From assembly GCA_036785375.1 (NCBI GenBank), contig JAWMAR010000462.1:1240001-1304000 (forward strand): 64,000 nt of DNA. Reading direction: 5' to 3'. Shown piece by piece: positions 1 to 64,000 of the stretch; the first letter of the stretch is position 1; every line of letters starts with the position of its first letter. Source of the stretch: Leucoraja ocellata. Lineage: Eukaryota. Both the position numbers and the translations under genes were made by a program. The notes below the pieces were generated by a model that saw only the letters and a program-made list of their open reading frames with translations, had not been told where the DNA came from and did no database searches.

Positions 1-1064
1 ATTCTAGGCCAAATGGCTACTCATCTGCCCATTCCTCTTCGCATTTAAATAAAAATAATAGAAATGCATTTCAGGCTTAGCCAGGTGTACTTTACACCAA
101 AGCATTGGTGCAATCCAGCACAACACAGCATATTAGTTGAGCTAATTCCTGGGGTAATTATCTCCACCCTGAAGGGAAGTCCTCACTGAAGCTAGAAGGG
201 TTGCACGGTTCTGCTTAAAGGAAAGGGAAATGTGCGAACATTGCAGTTGCCAGAGGTGAAGCTTTCTTCTTGGTTGGTTGACCCCTAGCAACAAGGATGG
301 CTTGCTTCCATTTCTACGTCAAAAACTGCAATGAAGTCATTGTAGCTCAGGTTTCTACCTTGGGCTTGCATCTGCTGAGTGTTGACGTGGGTCTTCACAT
401 GTCAGCTGAGTGGGTGAGTTGGGAGATGGTGCATCGCATTCACCATTTTTGCTGGGCTTCTGCGTGCTCCCAGTGCATGGGCTCAAGATTCTCAGCACTA
501 TTCTAAATGTAATTTCTACGTTTCATATGATTTATGTGCCAGAAGCCCAGTTTATGAATGTGCCGACGCGCTGAAGACAGTGATGAATTTCATCAATAAT
601 GGCTGCCTTCATTGAGAGAGCTCTGGACAAATGGGAAGGGGTCCATGTTTTTCCAGGGTCTCGCCATGAATCATTAAAGGGCACTGTTGAACAATGGGGG
701 AGGGGGAGGGGAGAAGAACCATCTTCAGTTCCTCTCTGCTAAATCTTAGAACTTGAACAGGATACTCGCAACTTTTGTGGATAAGGCTAGCAGCTGATAA
801 GTGTCCAGTCTCAACCAGGTGAAGTGGCTGTGGTGCAGGATTGGGATTTATAGAGAGATAGGAATTTAACTTCATCAACCTTGGCCAATGAGCAATATTG
901 CAATGGGCAAGGAGTTGTGCTGATTTTGTTCAATAGTGGGAAGTAGCATTGGCTCAGTTACATGTGAAATAAATCTTAATTTATTTTATCCATTGTGTGC
1001 CATTTCGGAGAAGTTTTCAATACATGGACGACCTAATACTGCACTATAATGTGAGGACAGAATC

Positions 1065-1420
1065 ATGGCCACTCTTTCTCCCCTCTTCCATCAAACAAGA
1101 GGTATAGAAGTGTAAAAGGCACACCTCCAGATTCATGGACAGTTTTTTTCCCAAGTTGCTGTCAGGCAACTGAACCATCCTCCCTACAACTAGAGAGCGG
1201 TTCCGAGTTACTATTTATCTCACTGGAAACCCTCGGACTATCTTAAATCGGATTATACTGGACCTTATCTTTCACTAAACATTATTTCCATCATCATGTA
1301 TTTGTATACTGTGGGTGGCTCGGTTGCAATCGTGGCCAGTCTTTGTCCTGAAAGGTTAGCACGGGACAAAAGCTTTTCAATGTACCTTGGTACATGTGAC
1401 AATAAACTAAACTACACTAA
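1065..1420 (+). mobile_element. Rex1/Babar-like LINE 3' fragment
   Basis: Degenerate RT C-terminal-like sequence (agattcatggacagttttttcccaag...gtcaggcaactgaac) followed by a 3' tail ending aataaactaaact; the same tail recurs at about 7010-7148. Confidence 0.5.
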
Positions 1421-3038
1421 ACCACCTCTGGCCTCCCAGCAAGAGCAGCCCTCTTCCCCTCTCCCCACCTTCAGCTCAGAATGTGACATTGGATTTACAG
1501 CTCCCGCAAAATGCTGAAAGTCTAAGTTCAAAAGGGCACAAATGCTGACTTCATTCAATTTCAATTCAATGTGAGGTTTTTTTTAGCACTAAATACTGCT
1601 TCATTGAATCACCTTTATTCTTACTGATAACAGCATAAAGATACACAGCACAAAACTATTAGATTTCTGGAAAAATAGAATTACACCCCAGGCTGACTGA
1701 CAAACAATACCCTTTAAACACAACTGTCTGTAAACTGATGGCTGCCATTGTCCTTGAATGGATGTCCAATCTGACACATGATCCTATTCTTGGAATTGAT
1801 GGATATGTCTTGCCATTGGGAATCATTTTAAATGCATCAATTTGATTAGTGGCTGGCCTTGTGCTGAAGGTTTGAGCTAAGCATAGGAAATGGACAAGGC
1901 CACACCATTCGTCTGCTCTTGTGGAGCTGGTCACAAGGTGATATTGTCGCACCCGTTCTCAACACAATAATCAGCCAGGGCAGATTGAGTAAAGACAGAT
2001 TCCATGGCAGCCATATATTAAAATAAATAATCTTGTACGTCATGCGTTCAGGGTTAAGGATTACGATGTGCACTTGTTATTTTTGACTTTTGAGGAGATT
2101 AGCTGCACGGGGAAAAATAAAAAAACCTTTTAAGAAATACAAGAACAAGGTGTGATTAGAACTGTTTGCTCAGGTGGTGGATAATGTGGATTTGTTGGAC
2201 CGTAAGAACTGTTTCCATGTACTGTGCTACTGATACTACTATTTTGTGTACTTTATGATCAGCAAGTTTATTCAGTGGCTGTAACCCTGAACCATAAAAC
2301 GAGCAAGTTACTCTATGGCCTCAAGCAAAACGCAAAGTGCTGGAGGGAACTCGGCAGGACATGCAGCATTTGTGGAGGGCCACTTCTGTGCCAGTTATAT
2401 TATGACCTGGTGTCCCATGACTCGTACTGAATAGGACTGTCTGCATCAAATTACTCCTACGCCTATGCTAAATTGGGTGCGGCTGGTGGAAGTGGGATAC
2501 AATCAGCTTGTATTCCTGGGTGAATGAGTAGGAAAATCAGAGTACCTGGCTCTTGTTTTGCCAAGATGGGCATAGGGCAACAATCTAACTGGAGCTCTGT
2601 GTGGATTACTGACTTGCTGACAGAGTGAAGAGTTATGATACTTGATGTACCAGAGATCTTCTGACATCTGTTCTAAACTGCCCCAGCTAAATGGAAACGC
2701 ATGTAAACTGATATTCCTTGTCCAGTAAAGATTATAAAGTGGTATTGGGTAGATAGTTATTTTTCCGTGGGGGGGGGGGGGGTGTTGGACACAGGGCGCT
2801 GGGTGCCTAGAATGTGCCACCAGGAGTGATGGTGGAATCGGATACAATGGAACTCATTATTTAATTTATGTAAAGCACTTTGGGGTCAATGCAAATTGAC
2901 TAAAAATATGCTATATAAATAAACTTACTTTACTTTACTTTACAATAGCAATATTTTAGAGACGTCTGAACAGACATGAAAAGGCAGGGATACGGACAAT
3001 GTGCAAGCAGATGGGATTAATCAGGTTGGCATCGTAAA

Positions 3039-3315
3039 GGGTTGCATAGTGGCAAAGCTGATAGAGCTGCTGCCTCACAGCGCCAAAGACCTGGGTTTAA
3101 TTCTGATTTTGGGTGCTATCTGGGTAGACTGATGCACATTCTGAGGCACTAATGCACATTCTCCCTGTGAACCTGTGAGTTTCTTTCGGGTGCTCTGGTT
3201 TCCTCCTGCAGGGAGGGAGTGGGTGGGGAAAGTGGGTTAACATGGAACTAGTGTAAACACATGATCAGCGATCAGTGGGGACTGTGCTGAAGGGCCTGTT
3301 TCCATGCTGCATCAT
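3039..3315 (+). mobile_element. tRNA-derived V-SINE (HE1-like, cartilaginous fish)
   Basis: tRNA-like head (gtggcaaagctgatagagctgctgcctcacagcgccaaagacctgggtttaattc), central cgggtgctctggtttcctcc core and CR1-like 3' end (gggcctgtttccatgctg). Confidence 0.65.
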
Positions 3316-3397
3316 TTAATCAGTCATGTTCTGTGTGGGCACGGTGGGCTGAAGGACGTGTTCCTGTGCTGTATTCTCACAATACTCTCCTGTTTAG

Positions 3398-3577
3398 ATT
3401 CAGGAACTGCATGAAGAAGAGAGTGACTGGGTGGAGTATGCTGCTGATGAGCTCACAGTGAAGATGAGACTAACTGAGGACATCTTTAACATCCTGGTTG
3501 AGGACACAGCAAATATTCTCAGCACCATCTATAGCAAGAGGCTGGCCGAGCAAGAGTTCATCACCTCCACCACATGA
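3398..3577 (+). CDS. CCDC187: Terminal coding exon of a CEP350-paralogous gene (CCDC187/CEP350-like)
   Basis: Acceptor ctctcctgtttag|ATT; translates IQELHEEESDWVEYAADELTVKMRLTEDIFNILVEDTANILSTIYSKRLAEQEFITSTT*, resembling the CEP350 C-terminus (QELHEEE..WV.Y..DEL.VKM.L...IF..L..DT). Symbol inferred from its position upstream of QSOX2. Confidence 0.75.
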   Translation: MQELHEEESDWVEYAADELTVKMRLTEDIFNILVEDTANILSTIYSKRLAEQEFITSTT

Positions 3578-4819
3578 AATTTCAGGCAATGTATCATTGA
3601 CAATGTACTGGCAACACCAGATGAAGAACCAGATGTTAAAATGTTTCTCAGAATGTTCATAATCACCACTTAATGTGCAAAATTAAATCCAGGGAATTTA
3701 ATTAACGCTGAGCAAATGGACATAACCGCCTGATTTGCACTGGGGACATGGTATAACTTGGAAGTTGACAAGCAAGGTGATGGCCATCCATTGGCAGTGG
3801 CCTTACCATAGCACAGGGCACCCACTTCTAGGTTGAAAGTTGTGGGTTTAAGTCTGCCACAAGGACTGTACAAAATCCATGTGAAAATTGGGAATGTTGT
3901 GGTACAAGAGGTGCACTTTTTGAGTCTGCTCCTCACGTGGATTTTAAACTTATGCTAGAAGGACAGAGACTTTATCTGATTTTTAAGGAAATAGAATGTA
4001 CAAAGCTACGAGAAGAGCAAGTACCAGGATTGCTCTTGAGTAGAACTGGTATGAACCTGACAGTCTAAATGGCCTTTTGAGAGATGTAACTCCTCTGTGA
4101 AATTGAACAGAAATGAGTGCTGAATGGATTCTTCTCTCTTCTGAATCATTCACCAAGGCACTAAATTAGCGTTACCACAGATGCATTTTGGGTGGATGAC
4201 TTAATTTAGTCATGTAGCTCACCTTAAGTGTTTAGTCAGGCAGGCGTTTACTGGTTGTTTTCTGTACACAGGTGTTAAATGAAGTCTGTTATGGTGGACC
4301 GTAAAACAAATGGAACTGAAATATGAACTATACTCATGCTGGACTATGCTAGAGTCTTGTGTGCTCAACTTTAGGCAGTTAAACCTCCTTAAGAAATATA
4401 TGGAGCACAGCAGATAAGTTTGGAATTCTTACATTTAGCTTTTAAATACCTTTGCAAATGTAAAATACCTTCACAACTGCAAATGGTTCATATTTATTGG
4501 TATCCTGCAGAACATGGCTATATTAAGAGTGACAAGGAATCTGTTGTGGTGCAGGACAGCTGTTTAGTATCTGCTCAACATGTTCTCTGAATGCTGTCCA
4601 ATAGTTTGACTGTTTATATCAGACATTATCAGTGCTTTATTTACTGGACAAAAAGGTGCCAGAATGTACCATTAGTAAACATGTGCCACGTTGCCAGAAA
4701 ACAAAATAATGTTTAACTTTTTAGAGGCGCCCACCATCATAAAAAGCCTGGACATTACACACCTCAAACATTCTTCAGTTGGAGATTAAAGTGACATATA
4801 TTGAAAGGAAGTTAAACCT

Positions 4820-5030
4820 AGAACATGGAACAGTACAGCACTGGAACAGGCCCTTCTGTCCCCAATGGCTGTGCCAAAAATGATGCCAAGTTAAACTAAC
4901 AAGTTAAACTAATCTGCTTGCACTTGTTCCATATCCCTCCATTCCCTACATATCCCTCGAAAAGCCTCTTCAACACCACTATTGTATCTAACTCCATCAC
5001 CACCCCCCGGCAATATATTCCAGGCACCCA
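4820..5030 (-). mobile_element. CR1-type LINE 3' end remnant
   Basis: Reverse complement of a CR1 3' UTR (tagaacatggaacagtacagcac...aacaggccctt...ccatatccctccattccc). Confidence 0.55.
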
Positions 5031-5470
5031 CATACCACAATAACTCTTAATTATTAAAATTATTCAGCTGTAGAAATGTTTGATATTTTTAATTCCCCAG
5101 CATTGACACAAGGCATTAGGTAAATTAAAACATCAGGGACTTGGCTGTGCCTTGTTTTTTATTTCCCTCCTCAGTTTCTGAGCCTTGGGATGCTGTTGCC
5201 ATGACTCTAATCTCCTCAGTGACAGAGATCCACTCATTATAGCACATGCCTTCCAAATCTGAAAGAAAATTAGAAAATGCTGGAAATATTCAGCAAGTCA
5301 GGCCTCATCTGTGGGAAGAGCAATGGAGCTAATGTTTCAGGTCGAAGACCCTTCATTAGAGACGGGAAGTTCCTGTGCTTCTACTGTTCTATGTTCTACA
5401 AGAGCTATATGTGTAAAGGCTCAATAACCATGAGATTTACCAAAAAAATTGAATAATTTAAACCTTTATG

Positions 5471-5666
5471 AAGATAGACACAAAATGCTGGAGTAACGCA
5501 GCGGGACAGGCAAGAATGGGTGACGTTTCGGGTCAAGACCCTTCTTCAGACTGAAACGTCACATGACCCATTCCTTCTACCCAGAGATGTTGCCTGTCAC
5601 ACTGAGTTACTCCAGCATTTTGTCTATCTTCGGTATAAACCAGCATCTGCAGTTCCTTTCTACACA
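5471..5666. mobile_element. Penelope-like terminal-repeat insertion, fold-back, with intact hammerhead core on the - strand (5522..5549)
   Basis: Inverted arms agacacaaaatgctggagtaac... / ...gttactccagcattttgtctatct; the - strand reads CTGAAGA-AGGGTCTTGACCC-GAAACGTC. Confidence 0.7.
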
Positions 5667-6697
5667 TTTATTCCTTTGTGAAATTAGAATGAACGTTAAT
5701 TAGAATTATCCATGTGGAATTATGTCTAATTTTAAGCAGTTATAACTTTTAAACATAGTAATAATCTCATTGGAAATGCTGTTTTATAACAATTCTTAAT
5801 TATTGCAAATATTCAGTTGTAAGCAATTGATGGTGTGGCAATAACACCAGTTATGTTATGAACATGGATGATCATTTTTCCTTTTTACTATTGATAACAT
5901 TGGGTAAATTTATCCTTTTGAGTTGAAGAGCCAACAGACCTGATTGTTCTAAGTTTCTCAATTTCAAAACTGAAAACTGACTTTTGTTGCACTTTATAAC
6001 TTTGGTAAAAAATGGCTTGACTTTCAAGGTGATTAATGATCATGACAAATTTGTAACTTTATTTAGATCAATGGAAATTAATATTCCGTTATTTCATGTT
6101 GAGATCAGTCTTTCCTTGGTGCGGATTATTAGGGAAAAGTCTAATACAAAGGAGAGACAATATTGAGCTCAAAACTAGTGTTGAAATAGGGTCCTGACCC
6201 GAAGCATCTTCCATACATTTCCCTCCACAGATGCTGCCTGACTTGCTGAGTCCCTCCTATTTTAATTTTTCCCAAGCACTGATGAAATACATCAACTTCC
6301 TACAGCATTTTGCTGCAAGAACCAGACAGCATGCTATTATTCTGCTTTGAGGAAAATAATAATCAATGTTAAATTTTAAAATATTCACCATGTACCTATG
6401 TCATTGAGTGATCTGTTATAAGTTTTCCTGTTTTGTTATTCAAAGGTGATTTGCAGTGAGCTTGTATTGTATATTTATTACTCAGATTTTAATTTTTAAC
6501 AAAGTTGGACCATGATACAAATTAACGAATCATGATAATTCACTTCTGAAATCTTCCAAATGAGTCATTTAATTGTCCAAATTATGGCAAGGCAATCATT
6601 TAAATAATAACAATGGAAACTTAAAAATTTTATATATATCCATTGGAAAGTTCTTATTACTTGTTGTATTTTTAAAACCATGTTTGTATTTTTATGA

Positions 6698-6703
6698 AAT
6701 AAA
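6698..6703 (+). terminator. Candidate polyadenylation signal of the CCDC187-like gene
   Basis: AATAAA after an AT-rich UTR-like tract, followed by GT/T-rich sequence (atgttttgtt). Confidence 0.45.
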
Positions 6704-7894
6704 GCTTGCAATGTTTTGTTAACAGCTGGAAATCAGCTTGTCCTTATTTTGTCCTGAGGGTGGAAGTGTGGAAGAAATGTTGGTTCTGCTCTGGTCTGGC
6801 CAATCTTTAGTTTCACATTATGAAACAAAAACGAATTAGTCCTTCGCATATTTTACAAATTTATTTTGTTGCTCTGATTTTGACATTATAATGAACAATT
6901 ACAACTCAGAAAAGCTTAGTTAACGGCAAAGTGGGTCTGATATCTGGAAAGGAATGTGAAAAGCATCATCGAAAACAAAATTGTTTCTTTTCTCATCCAC
7001 TAAATGTTGCACCCTTTATCCTTTATCTCTACACTGTAGACAGATTGATTTTATTCATGTATGGTCTTTTCTTTGACTGGATAGCACGCAAACAAAAGCT
7101 TTTCATTGTACCTCTGTACGTATAACAATAATAAACTAAAGTAAACTATCTTTGCTTCCATTGGTCTTTTAGATGTTGCAACAATTCCATAATACAAATG
7201 CAGACCTAACATGACGATGTATTGAATTAATTTCTGGTCACACTCTATGCAAAGGTACTGAAGAGATTTACTAAAATTTCAGGCATAAAGGATTTCGGCT
7301 ACATTTTGTTTCTGATACAAATGACACTGCAGAGTAGAAGAGGTCTATTTTACATTTTACATGCTGAGACCTGAAAGCTGATTAAAAACATTTTTAATTC
7401 CAGCTTGAGTGTCCTATGTGTTAAAAGGCTGAGATCAACATCTACATGATGCTAATGCTGCGCTGTATCAGATTTTAGCAGCTCGATGAACATTGTGTAC
7501 CATACAAATAGAAAATAAATGTTTCAGGATAAAATTGTTTGTGCAGTCCAGAATATGCAAGTACAAAGGAGGCTGTTCAATGAGAAGAAACTGAATTTTA
7601 CACTTACATTTGATATTGCCTCTGCAATGAAGGCAGCAGTAAAACAAGCATAGGATTTTGAAATTGCCCAATGAAAGATCAGAGTGTGACCATGTTCTGG
7701 GCTAGCTCTGTGGCATTTCCAAGTAAAGGAAATAACAAGAATAGCAATAATTATCATTGTGGAAGCACAGCATTCAAATGAGTCTTTGATGTAAAAAGTT
7801 GACACAAGGCAACAGTTTACTTGAAAGCCAAGCAAGATGATATCAAACTTGAGGCCAAACTGAGTGAGTGCCTGGAATATGCTGGCAGGGGTGG

Positions 7895-8160
7895 GTCAAG
7901 TCAAGTTTATTTGTCACATACACATACGAGATGTGCAGTGAAATGAAAGTGGCAAAGCTCGCGGACTTTTGTGCAAAAAGACAAACAACCAAACAAACTA
8001 TAAACACAATCATAAACACGCATATTCTTTTACATAATAAATAATGGAAGGAAAAACGTTCAGTAGAGTTAGTCCCTGGTGTGATGTGCGTTTACAGACC
8101 GAATGGCCTCTGGGAAGAAACTCCTTCTCAACCTCTCCGTTCTCACCGCATGGCAACGGA
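7895..8160 (-). mobile_element. Rex1/Babar-like LINE 3' end
   Basis: tcaagtcaagtttatttgtcacatac... reverse-strand tail, then gaatggcctctgggaagaaactccttctc. Confidence 0.5.
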
Positions 8161-8609
8161 GGCGTTTGGAAGCAGATAGGGTAGAAACATTTCAGAGGGT
8201 TTTGGGTGGGATATGCTTGGAATGGAGGAATATGGATCATGTGCTGGCTGAGGAGATTTGTTTGTCTTGGCAGGGTCATCACAAACATTATGGGCTGAAG
8301 GGCTTGTTCCTGTGTGGTACTGTTCCATGTTATGTAAAAACCTGATTTACAGGTTGATTCGCATCTGATTTACATCTGAAAATCTGATTTACATAAACAC
8401 CTGATACAACTTTAATCCTTTGTGAAATTGGAATGAAAGTTAATTACTGTAGGTAGTTGAGCTCAATACTATAGTTGAAGTAGAGTCCTGACGCAAAGTA
8501 TCATCCACATACTTCCCTTCACAGATACGATCTGACCCACAGCATCCCTCCAATCTTGGGTTTCTCAACCACAGTTGAATTCACAGCATGACTTTCATCA
8601 CTCTGAACT

Positions 8610-9030
8610 CCAATCATAATCATACATTTATAGCCAAGTATGTTTTGCAACATACAAGAAATTTGATTTACCATATAGTCATCCCAATAAAAAGCAATAG
8701 AACACACTAAATACATTATAGCATGAACATCCACCATAGTGGCTCCTCTGCATTCCTCACTGTGATGGAAGGTGAAAAAAAGTTCAATCTCTCCCTTCTT
8801 TGTCCTCCAGTGGTCAGGGACCTCCAACCTTCCGTTGACAGGACGATCTTACTCCCATAGCCGGCGGCAGGTCTCCTCATCGGGGCGATCAAGTTCCTGC
8901 ATCTGAGGGAAATCTCGGCTCCGCCGCACCGGGCAATCTACCCCAGGTCGGGGCTAGTCATGCGGCTTTTGGAGCTTCCCGATATCAGTCTCAACCTGAG
9001 ACTGCGAGCTCCTTGATGTTAAAGTCCGCA
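8610..9030 (-). mobile_element. Partial copy of an ~800 bp non-coding interspersed repeat
   Basis: Extensive similarity to 44420..44890 (agccaagtatgttttgcaacatac..., aagttcaatctctcccttctttgt, gacccc/ccccaggtcggggct). Confidence 0.7.
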
Positions 9031-9219
9031 ATGTTAGGAATAGGTGATGTCCGTAAAGATCCCAGGCAAGGAATCGGCTCCGATGTTAAGTCCACAATGT
9101 TAGGAATGGGTGATGTTTCGGGTCGAGACCTTCTGAAGAGTCCCACTAAATTACTCCAGCTTTTTGTGTCTATCTTCGGTGTAAACCAGCATCTGCAGTT
9201 CCTTCCTACACCTATCTTC

Positions 9220-9362
9220 ATACCGTTGCATTGTCAGCTACCCTAGCGTTTTGGAGGTGTTGTTCCTCCAGTTTATGTGCGGCCTTATTATGGGAATGGT
9301 GGAGGCCCAGGCCAGAAAGGATGTTGTTGAATGGGGAGGGGGAGTTAAAATGATTTGCAATC
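9220..9362 (-). mobile_element. Penelope-like GIY-YIG endonuclease C-terminal remnant
   Basis: Similar to 12317..12455 (tgttcctccagttt..., ggaggcccaggccagaaagg, ggggagttaaaatgatt). Confidence 0.6.
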
Positions 9363-9518
9363 CACCGCATGGACCACATGTGTTAAAGTTTCTCTCAAAC
9401 TCGATAGATACAAATTGCTAGAGTAACTTAGCAGGACAGGCAGCATCTCTGGAGAGAAGGAATGGGTGACGTTTCGCGTCAAGACTCTTCTTCAGAGATG
9501 CTGCCTGTTCTGCTGAAT

Positions 9519-10144
9519 AAGCAAGTTCGGTATTCTGAAAAAACGTATTTGACAAATCCCATGATTCCTTTGCGGGAACCGCTGCTCAGCGATTCCCCTT
9601 GCTGCACCGACTGAGGTTAGAGCTTCGTGTTGGGGAGAATCGCACCTGCCCTTCCCCACAGTGAGTGGGACCCGAATCCCTCGGCATCGTCACAGGTCAC
9701 AGAGCGACCTTGGCGGGCCAGTGACCGTGGCTGCCGGTTGGCCCCCTCGACCCAGGAGCAGCGGAGGGGGAGGGTAGGTGCAATTCTCCCCAGACCCGGA
9801 GCTCCAGCCTCAGTCGATGCAGCGACGGGAATCGGTGAGCAGCAGTTCCCGCAAAGGAGAGGTGGTCAGTGGGATAGATGGTGGGAGAGAGGAGACAGGG
9901 ACTGGTGAACGGGAGAGGGGCTTATTTCCCCCCCGCGCCGGCTGCAAGTCCAGGGTCGCCACCAGACAGGGACGGGTACATCTGGCCACCCTTCTGCATG
10001 GACCAGTGGAGAAGGGGGAACTAGTGTCGCTAACTCCAGTAACAATCCAACAGCGCTTGCAGCGTGGGAGACCCAGTTCGATCCAATGTTTATCTACAGT
10101 AACCTGTAACATGGGCATGCGCCATCTGAATACCGAACTCGCTT
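9519..10144. mobile_element. Non-autonomous DNA transposon (626 bp) nested in a Penelope-like terminal repeat
   Basis: Inverted termini AAGCAAGTTCGGTATTC / GAATACCGAACTCGCTT (16/17); flanked by AT on both sides; the host repeat is split (9405..9518 and 10145..10177). Confidence 0.7.
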
Positions 10145-10369
10145 ATTGTTCCAGCTTTTTGTGTCTATCTTCGGTATAAGATAGTTATATGGACGGGAAG
10201 GGAATGGAGGGTTATGGTCTGAGCGCAGGTATATGGGACTAGGGGAGATTATGTGTTCGGCACGGACTAGAAGGGTCGAGAATGGCCTGTTTCCGTGCTG
10301 TAATTGTTATATGGTTATGTGGTTATCTGTAGTGCCTTCCTGCAGATTTCTCTCGTAAAGTATCCAAGC

Positions 10370-10576
10370 TCCCGTGACGTAACAGCAGCCGCGTTTGCCC
10401 CGGAGCCGCACGCCCCGCCCCTCCCCGTGACGTCAGGCGGCGACGCGGGTGAGAGGTGACGTCACAGGAGCTGCGGTTGCCCCGGAGCCGGACGCCCGCC
10501 CCCTCCCCGTGACGTCAGGCGGCGGCGTCGTGGGTGAGAGGTGACGCGGCTCGAGCGGCTGGCGGCCGTTGGGAAG
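10370..10576 (+). promoter_or_regulatory. QSOX2 CpG-island promoter/5' UTR with duplicated CRE and GC-box unit
   Basis: CpG-dense; TGACGTCA at 10428, 10457 and 10510; TGACGTAA at 10375; CCCGCCCC boxes; directly upstream of ATG 10577. Confidence 0.8.
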
Positions 10577-10850
10577 ATGGTGGCGCCGGGTCGGGGCAAG
10601 TGCTCGAGCTCCCGTGCTCTGCTCGCCCTCACCGCCGCCACCCTCACGCTGCTGGGGCAGCTGCTGCGCCATGGACACGCCGCCAGCCTGTACGGCGGGG
10701 AGGACGCGGTGGTCATCCTGGAGGCCCAGGCGGTCAAGGCGCTGCTGGCCAACTCTCCCAGCGCCTGGGTGGTGGAGTTCTACTCGTCCTGGTGCGGCCA
10801 CTGCGTTAGCTTCGCCCCCACCTGGAGAACGCTGGCCCGCGATGTCCAAG
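10577..10850 (+). CDS. QSOX2: Sulfhydryl oxidase 2, exon 1 (signal/anchor + thioredoxin WCGHC)
   Basis: aagATGG Kozak context; MVAPGRGK...[28 protein letters not shown]; donor G|gtgagg, phase 1. Confidence 0.93.
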
Positions 10851-10954
10851 GTGAGGCCCGCAGGGGAACTAACACCGTTACCTCGGGGCACACTAAGTGC
10901 TCGACTAACTCAGCGGGTCTCCGCAGGTCAGGCGGCATATGTTGGTTTTCGGCT

Positions 10955-11240
10955 CTGAAGTAGGGTCTCGACTCGAAACGTCACCCATTCTTTCTCTCCA
11001 GAGATGCTGCCAGTCCCGCTGAGTTACTCCAGCATTTTATGTCTGGACAGGCGACGTGTCGGGTCGGGACTCTTCAGAAGAAAAGAAACCTCGCCTATCC
11101 ATGATCTCCTGAGAGACCCTTCTTCAGACTGGTTACAAGCTCCTGACCCAAAGCGACACCCAGACGCTGAGATGTTGCCTCGCCCACTGAGTTACCCCAG
11201 CACTTTGTGTCTTTTTTTTGTAAACCAGCATTACAGTTCT
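10955..11240. mobile_element. Cluster of Penelope-like terminal repeats at the start of intron 1
   Basis: ctgaagtagggtctcgactcgaaacgtcacccattc...gctgagttactccagcatttt plus further partial copies in both orientations. Confidence 0.65.
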
Positions 11241-12290
11241 TTATGTCTCCAGTTACATTGGGATGGTCCCGGAACTGACTGTGAGCCTTGATCTGTGTTA
11301 TGAATGTTTTGGATTTCCACGTCACTAAAGCAGCAAAATATGCCGTAGCCTCACAATCCGTCTATTAAGAGAGAGAAGAGATTGCAGATGCTGGAATCTT
11401 GAGCAAAAAAAAAGTGGTGGATTAACGCAATTGATCTGTGGAGGGAGTGGACAGCCAAGATTTCAGGTCAGGACGCTGAGGACGTCGACTGTCCACTTAC
11501 TCCACTGATCCGCTGAGTGACTCCAGTACTTTGTGCGTTTTTTTGTAAATCGTGTGATTATTATGTATTTACTCTTAGTTGCTCTGAGTGATGTACTTGG
11601 TGTGTTGGTGATCAGGAGAATCTGGAGGGATGGAAGATAAGGGGAATGTTGATGGTGAGATGCTGCTGTTCTATGATCTAGATCCAGTCATGATGAAGGA
11701 ACAGCAGTGTACTCTCTAGTCAAGGCGACACTCGACCAGCAGGGGGACCAGGTCAGAGTGTTCCCAAAAAACAAAGTGTTGGAAGTGTTCAGGCTGATTG
11801 TAGTAGGAAGAGGAAAACTGGTCTCAGATAAGGTGTGGAGTGAAATGTAAAGCCGGAGAAAGGGATATAACAGCAAATGTCCGCTGTTCACTTCCGCTGG
11901 ATTGGCACCTTCAGCTCCCTCTTTAATTTACCTTAGTTTCTATCTTTTTTTTACTGTAAATCTAGGTAGCTGTGCCTCACGGTCACCCCGACTGGCACAA
12001 TAAATTGCAGATCAAAACCTGGCCGTTTTCTATGTTTTTAACGGGTGGGAAAGTGCGTGTTTTCCCATCCACTAACATGTACCGGATGTCTAGCATGTCC
12101 TCCACTTGAGATTTTCGGTCACGTGGGTGCGGATCTACGCTCTAGTGACCTTTCGTGAAATCACCCTATAGTGGAAGGGGACAGGGGGGAACAAGGGATG
12201 GGATAGTGAGGAGTGGAAGATGGTGGGGTGAGATAATGGATGCACATCAAGGTGGGGATGCTGAGGAGGGAGATATTACAGGTGGGGGTG

Positions 12291-12555
12291 TTACATAAAA
12301 TTAGAGAATTCAATGTTCATACCATTGGATTGTAAGCTACATAAGCAGAGTACAAGGTGCTGTTCCTCCAATTTGCATAGGGCCTCACTCTGGCAATGGA
12401 GGAGGCCACGGACAGAAAGGTTAGTATGGGAAGGGGAGTTAAAATGATTAGCAACTGGTTTGATCCCGGAGGCCTTGGCAGACACACGCAAGTGTTCGGC
12501 GAAATAATCACCTGATCTGCATTTGGTGTTGCTGATGTAAAGGAAGCAGTTCCTT
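12291..12555 (-). mobile_element. Penelope-like element, GIY-YIG endonuclease C-terminus
   Basis: ORF 12291..12599(-): ...GDYFAEHLR...PVANHFNSPSH...GLLHCQSEA..KLEEQHL.....SLQ.NGMNIEFSNF, typical of the PLE GIY-YIG end. Confidence 0.8.
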
Positions 12556-12679
12556 GTATCTACATTTAAATTGGGATTGTCCCAATCATGGTTGTGCATG
12601 TCAGACTTTTGCTCTGCTGTTGAACGTTTTGGATTACCACAGCTTTAAAACTATAAAACTTTATTTCACCAATCAATCT

Positions 12680-13100
12680 GTCTCTATAAGGAGAGATTGG
12701 ACAAGCTTAGATTGTTTTCTCTGGAGACTCAGAGTTTGAGGAGAGACCTGATATAGGTAAATAAAATTACGAGGGGCATAGACAGTCAGAACCTTTATCC
12801 CAGATTGGCAAATGTCAAAGACGAGAGAGCATAACTTTATGGTGTTAGGTGCAAAGTTTAAAGGAGATGCGCTGGGCAAGTTTTTGTTTTACAGAGTGGA
12901 GGCCTGTAACGCAATGCCAGGGGTGGTGATGGAGGCAGACACAATACTGGTGTTGAAGATGAGTTTAGATAAGCACATGGATCTGCTGGGAATGGAGAGA
13001 TATGGATCATGTGCAAGCAGAGAAGATTAATTTAACTTGATATCATGTTCAGTGTGGACTGAAGTGCCAGCACCTGTGCTAAACTGTTCTATGTCTATGT
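12680..13100 (+). mobile_element. CR1-type LINE 3' fragment
   Basis: Degenerate SY.ERLDKL..FSLE...LRGDLI.V.K and KTR.H motifs; 3' tail ttctatgtctatgtct. Confidence 0.75.
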
Positions 13101-16100
13101 CTAAAACACAACAGGGAGGTTGAGGAAACTGCAATGTGCTGGAGGAACTCAGTGGATCAGGCAGCATCTGGAGCATTTAGTTTCACAAATAACATGAATT
13201 ATTATTAAATATGTAAAAGAGAAAAACTGCATGTTTGTACATTAAATATAACTAGTGTTATACCCACCAGTGTTAGGATCTCCCTTTATTTTACATTTGG
13301 ACCATTGCCATTCATGTGACTCCCTAGGGTGCTATCTGAGGGCTATGCTGTCTGAGGCAATAGACAGTCAACATTTTGGGTCACGACCCTTCAGGCTGAT
13401 GGAGTAGGGGGGAGATAACTGGAAAAGAGATGTGAGGGTGTTGCAAAACCAGGCAAGTGATAGATGGATGCAGGTGGGTAAGAGGGATGTTTTGCGAAGG
13501 CAAGTCTGAGGAGAGACGTGGCTTTTGTCACAAGTCTGGGTTCGAGTTTCACTGTACCTAAATTGGTACACGTGACAATAAACAGACCTTTGAATCTTTT
13601 TGAACCTTTGAATATGGTCAAGCATAGGAATCACAGAGGGGGAGCGGTGAGAGAGGATCTCACAGGACTCCGGTCGGGGAGAGGAAGCAAACTTCTTCAA
13701 AGTAGGCATACTTTGAAGAGATTTCGCAGTGAAGCAATAGCAGACACAAGGTACTGCGGGTGCTAGTTGTCCTACTGAGTATTAGACCAGAGTTATTGTC
13801 TTCAGCTTTCGGTACAGTGTCTGATCATATGTTGACTTAATTGGACAATGGTCTCATTCGCCTTTAGCTTACATACAATTATAGTTTTAATCTTAAGTAT
13901 GGTGATAAATCAATGAATGAACAATTGACCGTAAGTCAATATTTGTTTGCCAGCGGTTTTTAGTTAAAGATGTTCAAATATATTGAAATGGATGAAGATT
14001 AATTTCTGCATTCACCATTTAAAGATTTTGATAGTGGTTTGTGCTTTGGACTACTGTTCAAAGGAAATTGGACATATATTTGAATGTGATTTTTGACAGT
14101 ACATCTCATGATCAGTGCGGCTTTTTTGTGAAGGTAAAATTCTGACTATGTTAAAAGGTACTTTGAGTAATATGTGTACAGTAAAACATAATGGATAATA
14201 GGGGGTCCGTTACTGCTGATTTCCCATTTTTAGTGAGTAGGGTGTTATTATTGTATGTAGTTAAAACAAAGAACTGCAGATGCTGATTAATGCACAAAAG
14301 GATACAAAGTGCTGGAGTAACTCAGCGGGTTAGGCAGCAGGTTGGAAAGAGGAGGCAAACTCAGAGTTATATGGTCTTTCTGCGTGGAAACGGGCCCTTC
14401 AGCCCAACTTTCCCACTACGGACAACGTCCCATCTTCATAAGCCCCACCTGTCTGCATTTGGCACATATCCCTCTAAACCTGTCCTATCTTTGTGTTAAA
14501 CCTGTCAAATCCATGTAACCTCTACAAGCCAGGCATTCTACTTTGCTTAGAGAATGGATAGGTGATGTTGGAACCCATCTTCAGACTAATTCGGTCTGCT
14601 GAGTTACTCCAGCACTTTGTGCCGCGTCACCGTAAAACTAAGCGCCAATGCGTGGTGTGAGGGCAGGGGTGGCGTCGGCAAGGTCCATTCACTATAACCA
14701 AAGTCTATTATAAAGGAGTTTGTTAAAATGAGTGTTTGTTGTGTTTTCATTGGACTAATTGGAAGCAAAGCTTAAGTTTATCTATTATTTCTCTTTTCTT
14801 TGGTCCATACTAGTGAATGAAATTAAGGGTTGTCTGTTCTAGGAATTTTAAATGTATATGCATTTTGAATGCTTTTGCAAATGTCTTGAATAATGGCCCA
14901 GAATGTAACTATCAGAAATGTTATGTCTTTTACCAGTAACTAGTACAAGTGCAGACTTTGCATTTAAATCATTTTCTTTGTATTATGTGGCAATCTATTC
15001 ATCTAGATCTTCTTTATGTTTTAGTTTTGAGTCTAAAGTGGTGTTATGCATTATTTATGGTTTAGGCTTTTCAATCTGTAAAATTCATAACATGATTTTG
15101 GCATCAAGAGCTATGAAGTTCTGGTAAGGTTGATAATTCAAATCCTTAGCCAAGAAAATTGCATCATCCCAATTCTTACTTTTCCCCCCCAAATATCTTG
15201 GTTTATTACAGTCATGTGTACCAAGATATAGTGGGACAATTGTTTTGTATGCTCTCAGGCAAATAATATAAAACTTGAGTACAATCATACCAGGCATCAG
15301 TACAGCAGATGGAATGGGATACTTATTGTCACAACAAGGCACAACAAGGCATAGTTGCATCCTTGGTTCTCCAGAGAGAGAAAGGAATATAGTGTTACAA
15401 ATATATTTATATTTCAAATAATAAAGTTGATATTGCATAAGCAGCTTTCCATAAGCAGGTTTCGCAAGCAGGTGACAGTGGTATGGATTCAATTTGTTAT
15501 TTTAGTTCGACAAGCTTGCACCAATTCCTCTGTATGTTCTCTGATGTCGTCTTACACAAGCAATGCGAGAGCTGCAGCTGATTTCAGCAGATATAGCAAC
15601 GCTCTTGTGCATTAACTCTATTCTATGTCATAGTTTTTCTGAATTTAAGTGTTAACAACTTGCCCAAATGTAAAATTAATCTGGGCTTTGTAAGTACAGT
15701 CCACAATAGTGATAAATTGTTGAAAAATTAGTTGACAAGTTTGATTTGAATGTACACATATAAGTAAGCATCTTTCATTGGGAGATGTCCTATTTCTGTT
15801 CTCATGGAAGTACCCCTATTTCAATGGGCTTCTGTACGTAAGTGGAAATAATAGTTGTTGGAGACACAATACTGAAATCATTTATTTCATTTCAATACAA
15901 TTATACTAAAACTGTTACTGTTTTCCTCTTTGTTACGATTTGATGTTCATCTGCTTCTTGTATACATAATTGGGGTTGATGTCAGTGAATCTTATTCTCT
16001 TATATGCTCTACCTGTACAGCAGAATACAGGCAAAGTGTCACTTATTATGTTGACTAGAAGTTTCAATTTTGGTGGAAGTGCTGAGAGTTTTAGATGATT

Positions 16101-16189
16101 CAGGCCACAAGGAACTTACTAACTATGCCTTGCACATTCTAATCCAAATTGTTGATGTAGATTAAAAACAATAATCGTACCAGTATCAA

Positions 16190-16560
16190 CCCTTGAGGCA
16201 CAGTATTAGTCACAGGCTTCCAGTCCAAAAAAATATATATTCCAACATCACCCTTTGCTTCCTTACCATCAAGCTAATTATGTATCCAATTAGCTAGCTC
16301 TTCCTGGAATCCATGCAATTTAACCATCCAGAATTGCTTAATATTTGGAACCTTATCAAAGATCTTGCTGAAACCCATGTAGACTATGTCTACAGCTCTG
16401 CCATTGTCAACCTTCTTAGTTACTTAAAAAATCTCAAATTCGTGAGTCACAATTTCCCACCCACAAAGCTGTGCTGGCTATCCCTAATCCATCTGACTTT
16501 CCAAATACATAGATATCTTATCCCTCAGAATCACCTCCAGTAAGTTGCCTGCCATGGATA
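16190..16560 (-). mobile_element. CR1-type RT fragment
   Basis: Reverse strand resembles the CR1 RT core (D.VYMDFSK.FDKV region), similar to 58043..58290. Confidence 0.6.
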
Positions 16561-19500
16561 TCAGGTGAATAGATGTTAAATGGCTTATTTACATAAGATG
16601 CGCCGAGACCGTAAGAACAAGTTGATGATGTAAGTCAACAGTTACCTTTCAGCTTGCAGAATTTTTTTCATGCTGCTGTTGACTGGTATTGCAGTAGAAA
16701 GAAATGTGCAAAGCTAATACTTTACCACTTAGCAGCTTTGTAATTACGTTGTTACTATCGCAGTGAACATTTTCAAGTTGCTATCAAAAGAGCAAAGCAA
16801 AAACACTGTGAATATTTTGTCTTGTTTTAAGTTTTCAGCTCAATTTAATGCATCAGTTGTATTCTCCATACTTTGATGTAAGCAGTATTAAAGGAATGCT
16901 TTAATTTTTCATCTTAGTTTTTATTCCAAACCCCATTTAACTATTGCCAGTTAATGCTTGTGTCTACACATGACATAGATACTATTTCTTCCGTTTTGGT
17001 AATGGGGGAGTGAGTGCACACTTTTGTAATTTGGTGATGTGACACCTCATCAGTGCCAGGCTAATTGGATTCCAGACAATTACATCATTAGATACTGGCA
17101 ATTCATATTTCAGCAATGAGCTGTGGGGTAAGATATTAAGCACTCACCTTATGAAAGCCTTTTTAGGATTCTTCTGAAACTCTATCTTACAAGAAATGAT
17201 TTTCTTCACTGGCTTATATCCTATGCTTGTGGATATATTTTTTCCTTCCTTTGCTTTCCGACTACTTCCAAAGGTGCTGCCACTATCTGCTGGAGTAAAC
17301 TCAGTGGCTGACTTGCTGAAGAAGGGTCTCGATCCGAAAAGTCACTCATTCCTTCTCTCCAGAGATGCTGCCTCACCTGCTGAGTTACTTCAACATTTTG
17401 TGTCTACCGCTGACTTGCTGAGTAACTCCAGCACTTTGGGTTTTCCTCAAGATTCCAGCATCTGTAGTTCCTTGTGTCACTATTCTACTGCCACTATATG
17501 TTGTGTTTGCTCCACCAAGCTGGCGTGAGGTAGAATCTGTGTTTCTCTTATGATTTTGTGTTGTTACTTCTAATGCATGGGGACAGGGTTCGAGGGATGG
17601 AAATTGTCACTTCAATTGAACACAATGAATAAAGTGTCCTACTGCTTGTTTATGCTTCCGTATATATAGCATAGAATGTATTGAGTAATGAGATGATTGT
17701 GCAAACTATAATTAACGTCTAGATGTCTGATACCTGAAAGATTTGTTTACTGGGAAAATACTTACAAAGATGGCAACTGTTTTTAAAAGGTGCTGCTCAT
17801 TGATCCACATATTGCTTGGGTATATGAAGGCAAATAGGCAAATTAATTGGCACCAAATCTATATAGGAGATGAATATTTTTTTTTAAATTTAAACTGCCC
17901 CAGGAAGGCATCTTAAAATTCATTTTGTTTTTCCTGTAGTCCCTAAAATGTGAATTTGCTGGTTCCAGCCAGCATGACATGTCTTTTTAAAAAAAACAGA
18001 ATACAAACCTATGCAGTTTCCTAATCTACCTCAAGTATATGACATTATATTTGTCCTCAGTAGATGACTCTTAAGTCGCATCAAAATTGGCAAGCAATTT
18101 TATTGCTTTGATGAAAGAACTGATAGTACCTTTTATTATCTCAGGCGTTCTTTAGGATAAAACAGAATTTTGATCGTTTTTCAAGTGGTACAACGTAATC
18201 TCAAAGACAGCCACGTTTTTGCATTATCTGCAAATGAAATAGTTCAATTTGAAAGAGAAAATTGTCGGCAGTGTTAATCTGTTGAATGCTACAGATTTCT
18301 GCCCATAACTCGAGTGCAATCAAAATCCACTTATTGTTTACAACCTTCCAATTATGCAGTTGTTTAAAATTGTGCAATGTGAAGTTTGGCCTTTAATCTC
18401 AGGAGCTCTGATTTTTCCTTTCAGCTGCCTGAAATTATTTTTATGTGGCTTTTTTCCTGAGTGATTCTGTTGAGAAGGAAAATATACTTTTCCAGTTCTA
18501 ACTCATTTACCTACCAGTAATTTCTCATTGTGATCAAACCTGGCATTATTGAATGTACTATAATCAATTATTTTACAGTTGACCTGCGAATGGACCATAT
18601 GATCATTATTACTTTGGACCTCTGGAGTCTTGCCTCACTATTATCACCAAGCACAATAATTAAAACAAGTTTTCCCATCCAATCCAATCCCTGACATATT
18701 TATTAAATACAATATTTAAGTGTTAATAGCCTAATGGTCTTGCTAACCTTCACCTTTGATTGCATTTTTTTAAACACCGTTTGCCTTTACAGAAATTAAT
18801 GTGACCTTTTAATTGGATTTCAAAGTTATCGGTTTTACCTATTGAGATTGCAGATGAACATTTTCTTTGCATTTAATAAAGTAAAGCTCATTCTATCCTT
18901 TGTTTCTCAACAGTTTATCGCTGACAATTTAAGCATTAGCAGAAAGAAATCCTGAAATCCTGCCAGTCTTGGTTAATCTTAATTCCTGTAATTTAAGTAA
19001 TTACAGCTATTACCAATTCTCAGTAATTTCTAATATAATTCACACATACTCTCCAAACATATGCCCGATTCTCAATGTAGTTTTCAACAGCACTCTTATT
19101 AAACTCGGTTAATGAAAAAGAGTCAAGTCAAGAGTCAAGAGAGTTTTATTGTCATGTGTCCCAGATAGGACAATGAAATTCTTGCTTGCTGCAGACCTTC
19201 GAAAAAAGATTTTATGCAGCCACTTGGCTTCCTTTTTCAATTTCTTTGAATAATTTTTAAAAAATAATATTTTCTCGTTTAATCAGTCTGGAATGGTGTG
19301 TGGCAATCCAGAACATCTTTGCAATTTCCTTTGTTTTGTTACCCAATGAATAATTAGCCAATTAACATGTGAATACTTTATGGTTCCCTTAATTTTCATT
19401 TTCTAAATGGACAGCTAAAATCAAAGGAAATTGTAGAACGCAATCATCTTACTGCTTTTGTAATATTGGAGACTTTAAAAAAAGGAAATAAAAGCAACAG

Positions 19501-19881
19501 ACTCTGTATACTAATTTGCTAATTATCTTGTGAAAGAGTAACTGCAACAGAGGGACAATAGTTTTGTACACTTCGTTTCAAATATCTCCTCAATATCCTC
19601 TATCCAAAAGTGCACAATCCCCAACAAATTTTGTTTCTCTTCATCATTATAATTCTTCAGCCCTGGCAACATGCACATTATCACTGCATCCTCTCCAGCG
19701 CTATCTTGTTTGGTGGTGACTGGAGGTTCAGTTTTGACCTGACTAATAATGTTTACAATTTTATTCCATTCCCCATCTGATAAATTTAAGTATCTTATTC
19801 ACCTTTCTCAACGGCTTTATCTGGCCACTGGCAAGTGCTAAATTTGTATCGGAAAATAATGAAGTAAACTTTTCTTTGCAG

Positions 19882-19982
19882 ATTGGGAATTGGCAATCAG
19901 GGTCGGTGCGATGGATTGTGCCGAGGAGAAGAATTTTGCCGCATGTGCAGACTATGGTATTCACTTCTATCCAACGTTTCGG
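19882..19982 (+). CDS. QSOX2: QSOX2 exon 2
   Basis: tttctttgcag|AT; (D)[33 protein letters not shown]; donor |gtaagg; 101 nt. Confidence 0.95.
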
Positions 19983-20959
19983 GTAAGGGCATACCTGTTG
20001 ACGAAGTAATACTTTGTATAGTGAATGTGTGTAGTGTGTCTTTGTCTAGTGAATCATTCTTTGCAAACTTGCATATTTGAAATTAAAGTGAGATTTTTAT
20101 TTATTCGTTTTTTCAGTTCCTTGATGTGCAGTCTTTTCTGCTGAAATGTAAGAATGTTTAGCTAATTTTGTGGGTGGAGAGAAATACAAGCTTTATAATT
20201 GAGAACCGACTTAACAGTACCTTTTCTTTGCATTGTGAAACGTGCATAGTAACTAGAACTGTTAAAGGTTAGTTTTAGTTTAGTTTATTTATTAATGTGG
20301 TTTATTGTCCTGTAAGCCACCTATGACTTTGAAGTTTGACTAAATAAATACATTTTTCCAATCTAATTGATTATCAAACTATTTTGGCTGGTGAACCCTG
20401 TATATTTATCGTCTCTGTTGAAGCAATGAGAGACTGGCCCACTTTTTCCCAGTCATGCTGTATCTTTTGGTTTAATATGTACTTCTTGCCAGAGCTATAC
20501 CAGAGATACACAGATGACCAGCATGCAGCTTAGTTAGTCTCTCACTGGATAAATTCCCTGCAGCATAAACTTATCAGAGGGATAAGTTAGGTGCAGAGTA
20601 TACCATGAAGAAAGAAGTTCCCCTGAACTAAAATTATGCAAATCTTCTCAGCACTCCCGAATCAAAGGGTAAAAGTCAATGTTTCCTGATTGATATCAGT
20701 AAAATAATCTGTTATATATGTGAACAAAATTGGGGGAGATACTTGTCCAGAATACTTTGTGACTGTCATGCCACCAGGCAGAAAAAAGGTCCATAAACCT
20801 TTTCTATTGTAATAAACCTTGTAATGGTGAATTGTACAGAAATTAATTTATTGCTATTTTGAAATTTGAAAATTCAATTCTCAATAAATATATGCACTTT
20901 CTAATTTGATTTACATTTACATTACTTGGATACCAATAACTTTTTTTTGTCCCATTGTT

Positions 20960-21625
20960 GCTGGAGGAACTCTCTGAGGTACCACAACAGTAATGCCAAT
21001 GACGATTGGTCTGTGTTGTGAGTGTGGTATTGGCTTAAAGACTAGTTATTTGCCTTGACATGTTATTTGATCACCTGTAAAGGTCTGGTCGAGATTATAG
21101 CCTTTCTCCCATCCGCAGCTATTGAAGGAAGGAGGAAGTTTAACATCATGAATTAGGTCAAGATGATATGCTTCTGCCCAACTCTCTACAAGATTACCAT
21201 CCTCGTTGGTTTCTTTATAGCCCCATGAGGTGCTGTGACTGTTGAAATCCCCAATGGTAACATTCATGTGTTGGTAACTGATGTTTTGTTCTTCAAAGGC
21301 AAATGAAGAGCCTGGCGGTTTGTAAACAGAGCTCACATTTAGTTTTCTCCAGGTTCACAGCAAGGATTTCTATGTTGTCCCTTTCTGTCATTGAAGTCTG
21401 GTTGATAATTAGGTCTCTTTTACTGAAGATAGTGCTGCCATATTTCTCATGTGGCCTTTCAATGACTAGCTTCATTCCAGGGATCTTAGGTGGATGCTGT
21501 TGCTGGCCTCTGTGGGTCTCTTGTAGACATAAGACATCACAGTCATTCTCATTGCAGAGCTTTCCAATTAGTTGTTGTTTTGCAGATGAAACCCCCTCGG
21601 CATTGATGACATGGCTTCTGGCGAC
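20960..21625 (-). mobile_element. Ingi/Vingi-like LINE, AP-endonuclease region (frameshifted)
   Basis: - strand: INAEGVSSAKQQLI...CDVLCLQETHRG...PGMKLVIERPHEKYGSTIF; SVYKPP; VTIGDFNSHSTSWGY; LIHDVKLPPSFNS..W.KGYNLD. Confidence 0.7.
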
Positions 21626-21779
21626 AATCAGTGGGAGCCATCACTTGTTAAAACTTGATAGGCTGGTGCTTGTAGCTTTGCAGGAGTTGGTACAATAGAT
21701 ACAGTAGATGATGGTGGCCTAGCTCAGGACGCTTAGAATTAGCTCAGGACACTTCCCATTTCCAGCCCCGCGAACTGGA

Positions 21780-22045
21780 TTCTTCTGCTATGGGGCTGTT
21801 TATCAACATGAGGACCAAAGTTGTGCCAATGAAAGTCAAAGAAGCCATTATGAGGCTGAGAAACAAGAATAAAACTGTTGGAAACATCAGCCAGACCAAA
21901 ATCAACTGGTTGGTACATCAGTAAGAAGAAAGAGATGGTGAACACTGGTGAGCTGACTGATCGCAAAGGGACTGGCAGGCCAAGGAAGACCTCCACAGCT
22001 GATGACAGAAGAATGCTCTCTGTAATAAAGAAAAATCCCCAAACA
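21780..22045 (+). mobile_element. Tc1-like transposase N-terminal fragment
   Basis: KSTGWYISKKKE...TGELTDRKGTGRPRKTSTADDRR...IKKNP (GRPRK motif). Confidence 0.75.
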
Positions 22046-22559
22046 CATAATAGGTGCTGTTTTTTTAATTTGCTCTCTGAACTGACACTATATCGGCTGA
22101 TTATATGGGCATTTCAAAGAAATTCTATCTGGAATAGCTGTACTAACAATTTTCTTCAACTTTCAAGAATTTGCATGTGCCTTTGGAACATATAATTTGA
22201 GGACTATATCACATTGTGTTTTCTCATGGGGATTAAAATACATTTCTACTTTGATTTTCTTGACAGCGCCACCACAATTGTGCAGAATTGCTTAATGTGG
22301 TTGGAAATTAATTATTGCCAGTTAAAGGACATGGCTACTAGGAAAAGGTTGTTGCTTATCACAATTTTGGGTGAGATTAACCCTGAAGGTGAATTTTTGG
22401 AACAAATGTGCCTTGCCAAGTTTCTTACTAATTTTCACAATTGAATGTACTTATTGGGTAAATGTGAAATATTTGTTTTAAATCCACAGACTCTTGTGTG
22501 TTTTCAGTAAGAAATCTGTTGTTATTATCACTCATTTTTCACTTCTTGTTCCCTTGCAG

Positions 22560-22608
22560 TTCTTCAAAGCACTCGTGGGTCAGTTCGCAACAGGAGAAGA
22601 TTATTACG
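22560..22608 (+). CDS. QSOX2: QSOX2 exon 3
   Basis: cccttgcag|TTC; FFKALVGQFATGEDYY(G); donor |gtatgg; 49 nt, phases compatible. Confidence 0.9.
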
Positions 22609-22966
22609 GTATGGTACTAATGAGACAATTATTGAAGAATTTCTATATCTAGCAGAAAATTGTAGAAAAGGCATTTCATGTTTCCTTCAATTTAAATGTA
22701 TAACATTAGAAGCACAATACTAGTTCAATCAAGAATTTGAAATTGTGCAATTTGGATATGGATAGCTCTGATATTAAGTTACAACTGTGGGCAGGTATTT
22801 GAATTTGCGACTGCAACATAAGTGGTGCCTTGCATTTAAATACTCTATCTCTGTAGAACTATAGCTGTTTCCTTTTCTATTTATTGGAAGGTGGCTGAGA
22901 TTTATTTTTGTATTCATCTACCAATCACCTAAACAATTCGATCTAACCACCCTCTGAAATGGTGTT

Positions 22967-23262
22967 TAATGCTTTCAGAAAGTATTCAGACCCCTTCACT
23001 TTTTCCACATTTTGTTACGATACAGCCTTATTCTAAAATGGATTAAAAAAATTTTTTAATCAATCTACACACAATACCCCATAATACAAAAGCAAAAACA
23101 GGTGTTTGGAAATGTTTGCAAAGTAATTATACAGAAATAACTGAAATATCACATTTATATAAGTATTCAGACACTTTACTCAGTACTTTGTTGAGGCATC
23201 TTTGGCAGCGATTACAGCCTCAAGTCTTCTTGGGTATGTGCTACAAGCTTGGCACACTTGTA
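22967..23262 (-). mobile_element. Tc1-like (IR/DR type) transposon right end
   Basis: Long TIR with internal direct repeat aagtattcagac (about 22980 and 23161); the - strand encodes the transposase C-terminus YPRRLEAVIAAKDASTKY*. Confidence 0.8.
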
Positions 23263-23264
23263 TG

Positions 23265-23391
23265 AGGCGACCATAATGAGGCTGTGACTAGTTTCCAGAA
23301 TGCAGGAACTCCTCACGACCATGAAGGCAACTCCCCGGCGACTATGTAGCGACTGCATAGTCGCCTGCAGTTGCCTAAGTGGGACAGGCCC
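23265..23391. mobile_element. PIF/Harbinger-like element end
   Basis: Ends in cctaagtgggacaggccc, sharing the TIR core of the MITE at 54384..54581. Confidence 0.55.
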
Positions 23392-23470
23392 ATATGGTTT
23401 ACTTTTATGATAATGCTCATGAAAAATGGATTAGGGAACTCATTAAAATCTGTGAATATTTGTTTTGCAG

Positions 23471-23576
23471 GACCAAACAAAGAGTTACAGACGTTCCGAC
23501 ATACCATGATTGATTTTCTACAAAATAGTACATATCCAAACAAGCCCCCTGCTTGCCCTGTGCTGGAACCAGCCAG
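23471..23576 (+). CDS. QSOX2: QSOX2 exon 4
   Basis: ttttgcag|GA; (G)PNKELQTFRHTMIDFLQNSTYPNKPPACPVLEPA; donor |gtattg; 106 nt. Confidence 0.93.
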
Positions 23577-24677
23577 GTATTGTTAAAAGTACCCGTTTTT
23601 AAGTAATAACATCAATGATTTTTCTGGTGACTAATAATTACCTTGGTACAAGATTAGAGAGATGTTGCTTTTTACATATTTGAAGAGGGTGCCCCCTACT
23701 GTTACTTAACTTTGTGGCAGGCTCTTCATTTTTACGGAGATGTGTATATTCTAACATACAGCTACATTTTATTTTCTCGCATCACTTTGCAGCAAATCAA
23801 TTACTTTGATTTGGCCTTTCTTTTGGTCAATTAGGAAATGAAAGAGCAATTCCTTGAGAATTACTTTATTATTTTATCTTGTGCCTTTCATGTGCAAAAT
23901 TCTCTTTGTTTCCACAACATTAATTGATTAAATTCCTTGTATACAATCTTATTGATGTTGATTTCTTACAATATACTAAAAGGAACTGTCCTTCATAGTA
24001 TTTAGACATGCCAGACCTTAAGATCATTGCTTCATTTTTCTGTCCTAATGCTATTAATCTTAGTCTTAGTAATTTTGCTGAACGACCACGATCTCTGTTG
24101 AATGATTATTTTTCAGAAGAGATAAATGTTCCTCTTGTTCCTACCCTAATAAACAGCAAAGCCAATTTGAAAGGTTAAGAATGTTGATGGAGCCAGGAAA
24201 AGATTCTGAGTTGGGTGAATGAGCTCCAAAGTCACATAACCTACTAGGAATTGTTTCGGTGTGCTCTTTGAGCATTTATTTTTGTTTAGGAAAGACGGTG
24301 TTGTATTTGAAGGCTGTCAGAATTTGCTAAACTATAATCATGCAGCTAATCTTCAGAAGATGAACCAAAGAAATTGATCATACTGAAAATCAAATATCAT
24401 GGATGTTGTAAAGCTTGCTGTTTAGTTTAGAATTCCACCATTCACAAACAAGAGTTCTCAAGTTTTATTAAATATATTTAATGTTCTTTACAGAAATTTA
24501 GAACATCAATATAGTTCAATATTCCTTTACTTAGTTCAAATTTACAAAATGACCTGTGGCATCTATCTAATGTTTTGTTATAATTAGAAAAGCAGTCTTC
24601 TTGGGAGATGCCTTGGTATGCATTTTTGTTCCAACTGTCATCCTCAAAAGTCTTTTAAATGTGTTTCTCTCTTTCAG

Positions 24678-24768
24678 CTCCTTTTCTATCCTATCAGACT
24701 TGGGTAAACACCAGAAGCATTATACTGCTGTTATCTTTGAAACAGCGTCGTCATATGTAGGTCGGGAG
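24678..24768 (+). CDS. QSOX2: QSOX2 exon 5
   Basis: ctctttcag|C; (S)SFSILSDLGKHQKHYTAVIFETASSYVGRE; donor |gtaagt; 91 nt. Confidence 0.93.
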
Positions 24769-25421
24769 GTAAGTGATTTTTTTTTAACATTTCATTCCAA
24801 ATTCTTTTCTGCTTCTCCATTTCACCAAAAATGGAGGATATCGTCTCTTGCATCAAATATTGTTTTGCATAAGTGAAAATGAAGAATGGGTGTCAAGTAA
24901 CCTTGTTGGTTTAAAAATTAATCTGAGGATTCATGAATGATAAATGCCTTTGTCAGTGAACAGGCTAGCAGTGCGAATAAGCACGTGATCATACATGTAA
25001 TTGAATCTGTAAGCAAAAACCTAAGCAATCAATGTCTGGCTTTCTTTGTGGCGAAGTTAGAAACTTAAATAACATATGGTTTACCATAGCAATGTGAATG
25101 CAAGTTAAATTCAGTTACACAAAGTTAAATGATTTTATTTCAAAGTGTTAAATTATTTTCTGTGGAATTAGTTTGAATAAAAGTGCCAGTTTGGTTTGTT
25201 GGATGGCACATTCCATTTGACTCATCTGTATACCAGGTACTTGGCTCTTTGGCTTAGAAGCTGAATCCAGACTCTTTGTATGACAATATATCTGGGCAGA
25301 CTGCTGGTATTCATAATGTTTAGAGCAAATAGACCATTGATTTAAAAAAAAAAAAAAAATTAACTCTTTCAAAATAACCGTGCTATGATGATGTTTACAG
25401 GTGTGTGTTATCTTCTAATAG

Positions 25422-25567
25422 GTGATACTTGATTTGATGCAGTATGAAAATATTGTGGTAAAAAGAGCAGTGAATACTGATGAAAAGTTAATGGGGAAAC
25501 TAAATATTACTTCAGTGCCATCCTGTTACCTGTTCCATCCCAATGGCTCTCGTGGATTGGTTTACAC
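25422..25567 (+). CDS. QSOX2: QSOX2 exon 6
   Basis: ttctaatag|GTG; [48 protein letters not shown]; donor |gtgagt; 146 nt. Confidence 0.93.
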
Positions 25568-25906
25568 GTGAGTGTGCAAGTTACTTTTTAGCGCTGTAAA
25601 AAATCTTAATCTGACCAGATCATACAGACTAAAATGGAGTGGGGAAGAAACAAAACCATAATGCATTAGGGACCCAATGTCCGATGTTGTAAAACCGGCA
25701 ACACAACACATACCTGATCTTTTGAATGAAAAATATATATTTTGCAGTGACGTTACTATTTGTGACGGGAAAACCTCTCTTCATCACACTTGTATGCAAT
25801 GTGAAGTGGGTTTTGGAAGGTATTTCCTTTTTAAACTGGAAGTGAATTTGGAGATGGAAGGTGAGAGAAATATATGCCACAAATTAAATTTAAATTCAAT
25901 TTATGA

Positions 25907-26590
25907 AAGTAAGCATGCAGGTACAGCAGGCAGTGAAGAAAGTGAATGGCATGTTGACCTTTATAACAAGAGGAATCTAATATAAGAGCAAAGAGGCCCT
26001 TCTGCAGTTGTACAGAGCCCTAGTGAGACCACACCTGGAGTATTGTGTGCAGTTTTGGTCACCTAATTTGAGGAAGGACATTCTTTCTATTGAGGGAGTG
26101 CAGCGTAAGTTTACAAGGTTAATTCCCGGGATGGCGGGACTGTCATATGCTGAGAGAATGGAGCAGCTGGGCTTGTACACTTTGGAGTTTAGAAGGATGA
26201 GAGGGAATCTTATTGAAACATATAAGATTATTAAGGGTTTGGACACGCTAGAGGCAGGAAACATGTTCCCGATGTTGGGAGAGTCCAGAACCAGGGGTCA
26301 CAGTTTAAGAATAAGGAGTAAGCCATTTAGAACGGAGACTAGGAAACACTTTTTTTCACAGAGAGTGGTGAGTCTGTGGAATTCTCTGCCTCAGAGGGCG
26401 GTGGAGGCAGGTTCTCTGGATGCTTTCAAGAGAGAGCTAGATAGGGCTCTTAAAAATAGTGGAGTCAGGGGATATGTGGAGAAGGCAGGATCGGGGTACT
26501 GATTGGGGATGATCAGCCATGATCACATTGAATGGCGGTGCTGGCTCGAAGGGCCAAATGGCCTACTCCTGCACCTATTGTCTATTGTCT
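25907..26590 (+). mobile_element. Young 5'-truncated CR1 LINE
   Basis: Open ORF 26008..26502 (YRALVRPHLEYCVQFWSP...RRMRGNLIETYKI...SRTRGHSLRI...FFSQRVVSLWNSLP); (ctattgt)n tail; near-identical to 58671..59214. Confidence 0.92.
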
Positions 26591-27165
26591 AATTAAATTT
26601 TTGTTCTTGGGAGCGTTTGCAAATTTGTGTCCAAAATCCTCTGTTTCTGGTAATCACTTGTTAATTCAGCCTAGATTTTGTTATTGTCATGCTTGTAAAA
26701 TACCAACATTATTATACCGTCTATAGAAAAATCTGGAGAGTGTTTAAACACAAAGTATGATTCCTTGTTCCACCGCAATTTTTTTTAAACCTTCCTTCAA
26801 TGAAACTAACAGAATCAAATTAACTCAGAAAAAAACAAAAATGTTGTCTCCGATCTGTTCTTGTAGCCACAGTATTTATGTGGCCAACCAGTTGAGTTTT
26901 TGATGGCGATCCCCTGTTGATGGGGTGGGGGAGCGGTAGGGGGGGGGGGGGGGGGGGGGGAGGGGATTGAGGGGAATTTTCTAAAAAGCTGCAACCAGTA
27001 TTGAAAATCGGGCAATTATGAGCTAATATTTTCACTTCTGATCTTGTGATGAAGCAATGAAGTTGTGCAGCTCACTGCCCTGAGAAACCTCTGCAGCGAT
27101 GTCCTGGGACTGGGATAGCTGACCTTCAACAAACACAACCATCTTCCTTTGTTTACACACCTGTA

Positions 27166-28009
27166 GTAAGAAATTACTTTTGGAAATTTATATTAGCCTG
27201 AAAAATACATATCTAAACTTTTATTTGTAACATTCTTCTGGAGATATTTTACTCTGCTATTGAATTGTCACACTATTATTGCTCCTTTCTTCCCCAGATT
27301 ATATCCTTTAATGTCTCTCAGACTGTGGGCTAGATATGTTTCTTCAAATATCCTTCACATTCAGTCCCAAGGAAAAACTCTTCATTAATGGTCCCAATAA
27401 TGAAAACTAAATTAACAAAATGTGCCACTCTCGAGGTAATGCAAACTTGGTGAATACCAATTCCTGTTCTGAAGCATTGAAATTTGATCTAAGTTCATTG
27501 GAAATTTTGCTACCAACAAATAATACAAATGGTTTTTTTTTCTGGTGGGTTTGAATGTAAATTATTTTCAACTTACATTATGCATATGCTAGGAAATTCG
27601 CCTGAAACTAATTTTCTTTACCACAAATACAACCAAATAAAATATATTACTACTGTTTAAACATTTTAAATTTATAAATAAGATGGCATGATTTTACTCG
27701 CATGACTGTCCTTGCCACGAGCTATTGAAACTTCATGCTGAATGTAGGTTTGCTGTGCATATTAAAATGCTGATTGTTCTCAAGCATTAATGCTTGCCGA
27801 ATCTTTATGAGTGTAATGTAACATGCTGTTAAACATTTGTTGGCCATTTCGCATGGATAAAAGCAGATTATCCTGAATGACTTGCTGATATATGTGGACT
27901 GCCTCGTTCTGGCATCAGTTTATTGATGTAATTCATAATTTATAAAGGAACTGGAAAGTTAGATATTTATTTTTCAGGCTAAAATAAATTTCGAAACGTA
28001 ATTTCTTGG
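27166..28009. mobile_element. Degenerate TIR DNA transposon (844 bp), TA-flanked
   Basis: About 54 bp imperfect inverted repeats at 27166..27220 and 27956..28009; TA immediately outside both ends. Confidence 0.7.
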
Positions 28010-28840
28010 TAATCCATTTTAGTAATTATTTTTTGCTTTCTTGATCTATTCCTATACTATAAGTTGAGAGATACAGTTTAAGCAATTAAACTTTAATAAT
28101 TTAAAAACAGGATGCATCTTTGTAGGCAGAGAATGTTACAGTATGCACTAGTGCTTTTCTCCTCATAGATTTTCACATTTTCTTCTTTACCTCCAATAGT
28201 TTGTGAAAGTGTTCCACTTAAAAACACAATTCATTTTTTTTCTAACCTCTACAATTGATAACATTTTATTTTGATTTGTTATCCCTTACATAGTCTTGTT
28301 CCACAAAGAAATTAATAACCATGCTTGAATTTAATCTGTCAAAACATTGCAGACTTCAGTCCTTATACAAGGAAGGTATTGTAAATGATGGTTAAAATTA
28401 CATTTTATTGCCATCTCCTTGGGGAATATTGACCATAGATTTTCACATTTGGGACTTTATTAATGTCTTGATTTATTTTTCTAATTTCTAATTTTGATAT
28501 CTAATGGAAAAAATAGTTTGCAGTTTGCTTAGTTTTTAGTGACCATTGTATAATTTTTCATCAGTTCAGGCTGAACCTTTTTTAATAACACTTGGAACAT
28601 AAAATCACATTTATGCAAGTGATAATTTGAACGATTTGCACAATGTATCTTATTAATCCACCACTAAACTACTCCATGCTTGAACTTTGGTAATGAATTT
28701 TGCAAAACTTTTAAGTATAATAACGTAGACACATCTTTGGGAATCTTTTGAAAATGCTGAAGGATAATATCAAGCAAGAAGGTGATGGCAATATGCATTA
28801 TAGAATTGAACGATTACTCTTAACTCTTTTTTTACAGTAG

Positions 28841-28978
28841 GCAAAGGTCGTTACGATCATTCTATACTTCCAATTTAAAGTCATTGCCGGGTGTAACCAA
28901 GAGATTACCTATCCAAAATGTAGTGTCAGTGAGACCGAAGGAAGATACTGCCTTAAAGCCCTGGAAGGACAATGATCA
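28841..28978 (+). CDS. QSOX2: QSOX2 exon 7 (alternative start 28838, NAGNAG)
   Basis: tttttacagtag|G; (T)QRSLRSFYTSNLKSLPGVTKRLPIQNVVSVRPKEDTALKPWKDND; donor |gtaagt. Confidence 0.88.
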
Positions 28979-29099
28979 GTAAGTATTTCTTTCAAAACTT
29001 GATGGCCTCTAGCCTTTAACCAAGTTGTCTCTGCCTTGGAGAACTGTAGATGCTCATACTGAAATTATGATTAGTTTTGTACGCAGAGAATAAAGAATT

Positions 29100-29748
29100 A
29101 TGAGAACAAGCAGGGATAGTGGAGGTGAAGAGTCAACCATAATTCTAATGTATAGTTGAACAGGGTTGATGGTCTACTTTGCTGGCTTCAAAGCATGATT
29201 AGCAAGTTGACAGTAAATGATGGAATTGGACAGTATATCTTTAGAGATTTGTTTGAGTATTTGATGGCATGCCAGATCCTTTTAAACTTTGAAGAAAGTA
29301 GAGGCACAGTCTTTGTGATTATATCTATGTGCTGGGCCCAGGGCAGGTCATCTGAGATGTTAACTCTCAGGAATTTGAAGCTGCTAACTCTCTCCACTGT
29401 CACCCTACCAATTAAAACTGGAAAGTGGTCTCCCGACTTTCCCTTTCTGCAAACGATGATTGGTTTTGTTTATGGTTTTGATGATGTTGAGCAAGAGGTG
29501 GCTGTTACAGCACCATATAACCAAGATATTCCATCTCTCATCATCTGTGATTCAGCTAACAGCAGTGGTGTCGTCAAATTTTAGGATGGTATTGGAGCTG
29601 TACTTAGTCACAGAGTCGTGGGTGCAAAGAGAGTCGAGCAGGATGGTAAGCAAACAGCCTTGAGGTGCACCCGTATTGCTGGTCAATGAGGAGACGATGT
29701 TACCAATTCCGTACTGATGGAGATCTGCTGATTATGAAGTTAAGGATC
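29100..29748 (-). mobile_element. Rex1/Babar-like LINE RT fragment
   Basis: ORF 29188..29403(-): VERVSSFKFLRVNISDDLPWAQHI; flanking degenerate RT motifs (KFDDTTAV). Confidence 0.7.
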
Positions 29749-29749
29749 C

Positions 29750-30560
29750 GCGCCAACAGCTTATCTCGTCTTTGTCTTCTTTTCCTGTTTTGGTTTGTGT
29801 TTACTTGTATGTTTTTAGTGTACCTTTAGTTTTTGTATTGTGTGAGGGTGGGTGGGGGGGTGGGGGGTTTGGGGGGGAACCTTTTTTATTTCTTTCCTCG
29901 ACGGAGATGCGACTTTTTCCATCGTATCTCCGTCTGCACTGCGGCTTTAACATTGTGGGGCTGGCGGACCCTTTGTTAGGGATCGACTGTGGGAGCTCCA
30001 ACCACAGGAGCTTCGACAGCCCCGATCGTGGGAGCTTTGATCGCCCCGACTGCGGAAGATTCGATTGCCCTGACCGCGGGAAGAAAGAAGGTATAGGTTA
30101 TTTGCCTTCCATCACAGTGGGGAATGTGAGGTCGCCGAAAAATCATGATGGACGTGCTGCCTGCACTGGTGAGGACTCGGATTGAGTGGAGTGATCTTGG
30201 TGTTTTGTGGGGACATGGCTCCATGAGGACATCCCGGAGTCTAGTGTGAGTGTGGACGGATTTCTGACTTCGGGCGGACAGCGATTGCAGAGAGAGTGAC
30301 AGCAGTCAGTACAACTCTGGTCACATCCCGGTGAAGGAGTGAGTGTGTGGCCCGGACATTGAACTGATGGCTGTGGGACTCTGCTTATGCTCTGTGCCCT
30401 AGGGATTCTCACACGCCATTGTTGCTCTTTAAGTCTATGTTTAATTTTTATGTGATTATGTATCTTGTTGCTTTTTTGTATGACTGTTGGCGAATCAAAT
30501 TCCTTGTATGTTTACATACTTGGCTAATAAATTAATTACAAATTACACAATTACAAATTA
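29750..30560 (+). mobile_element. ~800 bp non-coding interspersed repeat nested in the Rex1-like fragment
   Basis: Shares blocks with the reverse complement of 44420..45183; 3 x 24 bp internal tandem repeat at 30007..30078; AATAAA followed by an (aattac)n-like tail. Confidence 0.6.
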
Positions 30561-30972
30561 TTCAAATTGTTAGAGCAGAGTGAAGTGTCAGTGAGATAGC
30601 ATTGGCCGTTAACATACTGTGGTGAGAAGCAAATTGAAGTGGAATTAGAAATTTAGAAATTACGTTACAGATGACATGTATTGCAACTTAGCTAATACTG
30701 GTCCATTGTGAGATTTTGTATTGGAAAATTAATCCACCGTTTTTCACAAATTGTGCTAAGAGAATGTATATTGCCTGCTACTTTCCCATCGTGTGCCTCT
30801 GTGCTTCAGTAAGTATGTCCTGGCAATACTGCTCCAATTTTAGTTGGAATAGATTTTAAGAACTGCGATCGGTGTTGGGTTTTTTCTGTGTTCAGAAGTA
30901 ATAATTTGAATTCAAGGGATCATTTTCTAATGATGGATAGCTATTCAAAATTTAACCTGTCATTGTTTTCAG

Positions 30973-31102
30973 GGGTAAGGTATATTTTGCTGATCTGGAG
31001 TCTTCTTTGCACTATCTTCTTCGAGTGGAACTTGCTAGCCACAAGATATTGGAGGGGCCTGAACTGACATCGCTGAAGGATTTAATTACAGTTCTATCAA
31101 AG
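30973..31102 (+). CDS. QSOX2: QSOX2 exon 8
   Basis: gttttcag|G; (Q)GKVYFADLESSLHYLLRVELASHKILEGPELTSLKDLITVLSK; donor |gtaatt; 130 nt. Confidence 0.94.
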
Positions 31103-32587
31103 GTAATTAGAATATCTCTTGAGTGGAATTTTTGTAGTAATTTTGATGAATTAACAAATATATTCAATTTCTGTTCTATCTGATTGTCAATTTGGGCATG
31201 CTATTGGGATCTGAAACATGGTTGTTATGATTATGGTCTCATAAGTGCATTACCAAAGTGCAATGATGTATGGTGGCAGATGCAACTGGTGGGTCTTGCT
31301 GCATTTGATCCCCATGATGCGCCCTTTTTTGAGCCATGTATAATTAAAAAGATCCATGTTTGAGATGCTTTCAAGAAAACATACAGCATTAGCCAATCAC
31401 ACACAAGCTTTAACGGTAATCTTTGACTCGGCACTTTCCATCACCTTTCACAAATGAAATTTTGTCTGTGCTAATTATCAGTTAAATTTGTCCCTGTAAA
31501 TGCCGTTATGATGAAACTGCTCAGCAGATACATCTTTTACTTCACTCAGTTCTTAAGTTTTCTTCAACACCAATCCAATACTTTATCTATGTATTAATCA
31601 CAGAGAGCAGAGTCCAATGGTGGGAAGAAGTAAGTGTATGATTTTTGACACAAAAGCAGATGAACGTTCGAAGGAATTGCTGATGTGTATTTGTCCTAAT
31701 ATTACTGGACCCTTTTCATTGCCACTTTATACTTATCAAAGTCTAGTAAATATCTTTGCTCATGCCATGTTATTTATATCTTTGTGTTTTTCATGAGATG
31801 CAAAGTTGCCATGCCACCTAGTTAAATCTTAAACTTGGCATCCACCTCTTTGATACCACTACTTTTGCTATTTCTATTATGTGATGCAGCATCACAGCAT
31901 TAAGGAACAGACTTTCAGAGTGTCCTGGTTATGCTGCTACAATTTTTTTTGTTGCAGATTTTAATAACTGTTCATAATTGCCTCTAAAGTAATTAATGTT
32001 ATCAGCTGAGGACAATTTTGATGCGGGTGGAATTGTAAGTCTGTCTAGTGGATGAAAAAGTAGCACGCTCTTGGTTAAGTCACCAGATGGCACTCTGAAC
32101 AACTGCTATCACGTTATTATCAAAATTAAGAGGCATTGGGATGTTAAGATGCTTCCTGCTGACAATTTGCAGACCATCACCTATTTGTGTGTATTCTATG
32201 GACTAAAGTAAGATAAGAACTGTGAAGTAATCCTTTAGAGGACTGGTCAAGTGTGGCTGTTTTCGGTATATATTGGACAAGGATGCAATAGATTAAAGAA
32301 TTGAGCTTCAATAATGCCTTAAATATAACATAAATTATTATCTGATTCAACATTATTTAAATGAGAATTATTTGTCAATAGTAACTGCGATTTGTATCAA
32401 TGTTGAAGAGCTTAAAGTCGAAAATAGGCTGTGGCCTTGAACTTAATTAGTATTTCCACACTAGAGATTTCCAGAAAGTGAAGCATGGAGGATTTTTTAT
32501 GTGTGTGGGAAAAGTTTCCCTAGCCGATTCATCTATTCATTTTTGTATTGGTTAAATATCACTGAAACTGATTGACATAATTAAGTT

Positions 32588-32743
32588 GTTTAAGAAGGAA
32601 CTGCAGATGCTGGAAAATCGAAGGTACACAAAAAAAAGCTGGAGATACTCAGCGGGTGCAGCAGCATCTATGGAGCGAAGGAAAGGGCCGAAACCCTTCT
32701 TCAGACTGATCGGGGGCGGGGACAAGAAAGGAAAAAGGAGGAG
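32588..32743 (-). mobile_element. Penelope-like terminal insertion with 14 bp TSD
   Basis: gacataattaagtt at 32574..32587 and 32744..32757. Confidence 0.8.
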
Positions 32744-35700
32744 GACATAATTAAGTTATTGTCTATCTCAGCTTGCAGTGGGCATTTAAGAATTTTATGT
32801 CTCCTATGTAACAAACTGCTCCTCTAATTGCATAATTGATTGTCAAACATTTTGAAGCACTCTGAAGTGTGGAAATATACAATACAAGTGCAGACTCAGG
32901 AATTATCATCTTTTCAGCAAAACATAAGCATTCCATGGATCGTTTGCACCTTGCAAAACTTGACAGATATATCGGCAAAAATGAGAAATTGAAAAATATC
33001 TGTTAGTCAAAAATAGTCACCAACTAGAGAAGTTGGTGGCAAGAGCACATCCCTTCCCGACAAGCTAAATGCATTGTATACTAATTTTGAACAGAAGGGC
33101 AATGGATTGATATCACCAACTCTGGCAGCCTCGGGTGCACCTGTACCCACAGTCACCGTCATAGATGTCTGATCAGCCTTCCTGAGAGTGAATCACGTAA
33201 AGCAACTGGCATGTCTCAAATGACACTTACCAATTACTATAGAAGCACTGTAGAAAGCATCCTATTGGATTGGTTTGACAACTCCTCTGTCCAACACAGC
33301 AAGAAATTAGAGCATTAATTGTGAATTCACGTACTCGTGTATTGTGGCTTCACTATGTGGGCTCACCAGTCGCACATTATTGGATAGAAAATCAACAAAT
33401 TTAAAAGAATTATCTATTTCCATAGTTGTATAAGCAATATTATTGTTATCCTTAATACATTATTTAGAAGGTCTTCATATGAATGAAATACATTTTAATA
33501 GCTTGGCACTTCATGGTAGCTTCAAGTGCCCTTGAGCGTTCAATGTATATGAAAATGTCTGACTACACTCTGAAAAAGGTATTAATTTATCAGATTACAT
33601 GCTGCATGCAGAATGCTTTACATTTTATGTAACTGAATAATTTTCTGAATTAGAGAATGACAATTAATTTATTTTCTGTGGCTGTTTTGCTTTTGCCGCA
33701 GACATTTTATAAATGAAATCTTTTTTATCGTGTTTTACCAAAATGGAATCAGTTGGTTGAGATAATGAGATGGCCAGATTAACACTCCACTTTCTTAAAG
33801 GAAAATATGTCATATATTGATTTAATCCTTTAACTGACAGTAGGGATTAGTGTTTTTTTTATAGACAAATGTATTCCATAATGCCAGATCCTCCAAGATT
33901 ATGACATGACTGGTCAAAGAAAACAAAAGAATGATGATCCGAAATTTTTAAATGTTGTTGGCTGTTTATTGAACCTGATTCGTAGTCATTTTTAGCAGTT
34001 TTGTTTGTTTCTCAGAAGATTAAAGTGATAAATTCAAATATTGAAATCTATGTGAAGATGTTATATTTATCCAAGTACATTGAACAAGCTTCTTCCCCTA
34101 TCCAGATCTTCTGGAGAAACTTTTCTAAATAGATTATTTTGTAGATATATTGTTTTCTCCTAGTTTTTTTTTTTTAAAGTCCAATCAACCAAAAACTAAT
34201 GATTTGAAGAAGACCCACATCTTGAATATATGAGAAAAAAGTATTTGCTTTTCCTATATATTGCGATATTGTTATTGTTGTAATTTTGAGGTTTGCCTTT
34301 ATGACCTTGGAACATCCTTGAGTCATTTATTGCCACCGTAATAGTACTTTGGAAGTGTAATCACTGTTATAATGTAAGAAATGAATGTTGCTATATTTCC
34401 TTTTTATTCCCTCAAAGATCAGTGTTGCGATCAGTATCTGGATATTGAAACTAGGTCTTCTGCAGTCATGACACTGCATCAAAATGCTAAACAAATGAGT
34501 TTGTTTGAAGCCTGATGCAACAGGCTGCAAATATATCTGCTTTTTAAATTGGTCAAAATAAATGTCTAAAATTTTTATTCTACTCAACTGTAACTGCACC
34601 TCTGGTCAGTGCCACGTGTGGAGCAGCTCTGTCTAATCCACATGCAAATATAAATGCTGAACCTAGATTATGGTTTCTGATCTTGGTCAAATAAGGTATT
34701 GCATGCCATGTTTATTAGAAAAGATCACAAATAAAATAAACTATATTGATTGCAATGCTCTTCTTTGAATTGAAATGCCATTTATTAATCTCGTAGTAGA
34801 AAATTGCACACAACAATTGACAGATGTGCCTCAGGGACAGAAGGCGATCTAATAGAGTAATGAATCATAGCATCTGTTATTGGTATTTAGAAAGATCAAG
34901 GTAGATTTTCCCCTGGGATCAAGGCATAGGATTGTGAAGGGTTGACTTGCTTTTTGTGTTTCAGTACATAATGCACCGAGTAAACTTCCATTAACCAAAT
35001 TCTCCTGTGTATCCTTATGTATTCGCACACTGTTCCTTTAACCTTCTGAGCTAAGGCTGTTCCTGATTCCTTTAAAGGAACTGAAATTCTAAAGATTAAT
35101 ATTAAATCCTATTTTGTTCTTTCTTGACTGATGAGTTTGGTGATTTGGTAGTTTCAGTGCTGCAGCCACCATTAAACTACTTATGGCATTCTTCCTCTGT
35201 TTCTTTCATATTCCTCAGTTTTATTTATTGTGAGATCAGTTGGCTTTTGCTTACACTATTGATCAACGTAAAATGTACTAACATTTTGGGCTTCTGATCT
35301 GGGAATGTTCACTTCTGGACTCGCAAAATTTTACTTAGGGATTCAAAACAAAATAGCTTTCTTCCTGTGAATAGAATCGAGCAATTAATTTTATTTGCAT
35401 GACTCAATTTTATTGATGTAGCATTTAGAATATTGCTGTTCATTGTACATGTGTTTCAATCCTATCTTCCATATGCCTATACACCTCGTCGTTCCTTTAC
35501 TCTGAACCACTTCTAAGAACATAATTTATTACTTAATATAAAGGAACATGAGGTTAGGGTAACATATTAATGTACAGAAAAGAAGGTGTAAAACTGGGCC
35601 ATTATTTCAATATTGCCTCCGTTCCTACCATCTAAATGGTAAAAGGCTTATTCACGTGATGCTGGATTTGTTTTTACAGCTTTAAATTTAACATACAATG

Positions 35701-36250
35701 TAGTTTCCTCTACATTGATGTGACCTGACATGGATTGGATTACTGCTTTATGGAGAATCTCCATTCACTCTGCAAATATGACCCAAAACATCAATGGAGT
35801 CATAGAGACAGCATGGAAATGGGCCATTCAGACCAACTCGTCCATGTCGATCAAGATATCCCATCTAAGATAGTCCCATTTTCCGGCATTTGTCCCAAAT
35901 TCTATACCTTTCCTTTTATATACCTGTCCAAATGTGTTTTAAATATTATTATTGCACCTGTCCCAATTACCAACTCTGATCAGCAAATGAGAGATTAATG
36001 AAATTCATCAATTCAGTCTGCTGAATTTTGTGCAATTTGCATTGAGTATGTTGCTGATCATGTCGTAATAGAAAGAGATTTGGCCATCATTAATAATGTA
36101 TCCTTTGTAAGCCTATCCTTCAATAATTTAATTCTAAAAATTAATGAAGTGAATCCTGATTCAATGGCCATGCTCTAGATCTTGATGAGTTTATTTGGTC
36201 TTTAGTTCAGATGAAGATTTTGTCTGACAAATAATTTTACTTTTCAACAG

Positions 36251-36373
36251 CTCTTCCCTGGACCACAGCCAGTAGTGAAGTTGCTAGAAACATTGCAAGA
36301 ATGGTTGGTGAGCCTTCCATTGGATAAAATTCCTTATGATGCAATCTTAGATTTGGTGAACAACAAAATGAGG
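36251..36373 (+). CDS. QSOX2: QSOX2 exon 9
   Basis: ttttcaacag|CTC; [41 protein letters not shown]; donor |gtaagt; 123 nt. Confidence 0.95.
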
Positions 36374-37882
36374 GTAAGTGTTTTGTTGATCATTGAAAAT
36401 ACAGACTAATATTCTTCAACACTAAATGTAAGATTTTTTTTGAAAAACTAGAGTGCAAGTTTTGGAATCTTGAGCAAAAAACTGCTGGAGGAACACAGTG
36501 GATCACGCAGCATCTGTAGAGGAAAATGAGCAGATGTATTTTCAGCTCAGGACATTTCTTAAGTCTGAAGACTCTGCACTTAAAATATCAGCAGAACAAT
36601 TCCCTCCACAGATACTGCTTGACCCACTGAGTTCCTCCACCAATTTATTTTCTCGCAATTTTTTTTTCTTTTGTCATGCACTTGGAACTCCACATGGCAT
36701 CCATTCCTCTTCTGTGCAAAATGCTTCTTCATGCATTGGTGCTGACTGTTTTGGACTCAAAAGGACCAATACAAGCCCTGGGTCATAAATGTACAAAATA
36801 ATTACCCTTTTGAGTCTGCCTTAGTCATAATAGGTTGTCTAATACTTTGCTCGCATGCTCTCAATGTAGGTTCAAAATGAAGTGTCTCAGATAACCGTTT
36901 GCTTTTCTACTTTTCATTTCCTGTTCATCATTTTATGTATTATTTTTTTAATTCATTTGCTTTTTTTTATACTTTGGTTTTCGACAATTTTTAAAATAAT
37001 TAATGCAACATTCCATTGATGTAAATGATGAGACTTTTCTGAACTGGATTCTTATGCATTATTCCTGTTATGTGGATGGATGATTGGGGATAAAAATTCT
37101 GCGATGCTGTTTTGAGCTTGGATCTAAAGAGGGTTAAGGAAAATTTCTGTTTATACCCATAAAGTGTATATATAATGTGATCTAACAATAAAATTCACTG
37201 AAACGTATTTCCAGCCACCCTTCCAATTACTTTCTTCCCAAGCAGTCCTTTTTCAATTGAGTCGAGAAAGGAAACTCTGGGCTGGAAACTCTCAGAATTA
37301 CTGTTGTCGTGCTTTCAAAATCAGCTCACCGTGAATATGTGGTGATATAGTCAGTGTTGGGTTAAATTAGATGTTGATAAATTATTTTAAGTGGGAAGTC
37401 CTTTTTTTTTTGCATATTTGTATACATTTCTGAGCTAGGAACTAAACCTATTAAATTAGCGCCAACTTGAGCCTTTAACCAAGATGATAACAAATTGAAC
37501 ATTCAACTAACTATGACCTCTAATATTTCACTAGACTAGTTTTCATATTCAAATATAATCTTAATATTACCATTTCCCTCAATTCCTGCTGTGTGATCAT
37601 TTTGTATTTCCACACACCATTTTTTTACATACATTATTTTTCGTTTTGTTGTAATTTATTACTTAGTAATTGGCTCTTTCGGAAATGCTGCTTTTGCTAA
37701 AATAATTCACACCGGGTGCTCAAACAGGACTTTGCTATGTTCCATGTGTTGAGCTGCTTTTGTTGCAGCTTTGTTTTTTCAAGTGTATGTAGAAGGTTAA
37801 AACTATTTTATTTTTGAAGTGATGCTGAAACTGTCAGATTGATGAGTCAATTTGGCTCTTATAATGCATTTAAAAAAAAGAA

Positions 37883-38330
37883 GTGGGTGAGAGCTATAGG
37901 AAGAGGTTGAGAAGGCTGGGTCTCTATTCCATAGAGTGTAGGAGGATGAGGGGTGATCTTATAGAGGTATACAAAATCATGAGAGGAATAGATCGGGTAG
38001 ATGCACAGAGTCTTTTGCCCAGACTAGGAATCGAGGACCAGAGGACACGGGTTCAAGATGAAGGGGAAAAGATTTAATAGGAATCCGAGGGGTAACGTTT
38101 TCACACAAAGGGTGGTGAGTGTATGGAACAAGCTGCCAGAGGAGGTAGTTGAGGCTGGGACTATCCCATTGCTTAAGAAACAATTAGACAGGTAAATGGA
38201 TAGACAGGTGTGTTGGGATATGGACCAAGCACAAGCAAGTGGGAGTAGTGTAGCTGGGACATTGTGTGGTGTGTGCGAGTTGGGCCGAAGTGCCCGTTTC
38301 CACACTGTATTACTCTATGACTCTGACTCT
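37883..38330 (+). mobile_element. CR1-type LINE 3' fragment
   Basis: SYRKRLRRLGLYSIECRRMRGDLIEVYKIMRGIDRVD; tail actctatgactctgactct. Confidence 0.85.
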
Positions 38331-38680
38331 AACCTTACCTGGTCTGAACTGTAAATGGAAACTTCTTCCACAGTATCATTGCTTGAGTTCTTGACGTGAC
38401 ATGGCTAGCCACTTATTGGCACAAAATCATGGCAATGTACAAGAAGCTGGCACACTTTGCAAAACCTGAGATGGGCAATGATACCAGTGAACCCCATAAT
38501 CTGGCGATGATTTTTTAGGAAATAGCAATTCAAGACAAAATTATTATGCATTCAACTTTTTAGGGCTAATGGAAAAGTAACATCTTCCAACACTTGGGTA
38601 TAGTTATTTTGAAAAATCTTATAAATAATGAAGGCATAAATATATTTTTAGGTATTTATTTGTGTGTTCTTCTCTTGCAG

Positions 38681-38831
38681 ATATCAGGAATGTTTTTGAG
38701 AAATACAGTCGAGTGGGTAGGCTGCCAGGGTAGCCAACCACACTACAGAGGTTACCCATGCTCTCTCTGGACACTCTTCCATATCTTGACAGTACATGCC
38801 GAGACACGTCCTGAAATGCAGATCATTGCTG
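38681..38831 (+). CDS. QSOX2: QSOX2 exon 10 (start of ERV/ALR domain)
   Basis: tctcttgcag|ATA; [50 protein letters not shown]; donor G|gtaaac; 151 nt. Confidence 0.95.
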
Positions 38832-40819
38832 GTAAACATTCTTTAAACGCAGTTATATTACTGTAACCCAAAGAGATTTACAACATGTGCTAAATTTGTT
38901 AATGCCAATGACTGGAAACATACAAATTAGGAGCAGAATAAATCCACCTGACCTCTTGAACTTGCTCCACGATTAAATAAAATACAGGCTGATCAGATTA
39001 TAACCTCAAGTCCCCTATCCACTTTCCAGCATAGCTTCTGGTCATCTTAAACTCCTTTGCTTTTGAAAAAATCTGTCGTAAAAATACTCAAACTCTGCCT
39101 CCACTGCCCTTTAAGGAAGCCTCTTGGTCTAGCTTAATGTGGTTGGTCCAGAGCAAACATCTATGTTGTTCACAGTTTACACCTCAGGACTGAAAGCACT
39201 TGAGCATCTCTACGTGTACACTGCCCTGTTTCTTGAAGTCAATAACTTGACACCAAATTACTAAGTTCTCTACCTTTTCACTACCTAATTTCTGCCCCAT
39301 CCGTCAACAGATTTAATAATGTTTACGTTTGCATAAATAGTTAAATAATTGAGGCATCAGCAGTATATCCCTGTGGCATGTCATTTGATACTCTTCGTCA
39401 ACCAGAAGAAGACCCTTCTATATCTACTGTGTTTCCTGTTAGGCAGAACTTTCTACCCATGCCAATATGTTATTTCATGTATAATATTGTTTCCTCTCAG
39501 CAATAATCCAAATATTGTAGAGAGTTTATCCTGTTCATTCTAAACTAATATTGTTATCGATGTGAATCAAGTACAAATTAGCTATTGATTTTGCTACTCG
39601 GTTTGCCTTTCTTTTAAGAAACTTGAGTAATGATAAGCAACAAAGATAATTCAAAATTAACAACACTGAATTTGCAGAGGCCAAAATCTTTTTTGTAAAC
39701 TTAAATAATGTAAAATGATCAGACAATGAAACCAAAACCAAAATATTGCAGGTGTTGTAAACTAATATAAGAAGAGAAAATTCTGGAAGTATTCTGCAGC
39801 CCAGGAAGCATATGTGGAGTAGGAAACAGGTAATATTTTAGATCAATGAGCTGCCAAATTAGTTGATCACAACAGGATAAGGTGGCAGTAATTGTTCTTC
39901 TGTCTGTAGATTAGTGAAGGGGGGAGTGCAGGACGGGGATTGTAGCGTCAAAGAAGAAATCTGCAGGATGTTCCTGGTCATGCAAAGCCTGCTGGAAAAT
40001 GCACACTGGGGATAGCATTAGATTTGATCGAGAGTTGGCATTTATCTTTTTCAAGCATCTTAAAGAATGATTGTTAAGACTATAGATAACATGGTAACTT
40101 TTCTCATGAATGAGTTGCTGGCGAGGAGATGATAAAATCAGCAAAATGTGCTTTATCATTTTGCTTCCTAACACCAGCTGGTGTTTGACATTTGTTCACT
40201 AATGAGATGAAATGGGTTGTGAGTTACTCTTATAATGCTGTTTGAAGAATTGGGTCAGCTAAGTCAGCTGGATTATCTATAGAATTTTTCCTTCTTATGA
40301 CTTATCCACATTGTCTCATGTAACCAGTGAAGATCTTTTAATCCTGCACTGCAGGTAGGTTTATATTATTGTACACTTTAAAGATTAGTATGAATTAAAT
40401 TGCAGAGGTCAGCGGTTACTTAATCTTGGACGAGGATAGGTAGATTACGTGCTAAGAGTGGTGTGTTTTCATCAAATATAAATTCATCTCTTAGCTGACA
40501 AAGTTTTAATAAGATGTTTAACGATACAAATGTACATCTATGTTGTTACAACAGAAGTTAGTGTATCATAACTTTCAGTATCACAATTCTGTAAATTGCA
40601 TTGCACAGTTTATTTGTACACCCTTTGTTAAAGCACAAATTATAAAAAGTAATAAATCTCACAATTAATTGGGGTTGTAAATTGCAATAACATGGTTAAA
40701 TCAAAATAAAATGGATACAATTATTAAATAATTTTGTCAACTCCTCTGGCTGTTCGTGTGTCACTGACATGTCTCTTAAGGTCATTTGTATCCTCTGCCT
40801 AACCTAATATAAGCAGGTT

Positions 40820-41830
40820 AATCAAAACAATGGTGGAATAACTCAGCAGGTCAGGCAGAATATGTGGAGGGTATGGATAGGTAACATTTCAGTTTGGGAT
40901 TCTTCTTCAGACTCCAATCCCTCCACAGATGCAGCCTGACCCACTGAGTTACTTCAGCACTTTAAGAATCCTTTATTTCATGATCTTTACAGTAAGCAAG
41001 TTGAGCCACAACTCTTTGACAAAAAAAAAAAACTCCTGGAGAAACTCAGTGGGCCATGCAGCATCTGTAAAGCAAAATGAACAGATGACGTTTTGGGTCA
41101 AGATCCTTCTTCAGACTGCTGCCTGGCCCGCTGAGTTACCCCACCAGTTTGTTTTTATTTACTCAAAATTCCAGCATCTGCTGTTTCTTGTGTGTCTGTT
41201 TTGTACTATATGTACCACAGGGGGGAGCTAATGTGCAGGAAAGAACTGCAGATGCTGGTTTTAATCGAAGGTAGACACAAATTGCTGGAGAAACTCAGCA
41301 GGTCAGGCAGCATCTCTGGAAAGAAGGGATGGGTGACGCTTCTGGTTGAGACCCTTCTTCATGCTTTCCTTTGACATTAGTGCTTTGTATAAAACAAACT
41401 GTTTTTGCTGCTCTTAAGAATTTTGGGGAACCCGGCCCGAATTTCCTATTGCCAATGCAAAAATTTACACTATGTTACATAGAATATTGTTACAATATGT
41501 TAGATAGAATATTGCAGAAGGCAGCTGTACAGTGATGCAATTACTTTTTTTGCTGACATTCCAGGAAACCGGGAAGAATGCCTGGACTGGTTTCAGAAAC
41601 ATAGAACAATGAAGCAATTAATTTCACTTGGCTAAGCCATGCCAATATAACAGCAAGGTAGACACCAAAAGCTGGAGTAACTCAGCGGGACAAGTACCAT
41701 AAGGGTCTCAACACAAAACGTCACCCATTCCTTCTCTCCAGAGATGCTGCCTGTCCCTCTCAGTTACTCCAGCATTTTGTGTCTATCTTTGGTTTAAACC
41801 AGCATCTGCAGTTCCTTCCTACATATAAAA
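40820..41830. mobile_element. Cluster of at least four Penelope-like terminal repeats, several fold-back
   Basis: Repeated actcagc..gtcaggcagcatct / gctgagttac..cagca arms and degenerate gggtc..gacccttcttcagac motifs. Confidence 0.65.
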
Positions 41831-43559
41831 GGGCAGCTCAGTTTGTCCTATTCCCCAATTCTGTTCCCATAACCTTGCATGTTCTTTCCTTCCAGATTGG
41901 GTTTCTTATAATGTGACTTGCCTCGGGCATTTAATTGGATTAGTCATGTAAACAGTCGTTTATAAGAGCAGAAGTTCAGAACTGTGCTCAGCTGGTTCAC
42001 CTGGATAAATTGACTGAGGGCAGTTTAGGGCAACCAAAATATGGCTTTTCGAAATGTAGTGTACATTTCAAGAGCCTGCTAGTGAAAATTATCCATGATT
42101 ACTTGAGAATAAGGTAATGGAGTAAACTGAGAAAGATGAGACTTTATGAGTGACCACGATGGATAAATAAATTGGGAATGGTAGGCTATGCACAAAAAAA
42201 AATTACTTGGATGACCTAATAATTAATTGAAAAAGAGTGACTAAATTAAGGGGAAATATGTAATTGTCCCGAATTTCTTTGTCTTTCAGCCTACATAACA
42301 AAAAAAACCACTTGTTTTTTTGCCTCTTATTTTTCCCCTTGTTGCTTTCTTTACTGAAATTATAGAGCACTGTTTTCCTTAATAACTTGAGATGGTAATG
42401 TGTACTAGATCAAGGTTAGTCCCATACTTCTGATAAATTGCTGTAGGATTAACTGAAAGCTCTTGAGTTTTTTGCTACGAGCCGCAGAATAATATCATTA
42501 ATAGGTAGAGTTTTCATGATAGCATAATGGATTAGTGTGATGGATGACATATTTTTAAATTTCACCAGCTTATAAACAACTGATCTCATTAATTTTTCAT
42601 GCTGTTCCTTTACTGGATTCTGTTTTTCAGGTATTTTAGTCAGATATACGTGTTGGCATTAATGATGATTATTAGTACTTTTGGACAAAATATTTCTGAA
42701 TTGTTGATAATGAGTATTTACAGTTGTTTGAAAGAGGCAATGGGCCCGAGAGTTTGCTAGATCATTTAATTTTGTGGGCAGATGTGTTGAAAATAAAATA
42801 TGTACATAGAATAATAGCACAACCCTTTGGTCCACAATGCCAACCACGATACCAGTCAAAACTAATTCCATCTGACTACACATTGTCTACAATCATCCAT
42901 TCCCTGTTTATTCATATGCCTTTCTAAATGCGTATTACTCATTGCCATCATATCTGCTTCTACCAATTCTCGCATTCCATGCACCTACCGCAGTGAGACA
43001 CAAAAAGCTGGAGCAACTCAGCAGGACCTACCGCTCTCGGTACAAATAAACGTGCAAATCTTTTATACTTTTCTCCTTTCGCTGAGCGAGTTGCGTTTGA
43101 CATTTCCACCTTGGCGAAAAAGACTCTTACTATCTACCTTCAGGCCCAATTAGATTAATAAGACCCTATTAATGTAATTTAAATTAAATTAAGATTATGT
43201 TGTGGCAGGAGAACCAGGATCCATGGCAACAATCCTCCAGTCCTTCATGGGAAATCAGTGGCACTTCCACATTTCCTGCTGACCTCGAGTTGGAAATGTA
43301 ACACAGGAACAGATGCTGCTTCACTGCATTTTGAAGCTGAAGTTAAAGCTACGAATGAATTAATTGGCAAGCATGGTATGGGTACCTGCTAGGCACAGTA
43401 GACAAATCCCCTGTTTCCATCTCCCTCCGTCAGATATACAGCTTTGGATATTGTTTGGGGTGGTGGCTTGTCGGGTAAAGGCCACAGCGCCCAAGTTCAT
43501 GAAAACATGGTTGGCTGTGAGTGGAAAATACTTGAAGAAATAGGGTGCTAAGGGAGATA

Positions 43560-43860
43560 ATTATAAGCAGAACAAGAGGGTATTTCTCCTTCAGTATTCA
43601 GTGAGAACGGGAGAAACGGAATGATGGTGGAGTAGCATTGCTGGTTAAACAGGAAATTAATACAACAGTGAAAAGGGATATTAGCTCAGATGATATGGAA
43701 TTTCTAACAGTAGAGCTAAGAAATACCATGGGCACAAAATGTTAATGGGAGTTTTATGTAAAACCTCAGACAGCAATGGTGATGATTGGGGATAATATTG
43801 TAGATGAAATAAGAGGGGTATGCAATAATTGTGCAGTAGTGATCAGGGTGATTTTATTCT
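43560..43860 (+). mobile_element. CR1-type AP-endonuclease remnant
   Basis: Degenerate GGVALLVK, VELRN, LMGV.Y and V.I.GDF motifs. Confidence 0.55.
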
Positions 43861-44185
43861 GCGCTAATTAAGGCTGGATTTATGCTTTTTGGAAAATTAT
43901 GATTTGCACATTTTCTCTTTGAAAAGAATAGGGTGTAACCAAATTGGGAAAATAATTAATGATTAAGACTTAAAAACAAGTTTTGAAATTAGTGTTCTTT
44001 TTCAAATCTGAAGAAAAATTAAACAGAACTTTCCTTCACAGAATACCTGTCAGGATAAAAGAGATCATAAGGCTCGTAAATTTAATTTTGCAGGACTAAA
44101 GGATTGCCGGTGCTGTGACTCCATTGAACAGAGGCTCTTGTATTAAGTGCCTTCCTTGTTCCTAAATATTTTTTTTTCTGTTTAG

Positions 44186-44374
44186 GTTTTGACAATGGGC
44201 CTCAGGTAGTTCTACAAGTTATCAGAAGATACATTCATCATTTCTTCGGCTGTAGGGACTGTGCGCTACACTTTGAAGAAATGGCTAGAGAGTCAATGGC
44301 TGAAGTGCAAACACTAGATGGTGCCATTCTCTGGTTATGGAAAAAGCATAATGAAGTGAACATTAGACTGGCAG
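44186..44374 (+). CDS. QSOX2: QSOX2 exon 11 (FAD-proximal CxxC)
   Basis: ttttctgtttag|GT; (G)[62 protein letters not shown]; donor G|gtaaga; 189 nt. Confidence 0.96.
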
Positions 44375-44419
44375 GTAAGATAAGTTGATTAGAAGTAAGC
44401 AACATTGGTTGTGTTGCCA

Positions 44420-45183
44420 TAATCATCATACTTTATTAGCCAAGTATGTTTTGCAACATACGAGGAAATTGATTTGCCATACAGTCATACCAATAAAAAG
44501 CAACAAAACATACAAAATACATTTTAACACGAACATCCACCATAGTGACTCCTCCACATTCATCACTGTGATGGAAGGCGAAAAAAAGTTCAATCTCTCC
44601 CCTTCTTTGTTTTCCCCCGGTCGGGTCGTTGAGCCTTCCGTTGACGGGCGATCTTGGCTCCCGTAGCCGGTGGCATTTGAGCCCTCACATCGGGTTGATC
44701 AAGTTTCTGCATCAGGGGAGGGGGGTTCTCAGCTCCCCCGCACCAGGCGATCTGACCCCAGGTCGGGGCTGGTTGAAACCTTCTGCATCGTTTGGAGCTC
44801 CCGACATCAGTCTCTACCCAAAACTGCGATGGTGAAATCCGCAGGCCGTGGTTGGAGTGTCGATCCCAGGCACGGGATCGGCTCCGATGGTATGTCAATA
44901 TCCCCGCGTTGGGCTAAAAGTCAGTCCAGAGCAAGGCTGCCAGCTCCATGATGTTAGGCCGCAGAGCAACCGGAGATACGATCCGGGAAACAATCGCATC
45001 TCTGGCAAGATAAGAGATTTTTTTAAAGTTTCCCACGACCCACCCCCCCCCCCCCCCCCCCTCCACCCAACACCCACATAAAACAAACTAGAGATCATTA
45101 ACATACTTTTAAAACACGCTAAAAATAAAAGACTAAAAGACAGACAGAATTGGCAAGGCTGCCATCGTGGCGCCACCCGGTGG
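44420..45183 (-). mobile_element. Apparently full-length ~760 bp non-coding interspersed repeat
   Basis: - strand starts ccaccgggtggcgccacgatggcagcc and ends in AATAAA plus a (tatgat)n-like tail; similar copies at 8610 and 29750. Confidence 0.7.
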
Positions 45184-47424
45184 TATGTGCCAACCTTTAA
45201 TGTTTAAAGATCAGCAGAGTACCCACAATGTAAAAGATTTTATTTCCGTGCAGTAGCTTTGGTCAATTGAGGGAAAGGGCATTGAAGATCAGGGGGTCCT
45301 CAAGAGCAATTGAGAAAGTTAAATCTTTTCAAGGATACTTCACACACATCCTTGAATCATTTATATTCTGTCGTCTTAGAAATTTCATCCTGTTAAAGGG
45401 CTCCAAATAGAACATCTGTTTCAAGATTCTGGTGTCAGGAATGTAATTACCATTGCCTCACCAACAGAGAGCCAACTGACTCTAGTCTGAAGAAGGGTCT
45501 AGACCCAAAACATCACCCATTCCTTTTTTCCAGAGAGTCTGTTCAGTTAGCCTCTGTACAGAGCTGGGATATATAACTGCGATCCTCTTCCTTCCAGTTG
45601 GAGTGGATCATCTGCTTTTATTCCATCTCCCTGCTGTTTGTTGGTATTTACATCGACACAACTGCCTTCAATTAATCCAGATCTTGAGGCTTATATCTCT
45701 CCAACTCTGTATACGTGCGCTTGTGGACTAACAGGACAGTCACTGTTGCTTAGTTAGTGTATGGGGTATATCGGGATTATGAGGGGGGGCAGCGAGTATC
45801 ATTTAATTTTATTTGGAGAGGGGGCATCTCAGGATCAAAATATTATATACCTCAACAAATGCAAATGAGGTTGCGCTAACATTCCATGTTCACATAACCA
45901 GAATTAGATTCCTTATGATTAAACGTGAATATTTCAATTGGCGGAATTGTAACAGTTAACTTAACCTGGCTTTGCATATCGTATGGTGGTGTAAACATGT
46001 AATATGTAAATTTCCTGCTTTGTTCTGCACCCCCATTGTTGAGTGAGGTCATTGTTTGGAAGTTGTATTCAATTACCACTTGAATGCAAGTGGACTGTTA
46101 AGTACTGTTTTGCTAATGTCAGAAAAGAAAGGAGAGGGCATCTTCTCAAGCACGTATTTCTGAATTATTGCTCCCCAATATAGATGAATCGTTGTATTTT
46201 TTGTAAAGGGCCACCCTTAGAGGGCAGTTTGATCAGGCTTTGTTGTGTATTTTATTCCATATGTATTTTTCCCTATCTATACCATATTCTGAATACCCAA
46301 GCCTGTCTAATGATCCATAAAATTGATCCCATTTACTAACACAAGGCCAAATGGCGAGAACAATGATTGATACTGACAAACGTACAATAACACCACAGCA
46401 AGGGTGTGCACAAATTAATTGTGCTCTGCAGCTGCAGCTACACTAGTCAACATGTAGTGGCTACTTGTGTGATTCAGCCTGTATATCTGAATAGTAGTCT
46501 GCTTTTTGTTTTGTGCGGTATGAAGGAAATATAGACTAAGGCTTACAAGACATCTGTGTTCGATCGTTGTTTATTTTATTTTGCCAATATAAGCAGCACA
46601 GGACTTGCATGTCCATTGTGTTTTTGTAACTGACTGTTTGGAGGGATCAAGTAAAAGAGGTCGCTGTGACACCCAGGAGATGGTCGCATTTGAAAATTCA
46701 GCCCTTTACGCACTGCCTGCACTCGCCCCATCTTTGGAGAATTATGACATGCAACCTGTCATCTGTCGACCAATAACCAGTGAAAGGGAGAGTCCTGCAT
46801 TCACAATCCACAAAGTAGGAGTCAGTTGGTTTTGTTTTGCTTGTGGTGTAATGAATTGTTAACCAGGCCCAAGGCCTGTACAAAAAAGGCTTCAAAGAAA
46901 CAGCTGGTAGAGGAGGCAGTTACAACTGAATAATGCATCTGTCAGCGTACCTTTAAAGGCACTGTCTACATGAGACTTTCCGAAGTTAACCTTATGTTAA
47001 GAACCAGGACTGGTGTCTTTAGTTTTTCTACATTGATGCTGCAATATTTATAGCAGTTCCTGTGCAGCCTTTGCCATCACAGTTTTGCACAGAAATTAGA
47101 TTGATTCGAGTTTTCCTCATCTGGAAACGTGGAAAATATGACATTGTCATGATATAGCTTGGGCATTAAATGCTTTTAATAATATATACTGGACAGTTCC
47201 CCTCGTTAATTATTCTCAACAATGCTGTTATTTTGCAATGCAAGAGAGGGCTTCAGTTTTCTCTAAATGAAAATTAATTTACACCTTCATAGGTTGTACA
47301 TTTACAATTTTTTGGGGTGAATTCTACTGGCAGAAGAATTCTCACAGCCCAGCTGCATATAAAATATAATGACATAAAATGTACCTTGAATCTGGCATAA
47401 ACGTTAAATTAATATAGAATAATC

Positions 47425-47860
47425 TCAGAACAGAACGGAATGGCACAGAAACGGGTCCTTTGGCCCATGATGTCTGTGCTGGGTATGGTGCGAAGTTAAA
47501 CTAATAACGTCTGCTTGCACAAGACCCATGTATCTCTATTCTGTGCAAGATTGAAGGCCACTGTCGTATCCGCCTCCACAACGACCCCAGCAGTACCTTC
47601 CAGGTACTCACCATTATCTGTGTATATAAAAAGAATTGCCCATGCACTTCTCCTTTAAACTTTCACTATAAAGCCATGTCCTCAAGTACTTCGCATTTCC
47701 ACTCTGGGAAAATTATTCTGGCTGCCTACCTTATCTATGTCTCTCATTATTTTATGTACTGCTATCAGGTCACCTCTTGGCCTCCACTCCAGAGAAAATA
47801 ATCCAAGTTTGTCCTATCTCGTTTTAGCTAATGTCCTCTTAATTCAGACAGCACCCTGGT
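47425..47860 (-). mobile_element. CR1-type LINE 3' fragment
   Basis: Reverse complement of a degenerate ..DKLGLFSLE..RGDLI.V.KIM segment plus CR1 3' UTR. Confidence 0.65.
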
Positions 47861-48091
47861 AATTTGCATTGACCCACAAAAAAAAACAACAAAAAAGTAC
47901 TGAAGTAACAGTTGTGATTACATCTGTTTGCTGGGACCAAAAACAGGGCATCTTATGTGTTAGCACCCAGTAATTTGAGGTTGATCTTAAATTTACTCTT
48001 ACATTTTAAATCTTAAATGTACTCTTGTTTACTTCCATAACAATCTGTGTTAATCTTCCAGTGTTATCTAACTTGTTTTTTGCTGCTTTAG

Positions 48092-48648
48092 GTGCTCCAA
48101 GTGAGGATCCAATGTTCCCTAAAGTGGCATGGCCAACTGCTGATGGCTGTCCTGTATGTCATGAAGAAATCAAAGGTCTCCATACCTGGAAGGAGGAGGA
48201 GGTTCTGAGATTTCTGAAATCACATTACAGTGTGGACAATATTTCATATAAATATAGTGGATATGAGCCTCAAATCCACAAGGCAGTCAATGAAGTTGTC
48301 AAAGGTAATGGAAAGAAAGGTAAAGAAAAAGGGTCACCCCAGTTGATGCATAGCCAAAAGGAGCCGAATATCGATGCCCAGAACATAGACCAAAACTCAA
48401 GAAATGGTGCCTTGGTGAAGCGAGAAAGGACTGATCTGCTGGACCAAAACATGGAAAGACAGGAGCTAGACAGCTATAGAAAAGAAGTGAAACATATTTC
48501 ATTTCTTGGTGTAGGCTTTTCCAGGATGGACATGAGCCTTTGTATCCTGTTGTATGCAGCTTCCAGTTTTTTCCTCATGATCATGTACTTCTATTTCCAA
48601 ATGAGGTCCAAAAGGTGGAAAACCAAATTTACCCGTCCTTGTGTTTAA
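48092..48648 (+). CDS. QSOX2: QSOX2 exon 12 (distal CxxC, linker, TM helix, stop)
   Basis: tgctgctttag|GT; (G)APSEDPMFPKVAWPTADGCPVCHEE...SFLGVGFSRMDMSLCILLYAASSFFLMIMYFYFQMRSKRWKTKFTRPCV*; the tail resembles QSOX2 rather than QSOX1. Confidence 0.95.
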
Positions 48649-49374
48649 AACAATGTAATTCCTGGATAATGAATGGCTCATCTGTTTTGTATAGGTAGCT
48701 GTTCTGGTGAGGATATTTGTTATCTCCAGATCACACCACCATTTGTTATGAATATCAGTCTGGACAATGATGTTTAGGTCTAAGGCGTGACTCAATTGTG
48801 AGTATCTTTGAGAAACTCAATCACTTTTAGGCAGCATGATAAGTACTTAAGTTGTTTGTGTGCCTTTTTGGAGGAATTTACAATCATGCCCACACATCAT
48901 CCCTGCGCTGCTCATTTCTGATTGCTGATTCTGGTATGATGTTTTGAAATTAGCAAATGTGCTATTCATCATTGGATGAGGAGTTGGGATATGTTGCATG
49001 ATATGAACCTGTGTCTTTTTAAGTTTTCTTGAAGTTTTCCCTCTTTTTCTTCCATCTACTCTTTTTATTTTCCCTTTAAGTTGAACAGAATTGAAAAAGC
49101 TGCAGAGAGAATTTGGACATTTATTGATCTATTTTATGATTGGAGCATGAGGTTGTATTCTTGATCTGATGCTTCTGCAGTTTTAACTACCCCAGTGGGA
49201 TTTGTGAAGACACACTAACTCTCCCCAGTGTATGTTGCTGGACCAATAATTTAACTAGTTTATCAGTCTCGTGGAGGACCTCCTAACATCTTCTACCAAA
49301 CTAATTAATTGAAATATCCTCTGATCCTACGCCTCCAATTCTAATTTGAGATGATATTTAAGTTTACCATACTG

Positions 49375-49380
49375 AATAAA
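49375..49380 (+). terminator. Candidate proximal poly(A) signal of QSOX2
   Basis: AATAAA about 730 nt after the stop, with downstream ttgtgttggttt. Confidence 0.45.
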
Positions 49381-51852
49381 GTCATTTCATTTATTTAATA
49401 ATTGTGTTGGTTTAGGCATCAGGGTGTGCAGCGCTTGCTATGTGGCAACACCAGCCAGAAATGTTCTCCAAATTATTTTCTGTTTTTCATCAGATTCCTT
49501 GCTCAGTCAGTGAAAATAGTATATTTTTGGAAAATGTATTTTTTCAATGATAAAATAATGATACTTTAAAAAAAAAAGCCTGAATGAAAGTCAATTTGAC
49601 CTTATTTTAACCGTTGTAGCTATACCAATTTTAAAGTAGAGTGCCCTGGTGAGACCTAGTGCTTATATTTTTGCTTTCAGAAAAGCCTCCTGTTCTAAAT
49701 TTTTTAGTAGCCCATCTGCAAGATTAATGAGCAAACTCACCAGCATGATGTTTAGAAAAACTGGGACAGTGAGGGAAAAAAATGAATTAAAAATAAAAAA
49801 GCTGACAGCAGTTGGAGACCCGCCCACAAGAACAGGAGTCTATATTGTGTGCTTGATGATCTCCTCGAGGTGACAACATTTTTGTTCTTCTCAAGAAAAG
49901 CTGCCCCACATGATTCTGAGTTGTCCTAAATCTAACAAACACACCCACACCTGCCACAATATTGTATTTATTCTAAGACAATATCCGATATCCACACAAA
50001 ACCTCCAGAAATGTGGTCAAGGATCTCCCTCGCTGCACATTTTGTTCAGGGAAGGTCAGGGCCTGTGCGTTTCTTAGGGGGTAGGTGTTAGTTCTCAATA
50101 ATAGGGAAATAATGAGTTCTAATTGCTTAAACAATGAATATTACGTTAGCCAACTATTAGCCTGAGCTTGTTCTTAACATATGAAATACCAATGCCTTGG
50201 TGTGCCAAACTACTTCAAACTCAAGATCACTCCCAATTATTCCAGGTCACCCTGCCAACCTTCCAGCTAAAACTATCCCTGACAATCTCTACTACAGAGC
50301 TAACTGCAGAAAGGCAATTTATTCCCTTAGTCCGGAGATCTCGTTATCTAAATCGATACCCACAAACTCAAAGCTCAATCCCACCATCCTATCACTGCCA
50401 ATCTCTAAATTAGTGTACTTTTTAATGATGGGTAGTGGGACTGGAACGTAGAGCTCAGGGATAATGAGGATTCCATATCTACCTCTAGCATATAAAATAC
50501 CGTTATAACACTAAAAGGCAAGTGTAAAGACCTCCTACACTGTCAAATATTATTATGTAACTTAATTAAAACAGGGCCTTGTTTAAAGTTAATGAGTAAT
50601 AAAATTAAAGGATAAGTTAAGTTTAAAAAAAAAAATCAACCTAATGGGTTGGCTTATGCTTTTGTGGGCAAAGATTTGATGCGCTAGTGGCAGTCTTACT
50701 TATTAATTTTAACACATAGATGTGAAACATAGTGGTTATTTGAAATATATGATCCACAAGAAATCAAGGTTCCTTTGGCAGACAGGATTTGCATATTATT
50801 AGGCCTAATTATTTTTAAGCATGCAGAAATATTTCCTCTGACATCAGATGCACTCCTATTGACTCTCCACTATCTTGCTAATCTTATTTCACTGCCCAAG
50901 GACCATTCATTCTGACAAAATGTCCAATTTGTTTAACCTCTATTTGAAAATGATCTTTGTTTAATAATATTAGATGTTTTCCTGTGAATAGAATGATTAC
51001 TGTTAGTTCAGTCTTTTTAAATATTTTTGGCAGAAGGAATAACCTGATCTTGAAAGGTTATAAAGACATATTAAATATTCTACCAATGCAATTGATAAAT
51101 TATGAATTTGGAGTCAAGGTACATTCCCATGATGTTCTCTCAGCATATTTGTTGCGGATGAGCTCTTAATTCATCTAGTGCCACAAATAAACCTGATGTT
51201 TTTGATATTTCACTCCAAGTATCTTGCTCCTTTTTTGTTCCATTTCCAGACTTTTGCTCTGAGCTATCGAAAACATGTATTAAGACCAAACTCCTGTATG
51301 TCTACAGACAGAAAAGGGAAATGTTTATGTTGAATTGTAACACTGTCTGCCTGTCCAACTTTGAAGTGTCCAATTGCCTTGTATTTGGTTTCACAACATC
51401 CCATTCCTCAGCAACACAACAGCATCTTTTTTTTTTTTTTTTAGAGACCTAACTGTGCTTTAAAACATTTGAAAAGTCCCACTAATGTTCAGTAGCATTA
51501 CCTACAGTATTAATTGGTGAAATAACATTCCATTCCCAGCTTGAAATTTAAGATTCCGTTGCATGATGGGGAAGAAAATTCCATTCAGTATTTGTCGGCT
51601 TCAGTTTTTGAATAGATTGAGTGCCATTTGTTCATTCAGCAAGCTGCCATCACTTTCAAAACGTTACTTAAATATAATTGATGTCTGGTTTAATTTATTT
51701 ATTTTGTTCATAGCTGCCTTGGTTTTTCAGTTTACTGAATTGTTCCTTCATGATATAAAATGTCAGTCAATGCCATATATTTTCATTAGGAGCAAATGTA
51801 CACTATTTTGTACTGTTTAAAAAAAAATTCAAGGACGCTTAATCCTGTTTGA

Positions 51853-51873
51853 AATAAATTATCCTGCAATAAA
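51853..51873 (+). terminator. Candidate distal poly(A) signals of QSOX2
   Basis: Two AATAAA (51853, 51868) at the end of an AT-rich, repeat-poor UTR-like tract. Confidence 0.45.
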
Positions 51874-54383
51874 CTTGTATGCCTTTGAACAGTCTTTATT
51901 GAAAGTTGTGAGGAGCTTGTGAAATTCTTGATTTTGGTTCATAATCTGCAAGTTGGGCATTTCAGGCGCAATAATCATTTCCAGGTATCCGCCCCACATA
52001 ATAAGCAGTGAGTGGCAATTTGTTCTTGCTACAGGTAAAAGATTAAGGCCATGACATGCCTTGAGCCATGCAGCATCCCGTTTATTGCATCTCCATCTGC
52101 CTAAAGACTAAACATGCATGAACTCTTTCACAAGTGAACAAGACTTGTCTGCCACTTGAATATTGGCCAAATTTTACCAACTCGTTAACACTTTGTACTC
52201 ATTGTACTAACAAAAAGATTGATGAGACAGTGCAACCTGTAACCAGTTTAGATTTGCGAGTATAATTGGAGTATGACAAGGCAATGTTCTTATCATGACT
52301 ATTGAGGGATGGTCGTCGAACCAGGAGAATTGACCCAGTACTGATCAAGCTGCAGCTTAACATAGCCAATGTCCCAGACTCTTCCATCCCAAACCCTGAA
52401 TACATCCCATTCCACAGGCAGGGCAGACCCAGCCGCTGTGACAACTGTTGTATGCAGGCAGAAGGACACAGTCCTGGCAATTTTTGTCATTGACTCCAGA
52501 CCCAATGTGACATGGGTCAAGATAGCTGATTTACAACCATCATCCAAGGAAGCAGTAATCCCACTACATAACAGTGAAGCATTGAGAGCAGGGAGGGCAT
52601 AAACTGTAGACTGGGATTCAATGCCCAACAATAGTTGCACTGCTGAACATTAGCCATCTGACTATGATGTGTTGACTGAACCAAAAGGGAATATCTTTAA
52701 CCAATGTTGTGCACTGTTCTTGATTGTATTATTCAGAGTCACCATTACAAATCCTTGTAGAGCATGCTGAGGACATGGTCCATTGTGTTCTGTGACCTCA
52801 CCCTGCACTGGGTATATGTTCAGGACTGATCTGGCAGCACAAAAGGCAGTGTCCATGTGTGGCTGTGGGTCATCAAGTGCAGCAGAATTATGCTCCAACA
52901 TGATCTGTAACCTCATGGCCCAAAATGTTCTGGAACACCCCTCATCCTTATATCTTTGTTTTAAAAATATGATGGAGTGATTTAAACATTGATGAGTTAT
53001 TTGCACTGGGGAGGGCAGCTATTTTTTTTCTTTGACTTTTCAGCCTCAAGTTAATTCTGCACCTACTCTTTTCTTTCATTGCTATGTCTCCATGTTGCCT
53101 GCTGAGAATATGCTGGCTGAATTGACGATTATTCTTGAGCGGGATGGATAGATTTCAGGAAGCATTTGATTTGTGCCATATTATTTTGTGACTAACCAGT
53201 TATCTGAAATGGTTCATTATTTTCAGAGAGGCATGTGATTTTGGCAGGAATACTGTCCATATCATCACTCTTTCCTAGGATTAGTGGTGAGGTTTCCCCT
53301 TCCTCCCATTAAAGCTTTGTATAAACACAACATTCTGCAGAGTTTATCTCAATCTGGTGAAATAGATCTTTTTATTTACTATCTTCTTGGTCTGATGCCA
53401 ACTCAATATGGTGACTTCATCACCCCCATTGTACTTGAAAGCCTGAACGAGGAGGGTGCAGGTATGATTGGCAAGGAAACTCCATAATTAAGAATTATAG
53501 TTATAAAGAGAAATTTCAGATGGAGGTTTGTTTTCTATATAACAAAGGGGACTGAGGGTGATGTAATTAAGATGTATACAATGATGGATGGCTTAGGCAG
53601 GGTAAACACAAATGATGTACATCTCATAGTAGATGACAATAACAACGAACCATAAACTTAAGCTGATTAGTAGAAAACATTCTAGGGAAGTGTAAGAACA
53701 TTTTCTTCACTGAATGAGGAGCAGCTATGAATGGATGTGAGAGACAGATCCAAATAATAATATATAATCTGACAGGATTTGGGAAGTGGGGTTAGCTCTG
53801 TTATTTATGGGTCTGCGTGGACGTTATTGGTTCTGTTTCATTGTTTCCTACTGAAAACATACATTAATCCAATGCTGTTGTACAGCATAGATGAAGAAAT
53901 AATAACTCCCATGGCTGATGTGTCTAAAACGAGGGGTCACTGTCTTCAATTTGGGGTTAGCCATTCAGGACTGATAAGATACAATTTCATCAGCCAGCCT
54001 CATGATAGTGAATCTTTGAAATTGTCCAAGAAGACCTGGAGGCTCAGTCGCTAAGTGTAAGGAAGTTTTGAGATTAATATACGTTGTGTTATGTGTTTGA
54101 CTTTGAGTTTAGTTTATTGTCAGGTGAACGGAAGCACAGTGAAACGTTTTTGTTGCGTGTTAACCCGTCAGCAGAAAGACAATATATTGATTATAATTAA
54201 GCTATGATAAAGGGAATAACGTGTGCGTTTTCACACTTCTATACGTTTTGCCCGATGGGAGGAAGGATGGCCAGGGTGCGACTTGTCCAGGAATATGCTG
54301 GTGGCCTAATCACGAACTGCTGCTGACACTCATGCATACTCCACAGAGATTCACATACACCCATCTTTAAACACCGTTGGTTA

Positions 54384-54581
54384 TGCCCCATCTCCTACTT
54401 AGGCAAACCTGAACGGAAACCTCTGGGGACTTTGTGCCCCACCCAAGGTTTCCGTGCAGTTCCCGGAGGTTTTTGTCAGTCTCCCTACCTGCTTCCACTA
54501 CCTACAACCTCCTGCAACCTCCGGGTGGGGCGCAATGTCTCCAGAGGTTTCTGCTCATGTTTCCTAAGTGGGACAGGGACA
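54384..54581. mobile_element. PIF/Harbinger-like MITE (198 bp)
   Basis: TTA on both sides; inverted termini tgcccc..ctacttagg.aaacctga..ggaaacctctgg / ccagaggtttc..ctca.gtttcctaagtgggacagggaca. Confidence 0.75.
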
Positions 54582-56005
54582 TTACACGTTCATGTCCGCA
54601 GCTATACATCTGATACTAAACATATTATCCAACACTGAATCTAAAGTGAACGCCGCAGCCCCTTCCGTATCCGGAGAATGAAAGCAAAGTCCACGAAGAG
54701 ACCAGTCTGAAGGGCCCTGACTGCCTCGCTGAGTTATTCCAGCGCCTTGCGTTTTGCTTAACGTTGTAGCATCTGCAGTTCCTTGCGTCTCCAAGTATCG
54801 GATGTCAGCCGACCAGAGCCCGCTGTCCCCCGGAGCCACCCACGCCTTTAGCGCTTGGCCATCTCTTCACCACAGTGAAATACAGACCCGCAAAGATTAC
54901 GTAGTTGAATTATTCTATCGGCTCCTTGTCCAATGTTGGGAACAAGTGTAATGCGCGCAAATAACATAAGCCTGAGCCCAGATCACAACACCGACTGGAA
55001 AAGGTGCAAAATCCACGTATTGTGTCTAAACTAAAGAGAATTTTGATTTATCCCAAATGTTATCGATTCAAATTATAAATTGCTATCGGTATCATACAAT
55101 TGAAAATAGCTATACATTTAAGAGGTTTCTGGGTAGATACATGGATATGGAGGCGTATGGAACACGTGCAGGGAGATTAAATTAGTTAAAGTTTAGATAG
55201 ACACAAAATGTTGGTGTAACTCAGCAGGGCAGGTAGCATCTCTGGAGAGACGTTTCAGGTCAAGATCCTTCTAACTTGCATTATGCATGGCTTGGACATT
55301 GTGGGCTGAAAGGTATGTTCCTGTGCTGCACTGTTTTCTGCCCCATGTCTAGTTTACAAGTCACCTTGTTCAACGGAAATGAAGAACAACCTATGTTCGA
55401 ACCACATGTGGCCTGGCCCGCTGAGTTACTCCAACACTTTGTGTTCTACGCCTTTTTGTTCCACTTCCATTGTCTATTGTGTGAGGGAGCTAAATATATG
55501 TGTCTGGAAGCGTTTTAGGCCATCAATATTCCATATCTACCACCATCTAAAGAGCCGTATAATAGTACTTTCCAGTAAGATTTCTATCGCCATCCACCCT
55601 TTCACTGACTGCTTGCTAGCCTGTAGTTCCAGGGTCCTTTCGCTGCTGGACATTGAGGGGCAGAGTCCAGTGGCGACTCCCCTCAAACAAGGGAAGGGAT
55701 ATTTTATTTTGTTTATACGTTGCATTTTGAAATTAAAAAGTAGCATTGATGGCCTTTGCTCTTTTTCTTGCATTATTTCTGTCCAGAGTCGAACGAGTCG
55801 GCTTTATCTCAAATACCTGGAAGAAGCTCAAAATATCCACCTACGGATTCGCTAAACATCCGCGATGATTCTGATCCCCACTACCTGCAGATAGTGTCGG
55901 GGCCAGAGTCATTTAATATGTCCTGCCGCTAGACTCACAACTGGCTGGTCGGGTAATTGGCATATCCCCCGGTATCTCAATGTTGGGGTTAGGTGTTCGG
56001 TTTCG

Positions 56006-56030
56006 TTTAGTTTAGTTTAGTTTAGTTTAG
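56006..56030. repeat. (TTTAG)5, reverse-strand tail of a SINE fragment
   Basis: Followed by agatatagcgcagaaacaggcccttcggccc (reverse complement of a SINE/CR1 3' end). Confidence 0.7.
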
Positions 56031-56266
56031 AGATATAGCGCAGAAACAGGCCCTTCGGCCCAGCGAGTCCACACCAACCAGCGATCCCAGCTTGCCAATA
56101 CATTTGCAGATCCGTATTCATCATTTAAGAACGTTTTGGAAACTCGTCGCCGGGGGCTATGCCAATGGCGAGTCTAATGGCTGGATAGATGAACTGGTCC
56201 CGTCACCATCTGCATAGAGGACACGATGGATATAATCTCGAGTTCATGTAGCAAATATTTTCTTGG

Positions 56267-56945
56267 ATAGAAACATAGAAACATAGAAATTAGGTGCAGG
56301 AGTAGGCCATTCGGCCCTTCGAGCCTGCACCGCCATTCAATATGATCATGGCTGATCATCCAACTCAGTATCCCATACCTGCCTTCTCTCCATACCCCCT
56401 GATCCCCTTAGCCACAAGGGCCACATCTAACTCCCTCTTAAATATAGCCAATGAACTGGCCTCAACTACCCTCTGTGGCAGAGAGTTCCAGAGATTCACC
56501 ACTCTCTGTGTGAAAAAAGTTCTTCTCATCTCGGTTTTAAAGGATTTCCCCCTTATCCTTAAGCTGTGACCCCTTGTCCTGGACTTCCCTAACATCGGGA
56601 ACAATCTTCCTGCATCTAGCCTGTCCAACCCCTTAAGAATTTTGTAAGTTTCTATAAGATCCCCTCTCAATCTCATAAATTCTAGAGAGTATAAACCAAG
56701 TCTGTCCAGTCTTTCTTCATAAGACAGTCCTGACATCCCAGGAATCAGTCTGGTGAACCGTCTCTGCATTCCCTCTATGGCAATAATGTCCTTCCTCAGA
56801 TTTGGAGACCAAAACTGTACGCAATACTCCAGGTGTGGTCACACCAAGACCCTGTACAACTGCAGTAGAACCTCTCTGCTCCTATACTCAAATCATTTTG
56901 CAATGAAAGCTAACATACCATTCGTTTTCTTTACTGCCTGCTGCA
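56267..56945 (-). mobile_element. Young 5'-truncated CR1 LINE
   Basis: ORF 56365..56769(-): QRRFTRLIPGMSGLSYEERLDRLGLYSLE...FFTQRVVNLWNSLP; (tttctatg)n tail. Confidence 0.92.
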
Positions 56946-57834
56946 ACCTTTCCCCTTCCAAAAGCATTTTTGATTTTCAGTGGTTTGGTTAAGGCTATTT
57001 TAACGTAAACCGATATGATTGTTCTAAATTAAATAAGTGAACAATATTCAGGGTAAATGAAGCGTGTTAAGTACTGGCCAGGCCTGCTCTCCCCATACGT
57101 AGGGCAGTGGGAAATGAGTGAGATCCTTGTGATTGAAACGTGATTGGAATGCAGATGTGGGAATCTTCATTAACAATAACAAGCCAGAGGGGTCCCAGCA
57201 CCAAACGTCGTCTGTCCATTCCCTCCTCAGATGTTGCCTGACCCGCTGAGTTCCTCCGGCTATAGATGTTGGATCTTCAGCACAACACAGATTGCTGGAA
57301 GAACTCAGTGGGCCAGTCAGCATCTGTGGAGGGAATAGACAGACGACGTTTCCGGTTGGAACCTTTCGCCAGATTGACCCACTGAGTTCCTCCAGCACTT
57401 TGTTTTTTGCTCAATACTCCAGCATCTGCAGTTTCTTGTGTCTCCTCCAGAAGATATTTTTTTCCCCACCGTATTTTCAACGCATTTCGTCACCACTCGC
57501 GCTTGCTGTACATTTGTCGACAACCTAAGGTGTGTGTTTTTTTTGTAGCGGTGGGTTTTAAATTATCATTAATGTTAGCTCAAAACCTAGCTTGCGTGGA
57601 ATGGAATTTTAAGGAGTCCTGCATTAATAATTGAGGAAACTTTACGATCTATTTCCATGCTCGCATTGAAATGAATGACATGGTCGCGATAAATGGATCC
57701 GTTCCTCTGCTGTCTTTGTGAATTAAAACAACAACATCAAGCTGGGAGTTTAACGCTGCCTGGTCTGATATTCGATGACATTGTAGGAAACTAGAGAGGA
57801 AAGTCCAGGTTGAAATTTACGAGTGGTCCTTAAA

Positions 57835-58372
57835 TAGAGGAGAGGTGTTGGAAGACTGGAGGGTGGCAAATGTACTTCTTTTCAAGAAGGGCGACAAGGA
57901 CAATGTTGGGAACTACAGGCCAGTGAGGTTAACATCTGTAGTTGGAAAGTTACTAGAGAGTATTCTGGGGGGGTAGATACATGCATTTGGATGGACAAGG
58001 ACTGATTAGGGATAGTCAGCATGGTTTTGTACGTGGGAGGTCGTGACTCACAAATCTGACTTTTTTTGGAAGACCAAAAAGGTTGATAAAAGCAGAGCTG
58101 TAGATGTTGTGTACATGGACTTCAGTAAGGCGTTCGACAAGGTTCTGCATGGTAGGCTGCTCTGGAAGTTTAGATCGCATGGGATCCAAGGAGAGATAGC
58201 TGAATGGATAGTAAATTGGCTCCATGGGAGGAAGCAGAGGGTAATGGTGGAATGGTGCTTCTTAGACTGGATGCCTGTGACTAGGGTGTGCCTCATGGTT
58301 CGGTGCTGGGCCCGTTACTGTTTGTCATCTACATCAATTATGTGGATGAGAACATACAGGGAAAGATTAGCA
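57835..58372 (+). mobile_element. CR1 RT core fragment
   Basis: EDWRVANV, GNYRPV, QHGF, AVDVVYMDFSKAFDKVLHGRLLWK, with frameshifts. Confidence 0.85.
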
Positions 58373-58670
58373 ATTTTTGGGTGGAATATTGCGGGAATAA
58401 CGACGTTTAGAGCTACATTGCTTTGATAATCTGCTGGGATAACTCGCATTGACGTCGGCATAGAAACAAGGAACATGAGATACTAGATTACAGGTTAACA
58501 GTGCTTCACTTTATGGCATGTGAGGCTGGAGCTGCAGGTGTTGGCCTGACTTCACAGCTCCTTAAACACATCGCTCTAGTGTGCGAAGCCACACATTTGT
58601 TGTCATACCTGTACCACGGTCCCGACAACGTTTAAACCCAATTGCCTTTCAATATATTTAATTTGCAAAT

Positions 58671-59214
58671 TAGTATTGTGTGCAGTTTTGGTCCGCGAAT
58701 TTGAGGAAGGACATTATTGCTATTGAGGGAGTGCAGCGTAGGTTTACAAGGTTAATTCCCAGGATGGCGGGACTGTCATATGCTGAGAGAATGGAGGGGC
58801 TGGGCTTGTATACTCTGGTGTTTAGAAGGATGAGAGGATTGAAACATATAAGATTATTAAGGGTTTGGACACGAGAGGCAGGAAACATGTTCCCGATGTT
58901 GGGGGAGTCCAGAACCAGGGGGCCACTGTGTAAGAATAAGGGGTAAGCCATTTAAAACGGAGATGAGAAAACACTTTTTTACACAGAGAGTTGTGAGTCT
59001 GTGGAATTCTCTGCCTCAGAGGGCGGTGGAGGCAGGTTCTCTAGATAATTTCAAGAGAGAGCTAGATAGGGCTCTTAAAGATAGCGGAGTCAGGAGGTAT
59101 GGGGAGAAGGCAGGAACAGGGTACTGATTGGGGATGATCAGCCATGATCACATTGAATGGCGGTGCTGGCTCGAAGGGCCGAATGGCCTACTCCTGCACC
59201 TATTGTCTATTGTT
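58671..59214 (+). mobile_element. 5'-truncated CR1 LINE
   Basis: Near-identical to 26039..26590; ctattgtctattgt tail. Confidence 0.9.
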
Positions 59215-60047
59215 ACTGGTTACCTTAATGTCAAATGTATTAATGTTTCTATGAAAGGAAGTTAAATGGTTGACCACATAACAGGACTGGCTGGCCTTCA
59301 CTGACACTCTCGCAATAAACAGATGGTCCCTCGAATATATGTCGCTTGGTTCAGTAGTAACACCCTCGCCCCACCCCCCTCACAAATGTATGGAAAGACT
59401 ATATTTAAAGTGAGGGGATTTTTGCATCGCTTTAAAAGCATGTTTGCACTTCGCATTTAAACGAAAAATGGCCAATATTTTAAGAATACTTGCCATTTAA
59501 ATATGTCGATGGCAGTAGGAAGATAGAAATATAAGACAGAGGAATTGGTAATTCTGGACTCCGGCCTCTTCCCCCTCACAACCTGTTTGTCTACCTTTAA
59601 CTATACATTTGATGATGTGTCTAACGAGCATTATTTCAGCGTCCATCCTACAGGGGAATAAAAACTAACAACAAACAAGTGATGACACAATGTGCTGAAG
59701 TAACTCAGCGAGTTGGGCAGCATTGGTGGACACGTGACGCTTCGGGTCGCGACCCTTTTTGAGATTGATTGCCTGAATAAGGCGGAGACGGTAACAGGGT
59801 GTACCAACGAACGCCATTTGTTTCAACTGAACCAGCATCTGAAACCCGAGGGCACTTAGTTAGTCTATGTACATACACAGTGCGAACACATTCATGTCCC
59901 AACATAACATTTGTCGTGGTCAGGTTGCTTACCGTCCCGTTCTGAGAAAAGTGTCGAACACTATTAATCCCACCCACCCAGCTACTGATCGACCAGCTGA
60001 GTATTTGATGAACTCAGGTCTTTAGTTCCAATGTGCATTTGTCTTTA

Positions 60048-60195
60048 TGCCCCTGACCCACTTAGGAAACCTGAACGGAAACCTCTGGAGACTTTGTGCC
60101 CCGCCCAAGGTTTCCGTGCGGTTCCCGGAGGTTTTTGTCAGTCTCCCTACCTGCTTCCACTACCTACAACCTCCGGCAACCACCTGCAACCTCCG
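60048..60195. mobile_element. Truncated copy of the Harbinger-like MITE
   Basis: tta|tgcccctgacccacttaggaaacctgaacggaaacctctgg..., aligns with 54384..54522. Confidence 0.75.
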
Positions 60196-60416
60196 ATGCG
60201 CACCGAGACATCTTCTCAGTTGCCAGTACTTTATAAACTCCCGTTATTGCTCTTGAATAATCAAAAATGTTTTGTAAAGAAAAGACAATTTAATCTCTAC
60301 CTTAGAATTTCCCTGCGAAAACAGGTGTTTAAACCATTGTTTGGTTGAAGCGGGTCAAATATATTTGCGAGCTGTGTTAAATATTGTCATCTCCGCGTCT
60401 GTGCATTTATGTGTAT

Positions 60417-60509
60417 AAGAAGGAACTGCAGATGCTGGAAAATCGAAGGTACACAAAAATGCTGGAGAAACTCAGCGGGTGGGTAGTTTCTCCAGCATTT
60501 TTGTGTACC
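60417..60509. mobile_element. Penelope-like fold-back insertion with 16 bp TSD
   Basis: TSD gtg(c/t)atttatgtgtat at 60401 and 60510; perfect 25 bp arms 60448..60472 and 60485..60509. Confidence 0.8.
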
Positions 60510-62044
60510 GTGTATTTATGTGTATCTCGGTATATGTTTCTATATACTATTTTTGTTTATAAATATCACAAATCGCTAGAGTAACTCAGCACTTTGTGTT
60601 TGCTCAAGATTCCAGAGGTATCTTGTATCTCAGTGTAAATATCTGTACCCCTTCAGTGCCGCGAGGAGAGAGTTATTACACGGATGCAGATACCAATATC
60701 CAAGGATAAAAATGTGAATTATATGTCTTTAATAATCAAGTCTTCAACCTATCGTTGAGGAGGATAATTTCATGAGTGGAACGGCGTTGTGTTGGAATAA
60801 AGACAACGCGAAAGGAGGCTGTCTCTCTGCACCGTCCCATTGTGTAAAAAACACATCGACACGTGCCTGGCTATGTATTTGGCGACACGGGTGAACACAC
60901 CAGTCACTGCGACCCCCCTTCCTGTCAGCCCGAGGAGAGGACAATTTGCAGCGGCATTTGTTATGCTAAAGAGTGAACCTCCCAGAGGCGATTTGCGGGG
61001 TCAGCTGATCATAGGAATCCACTATTCGTTCTCGCACAGACACCAGTAGCTTCGGCTGCGACTCGCTGCCGCGGTTACCCAGGAGGGATTATACACTCGA
61101 ACCCGCCACTTCTCCCAGTCATACACTTAAGACATTATTTATGAAGAAAATTTCCGTCGAAACTCGAAATAAAATGCTGCTGGAGCACCCTGGACCCACA
61201 AGCTGCACGAAATCCACAGATCGCCCACGTTTAAACGGCAGTGCAGGTAAGCGATATTCCAAATTGCTATCTCAGCTTGAATTTAATGATATTAAAATGT
61301 GCATTTCAGACAGCGGCTAAATTACACGGCTCCCTCTGTGAAATTAAAAAAAAAAGAGAACAGGGTCCTCCTTTCCACCGCACACACCTTCACATAAACC
61401 CGCGCACCCCTTTCTCAAGACGACAAATAATTCGGCGGTTGCTTCGTTTGAGCCGCCGGCTCCAACTGCCCTGGGCTAAAACAACAAAACACGCCCCGAT
61501 ATTTCAGTCAAAAGTTTAAGATATTCAAAACAAGGTGAACAAGGAAGCATTTTAAATGCGTTTGCAACAGTTTGACAGTCTTGCATGCAACGTCCGAATC
61601 CCATTATGATTTAACAAGCCAATATTAAAACCTTCTGCTGTCCCAGTTAATACTTATAATGAATGTATAACGAATAATGTAATGTGAGAGGCTATTTAAT
61701 ATGCTGCACATTTTGTACGAATCAACACTCGGGCTGTTTTCGAACGACATTCTTAAGGTCTTGAAGCAATGAGTGGATTGTATTAACCATTTTATTTTTG
61801 AAAGATAAATTGTAACTTTAACCACCCTCTGCTCGCTGGCAAGCGGTACACGTTATGAATATGCAATGAGGCTCATTGTTAGGAAATTCTATCAACAGAT
61901 GTAGAGCGCGTGTCTGGTCTGGCCTGTCAATACTGGGGCATCATTCATTGTTCGCCGTTGGGAGAGACAGCGTATTATCAGAGTAGTATTATTCTGTAAC
62001 CTCGAACAGCACGCCTCACCAGTTTCGTGCCACCCCACCACCGC

Positions 62045-62089
62045 CCTCCTCCTCCTCCTCCTCCTCCTCCTCCTCCTCCTCCTCCTCCT
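62045..62089. repeat. (CCT)15 microsatellite
   Basis: Direct reading. Confidence 0.95.
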
Positions 62090-62393
62090 CACTCCAACCC
62101 CACTGCTTCTACCCCGAAACCCATGGGTGTGAATGGAGTTGAAGTGAGTGTATCCCAGCCCCTGTCAGGTGAGGTTTCGATGCCACAGATATCTGCTGGT
62201 GTGCAGAGTTTCCACAGACGCTACAGCCCGTCCCATTCAATTATAACCCGCATGTGTTGCGCGTGTGTGGGAGGAGTGGGTCGGCTGGGAATGGGCGTGA
62301 GGTGTAATTAGGACTTTAGAGCGTGTTCCCAAATTCTCTCCTGACTTGTCCCAGTGAAGACCCGAGGGAGAGGCCCGTGTCCGGGAATATGAT

Positions 62394-62548
62394 GTTTAAG
62401 AAGGAACTGCAGATGCTGGAAAATCGAAGGTAGACAAAAGTGCTGGAGAAACTCAGCGGGTGAGGCAGCATCTATGGAGTGAAGGAAATAGGCAACGGAA
62501 CGTTGATGCTGCCTCACCCGCTGAGTTTCTCCAGCACTTTTGTCTACC
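62394..62548. mobile_element. Penelope-like fold-back insertion with 14 bp TSD
   Basis: TSD tccgggaatatgat at 62380 and 62549; perfect 44 bp arms 62429..62472 and 62505..62548. Confidence 0.85.
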
Positions 62549-63276
62549 TCCGGGAATATGATTTTTTTTTGTGTGGGTAGTGGGCGGCAGCGGTCATTGG
62601 TGTTCAATGTGGAACTCAAGTTGAGGAGAAATAAAATAGGGTCGTTTTCAGAAATTGCTCGATCGGCAATTATACCCTATCCGCAGGCAGACGGTATCGT
62701 CTGCACCGCCTTCGCCCTGTTTAATCGCACGGTTCCTAACATTATGTAAACGTTTTTTATAGGTAACCCAGACCACCGATTTAAAAAAAAATGTTGAGTC
62801 TGTAACTTCTCTCCCGGTCCCTTACAGCCTTTATTTTTACATTGCGTCTCCTTCACCGTTCTCCTCGCTGCAGTATTATTTATTTAGGAGGAAGTTGTCG
62901 CTGGTATTCTGAGACACTAAGGAACTGCAGATGCCTGTTTACAAAATAGAAACACACACAAAGTGCTGGAATAACTAACTCAGCAGAACAGGCAGCATCT
63001 GAGGACATGGATAGGCGACGTTTTGAATCTGAGGAAGGGTCGTGTCCAAAAACGTGGCCGATGCATGTCTCGACCGACCGAGTTACTCCAGCACTCTGAG
63101 CATAGAACATAGATCAGAAATAGGCCCTTCAGCCCATGATGTGAATTTAGATTGCTTGATATTTAGTCATTTGCACAACCAGTAGAATATGTGGTGTGTA
63201 TATGGGTGAGAATTACAGAACGATACTGTGACGATTCTTACACTTAGCAGTCCAAACCAACGTTTAAAACGGTGGT

Positions 63277-63365
63277 ACACAAAAATGCTGGAGAAACTCA
63301 GCGGGTGCAGCAGCATCTATGGAGCGAAGGGAATAGGCAACTTTTCGGGCCCTTCTTCAGGCTGA
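63277..63365 (-). mobile_element. Penelope-like terminal insertion with 14 bp TSD
   Basis: tttaaaa(c/a)ggtggt at 63263 and 63366. Confidence 0.7.
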
Positions 63366-63926
63366 TTTAAAAAGGTGGTGTGGCTGATTATTCTTGGTGA
63401 GATTCAAACAGTACCGAGGGAACAATATACTCTCGTTATCATGAAAAAATAATTTCATCCTTTCACTGGTCAGATTTTCGTGCTTCTGATTTGGGCGATT
63501 TGAAATTATATCCAATGTTATAACTTAAAAAAAAAATAAAGTGCGAGTTTTGATGCGTTCTGCACCCAGGATAAGATGCAACAATCTTGTCTATGAAATG
63601 GCCCATTCTGGAATTTGGAATTTGTCTCGGCTCCAAACGAGTTACCGGGGTTCAAAGTCAGACGGTAAACGAACCGAGCCGTTTGTCCTGTTAGAACACG
63701 AAGATAAAGGCAGAACATGCTGGAGATTTTCAGCAGTTCGGGCAGCAACCGGAGAAAAGTTGGTGTTGTAGCCGGTGACATTCCGTTAAGGGGTTTGACA
63801 ATATTCTCCCCATGGACGCTGACTGGGGTTTTTTTGTGGAATTTGTTTTATTTTTGGATTTTCATTATCTGTAGTTTTATTTTTGCTTTATCCTCCCATT
63901 ATCTTTATAGCACAGTTGCGCCGGTC

Positions 63927-64000
63927 TGTGCGTGTGCGTGTGTGTGTGTGCGTGTGTGTGTGTGTGTGCGTGTGTGTGTGTGTGCGTGCGTGTGTGTGTG
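63927..64000. repeat. (TG)n microsatellite with CG interruptions
   Basis: Direct reading; runs off the window end. Confidence 0.95.

Follow-up and report, generated by a model that had tools for sequence, protein, structure and literature searches.

Minimal hammerhead motifs in the pLTR of a Neptune-like Penelope-like element in the genome of the skate Leucoraja ocellata

Minimal hammerhead ribozymes (min-HHRs) have been described in both pLTRs of metazoan Penelope-like elements (PLEs) (Cervera and de la Pena, 2014; PMC4209133). Among PLEs, a CX2-5CxxC linker is absent from Penelope and Poseidon in the available text of Craig et al. (2021; PMC8557442), a two-site tail signature has been tied to internal initiation by the reverse transcriptase (RT) (Frangieh et al., 2024; PMC11167929), and Penelope of D. 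virilis has an internal promoter according to the accessible part of PMC2377424. The role of the PLE hammerheads is described as still unsettled in the available sections of PMC8557442 and PMC11167929. Here we analyzed a window of 64,000 nucleotides from Leucoraja ocellata (assembly GCA_036785375.1, contig JAWMAR010000462.1, positions 1,240,001 to 1,304,000), to which the positions below refer unless another locus is named. The motif at 5522-5549 is probably a minimal type I hammerhead pattern located in the pLTR of a PLE with a Neptune-type linker, this particular copy being a short inverted insertion predicted not to fold as a ribozyme; this reading includes the model of RNA start and priming set out below.

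A preliminary description had reported CUGANGA, a hairpin, GAAA, a GUC triplet, and a loopless stem III on the minus strand at 5522..5549, and inspection of the sequence confirmed all of these, 5549-5522 (-) reading CUGAAGA-A-GGGU-CUUG-ACCC-GAAA-CGUC with GU before and AC after. The elements are as follows.

5522..5549, minus strand: minimal hammerhead core, from the sequence, a strict descriptor, and the consensus shown in Fig. S3 of PMC4209133
5549-5543, 5542, and 5529-5526, minus strand: CUGAAGA, the extra A, and GAAA of this core
5541-5538 with 5533-5530, minus strand: helix II, four base pairs closed by a CUUG loop
5522, minus strand: C17, with the predicted cut between 5522 and 5521; stem III is the palindromic ACGU
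5550..5551, minus strand: 5' strand of helix I (GU, two base pairs), the G at 5551 being position -2, the 5'-junction peak of the family
5520..5521, minus strand: 3' strand of helix I (AC), the third pair being an A-C mismatch

The core CUGANGA...GAAA...UH of this copy was retained in every subfamily consensus, as was its stem III palindrome ACGU; the extra A between positions 9 and 10.1 was present in 237 of 246 copies, and the pair G10.1-C11.1 was G-C in the consensus. As for helix II, the hairpin stood, and the five-pair GGGTC/GACCC reading first proposed for it, which closes a strained 2-nt loop and for which no ViennaRNA score was obtainable, did not. Helix II is better read as four pairs with a tetraloop, and with CUUG, CUCG, UUCG, or CCCG as the loop this reading is workable across the family. 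The earlier caution that helix I offers only about two pairs was borne out, exactly two being formed in 27 of 49 intact cores and five or more in none; the helix consisted of a G-C plus a U-A or U-G pair, and a third pair formed in 14 of 176 copies. By eye, no complement that could form a loop II pseudoknot was conserved between subfamilies.

The loose pattern CUGANGA-N5-30-GAAA was found 11 times in the window against 5.4 expected, a weak excess, as one of 100 shuffles scored as high. The exact 28-nt pattern matched 28,827 times across the genome (3.44 Gb), its reversed control not once, and the strict descriptor yielded 49 matches in a sample of 1.2 Mb (120 stretches at round coordinates on larger contigs) versus none in the reversed sequence. 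An Rfam search at E <= 1 gave seven matches in the window, none of them a hammerhead; minimal hammerheads are without the stems modelled in the Rfam hammerhead families. Scaled to the assembly, the 523 profile matches and 49 intact cores of the 1.2-Mb sample suggest about 1.5e6 arms and 1.4e5 intact cores, figures that haplotype duplicates (e.g., loci L031 and L032) may inflate up to twofold. The latter two loci are near-identical and lie on different contigs (C462 and C243), as haplotype or segmental duplicates in the assembly. From the 523 matches, 450 were aligned for the junction analysis, and the 246 that cover the core were used for the pair counts.

The most abundant repeat of the window indeed holds the motif, as had been claimed (top families D1-D4, with 45 profile matches over 2,944 bases). 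The nine further variants that had been listed, at 5333(-), 9468(-), 10955(+), 13370(-), 17316(+), 41087(-), 45487(+), 59736(-), and 63029(+), were present, and an intact core was found in none of them; among all ten copies only 5549(-) combined the core with four helix II pairs and a paired stem III. The decayed copies and the PLE remnants of the window include the following.

9468..9495, minus strand: decayed copy, three of four helix II pairs
17316..17343, plus strand: decayed copy, broken stem III palindrome
10955..10982, plus strand: decayed copy with A9 changed and inverted arms, just within the first intron of a thioredoxin-domain gene
41087..41114, minus strand: decayed copy, G12 lost via CpG decay
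45487..45514, plus strand: decayed copy, G12 and stem III lost
63029..63056, plus strand: decayed copy, G12 lost, triplet GUG
12297..12545, minus strand: endonuclease (GIY-YIG) end of the parent PLE, decayed (58% identity by tblastn, E 2e-21)
9254..9361, minus strand: second endonuclease remnant (E 2e-4), after which come an inverted piece of the tail and a truncated motif (9134-9101)

The presence of PLE GIY-YIG remnants in the window, also noted beforehand, was thus verified at 12545-12297(-) and 9361-9254(-). Directly downstream of the remnant at 12297..12545 the motif was not found, other sequence interrupting; by eye, an element of about 300 nt at 11880-12170 interrupts the pLTR there and recurs inverted in L053:1100-1420. 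The gene mentioned above starts with a GC-rich first exon at 10538-10960 (+), encoding a thioredoxin-domain protein with a signal-peptide-like start and a CGHC motif (Pfam Thioredoxin, E 7.5e-10), which we take to resemble a QSOX sulfhydryl oxidase. The 5522-5549 motif lies about 5 kb upstream of this exon, and most other copies lie downstream. Just before the exon, at 10374-10527, two direct GC-rich 72-nt repeats (D18) carry GTGACGTCA sites, presumably CRE-like. Longer dispersed repeats of another family, 75-94% alike, are located at 25924-26588, 56283-56943, and 58672-59213.

Genome searches that took first the endonuclease remnant (12294-12560) and next a longer relative as query recovered frames reaching about 760 aa. 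The 751-aa frame of locus L051 matched RVT_1 (E 5e-4) and GIY-YIG (E 8e-4), both under the Pfam curated cut-off, and had 1,526 homologues, among which RVT_1 (in many) and GIY-YIG occur; its named relatives at 62-70% identity came from Chiloscyllium, Rhincodon, Hypanus, and Mobula. The PDB sequence search and NCBIfam each gave no match for the PLE ORF. The L051 translation contains a CX4CxxC linker, CNRKKCNTC, before the endonuclease, in line with the Neptune criterion CX2-5CxxC (PMC8557442), and because such a linker is absent from Penelope and Poseidon, the parent PLE appears Neptune-like, a placement drawn from this one linker motif. A 27-nt tandem repeat array lies within the N-terminal part of the PLE ORF at L055:1459-1990, and a genome search with the RVT_1 Pfam profile did not lead to the PLE and instead brought up numerous RT frames, some 1,270 aa long and almost identical to one another, that look like a very young LINE-like family.

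The physical linkage between the motif and PLE RT/GIY-YIG ORFs was clear from both sides. At 31 of 38 sampled endonuclease ends, a sense repeat followed within 400 nt downstream, compared with 8% expected, and an antisense one at 4 of 38; when the ORF was traced upstream, the motif lay about 360 nt ahead of the query in 9 of 20 loci and continued via the tail into the ORF. The frame opens some 163 nt past C3; the earliest ATG that shares the frame of the 5' ORF part likewise lies about 163 nt downstream. In five of eight fetched loci, RT and GIY-YIG were found, frameshifted, with the motif at both ends 3.8-4.0 kb apart, so that the element is organized as motif, about 160 nt, ORF, motif, and tail. 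pLTRs, partial tandems, an inverted 5' copy, and a tail of 30-40 nt were all seen in this family. PLE introns are known, and L220, L225, and L228 carry AAG-GTATG at about +160 from C3, a possible splice donor that overlaps the ATG at +163 and coincides with a codon boundary in a short frame that opens at +50.

The suggestion that the SINE-looking family is a PLE terminus at very high copy number therefore holds, and what falls away is a separate SINE: the repeat forms the pLTR/5' end of an autonomous PLE, of which full-length copies persist. It would be highly improbable for the short repeat to be an independent SINE or a tandem retrozyme borrowing the PLE machinery. Solo copies do far outnumber coding ones, and a chondrichthyan retrozyme family has been reported in the available part of bioRxiv 10.64898/2026.07.22.740005; against this, the solos align colinearly with the opening 95-135 nt of the full-length PLE, have no sequence of their own, and are not arranged in tandem arrays.

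The ends of the copies were then informative on the ends of the PLE RNA. Two 3' ends about 35 nt apart were evident, with 102 of 235 ends at +90-99 and 89 at +120-134. The hazard of 5' junctions was 94/136 in -10..-1 and 96/232 in 0..+9, versus 0-0.17 per 10 nt elsewhere, in a table that omits 52 matches with a pyrimidine-rich flank; this clustering at the front edge of the motif was seen in young and older subfamilies alike. Genome-wide exact-core counts of 2,720, 3,567, 8,279, 4,126, and 36,033 corresponded after correction to about 4.7k (0), 5.2k (-1), 13.9k (-2), and 5.6k (-3) junctions, so that the peak falls on G(-2), the outermost base of the two-pair helix I, both among solos and among full-length copies. 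The zone is broad (-4..+2), YCAGT being retained upstream in the 36,033 exact-core copies. Of the nine loci whose motif runs into the ORF, five (two possibly representing one insertion) start at the motif edge in unrelated flank; the full-length copies L238 and L241 start at G(-2) and one 5'-complete copy at -3. Junctions showed no excess at the cleavage site, where seven were counted at +27..+29 against 7.4 expected, and cleaved RNA as the RT template was rejected on this ground. As to a flanking G derived from a cap, the counts did not establish one: G preceded GT in 55 of 100 cases (30 expected; 27/64 without GG contexts, p 0.03), and it preceded AGT in 28 of 100 (27 expected), without excess.

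RNA runs, poly(A)/oligo-dT libraries possibly from related species and dominated by read-through of many genomic copies, showed that the repeat is common in poly(A) RNA, with loose ends at -3/-2, +93, and +128 and, in the two paired-end runs, a similar depth on both strands over the motif; a pile-up of read starts or ends was not seen in these reads. Short duplications of the first core letters stand directly before the core at L071:7278(-), L087:548(-), and L108:6198(-) (positions in the reversed loci) and look as if RT had jumped templates at the RNA 5' end. Among the matches listed, GAAGT directly preceded the core in 29 of 100.

An alternative explanation of the 5' pile-up is a processing or RT-stop site, in which the pyrimidine tract and CAG act as a splice acceptor or an RT block. 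Such a tract ending in (C)AG-T does precede the core in every endonuclease-linked reference, and helix I in D. virilis marks the end of an intron, with the start site 46 nt before that intron. Splicing, however, predicts a shared exon before T(-1), and the junction with a stop-codon donor (the one donor examined) gave two matches, neither endonuclease-linked; moreover, the flanks of the -1/0 junctions share no sequence, the peak is at -2 and not at -1, and the same peak occurs in subfamilies with different upstream tracts. A splice-acceptor origin of the edge is consequently disfavoured for the stop-codon donor, and processing or RT stop in general seems rather unlikely. The start of the copies at the front edge of the motif likely marks the start of the PLE RNA.

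According to the model of RNA start and priming, the PLE RNA would start at about A(-3)/G(-2), which would place the hammerhead at the extreme 5' end with a helix I 5' strand of only 2-3 nt. RT would prime inside the uncut RNA at sites some 93 and 129 nt past the core, for which Anolis PLE offers an in vitro analogue (PMC11167929). Priming at the first site would produce a 95-135-nt cDNA running off the 5' end, i.e., a solo, and so account for the great number of solos; full-length copies would result from priming at the second site. Any cleavage would require a dimer or an element protein and would take place in master transcripts, not in the dispersed copies. That copies start at the front edge of the ribozyme and not at its cut site argues for uncut RNA as the template and points to a role at the 5' end. 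At the motif edge, TCAGTCT resembles an Initiator, which presumably would place +1 at A(-3) and not at G(-2). This offset, the breadth of the junction zone, the mixed counts for a cap-derived G, and the read-through character of the RNA libraries weigh against the model.

Folding predictions bear on whether the family hammerhead still cuts. Even in intact family members the hammerhead fold was not the predicted minimum (-3.7 to -4.5 versus -8 to -10 kcal/mol), nor in dimers (-6 to -7 versus a cofold of -21 to -29 kcal/mol), and for this reason the activity of master elements is unproven. The predicted minimum was a competing hairpin that pairs GGGU with +28..+31 and is compatible with 195-213 of about 235 copies per pair. 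The motif might be a vestige, its cutting ability lost and its sequence retained as a promoter, 5'UTR, or protein-binding element, a reading to which we assign some weight without favoring it. Besides the competing hairpin, it is backed by the silence of the cleavage site in junctions and reads and by a helix I of G-C plus U-A/U-G, weaker than the 2-bp helices in the available part of Fig. S3 of PMC4209133, all of which have two G-C pairs. On the other hand, CUGAAGA-A, GAAA, ACGU, and a permitted H17 persist in all subfamily consensuses despite changes in the loop and 3' flank, the hammerhead of the Anolis PLE requires protein for cleavage and likewise lacks a read signal (PMC11167929), and published PLE hammerheads include ones with a 2-bp helix I (PMC4209133). 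Between subfamily consensuses the core was invariant, two one-sided U-A to U-G changes (one in helix II and one in helix I) kept pairing, and no pairing-breaking change was found.

At the level of single copies, the picture was one of neutral decay at CpGs. The most variable core positions were CpGs, including G12 (70% kept), and pairing in helices I, II, and III equaled the independence expectation at every pair in the 246 aligned copies (e.g., 203/234 = 0.87 versus 0.86). Covariation in helix II was not seen: no two-sided change was found at any level, either in the 246 copies or between subfamily consensuses, and the TT, TC, and TA spacer variants noted beforehand are ascribed to decay because they arise at CpG sites and pairing does not exceed independence. 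Nor were the dispersed copies arranged for the supposed cleavage as dimers, since a direct copy lay within 120 nt upstream in only 4 of 450 and an antisense arm in 155 of 450.

The insertion that carries the 5522-5549 copy belongs to the latter type. It spans 196 nt (5470-5665), with the motif in its sense arm and the tail in its antisense arm.

5470..5553, minus strand: sense arm of a solo pLTR, starting at about -3/-4, with the short 3' end at about +93 (family numbering) and an internal deletion
5553..5665, plus strand: inverted (antisense) arm, which extends from GAAAC as far as the long 3' end and carries the tail
5465..5469, minus strand: candidate 5-bp target-site duplication ATAAA read from the flanks, the other copy being at 5667-5671, with an extra T at 5666

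A transcript of 5470-5665 was predicted to form one long hairpin (MFE -94.6 kcal/mol, z -10), in which the antisense arm 5553..5665 pairs with GAAACGUCA and the downstream arm. The predicted pair probability in this context was about 0.04 for helix II and 0 for helix I, which speaks against an active copy; folding into the ribozyme is thus predicted to be blocked by the antisense arm, and even without this arm the competing hairpin was still predicted to win. On the unique flanks, no reads were found in two runs, sampled at 5-6% and possibly from related species, which is weak evidence. This single copy gave no sign of function.

These results also weigh on the idea that the dispersed copies, among them 5522-5549, are catalytically active and cut host transcripts in dimeric form. 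In its favor are the sheer estimate of intact cores, the frequency of the repeat in poly(A) RNA, and 73 exact-core copies, some of them duplicates, in which upstream sequence complementary to the 3' strand extends helix I; among 25 of these viewed, 20 had at least 7 contiguous pairs and four had more than 30. The neutral CpG decay of G12 without covariation, the rarity of direct neighbours, the predicted sequestration of the 5522-5549 core by its antisense arm, and the lack of reads on its flanks in the two sampled runs together render this idea very improbable.

The long-helix-I copies merit separate description. In 16 of the 25 viewed, the predicted probability was at least 0.8 for helix II and at least 0.7 for the first helix I pair. 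Their enrichment is at most twofold, because the 73 junctions seen compare with about 37 expected from flank composition and the pattern selects for pairing by construction. In the inverted insertions L195, L204, L208, and L217, the arm meets the core in register for helix I, with 33-67 contiguous pairs. A more far-reaching proposal, which we offer tentatively and regard as possible more than probable, is that the PLE mRNA begins at the first helix I base, so that the hammerhead would be a 5'-terminal, protein-gated self-decapping switch; the roughly one million solos would then be strong-stop-like cDNAs, recording to the single base where the RNA starts and where RT primes at its two sites, and some inverted insertions, having rebuilt a hammerhead whose helix I is perfect over as much as 67 bp, could cut host pre-mRNAs.

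Among known systems, the arrangement of the motif in both pLTRs is already published (PMC4209133), and the skate family is a further member. With the min-HHRs described there it shares CUGANGA, the extra nucleotide between 9 and 10.1, G10.1-C11.1, and GAAA, together with a loopless palindromic stem III, location in both pLTRs, mostly dispersed single motifs, and opposite-strand pairs. It differs in a helix II of four pairs, whereas Schistosoma has 7-8 bp, and in a helix I of two pairs with one G-C, which lies within the 2-6 bp of the published alignment but is weaker. The estimated 1.4e5 intact cores contrast with about 4,000 in coelacanth and about 9,000 in Xenopus (PMC4209133), counts obtained by different methods, and at about 1e5 they constitute a dense genomic record. 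Shark, skate, Callorhinchus, and Leucoraja have no entry in the available supplement file 2 of PMC4209133, and literature searches, with supplements and repeat libraries outside their scope, returned no paper on this PLE family in cartilaginous fish or on the strong-stop reading. The non-LTR retrozymes of bioRxiv 10.64898/2026.07.22.740005 are similar in being non-coding, PLE-derived, and equipped with a type I hammerhead; they form tandem arrays, whereas a direct neighbour is exceptional here (4/450).

Like the Neptune-clade EN+ PLEs (Craig et al., 2021), the skate element has an RT followed by a C-terminal GIY-YIG with the CX2-5CxxC linker, and both show 5' truncation, an inverted 5' copy, partial tandems, and a 30-40-nt tail; the hammerhead edge as the dominant 5' end, seen here, is not described for Neptune PLEs in the available text of PMC8557442. 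Compared with the Anolis Poseidon element PAc (Frangieh et al., 2024), which has an ATG inside the core, the skate core reads CUGAAGA and the first in-frame ATG lies about 163 nt downstream, the two clades being different. The skate PLE nevertheless resembles PAc in its two proposed internal RT start sites bracketing the tail, in the hammerhead at the pLTR-ORF junction, in the probable use of uncut RNA as substrate, and in the lack of reads at the cleavage site (PMC11167929).
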